Position numbers and translations under genes: made by a program | Shown: positions 1-14,429 of the stretch, one piece after another | Numbering within the stretch: the first letter of the stretch is position 1 | How the letters are laid out: every line of letters begins with the position of its first letter | Notes under the pieces: model-generated | Seen by the model: only the letters and a program-made list of their open reading frames with translations | Told to the model about the DNA's origin: nothing | Database searches by the model: none | Source of the DNA: Pseudobacteriovorax sp. | GTDB taxonomy: Bacteria; Bdellovibrionota_B; Oligoflexia; Oligoflexales; Oligoflexaceae | Direction: 5' to 3' | DNA length: 14,429 bases | Assembly (NCBI GenBank): GCA_050293845.1 | Contig: JBNKNM010000140.1 | Location: 1-14,429, forward strand

Positions 1-70
1 TTCGATGCTCGCCGCAGGGCTTCTCCATTCCTCCCGGCCCTAAAGAGACCGGGTTTCCTGGAGAAGTTTG
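1..70 (-). mobile_element. Left end of an IS200/IS605-family element; the body extends left out of the window
   Basis: The minus strand reads TCAT|CAAACTTCTCCAG-GAAA-CCCGGTCTCTTTAGGGCCGGG-AGGAATGGAGAAG. It shows a subterminal hairpin with TTTA loop (33-53), guide tetranucleotide GAAA at its 5' foot (54-57), candidate target TCAT just outside (71-74) and an outer 8-bp inverted repeat CTTCTCCA/TGGAGAAG (20-27/59-66). GAAA/TCAT fits the IS608 guide-to-cleavage-site pairing rule. No tnpA or tnpB is visible in the window. Confidence 0.75.
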
Positions 71-565
71 ATGAAATATCTTCAATCCCCCCGATGCCGG
101 CTTAGATCTTTCTATCTCAGTGATTTTCAATGGCTTTGCGATTTGATGACAAACCCCAGAGTCATGCAATTCACAGGGTTCGGCGAGGTTAAAGAGGCAC
201 CTTTTATAGAAGAACATTTAAAGTCCTTAATTCAACAAAAAGATGAAGAACTGGGGATCTGGGCCTTAGCTAACCAGGAAAATGAGCTGATCGGCTGGTT
301 TATGCTTAAAGAAACGGGGTTTCTTGTTCCAGAAATAGGCTTCATGATCAGGGAGCACTTTTGGGGACAGGGATTTGCCTATGAAGCTTGTAAATCTCTT
401 TTGGATTACTGGCGCGATTGTTTGATCTCTGAACGAGTCATAGCACGCTGCAATACCGTGAATGTAGCTTCAATTAAAGTGCTCACCAAAAGTGGCTTCA
501 ACATTTTCAAAACAGAGGATGATATCTTATGGTGGGAAACCTGGAAATCTAAGACTCCTTATTAA
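71..565 (+). CDS. GNAT family N-acetyltransferase, RimJ/RimL-like
   Basis: Motifs RCRLR, IGW, EIGFMIREHFWGQGFAYEA (acetyl-CoA motif A) and NVASIKVLTKSGF. ATG at 71 has GGAGAAG just upstream and is preferred over TTG at 68. Confidence 0.92.
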   Translation: MKYLQSPRCRLRSFYLSDFQWLCDLMTNPRVMQFTGFGEVKEAPFIEEHLKSLIQQKDEELGIWALANQENELIGWFMLKETGFLVPEIGFMIREHFWGQGFAYEACKSLLDYWRDCLISERVIARCNTVNVASIKVLTKSGFNIFKTEDDILWWETWKSKTPY

Positions 566-775
566 CTCCGAAAACCTGTTTTTTTTGCATCATCCCATAA
601 CTACAATAGAAACAGAGTAGGCTAAATTGGCTGTCATAATCTAGATCGACGCTCCTAGTTCTATTTGTACTCCACCAGAGTACGATATCTTACCTAAAAT
701 ATAAGATTTTCATAACGCTCACGTCTAGCTTCTGCTTTATTAACCTCGTCTTTAAACGAACAGAAGGAATGAGAT

Positions 776-1171
776 ATGAGAATTAAAGGACTATTCTTTG
801 GACTATTAGTGAGTGCGTCAGCTTCAGCTTCAGCTTATGGAGTCAATAGTAGTGACTGCGGAAACCTTCAGTTTCGTTGTACCACTGATTATGCCCCTGC
901 AACATGTACGATTGGTGATTCAGGTGTCTTGGTACATGGAAGCAACGACTGTGTTGCATTGCAGAAAGCCTTCCGGATAAGCTGCTCGGCGAAAGGCGAG
1001 CTAGCCGATCAAGAAATTAGCTGTGAAACAGACCCTGACTGGCGCTTCTTTGATTTCGGAAACAATCTGTGTCCAGTATTTATGCCTCCTCACCCAGACT
1101 TCTGTGCTGACGGTACCATTGTTGTAGATCAAGATGATAACGGTTGTAACCTACCACCGCGCTGTGTTTAA
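776..1171 (+). CDS. Secreted 10-cysteine protein with a Kazal-like domain and a C-terminal 4-Cys module; possible protease inhibitor
   Basis: SD AAGGA; signal peptide ending ASA; CTTDYAPATC...SNDC...C...C resembles the Kazal pattern; C-terminal CPVFMPPHPDFCADG...DDNGCNLPPRC. The CDS is well supported, the function is tentative. Confidence 0.75.
   Translation: MRIKGLFFGLLVSASASASAYGVNSSDCGNLQFRCTTDYAPATCTIGDSGVLVHGSNDCVALQKAFRISCSAKGELADQEISCETDPDWRFFDFGNNLCPVFMPPHPDFCADGTIVVDQDDNGCNLPPRCV
818..835 (+). repeat. In-frame hexamer tandem repeat (TCAGCT)x3 encoding SASASA in the signal peptide
   Basis: Seen directly in the sequence. Confidence 0.7.
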
Positions 1172-1306
1172 TTAAGGCTCGTGAAAATTAAAATTTCGTT
1201 CAAACGGTTGGATATCTTTGCATATCTTATAATCTTAGCGAAAGTGAGAAATCTGTTCAGCATGAACATACTCTAAGTATCTATAATCTTGGAGTAAAAT
1301 CTACTA

Positions 1307-1328
1307 AAGTGGGCAGGAATGCCCATTT
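1307..1328 (+). promoter_or_regulatory. Stem-loop with GGAA loop (weak terminator or leader hairpin)
   Basis: AAGTGGGCA-GGAA-TGCCCATTT forms 9 bp with one G-U pair and is followed immediately by an ATG at 1329. Confidence 0.45.
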
Positions 1329-1421
1329 ATGAAAACACAATTACATGTCAACAGTTGACGAGCGCTCATGTTGTACTTAGAACGTCCTTGAAATTATAGA
1401 CGTTTATAGGTTGACATAGCT

Positions 1422-2267
1422 ATGAAAGTTACTACTTCGATTCTGCTTAATCACAATGGCCTTGATGCTCTTGAAAAACTGATTGCACTGAAAAAATTAG
1501 AAAACTCGAAATTTTCTAAGAACTATATTGCTAAGAAAATAGGTTTACGTTCGCGTTCATATTTGACTGATATATTTAAGGGACGAAAAAAACTTGCTGC
1601 CAAGTATATTAACCCAGTTATCAGTACTCTTAATCTTGCAGTCAATGAATCTCTCTTTTTGGAAAAGAAGCTTTTATTAGAAACTGAATTTGCTAAACCT
1701 AAGAATGTATACTGTCAAATTGAAGGTGAATTGAAAATATTAGAGAAAAATCTAAAATATCAAACTATGGACATGGACAACGGTAGTGATATTTTTACTC
1801 TATCCTTAGTCTATCTTAGTTTCTTTTTATTTGAAGACAGAACAGTTTCATTCAGGGAGCTGCTGCGAACATTCGATGAAATCCCTGCAGCAACTATAGA
1901 AGGAACCCTACACGAGCTTATCAAAAAAGAGTTGATTCAAGCAGATAATGATAAATATCGAATTAATCCTGAGAATGATTTTTCTTTTCTAAAAGCCAAT
2001 TACGATATAGTTCAAGAAATAAAGTTTTTGAAGCAAACGATTATTGATAGTGAGCGCAATCTTTTTCTGCTAAAGGAAAGTCGAGATGAAGTAGTATTTC
2101 ACAGCTCCCTTCTTACAGTTAAAAAGTCAGACTATGAATCTAAATTAAAAAAGATTCGAGAAGATCTTCGCAAGATGCATTGTGAAATTGAGGATGAAAA
2201 TCCCGATACCATGGTTCGATTCAATGTTCAAGTTTTTCCAGTTTTTCAAAATAAGGAGTCAAAATGA
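1422..2267 (+). CDS. TIGR02147 family protein (N-terminal HTH, C-terminal DUF4423-like domain); putative DNA-binding regulator
   Basis: FSKNYIAKKIGLRSRSYLTDIFKGRKKL matches the family N-terminal HTH; winged-helix-like TLHELIKKELI; C-terminal VRFNVQVFPV signature; 281 aa is typical. Confidence 0.85.
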   Translation: MKVTTSILLNHNGLDALEKLIALKKLENSKFSKNYIAKKIGLRSRSYLTDIFKGRKKLAAKYINPVISTLNLAVNESLFLEKKLLLETEFAKPKNVYCQIEGELKILEKNLKYQTMDMDNGSDIFTLSLVYLSFFLFEDRTVSFRELLRTFDEIPAATIEGTLHELIKKELIQADNDKYRINPENDFSFLKANYDIVQEIKFLKQTIIDSERNLFLLKESRDEVVFHSSLLTVKKSDYESKLKKIREDLRKMHCEIEDENPDTMVRFNVQVFPVFQNKESK

Positions 2268-2815
2268 AAACACTTAATAGAGTGTTCCTTGGGCTATCAT
2301 TAGTTTCGAGTTCTGTAAGTTTGTTTGGGCAAGATTTTGACGACACGGCCATAGATATTCTGATTGAACCCGTCGATCCTACTGAAGAGGAGATTTCACA
2401 TTGGGAAGAGTTCGAAGCTATGATTGCCAATGTCGATGTAAAGTACCGCTCATATTTTGAAAAACCACAAGTTTTCGCAATCTCCAAGACAAAATATATT
2501 GTTGGTATTGAGAAGGTGGAACTGGGGTCTAGAACCTGTGTTTTTGCAGTGAATGTCCCAAGCTATATCCCAATGGGGGACACTGTTGAGGGACCTTTTC
2601 AATCCATATATCACTGTGACGATATAAACAAGATTCATGCTAATTCCATCGTTACAATGAGAATTCGCCCAGAAGTAGGAGGCGGGACTCTTCCTGGTAT
2701 CGATATTGGTAATCTTGATACTGAGAATCAAACAGCGGAGTGGGATCGAGAAACTTTAGAGCGTCCTACTGAACTACATATCAATATGACTTATCTTCCT
2801 CTTCGTAAATTTTAA
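2264..2815 (+). CDS. Secreted acidic hypothetical protein, translationally coupled to the TIGR02147 gene
   Basis: ATGA start/stop overlap at 2264-2267; SD AAGGAG at 2253-2258; signal peptide MKTLNRVFLGLSLVSSSVSLFG; two Cys; followed by a terminator. Confidence 0.85.
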   Translation: MKTLNRVFLGLSLVSSSVSLFGQDFDDTAIDILIEPVDPTEEEISHWEEFEAMIANVDVKYRSYFEKPQVFAISKTKYIVGIEKVELGSRTCVFAVNVPSYIPMGDTVEGPFQSIYHCDDINKIHANSIVTMRIRPEVGGGTLPGIDIGNLDTENQTAEWDRETLERPTELHINMTYLPLRKF

Positions 2816-2821
2816 TTAACT

Positions 2822-2846
2822 AGAAGGGGCTTCGGTCCTTTTTGTT
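2822..2846 (+). terminator. Rho-independent terminator
   Basis: AAGGGGC-TTCG-GTCCTTT stem with a C(UUCG)G tetraloop and T-rich tail, directly after the stop at 2815. Confidence 0.8.
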
Positions 2847-2853
2847 AATTCTA

Positions 2854-2902
2854 AGGTAGGAAGTGTTCACTTTATCCCCCGACGAAGGGTCACTTCCTAC
2901 CT
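2854..2902. repeat. Extragenic palindrome with perfect 12-bp arms (GTAG...CTAC, REP-like)
   Basis: AGGTAGGAAGTG (2854-2865) and CACTTCCTACCT (2891-2902) flank a 25-nt partly paired spacer; no U-tract on either strand. Confidence 0.65.
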
Positions 2903-2915
2903 GTCTCAATTCTGG

Positions 2916-3413
2916 CTATTTAAATAAACTCAAGAACTTGCCATAACCTTTCTCAGCCATTTTTTCTTTTGGAATGAATTTTAATGCAGCAGAATTAATA
3001 CAGTAACGCAAACCTGTTGGCTGGGGACCATCGTTAAAAAGATGACCTAAGTGAGAATTTGCCTGTTTGGAGCGCACTTCCGTTCTGGTCATAAAAAGCT
3101 TTTTGTCCACTTTTTCAACAATATTATCAGCAACAATCGGTTTCCAAAACGATGGCCATCCGGTTCCAGATTTATATTTATGAGTGGAGCTAAAGAGTGG
3201 CTCCCCTGAAACAATATCAACATAGATACCAGCTTGCTTATTATCCCAATATTCGTTTTTAAAAGGCTTTTCTGTGCCATCCTCCTGAGTCACATAGTAC
3301 TGGAGTTCTGAGAGTTTTTTCTTAAGTTCCGCTTTTGACAAGCTTTTTCCCAAAAGTGGCGACGATGATATACCTAGTATTATTAGGATTTTTTTACATA
3401 CTCCAAAGTTCAT
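2916..3413 (-). CDS. msrB: Peptide-methionine (R)-S-oxide reductase MsrB with N-terminal signal peptide
   Basis: [54 protein letters not shown]. Confidence 0.97.
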
Positions 3414-3468
3414 GACTTCTCCATCTGAAGTTTCTTAGCTTTGTAATTCGCTTTAGACCACTAAACAG

Positions 3469-3777
3469 TTACAATAAAGATTTCAAAGTGAGTATCTCGG
3501 CGGCTCCCCCTAAGCCCATTATATTATAGGTAATTTCACAGACTAAGATCTTACTTAAGTGAAATTCTGGTGCCAGCATAAACTCCTCAGCATGGGCTAT
3601 CTCATAATCTAAGTCTTCAATAAAAGGATGAAAAGAGGAGTATGTCATGACTTCAGCTGAGATCGCCTTGTACTCAAAAGGCAGCCTGAATCCCCAGAGC
3701 CGGCTCAGTAGCAATTCTGGGAATGAAAACTTGCCAGTCTGAAAATGTAGCATTATCGATTTCAGATAGTAAGGCAT
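3469..3777 (-). CDS. Hypothetical protein, possibly the remnant of a longer gene starting at 3871
   Basis: 102-aa ORF filling the gap upstream of msrB, with no SD at its own ATG and no recognisable motif. Confidence 0.35.
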   Translation of the reverse strand: MPYYLKSIMLHFQTGKFSFPELLLSRLWGFRLPFEYKAISAEVMTYSSFHPFIEDLDYEIAHAEEFMLAPEFHLSKILVCEITYNIMGLGGAAEILTLKSLL

Positions 3778-3871
3778 AGTTAGGAGGAGGCCCTCGAGCG
3801 GTGGTGGTGCTACTTAGATCACAGGTAGACACCCATAAGCCAAGTGAAAAAACACATAACCCTTTACACAT

Positions 3872-3905
3872 AAAACTTCCCCTGTATTGTCAAACGAAGG
3901 GGAAG
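3872..3905 (-). terminator. Hairpin plus U-tract; probable terminator for the 3962-4090 transcript
   Basis: Minus strand CTTCCCCT-N14-AGGGGAAG-TTTT (arms 3876-3883 and 3898-3905). Confidence 0.55.
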
Positions 3906-3911
3906 CGCAGT

Positions 3912-3942
3912 ATGGTGGTTAACAGTCGGCAGCAACCACCAT
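3912..3942. other. Stem-loop with perfect 9-bp arms
   Basis: ATGGTGGTT (3912-3920) and AACCACCAT (3934-3942). Confidence 0.6.
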
Positions 3943-3961
3943 TATGTTTAGAAATTATACA

Positions 3962-4090
3962 CTAAAATAAGAAGGAGCTATGGACTTTTGATTTTTCAAG
4001 ATCCTCTGTTTTTTCACTACTCTCTTCTGGATAAATTACTGACCAGCTATCGTCTAGGCGATATTTTTTCTTTTGCTTTTTGGTTTGCAT
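3962..4090 (-). CDS. Unannotated small protein, 42 aa (MQTKKQKKKYRLDDSWSVIYPEESSEKTEDLEKSKVHSSFLF)
   Basis: Translated by hand. SD GAGGG 7 nt before the ATG, sigma54-type promoter about 40 nt upstream, hairpins downstream. Confidence 0.65.
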   Translation of the reverse strand: MQTKKQKKKYRLDDSWSVIYPEESSEKTEDLEKSKVHSSFLF

Positions 4091-4130
4091 CTTGGTTCCC
4101 TCGATTCGTCAACACGTTGATTTGACTCTA

Positions 4131-4147
4131 TGCAAATCGAGAGCCAA
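4131..4147 (-). promoter_or_regulatory. sigma54 (RpoN) -24/-12 promoter
   Basis: TTGGCTCTCGATTTGCA: GG-N10-GC with TTGGC and TTGCA; predicted start site near 4120. Confidence 0.75.
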
Positions 4148-4229
4148 GAATCATCTTATTTATAATAAGGCATTAATGGGTGAGGAATGTCTAAACATCG
4201 GCTAGTGCAAGAAGATTAGGCAGTAAAAG

Positions 4230-5600
4230 TCAAGAAGCATTCTGCTTGTCGCTAATTTTTGCTTGTTTGATTTCTAAACGTTTGCGTTCAGATTCAGCAT
4301 AGCAATTTGGTAAACTATCAGTCTTTTCCTGGAGTTTACATAAGCTGGTACCAATATAGTAATAGTTCAGGATTTGATCGTAAGTCCAACCCTGCTCTCC
4401 CGCGAGAATTGCAGCTCCTTGCTGACTCATACCGACACCGTGTCCGCTACCAAGCCCTTTAATTTCTACAAAGCCTGAATCAATATTTACTTCTAAGGCA
4501 AACAGAGTAGACGGTAATCGACCCGCCGCTTTCTTAAAGGTCTCAACAGGTATGTTTTTAAATTGATTTTCACCTTTTAACCGTAGGGTTACCACCCTCA
4601 CCCTGCCGCTTTCAGACCTTCCAGCAATGGGTACAGCGACCCCTACTAGCTTTTGGTGGCGACCCAATACTCCAAAATTACTGAGCTTGCTAGCAATATG
4701 TTTGAGAGGAACTTCTTTCCTCCAAGCCGATTCAGAAATATCAAAATCAAAAGCCTCTTTTCGGCCCTGCACATAGGGGATGTCGAAATTCCAAACATTG
4801 ACGGCATCCTCAGTTTGTCCCCCACTATCTGCATGATAATATGCCTGAATCACATCGGTCTTGTAGGTCAGAATTTGGCCAAGGGTACTTTCAACAGCAA
4901 AATTAGTGCGACGCGAGTTTAAGGACACTCCAGTATAGGCTTGGAAAGTAATGGAGTCGTCCACATCCCAAAAACGTTTAGATCGAAATCGGCGAGCATT
5001 ACTAATGTGAAAAACAGCATAAGTTCTAGCTGCGACAGCTTGAGTACGTAAGGTTTCGATTGGCCAACCAGAATAAACCTCAGATGGTACCACACCTTTC
5101 AGATACTGATTTAGGGAAACCATGTTGATAACTTCAAGATATTTTTCCCCTTGAGAATTTGTGCGCCCCCTCACATACAACTTCCCCGGGTAAGAAAAAT
5201 GAGGATTCTCAGACTCTCGAATCAAGGTGGCAGAGCTATTGCATTCAAGCCAAACGGGAGTTTTGAGAGTATCGGCACTAAAGCGAAAACTATTGCTGGT
5301 AGCAACTACTTTCCCTAACCTACCGGGCCTTGTACGCCTTCCTTGGTAGGAGCGACAACCTTTCTCAGCATGGATACTCAGTTGAGTTTTATTGCGATCT
5401 ATACCGTGGGGACGGTAATTTTTAAAATGTGGAAAGATTCTCACCCTGATCAAGCTTGTGGACTTGATCGGCATCCGACTATTTAATTCCAAACGGGCTT
5501 GTCGCGTTCTTTCCTGGATCATCGCCTCTACAGAACTAGTCCAAAAGACAGAAACGACCAGTACTGTTAAAGCGGTTATGGCTTGTATAAAGACTATCAA
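4230..5600 (-). CDS. SpoIID/LytB domain lytic transglycosylase, exported
   Basis: YLKGVVPSE (catalytic Glu), QAVAARTYA, FQAY, YYHADSGGQTE, GLGSGHGVGMSQQGA, YDQILNYYY. Start placed at TTG 5600 (SD GGAGG at 5611-5615, signal peptide ending VEA); GTG 5636 is the alternative. Confidence 0.93.
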   Translation of the reverse strand: MIVFIQAITALTVLVVSVFWTSSVEAMIQERTRQARLELNSRMPIKSTSLIRVRIFPHFKNYRPHGIDRNKTQLSIHAEKGCRSYQGRRTRPGRLGKVVATSNSFRFSADTLKTPVWLECNSSATLIRESENPHFSYPGKLYVRGRTNSQGEKYLEVINMVSLNQYLKGVVPSEVYSGWPIETLRTQAVAARTYAVFHISNARRFRSKRFWDVDDSITFQAYTGVSLNSRRTNFAVESTLGQILTYKTDVIQAYYHADSGGQTEDAVNVWNFDIPYVQGRKEAFDFDISESAWRKEVPLKHIASKLSNFGVLGRHQKLVGVAVPIAGRSESGRVRVVTLRLKGENQFKNIPVETFKKAAGRLPSTLFALEVNIDSGFVEIKGLGSGHGVGMSQQGAAILAGEQGWTYDQILNYYYIGTSLCKLQEKTDSLPNCYAESERKRLEIKQAKISDKQNAS

Positions 5601-5670
5601 CTTCCCGTATCCTCCAAAGTCGCACCTACATATCACTGTTGAAACCAGGATTCAAGACCCTATGGAATAT

Positions 5671-5687
5671 TGCATGTCAAATTCCAA
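5671..5687 (-). promoter_or_regulatory. Candidate sigma54 promoter for the SpoIID/LytB gene
   Basis: TTGGAATTTGACATGCA: GG-N10-GC, preceded by TTC as is the 4147 site; weaker match. Confidence 0.5.
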
Positions 5688-6069
5688 GAACACAAGCTTA
5701 TCCAATGAAAAATTACATTTCTTCAAACTATTGTTTTATCATTATATTCAAAAGCTTATAAAGATTTTTCCAAAAAATAGAACAGGTTCATACAAAACGA
5801 AATTTTTTTGTAAAAAGCTAAACTTTTGATAAGAAATACATTTTTTTCTTAAAAAGATTTTTTATATCTTTGAAATGACCGCGTTTTTCTTCCATAATTC
5901 CATCTACTTAATTTCACTATTTCATTGCACCGAACCCTCCCCTGGTTCTGGGGACATTGAAACTAATTTTTGCGTTTGAGCTTATATAGTCCCGCAAGTG
6001 ATATGGCTCACCCCAAACCAACAACTGTAGAATCAACCGCAGCCTGTATTAATAGAGGAGCTTAAGGCT

Positions 6070-6240
6070 ATGGAAGTATTCCTGTTTGTTGGTTTCTTGT
6101 ATATCTTCCATATTTCTTCAAATTGCTATGCGTCCATAGCCACGCCACACTTGTGTCGGGCTTATGCTCGGCACACCCACCCAACTTTCCTAAAAGTCAG
6201 ATCACATAGGGGGGCACAAATCATTGACTTTCCTACATAG
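6070..6240 (+). CDS. Unannotated small protein, 56 aa, hydrophobic N-terminus (MEVFLFVGFLYIFHISSNCYASIATPHLCRAYARHTHPTFLKVRSHRGAQIIDFPT)
   Basis: Translated by hand. Strong SD GAGGAG (6055-6060) 9 nt before the ATG; lies in an otherwise empty gap of about 770 bp. Confidence 0.55.
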   Translation: MEVFLFVGFLYIFHISSNCYASIATPHLCRAYARHTHPTFLKVRSHRGAQIIDFPT

Positions 6241-6326
6241 AAGTTCCAGCTCAAATTTGAAAACTCGCTTAGATCATTGCATATTTCTGGGCATATTTAC
6301 TATTGGCATTCAGCAAGTTGCTCTTA

Positions 6327-6343
6327 TTGGCCTTTAACTTGCA
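6327..6343 (+). promoter_or_regulatory. sigma54 -24/-12 promoter
   Basis: TTGGCCTTTAACTTGCA: GG-N10-GC; predicted start site near 6354, upstream of ATG 6378. Confidence 0.7.
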
Positions 6344-6377
6344 TGTTTATGGCAGGAAAAACTATCAAGAGCAATCT

Positions 6378-7199
6378 ATGAGAATCAATAGGTTTTTGAC
6401 CTTACTATTTCTGGGGCTCATGGCCCTACCGAGCCAGATTCAGCAGCGCAGTAACTTGCCGCTGCCCGTTGCTCCCCATACTTTCACAGCTCAGAAATTT
6501 CTTAGTATGACGAATTCCCTGGAGCGCAATAAAAGGGAGTACGCAGCAGTTCAGTTAATCATTAATGGTCATGTACCATCATTTCTTCAGCAACTCAAAA
6601 AAGTTACTATACATGAGCAAAAACATACTCTAACTTTTTGGACTTTTGCCGACTACATTTCCATTGGTAACGACCTTGATTACATGATTTATCCATTAAA
6701 CTTACACAACGCTCTATCTCTTGCTGAACATTTGAGGATGATTCTACCAACTACCAAGCTTGTAGACACCATTTATGCTCAAGCAGATTATAGGTTATCT
6801 CCACAACCTCTACCGGCCTCTCTTAAAATGTCTACCAACATGTATATATCCCAGCATCAAGAGCTCTTACTCAAAAATTTTCCAGCTAAACGCCGTTATG
6901 GGCTTATCGCAGGCCATAAAAAAGATGTAGTCATATCAAAACTTTTATTGAAATATCCGCATCGCCTGGCCATATATGGATGGCATCGAAAAAACTATAC
7001 CCCCATTCAACCACTAAGCCTGTATCATGAAGCCGATTATTCTGATTACAGTCATGGGATTCGCTTGGTTTCTAGGAAAGCTCTATTGGATGGTAAACCT
7101 ATCGATCTAAAAAACCTTCTTAAAGACCCTAGTCTATCTTATTTAATCAGCTATGAAGGTGCTATCGATTTGGACCTATTGATGAAAAACACCAACTAA
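6378..7199 (+). CDS. Conserved hypothetical exported protein with His-containing motifs
   Basis: Signal-peptide-like MRINRFLTLLFLGLMALPS at ATG 6378 (preferred over TTG 6303); motifs LPTTKLVDTIY, LIAGHKKDVV, AIYGWH, PIQPL, DYSHGIRLV. Confidence 0.85.
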   Translation: MRINRFLTLLFLGLMALPSQIQQRSNLPLPVAPHTFTAQKFLSMTNSLERNKREYAAVQLIINGHVPSFLQQLKKVTIHEQKHTLTFWTFADYISIGNDLDYMIYPLNLHNALSLAEHLRMILPTTKLVDTIYAQADYRLSPQPLPASLKMSTNMYISQHQELLLKNFPAKRRYGLIAGHKKDVVISKLLLKYPHRLAIYGWHRKNYTPIQPLSLYHEADYSDYSHGIRLVSRKALLDGKPIDLKNLLKDPSLSYLISYEGAIDLDLLMKNTN

Positions 7200-7260
7200 A
7201 TAGCTAAGACTCTTGCTTCAGGTTACAAGTATAGTCGCACAGAATAATTTTCCAAAAATT

Positions 7261-9372
7261 TTAAGAAGCCTGAGATTTCACAAGCTCTTTAGATCGAGGT
7301 TTTAGCTCTATTTTCTTAATAAAAAACTTATTCACTTCCTTTGTAAGTTTTGGTTCGAAAAATATTTTATGGCAACAAATTTGTCCTGGACTAACTTTCA
7401 AAGATTCCAAAAGTTCTTTTCCCTGTCGGCTCAGTTCCTCTAGCTTTTCTTTTTGATTATCTAAAGTATCAACTTTAGGCGGCTTCAGCTTAAAGGTTTC
7501 ACCGTCCTTAAGGGACTTAGCTAACCGTGTTTTCAGACTCTTAATTCTTTTTCCCATAGATGACTCCAGGTCAAATGGCAAATCTTTTAAGAGTTCATAA
7601 GCTTTTTCTTCTGATCCTGTACGAATGAATCCAAGGCTCAGATTATAAGCTAAAATATTACGAATTAACATCCTATCTTCAGGAATGGAAGCTATAGCAT
7701 TTTGGTACAAACGAATGCCAGCTTCGAACGATTGAGTACGAATAAGTGCTACAGCACGGTTGTTAGTGTACGAAACAATTTCTTCTAAGGAATCTAATTT
7801 TGACATTAGCTGTTTAGTCAAATTTTCATTATGATGCTTCAAGGCACCTTTCACCTTTGTTTCATGCACTGCTGTATGATCTTCATCCAATAACATGGCC
7901 TCTTCCAAGGAATCTTTATAGCTTTCATCATCTCCATTTTCAAGATGTGCTTCTGCAATACGACAAATTCTTTCTACGTTTTTTGGAGACATCATTTGTG
8001 CATTTTCCAAACAACGAAGAGCTGCCTCGAACTCACGCAGCTTCATCATAGCTTTTCCTAAAATATTGAGGGCATCAAGGGAGTTTCCCATCAATTTTAG
8101 AGAGTTTAATGCAGCTTCTTTTGCTACCAAATAATAGCCTGCATTATAGGCTACAAGTGCTTTTACATAGAGGCGATCGGCCTCGTTAACTTTTTCATTC
8201 TCAATATACTTTTTTTGGAGCAAGGCAATATTCTCTTGGTTTTTTTCTTTTAAAGCATAGATTAATTTTTGTAGGATCATAAATGGCTCAGTGGGACACC
8301 GATCTTGATTGATAATCCAAATAATATCTTGCAGAAAATTTTCTTTTACCAGCGGTTTTCGAATGCGATCAGTAACCCCCATTTCCCTCAATATCGGCAT
8401 ATCTGACTCCATCAAATCCTTGTTGATAACCGTAAGAGGTATGCTGATACCTAGCAGATCTCTGAGTTTTTGAACAAGAATAGGGCCCTCTAAGGTTGGA
8501 AAACTCCATTCAAAAATGATAATATCAATCCGCAGCTTACTTTTGATAAAGTCAAATACCGACTCTGGATTACTGAACACCTTTATATCAGGCACCCCAA
8601 GTTCTGTAAGAAAGGTTTCCGCAATTTTAAGATCTTTTACATTAGGATCAATAACGATGCATCTTTCAATACCAAGCACGTTAATACTCTGTACAGTTTG
8701 TTGATTTTCCTCACCACTATATCCACATGCGACCTGACCATCGCGCACTCGCTCTTCCAAAGAAGGGTTCACTGCTAACGTTTGCCGCCAAAGTGCCACT
8801 GCTTCTCCATGTTTGCCGCATAAATAATTAGATTCTGCCATTGAAGCAAGCAGATCAGCCTGCCCTGGATTCAGTTTTAACAACTGCTTTTCAAAACTCA
8901 GCAATTTATGTATTTGCTTTGTATCCCTAAGGTAGCAGCGTATATAGTGAGCTGCCACAAGATCCTGCTTTCCTGAATAACGATCAACCAGATCAAAAAG
9001 TTCATTAAAGGCAGTTTCGACATGATCCTTAGTTTCCAAACCGACATGATATGATAATAGACCCAGATCAAAAGCTTTACCAAGAACCATGATCTCGTCA
9101 TTAGAAAGTAACAGTGAAATTCGAAGATCCAGAGTTAAATGATTCGTAGTGACGTATGATAATATTTGCAAGGCATTAGTATCACTGTCTCCCAATGGAC
9201 AAATAAGCCAGTCGATTTTAGCGGTTTCCAGTATTTCAACAACAGTTTTAAAGTCTGGTACTCCACTCACTTCCGTGTAGCCACGACTTCGTAGAGATGT
9301 ATTTATAAGCTGACGTTTCGCTCCACTAGGATTCACTGTTACAATAACAATATCTTGCTTGGTCAACTTCAT
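7261..9372 (-). CDS. Tandem pseudo-receiver/TPR protein (REC*-TPR-REC*-TPR)
   Basis: Two receiver-like segments (..KIDWLICPL.. and CIVIDPN..IDIIIFEWSFPTLEG..DRIRKP) and TPR helices (ALNILGKAMMKLREFEAALRCLENAQMMSP; TNNRAVALIRTQSFEAGIRLYQNA; YNLSLGF). Start at ATG 9372 with SD AGGAGAG 8 nt upstream. Confidence 0.87.
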   Translation of the reverse strand: MKLTKQDIVIVTVNPSGAKRQLINTSLRSRGYTEVSGVPDFKTVVEILETAKIDWLICPLGDSDTNALQILSYVTTNHLTLDLRISLLLSNDEIMVLGKAFDLGLLSYHVGLETKDHVETAFNELFDLVDRYSGKQDLVAAHYIRCYLRDTKQIHKLLSFEKQLLKLNPGQADLLASMAESNYLCGKHGEAVALWRQTLAVNPSLEERVRDGQVACGYSGEENQQTVQSINVLGIERCIVIDPNVKDLKIAETFLTELGVPDIKVFSNPESVFDFIKSKLRIDIIIFEWSFPTLEGPILVQKLRDLLGISIPLTVINKDLMESDMPILREMGVTDRIRKPLVKENFLQDIIWIINQDRCPTEPFMILQKLIYALKEKNQENIALLQKKYIENEKVNEADRLYVKALVAYNAGYYLVAKEAALNSLKLMGNSLDALNILGKAMMKLREFEAALRCLENAQMMSPKNVERICRIAEAHLENGDDESYKDSLEEAMLLDEDHTAVHETKVKGALKHHNENLTKQLMSKLDSLEEIVSYTNNRAVALIRTQSFEAGIRLYQNAIASIPEDRMLIRNILAYNLSLGFIRTGSEEKAYELLKDLPFDLESSMGKRIKSLKTRLAKSLKDGETFKLKPPKVDTLDNQKEKLEELSRQGKELLESLKVSPGQICCHKIFFEPKLTKEVNKFFIKKIELKPRSKELVKSQAS

Positions 9373-9394
9373 AAACCATACTCTCCTATTTTTT

Positions 9395-9421
9395 ATATCG
9401 GTGAGCATTTCCAATTATTTA
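9395..9421 (-). promoter_or_regulatory. sigma28 (FliA)-type promoter
   Basis: TAAA-N15-ACCGATAT against consensus TAAA-N15-GCCGATAA; sits just upstream of the SD. Confidence 0.72.
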
Positions 9422-9560
9422 CTCAGGTGGCAGTTATGATGTGCGCAGCATCATTATCCCCTTTTTCAGGGAGACACAAACTCTTTCAAAAAAATAAATT
9501 TTTTAAATAACTGATATTATATGGATTATTTAGCATTTTCTAGATTTGTTTTATTGATAA

Positions 9561-9588
9561 TAAAGCTCCTCTTTAGAAAAACCGATGG
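9561..9588 (+). promoter_or_regulatory. Candidate sigma28-type promoter
   Basis: TAAA-N16-ACCGATGG, 45 nt upstream of ATG 9634. Confidence 0.5.
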
Positions 9589-9633
9589 CTCCATGATCGT
9601 TTTAAGATCAAACACATAGAGGGGGACCACAAC

Positions 9634-10458
9634 ATGCAAGCAACAAAGCAGCTATACTATGTAACTACAATTCTAGCCATTTACCTTTTTGCTTGTGATC
9701 GAGAAGACCCTATGGCTCCTGAAAGCTCTATAGAAGAAACTTTTACGGAGCAAAGTGCAGACTCTATACTAGTTAAAAACCCAGACTTAGACTCCCACAG
9801 AGATTCTTCAGAAGAAGAAACCACCATTGAAGAAGAACTGACGGTACCTGAAACACCATCTGACGAAGCAGAAAAGGAAGATGGTGATGTTATTGACACA
9901 CCAAACCTCGCAACCTATTCCATATACCGTATTAATATTTCAATGATGAAAAATTCATGCCCTGGTAACACGGTTAATATAGAAGAATTGAAATTCAAAT
10001 ATAAGGGTGAATATCTATCTGATACTTTCTCTTCTTATCCTAATGATCCCAATCCTATATATAATGATGGGAGTATTGGTGTTTACCCTGCTACTATTTC
10101 TACAAGTGGTGATTATAATGCGTTCTATCCTTTCGAAGCTTTCGGTGGTGGTTATGGAGCAGGATGGTGGTCGTCTCAAAATTCCTTTGAAGAAAAAACC
10201 CCTGCTCCGGCAATAACGGATGTTTGGTTTGAAGTTTCGTTTGGGGATCAACAGTTGGGTTTTGATGCCATATATATTAACGGTGGTTCTACTCTCTTGG
10301 GAAACAATTTTAAGTCCTGCTCTCCACAAAACTTTACCATTACGGGCAGTAATAATGGTATCGATTGGCAAGTATTAGCTAATGTAAGAGATCAAGACAC
10401 CGAGGAAGGCATGGAGATCAAGCTGGACTATCCAGAACTTATTTCATCACAAAGTTAG
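9634..10458 (+). CDS. Lipoprotein with acidic low-complexity linker and C-terminal discoidin/F5-8 type C-like domain
   Basis: SD GAGGGGG; lipobox LFAC; E/D/S/T-rich linker; SPQNFTITGSNNGIDWQVL is typical of galactose-binding-like folds. Confidence 0.8.
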   Translation: MQATKQLYYVTTILAIYLFACDREDPMAPESSIEETFTEQSADSILVKNPDLDSHRDSSEEETTIEEELTVPETPSDEAEKEDGDVIDTPNLATYSIYRINISMMKNSCPGNTVNIEELKFKYKGEYLSDTFSSYPNDPNPIYNDGSIGVYPATISTSGDYNAFYPFEAFGGGYGAGWWSSQNSFEEKTPAPAITDVWFEVSFGDQQLGFDAIYINGGSTLLGNNFKSCSPQNFTITGSNNGIDWQVLANVRDQDTEEGMEIKLDYPELISSQS

Positions 10459-10476
10459 CTTTCAATATTTCAACCA

Positions 10477-11100
10477 TCATCCCTTCTTCAATCCTCCCAG
10501 GACCAGTTTCAGGATGGTTTCAACTGTTTCCTGTTGTACTGTAGTTTCTTCGATATCAAGCCCCATGAAGTTCTTAATGGCCTGACGTAGCAAAGACAGA
10601 TTTCTTACAAATGACACAACAAGTAAGCCTACTAATCGCGCATCAAGATCTTCTTTAACAAAATTCTTTTTTTGCGCAGTTTGAATAAATTCGATGATAT
10701 TCTGCAAAACAGTAAAGTGATGTTCTCTAAAAACTTCTTCACCAATATCACCTTGATTGTGGATGACCTGCTCAATGATTCTCTGCACATCAAAATTATG
10801 AACGCTACCGCGAACCAACTCTTCGACTAGCATTTTAAACCTAAAGGCAAATTCCTCAGCACTTTCAATATCACCTAAAATTCTTTGGACTCGTGAATGG
10901 GTTTCAATACCAGCTTTTTCCAAGATATTTCTATAAAGTTCTTCTTTACCACCAAAATGGTAATTTATAAGGCTGGGATTGACCCCTGCAATTCTTGCTA
11001 TATCTCTGACAGATGTTTCATGATAGCCTTTTTCAGCAAATAATTTCGTTGCTGCTTGTAATAACTTATCGGTTGCCTTTTCTTTTTTCTCAGTTTTCAT
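10477..11100 (-). CDS. TetR/AcrR family transcriptional regulator
   Basis: LLQAATKLFAEKGYHETSVRDIARIAGVNPSLINYHFGGKEELY; SD GGAGG. Confidence 0.96.
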   Translation of the reverse strand: MKTEKKEKATDKLLQAATKLFAEKGYHETSVRDIARIAGVNPSLINYHFGGKEELYRNILEKAGIETHSRVQRILGDIESAEEFAFRFKMLVEELVRGSVHNFDVQRIIEQVIHNQGDIGEEVFREHHFTVLQNIIEFIQTAQKKNFVKEDLDARLVGLLVVSFVRNLSLLRQAIKNFMGLDIEETTVQQETVETILKLVLGGLKKG

Positions 11101-11123
11101 AATACCTCCAGTAAGACAAGTTT

Positions 11124-11151
11124 CTTTCGGTTAACTATTTTAAACAGTTTA
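11124..11151 (-). promoter_or_regulatory. Candidate sigma28-type promoter for the TetR gene
   Basis: TAAA-N16-ACCGAAAG, 13 nt upstream of the GGAGG SD. Confidence 0.5.
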
Positions 11152-11370
11152 GCCCCTTCCTCAAAACTTCGTTTAACTTTAATTTTAAGTGAACAAAATA
11201 CTTTGTGTAGTCCGATATTTTCCAAAAAATAAAAAATTTTTAGATGGCAAAGTTACCGTGGTACAACTATAAAATTTTTCCAAAGGGGTTAAATTTATTA
11301 GCTTGTCTTTATCGCAACATTAATTTATGTGTACGAACACTACTCTTATGGATAGGATGAAGGGGTGAAT

Positions 11371-12780
11371 ATGCATTTCCTTAGGACTCTATTGTTATTT
11401 TTCTTATGGATTTTTAGTCTTTCATATACTGGATTAGCAGAGCCTTGGCTGGGAAGTCGTTTTTCACAGAATTGTGCAGGTTGCCACTCCCCTGGACGTA
11501 AAAACGTTGTGGCCTCAAAGAGGAGGTGCAGTCTAAGCTGCCAAGGTTGCCATGTAAACCCCAATGGCGGCGGCTTACGTAGCCAATATGGCAAGTGGAA
11601 CGAGGAGCGCTGGCTAAAGTCTTACAGTCTGAATTTTTTCAAATCAAAAAAAACACCTGCCCCCCTCAGTGAACAGAGTTACGCCAAGGGTACTAATCAC
11701 AACCCCTCAAAGCTGAAAATAGTAAGCCATCAGAATATAGATGAAACATTATATGATCGCTCTGATAGACGGGAATTTGAAATTGTCGGGGAAGAGGAAT
11801 ATCTCGCTCAGATCCCTCTAGAAGATCCATATTATTTATCCCAACAAAAGGTTCTCGCAGGTGCCGACCTTCGTTTTCTAAATTTACAAGACCGGACTTC
11901 TGATACTAGTCGCACCTTTTTAATGAGTGCTGATGTTGGCACTCAATTCAAACCTACCACGGAACACCTTAGCATTGTGTATGAAGCCAGATTGCTGGGG
12001 CAATTTACCGGAAACATCCTCGACGAGCAAATCAACAACGTTCAAACACGATCTTTATACCTCATGGTTAATGATCTTCCCTACAACACATTCGTTATGG
12101 CGGGATATTATCGCCCCTTATTCGGCAATGATCACCCGGACCACACGCGCCTGTCGCGAAAAATACTCTCCTCCAGTCTTACTAACAATTCCCGCAGCTC
12201 CTACCTTATCAATTATAAAGCTGCTAGTATTGGAACAGCCCCTAATGTGCCCTACTTCAACTTTCACATCCTTCAAAACCAAATTGATAACGCCCGCCCC
12301 CTCAATAAAACTAATGGCTTTGTAGCTAATGCGGGGTTACGGTTCGTCACTCTAGGAGCCTCGATCAATTATAGCTATTGGCAGCAACGTACTCCCGAGG
12401 TGGACGCGAGGGATACTAAGGTAAAAATGCATAATGTCTACTTGACATCCACCTTAGGAATGAATAGACTGCACCTCGGTCTAGAAGCCATCTCCACGAT
12501 GGTAGAGCGGGGTCCTGATACCTATAAAGCAGCTGTTTTCACAGTGGAATCCTATCTGCGGTTTTTTCGTCAAGCATATATAACTGCTGAATATGCTTCG
12601 GCAAATTCCGACGAAGACTTAAAAGAAGGAAACTCAAAGCAATATAAACTAGGGCTGAAGTGGTTTTTGACCCCCGGCTTTGAAATCCAAAGTCAATACA
12701 CCGTAGAAAAATTGATCAGCAGTAACTCAGATGATGGTAAATACGAATATATAACTGCCCAGTTTCATCTGTTCTACTAG
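11371..12780 (+). CDS. Di-heme cytochrome c fused to a probable outer-membrane beta-barrel (Cyc2-like architecture)
   Basis: Signal peptide ending GLA; CAGCH (11473-11487) and CQGCH (11539-11553); C-terminal ~300 aa of alternating amphipathic strands ending YITAQFHLFY. ATG 11371 preferred over GTG 11365. Confidence 0.82.
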   Translation: MHFLRTLLLFFLWIFSLSYTGLAEPWLGSRFSQNCAGCHSPGRKNVVASKRRCSLSCQGCHVNPNGGGLRSQYGKWNEERWLKSYSLNFFKSKKTPAPLSEQSYAKGTNHNPSKLKIVSHQNIDETLYDRSDRREFEIVGEEEYLAQIPLEDPYYLSQQKVLAGADLRFLNLQDRTSDTSRTFLMSADVGTQFKPTTEHLSIVYEARLLGQFTGNILDEQINNVQTRSLYLMVNDLPYNTFVMAGYYRPLFGNDHPDHTRLSRKILSSSLTNNSRSSYLINYKAASIGTAPNVPYFNFHILQNQIDNARPLNKTNGFVANAGLRFVTLGASINYSYWQQRTPEVDARDTKVKMHNVYLTSTLGMNRLHLGLEAISTMVERGPDTYKAAVFTVESYLRFFRQAYITAEYASANSDEDLKEGNSKQYKLGLKWFLTPGFEIQSQYTVEKLISSNSDDGKYEYITAQFHLFY

Positions 12781-12791
12781 GGGAGTTTACC

Positions 12792-13193
12792 ATGCGCCTT
12801 TTGACATTTTTTTATATTTGCTTCGTTTTAAGTTCATGTGGGCTAGATAAATATGAGCACAGCACTACTGAATCAGTAAAAACCCAAGCTGATAATAACC
12901 AAAGCTTGGGAGATCGCTGCGAAATCCTAGAGTTAGCCTACCAAAGCAATATGAAACCAATCATTGAATCAAGATGCAAAAACTGCCACTTTCCGGGCGC
13001 AGGGGTTTTTCCCTTTATTCCAGGAGATGATGCCACCAACATTCAAACTTTTGCAAATCTTCTCGATGGAACACCAGAAACCATCATAAAAAAAGTCACG
13101 GCTCAAATACCCCATGGCGGTGGCAAACAGGTTCAAAAAGCAGAAGAAAAGAATATTGAGTTATTTTTTCAGGCTAAAGCTCTTTGCAACTAG
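12792..13193 (+). CDS. Mono-heme c-type cytochrome lipoprotein
   Basis: SD GGGAG, 11 nt after the upstream stop; lipobox LSSC; MKPIIESRCKNCH; downstream PHGGG as candidate distal His ligand. Confidence 0.85.
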   Translation: MRLLTFFYICFVLSSCGLDKYEHSTTESVKTQADNNQSLGDRCEILELAYQSNMKPIIESRCKNCHFPGAGVFPFIPGDDATNIQTFANLLDGTPETIIKKVTAQIPHGGGKQVQKAEEKNIELFFQAKALCN

Positions 13194-13261
13194 AGATTAG
13201 ATTCAGCATTTTTACTACATCGAGAGAGGCTAACTCCTGTGGCAAGCGCATCTACTTCACA

Positions 13262-13287
13262 CTGGAAAATGTGAACTGGTTTTCCAG
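13262..13287. terminator. Inverted repeat between convergent genes; possible terminator
   Basis: CTGGAAAA-N10-TTTTCCAG; weak AT-rich stem without a clear U-tract. Confidence 0.3.
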
Positions 13288-13294
13288 ATATACG

Positions 13295-14143
13295 CTATAA
13301 CGGCAGTGTTACACAGGTGATTTTGTCGAATATAACTGTATCTTTTCGATTAATAAATTTTAAGAACCTAGTATTAGCTAGTGGTGAAATGTCCATTTCA
13401 CCACTAGCTTTTAAATTTCCTAAATAGTTCCAAGGACCTTCAGGCCAATGGCTGGTAAACACTTCCAAACCTACATTATTACCCTCGAGTGCGATAGAAA
13501 GGTCATAACCAGGCAGGTTGGGGACTGTTCTGCGAGATCTCAGTATTAATGTTTCCTGCTTTCCTAAGGTGTAGGGTAGTTTAAAAACAGCTTCCCGGCG
13601 ATTCTTAGTGTTTCCAGATACAGACAGATGTTTCGTTACACGGTCCACCCTAGTGCACAAGCGCTTGGGGCGTTCGCAATAGGAGAAAGGCTTCACTCTG
13701 AGTTCATAAAGAGTAAGTTCCCCCTGCCCTTCCCACTCAAGCTTGATTTGACTATTAAGATGTGAAGAGAGGAAACTTTTAGCATAGAATTGTTCGATCT
13801 CGCGATGACTAAGTACAATTTTTCGATCATTAACCTTAAGCTTTCCATGATCTGTATTCTCTACCCGATATCGGAACTCAACGTAAACATAGGGAAATTG
13901 ATCCGTTTCGGGTAAGGTAACATTGGTGCTTTGTTTTTGAGTAATTTTAATATCAGTACGATAAAATGAATCTGAACTATATTCAATACAATGATTACCA
14001 GCTTTCGTTTCATAAGCTAAGCTGGGTAGATAGTGATCTAATGGGAGGTACACCTGGCTTAAAGGTGCATTCGTTTGACAAGCAATGATAAAAAATACAA
14101 TGCTGAAGTAATAGATGAAGACAAAGTATCTCATAGACCTCAC
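13295..14143 (-). CDS. Hypothetical probable lipoprotein, beta-strand rich
   Basis: Hydrophobic N-terminus with IIAC lipobox-like motif; GTG overlaps the kinase TAG (TAGTG); ATG 14134 is an alternative start. Confidence 0.78.
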   Translation of the reverse strand: MRSMRYFVFIYYFSIVFFIIACQTNAPLSQVYLPLDHYLPSLAYETKAGNHCIEYSSDSFYRTDIKITQKQSTNVTLPETDQFPYVYVEFRYRVENTDHGKLKVNDRKIVLSHREIEQFYAKSFLSSHLNSQIKLEWEGQGELTLYELRVKPFSYCERPKRLCTRVDRVTKHLSVSGNTKNRREAVFKLPYTLGKQETLILRSRRTVPNLPGYDLSIALEGNNVGLEVFTSHWPEGPWNYLGNLKASGEMDISPLANTRFLKFINRKDTVIFDKITCVTLPL

Positions 14144-14429
14144 TAGGAAACTGACTGCATTTTATCACTTAATTTATTTGGAATACTTACAATAAATCTA
14201 GCTCCATCATGGTAATTTTCATCTAAATATAGCTTTCCACCATGAGCTTCAACGATTTCTTTTGAAATATGAAGACCAAGACCAGTACCTGACTCCTTGC
14301 CTTGTGTAACAAAAGCATCAAAAAGATTTGTCTTTAATGCATCAGGAACACCAGGTCCTGTATCTGTCACCCAGATTTCAATACCTCCCATTTTGTTGAT
14401 ATGAGATGACAAAATCAGTTTTTCTCCTT
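14143..14429 (-). CDS. Sensor histidine kinase, C-terminal HATPase_c fragment (5' partial)
   Basis: G1 box DTGPG, F box LFDAFVT, G2 box GTGLGL, IVEAHGG; the frame stays open to the window edge. Confidence 0.93.
   Translation of the reverse strand, partial: GEKLILSSHINKMGGIEIWVTDTGPGVPDALKTNLFDAFVTQGKESGTGLGLHISKEIVEAHGGKLYLDENYHDGARFIVSIPNKLSDKMQSVS

Follow-up and report, generated by a model that had tools for sequence, protein, structure and literature searches.

A conserved, Cyc2-like cytochrome-porin fusion with two heme motifs, apparently undescribed, in Pseudobacteriovorax

A 14,429-nucleotide contig of Pseudobacteriovorax sp., hereafter the window (contig C140 of a 6.68-Mb genome, 96% complete), encodes a real and conserved two-heme variant of the Cyc2-like fused cytochrome-porins. 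This variant is apparently undescribed: neither a two-heme cytochrome-porin fusion nor the present family was found described in the full-text literature, a corpus outside which most subscription papers lie. The protein, designated P0001, had been presented in a preliminary description as a secreted protein of 469 residues with two N-terminal CXXCH motifs 17 residues apart and an aromatic terminus, and these traits are all as claimed, the last residue being a Tyr. Its gene is followed by that of a monoheme lipoprotein, P0002. The features discussed in this section are listed below, with conservation counted over a 150-row alignment of full-length hits chosen from the homologue searches and, where indicated, over the 76 aligned relatives of a one-heme sister family.

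10477..11100, minus strand: TetR-family regulator gene, divergent (Pfam TetR_N, E 1.3e-17).
11371..12780, plus strand: diheme cytochrome-porin fusion gene P0001, 469 aa (open reading frame, model and porin matches).
11371..11439, plus strand: probable signal peptide of P0001, residues 1-23, a hydrophobic N-terminus ending at A23-E24 (read from sequence).
11473..11487, plus strand: heme motif 1, CAGCH, residues 35-39, within a 22-residue insert (150/150; missing from the one-heme sister family).
11527..11529, plus strand: Cys53, an extra cysteine after R51-R52 (149/150; 10/10 short-type rows; missing wherever motif 1 is missing).
11539..11553, plus strand: heme motif 2, CQGCH, residues 57-61 (150/150; aligns with the Cyc2 heme).
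11851..12777, plus strand: 16-strand beta-barrel of P0001, residues 161-469 (predicted structure and structural matches).
11923..11925, plus strand: Met185, strand 2, hydrophobic (outward) register (146/150; one-heme family 68/76).
12142..12144, plus strand: His258 (D257-H258), in the long loop that joins strands 5 and 6 (146/150; one-heme family 68/76).
12766..12768, plus strand: His466, last strand, lumen-facing register (150/150; one-heme family 74/76; 46/46 non-Cyc2 rows).
12781..12791, plus strand: gap of 11 nt between P0001 and P0002, with a Shine-Dalgarno-like GGAG (sequence).
12792..13193, plus strand: monoheme c-type lipoprotein gene P0002, 133 aa, helical cytochrome domain (open reading frame; model pLDDT 91.8).

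The C-terminal region, initially read as a beta-barrel from the sequence, is confirmed as such by structure prediction. The AlphaFold2 model computed from the 150-row alignment (mean pLDDT 93.9, pTM 0.88) contains 16 strands running from residue 161 to 468. Its closest structures are the 16-strand porins, with Omp32 (1e54) at a Z-score of 23.4 and an rmsd of 2.9 over 284 aligned residues, and Foldseek retrieves OmpT of V. cholerae with an E value of 1.8e-10. The general porins Omp32, OmpF, PorB and OprP/OprO have this barrel fold in common with P0001 (Z 20-23), but their identity with it is about 10% and they carry no heme domain. The mature protein begins with a conserved E24-P-W (A23 in 130/150 rows, E24 in 144/150, P25 in 143/150). 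A chance origin of the two CXXCH motifs is ruled out, given that the sequence was shuffled 200,000 times and two of them never appeared together. The homologue search gave 336 proteins at E<=0.001, of which 120 were listed, and 260 at the same threshold among 50%-identity representatives. Both motifs are kept in 118 of the 120 relatives listed, mostly from Bdellovibrionota, the exceptions being one fragment and one H-to-Y change; the heme motifs therefore stand up to the conservation check proposed for them. In the 150-row alignment, C35, C38, H39, C57, C60, H61 and H466 are invariant. Among the matches listed, the closest named relatives belong to Pseudobacteriovorax (57-60% identity) and Oligoflexus (45%), the ortholog of Pseudobacteriovorax antillogorgiicola (WP_132316608.1) being 60% identical; these relatives place the lineage in Oligoflexia. 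Searches of Pfam, NCBIfam and PDB sequences returned nothing above cut-off for P0001, and the nearest Atlas clusters are unnamed, with Bdellovibrionota and Myxococcota as their commonest phyla. The 80 loci of the family that were kept are mostly titled Oligoflexales or Bdellovibrionales. The family occurs in a patchy manner: when the phylum was searched at E<=1e-20, 35 of 104 genomes had a member, two of them with one-heme forms, against 1 of 71 genomes of another order.

The N-terminal domain contains a fifth cysteine that the preliminary description overlooked. This Cys53 lies four residues before motif 2, and the insert to which it belongs also holds the arginines R43 (146/150), R51 (147/150) and R52 (140/150). 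On the basis of its conservation, Cys53 is a candidate thiolate distal ligand of heme 1, or alternatively a third heme link. Three conserved residues of the barrel, Met185, His258 and His466, are kept in the one-heme family and would therefore belong to the ancestral heme or to the barrel; of the candidate ligands, only Cys53 arrived together with heme 1. His466 is the best candidate for the distal ligand of heme 2, and motif 2 itself appears to be the ancestral heme, aligning with that of Cyc2 via the one-heme family. Met185 is disfavoured as a heme ligand because of the outward register of strand 2, even if a bulge could alter that. The loop carrying His258 presumably lies where porins have their constriction loop. 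These ligand assignments are putative and are drawn from conservation and strand register.

A use of the cysteines in metal binding or in disulfides, with one or both motifs devoid of heme, is very improbable. There are indeed five cysteines within 26 residues, an odd number, and the presence of heme in P0001 is something that we infer; however, a His invariantly follows both CXXC (150/150), both motifs lie in short helical turns of the model, motif 2 aligns with the heme site of Cyc2 and the genome possesses a heme lyase. The latter consists of CcmF and CcmH, encoded at positions 8932-11390 of contig C3 (L247). Neither CcmE (PF03100) nor ResB was found in the genome, whose completeness is 96%.

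The same cysteine lends itself to another reading, in which P0001 would be an outer-membrane redox enzyme. Heme 1 would be catalytic, with His/Cys ligation like that of TsdA or SoxA, Cys53 and the arginines would bind a sulfur oxyanion, the barrel would admit the substrate, and heme 2 and the lipoprotein would remove the electrons. The near-invariance of Cys53 next to R43, R51 and R52 and its loss together with motif 1 are in line with this reading. In TsdA, according to PMC4423706, a cysteine ligates the heme, arginines bind the substrate and a second heme serves as the exit; a possible cysteine ligand, neighbouring arginines and a second heme are the points of resemblance between TsdA/SoxA and P0001. 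TsdA and SoxA are soluble periplasmic folds without a barrel, whereas P0001 is a barrel in which Cys53 is a ligand candidate. Moreover, no TsdA/SoxA match was obtained in the Pfam, NCBIfam and PDB searches, no sulfur-oxidation genes figure among the recurring neighbour clusters, and the arginines of the insert could simply bind heme propionates. An enzyme of this type is therefore considered unlikely.

The known fused cytochrome-porins are the Cyc2/Cyt572 proteins, for instance those of Acidithiobacillus ferrooxidans, Mariprofundus ferrooxydans PV-1 and Ghiorsea bivora (PMC8406198, PMC13741234 and PMC13692758). Cyc2 proteins are reported to oxidise Fe(II) (PMC8406198, PMC13692758), the function of the distant homologs forming Cluster 3 is qualified as uncertain, and Cyc2 is described with a single heme, hence the necessity for Fe(II) to enter the pore (both PMC8406198). 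P0001 and Cyc2 have in common a signal peptide, a small N-terminal c-type heme domain, a 16-strand barrel, a similar length, a Pro that precedes the first heme Cys by ten residues and, when aligned through the one-heme family, motif 2 with its downstream context. They differ by the second CXXCH and the extra Cys, against one motif in Cyc2; by the family signatures AEPWLxxR(F/Y) and PxGGGLR in place of AXPXFAR[Q/K][T/Y] and PXL; by the invariant His of the last strand and a stretch ahead of the barrel that is longer by about 70 residues; and by their hosts, Oligoflexia and Bdellovibrionales on one side and known iron oxidisers on the other.

Held against the definition of Cyc2 by Keffer et al. 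(2021), P0001 exceeds the length of at least 365 aa, has a probable signal peptide (read from sequence) and has a 16-strand barrel behind its heme domain, but it contains two CXXCH motifs instead of one. At the place of the published Cyc2 motif and PXL (PMC8406198), it reads AEPWLGSRF and PNGGGLR. Direct similarity, set at a blastp value of 1e-5 in that paper, was assessed with metagenome loci carrying the published motif (at least 120), of which 61 of 120 were kept as closed proteins of 300-560 aa; this set is defined by the motif alone and not by named reference Cyc2s. All of the 61 have a single CXXCH. Compared directly with them, the diheme family reached HMM E values of 0.025 and 0.17 at best, an hhalign value of 20% over 59 barrel columns, and 2-40% with or without the insert. 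NCBIfam held no family for five Cyc2-motif proteins. P0001 as Cyc2 proper is consequently rejected, both the motif and the direct profile tests having failed.

The relationship becomes apparent through an intermediate. A search of this genome with the diheme alignment detected, at E 5e-15, a gene on contig C344 encoding a protein of 367 aa with one heme motif. It has 81 relatives, with a single CXXCH in 76 of the 76 aligned. The diheme and one-heme families align end to end (hhalign 99.75%, E 2.6e-27, 356 columns). The one-heme family in turn matches the 61 Cyc2-motif proteins across 314-317 columns at 94.6% (E 6.7e-8) and 95.6% (E 1.2e-8), with 92% for the heme domain alone and 34% for the barrel alone. 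The reversed alignment gives 1%, 30 block shuffles give at most 77% (score 46.6 versus 69.8), and other CXXCH families give 21% (P0002 family), 2% (tetraheme set) and 8% (PSCyt1-like set). In a 54-row alignment the heme domains are in register from Cyc2 through the diheme forms. P0001 thus appears to share the descent of both its heme domain and its barrel with Cyc2, a link that is transitive and passes via the one-heme family only. The proposal that the protein fits neither of the two known conduit designs has to be abandoned, P0001 being the Cyc2 design plus one heme, linked by profile homology through the one-heme family. The Cyc2 tree and alignments deposited on figshare could include members of that family. 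The one-heme family, despite its end-to-end match to the Cyc2-motif profile, lacks the Cyc2 motif; some of its members are labelled Vicinamibacteria, and 12 of 76 relatives weakly match Pfam Porin_O_P (best E 1.6e-5). The C344 gene itself follows genes for a monoheme lipoprotein and a YceI protein, the locus spanning positions 380-2383.

Common ancestry and layout with Cyc2 are grounds for regarding P0001 as a plain Cyc2-like Fe(II)/Mn(II) oxidase, in which the extra heme would be a spacer to the periplasmic acceptor and the reaction a side income for heterotrophs. Genes of this genome that read by inspection as alternative complex III would suit such a role, as would a HiPIP gene at one locus of the short subtype described below, HiPIP being the acceptor class of PioABC (PMC13741234). 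On the other hand, the Cyc2 motif is missing, and 8 rows that do carry it show no conservation of Met185, His258 and His466. To our knowledge, moreover, no named carrier of the P0001 family is a known iron oxidiser, and a plain metal oxidase is quite improbable.

The comparison between the two families also bears on the origin of the second heme. Their N-terminal difference is the 22-residue insert that holds motif 1 and Cys53, so that the second heme of the P0001 family appears to have been gained as this insert together with an extra cysteine. A quick tree was computed after removal of the insert columns and rooted on 8 Cyc2-motif rows, a distant outgroup. All diheme forms fall on one side of it (SH-aLRT 90), and two one-motif proteins are nested inside the long diheme group with a support of 98-99. 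These long-type members (L244:1867-3039 and L245:2151-3302) lack both motif 1 and Cys53, and the second heme can therefore be lost. One gain followed by later losses would be the simplest reading. The genome studied here contains four family members: two long diheme forms on contigs C140 and C15, a short diheme form on C75 and the one-heme form on C344.

The lipoprotein gene is also as previously claimed, P0002 starting 11 nt after the stop of P0001 behind a GGAG and containing one CXXCH and a PHGGG. The protein has a lipobox-like LSSC at Cys16, followed by a polar tether, with CKNCH at residues 62-66 and PHGGG at 107-111. Among 22 aligned domains of this type there is no exception to C62, C65, H66, H108, G110 and C132, every domain has a Cys close to position 43, and CX3-5CH variants occur in 8. 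His108 is the probable distal heme ligand, judging from this conservation, and a Cys43-Cys132 disulfide is probable. A single-sequence search matched only P0002 itself, and nothing in Pfam, NCBIfam or the PDB sequences exceeded the cut-off; when 95 genomes of the order were searched, 34 held relatives (E<=0.01), and a profile matched PDB 4rlr with an E value of 0.0032. Atlas feature matches of 0.92-0.94 point to clusters that are unnamed or labelled PSCyt1, CBB3 or PccH. Fold searches with the model yielded no match at E<=0.001 and a best Z of 4.7; cytochromes c6, c555 and c553 rank high in Foldseek, not significantly. P0002 resembles the class I-like monoheme domains (PSCyt1, PccH, cytochrome c6/c553) in being helical and monoheme, and departs from them by a His rather than a Met as probable distal ligand and by its conserved end-to-end Cys pair.

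The two genes had been proposed to form a minimal three-heme unit, a proposal that the synteny does not support. Of 30 full-length loci of the long type, from 23 genomes, only 6 have a P0002 relative as the next gene downstream in the same orientation (G000:C140, G044:C66, G056:C38 twice, G047:C3 and G015:C307), and 2 more have one that is convergent. In an overlapping second set, for which 80 of the 117 loci of the genome collection were retained and which fell to 65 once 15 at contig edges were dropped, the P0002 type lies downstream in 3. The domain also occurs elsewhere, fused to the front of DUF1587/1595/1592/1588 proteins (L210-L213, L227), which further undercuts a fixed pair, and behind a DUF1552 gene. 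A complex prediction combining the barrel and the lipoprotein domain with three hemes scored 0.01 against a mark of 0.32 and speaks neither way. A fixed three-heme unit is thus ruled out by the 6/30 and 3/65 loci, and P0002 is a loosely attached partner of the P0001 barrel. Clusters of the DUF1585/DUF1552 type recur near several barrel loci, and at L226:96-2553 three genes on one strand encode a diheme cytochrome, a diheme barrel and a P0002-type lipoprotein with CX3CH.

Exported cytochromes c are nevertheless frequent neighbours. Such a gene adjoins the barrel in 20 of 65 loci, whereas the background frequency is 28 of 1119 for the genes of the present genome and 34 of 299 for the remaining genes of the same loci; the rule used (motif plus hydrophobic N-terminus) is crude and related loci are not independent. 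At the other 45 loci, that of the second long paralog of this genome among them, no cytochrome gene is adjacent. The short diheme subtype, represented here by a 399-aa gene within the C75:12839-14512 locus (L003) and elsewhere by L229-L243, offers a clearer picture. Besides the locus of this genome, 21 others were available; six of them, close to the ends of their contigs, were set aside, and 15 were used. A divergent tetraheme lipoprotein gene lies beside the barrel in 15 of 16 loci, at one of which it is 1.5 kb off with a HiPIP gene between; the sixteenth has too little upstream DNA. The short barrel and tetraheme lipoprotein are a better-conserved module than P0001 and P0002.

Loci devoid of a cytochrome neighbour (45/65), together with several paralogs per genome, four in this one, would suit a redox-gated channel or an envelope redox sensor, in which the diheme plug would gate the pore or report the outside redox state with no net respiratory flow. 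The general-porin fold, with charged lumen residues conserved in the family (R168, D188, E205, R207 and R324), can be invoked in the same sense. Yet the recurring neighbour clusters include no sensor, transporter or regulator apart from generic ATPase and kinase clusters, and the recurring functional partners are electron carriers, which makes this reading improbable. The divergent TetR gene is not among the recurring clusters and bears no sign of membership in the module. Promoter and terminator scans remained at chance level (5 found versus 5.3 expected), and no convincing operator repeat was found within the 270-nt gap to the TetR gene.

The preferred reading, for which the chances appear about even, is that P0001 is a trans-outer-membrane electron relay with exchangeable partners. 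In favor of the relay are the barrel, the conserved motifs, the shared descent with Cyc2 and the Fe(II) oxidation reported for Cyc2 proteins, the excess of cytochrome neighbours, the tetraheme lipoprotein beside the short subtype and the presence of CcmF and CcmH; against it are the majority of loci without a cytochrome neighbour, a second heme that can be lost, the indirect nature of the Cyc2 link, the uncertain function of the distant Cyc2 homologs, the failure to find CcmE and the patchy distribution. Of the outer-membrane redox conduit put forward in the preliminary description, the redox role survives as the best reading, as does the link to a c-type lipoprotein, and the fixed three-heme pair falls. 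In such a relay, P0001 would be exported by its signal peptide, the periplasmic Ccm machinery would attach the two hemes and the barrel would enter the outer membrane, its heme domain plugging the periplasmic mouth as proposed for Cyc2 (PMC8406198). Co-conservation and strand register suggest that heme 2 would be held by His61 and His466 of the last strand, and heme 1 by His39 and the thiolate of Cys53. An outside partner, possibly a metal ion or chelate, a quinone-like compound or a sulfur compound, would reach the D257-H258 loop in the lumen and exchange electrons with the two-heme chain. As the gene context suggests, a tethered c-type lipoprotein, P0002 here and other mono- to tetraheme lipoproteins elsewhere, would connect the plug with the periplasmic chain by carrying electrons from one to the other. 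Hemes with His/Cys or bis-His ligation are usually of low potential, and for this reason there is a slight lean towards an outward, reductive flow. A bolder extension, which must be considered doubtful, would make the Cyc2-derived barrel a self-contained enzyme and wire, with a His/Cys second heme, sulfur or metal chemistry in the pore and swappable mono- to tetraheme lipoproteins, providing Oligoflexia and Bdellovibrionales with an unrecognised electron route to their surroundings or prey. Several members of these groups are predators.

The preliminary description placed the pair in a lineage not known for extracellular electron transfer, but the genome does not lack such machinery: a crude count gives 119 open reading frames with CXXCH, including a cytochrome with 33 motifs. 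The latter, of 920 aa, belongs to a same-strand cluster on contig C146 (9130-13534, L246) that also encodes a 77-aa diheme lipoprotein and a protein of 459 aa, barrel-like in its sequence and devoid of a Pfam or NCBIfam match; this cluster is a candidate for a large porin-cytochrome conduit. P0001 itself is distinct from the systems of this type. Like the P0001 locus, MtrCAB, MtoAB, PioAB and PCC3/PCC4 associate a barrel with a cytochrome and have c-type partners nearby, but in those systems (PMC8406198, PMC5566968) the multiheme cytochrome is a separate protein (in Mtr, a decaheme one in a 26-strand barrel), against two fused hemes and 16 strands in P0001. No match to Mtr-type or PCC systems came out of the sequence searches of Pfam, NCBIfam and the PDB, and an assignment to MtrAB, MtoAB or PioAB was rejected in view of the 16 strands, the two fused motifs and the monoheme neighbour.

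The P0001 family illustrates how a short insert may equip a Cyc2-like scaffold with one more heme, the barrel and an extra cysteine providing candidate ligands, and as such it would be a natural step between the one-heme Cyc2 and the multiheme conduits. It would escape both the Cyc2 motif and multiheme screens requiring at least 4 hemes (PMC11475568). The sister family, which is large, has one heme and is related to Cyc2, also bears on the use of cyc2 as a marker of iron oxidation. An ortholog is available in P. antillogorgiicola and Cyc2 can be produced in E. coli; the question is therefore directly testable. Elsewhere in the window, positions 1422-2267 encode a TIGR02147-family protein just below cut-off (49.3 versus 50 bits), positions 7261-9414 a 717-aa response-regulator/TPR protein, and positions 13295-14143 a probable lipoprotein of 282 aa without family. 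At L208, a similar lipoprotein gene and a kinase-like gene are convergent to a barrel/lipoprotein pair.
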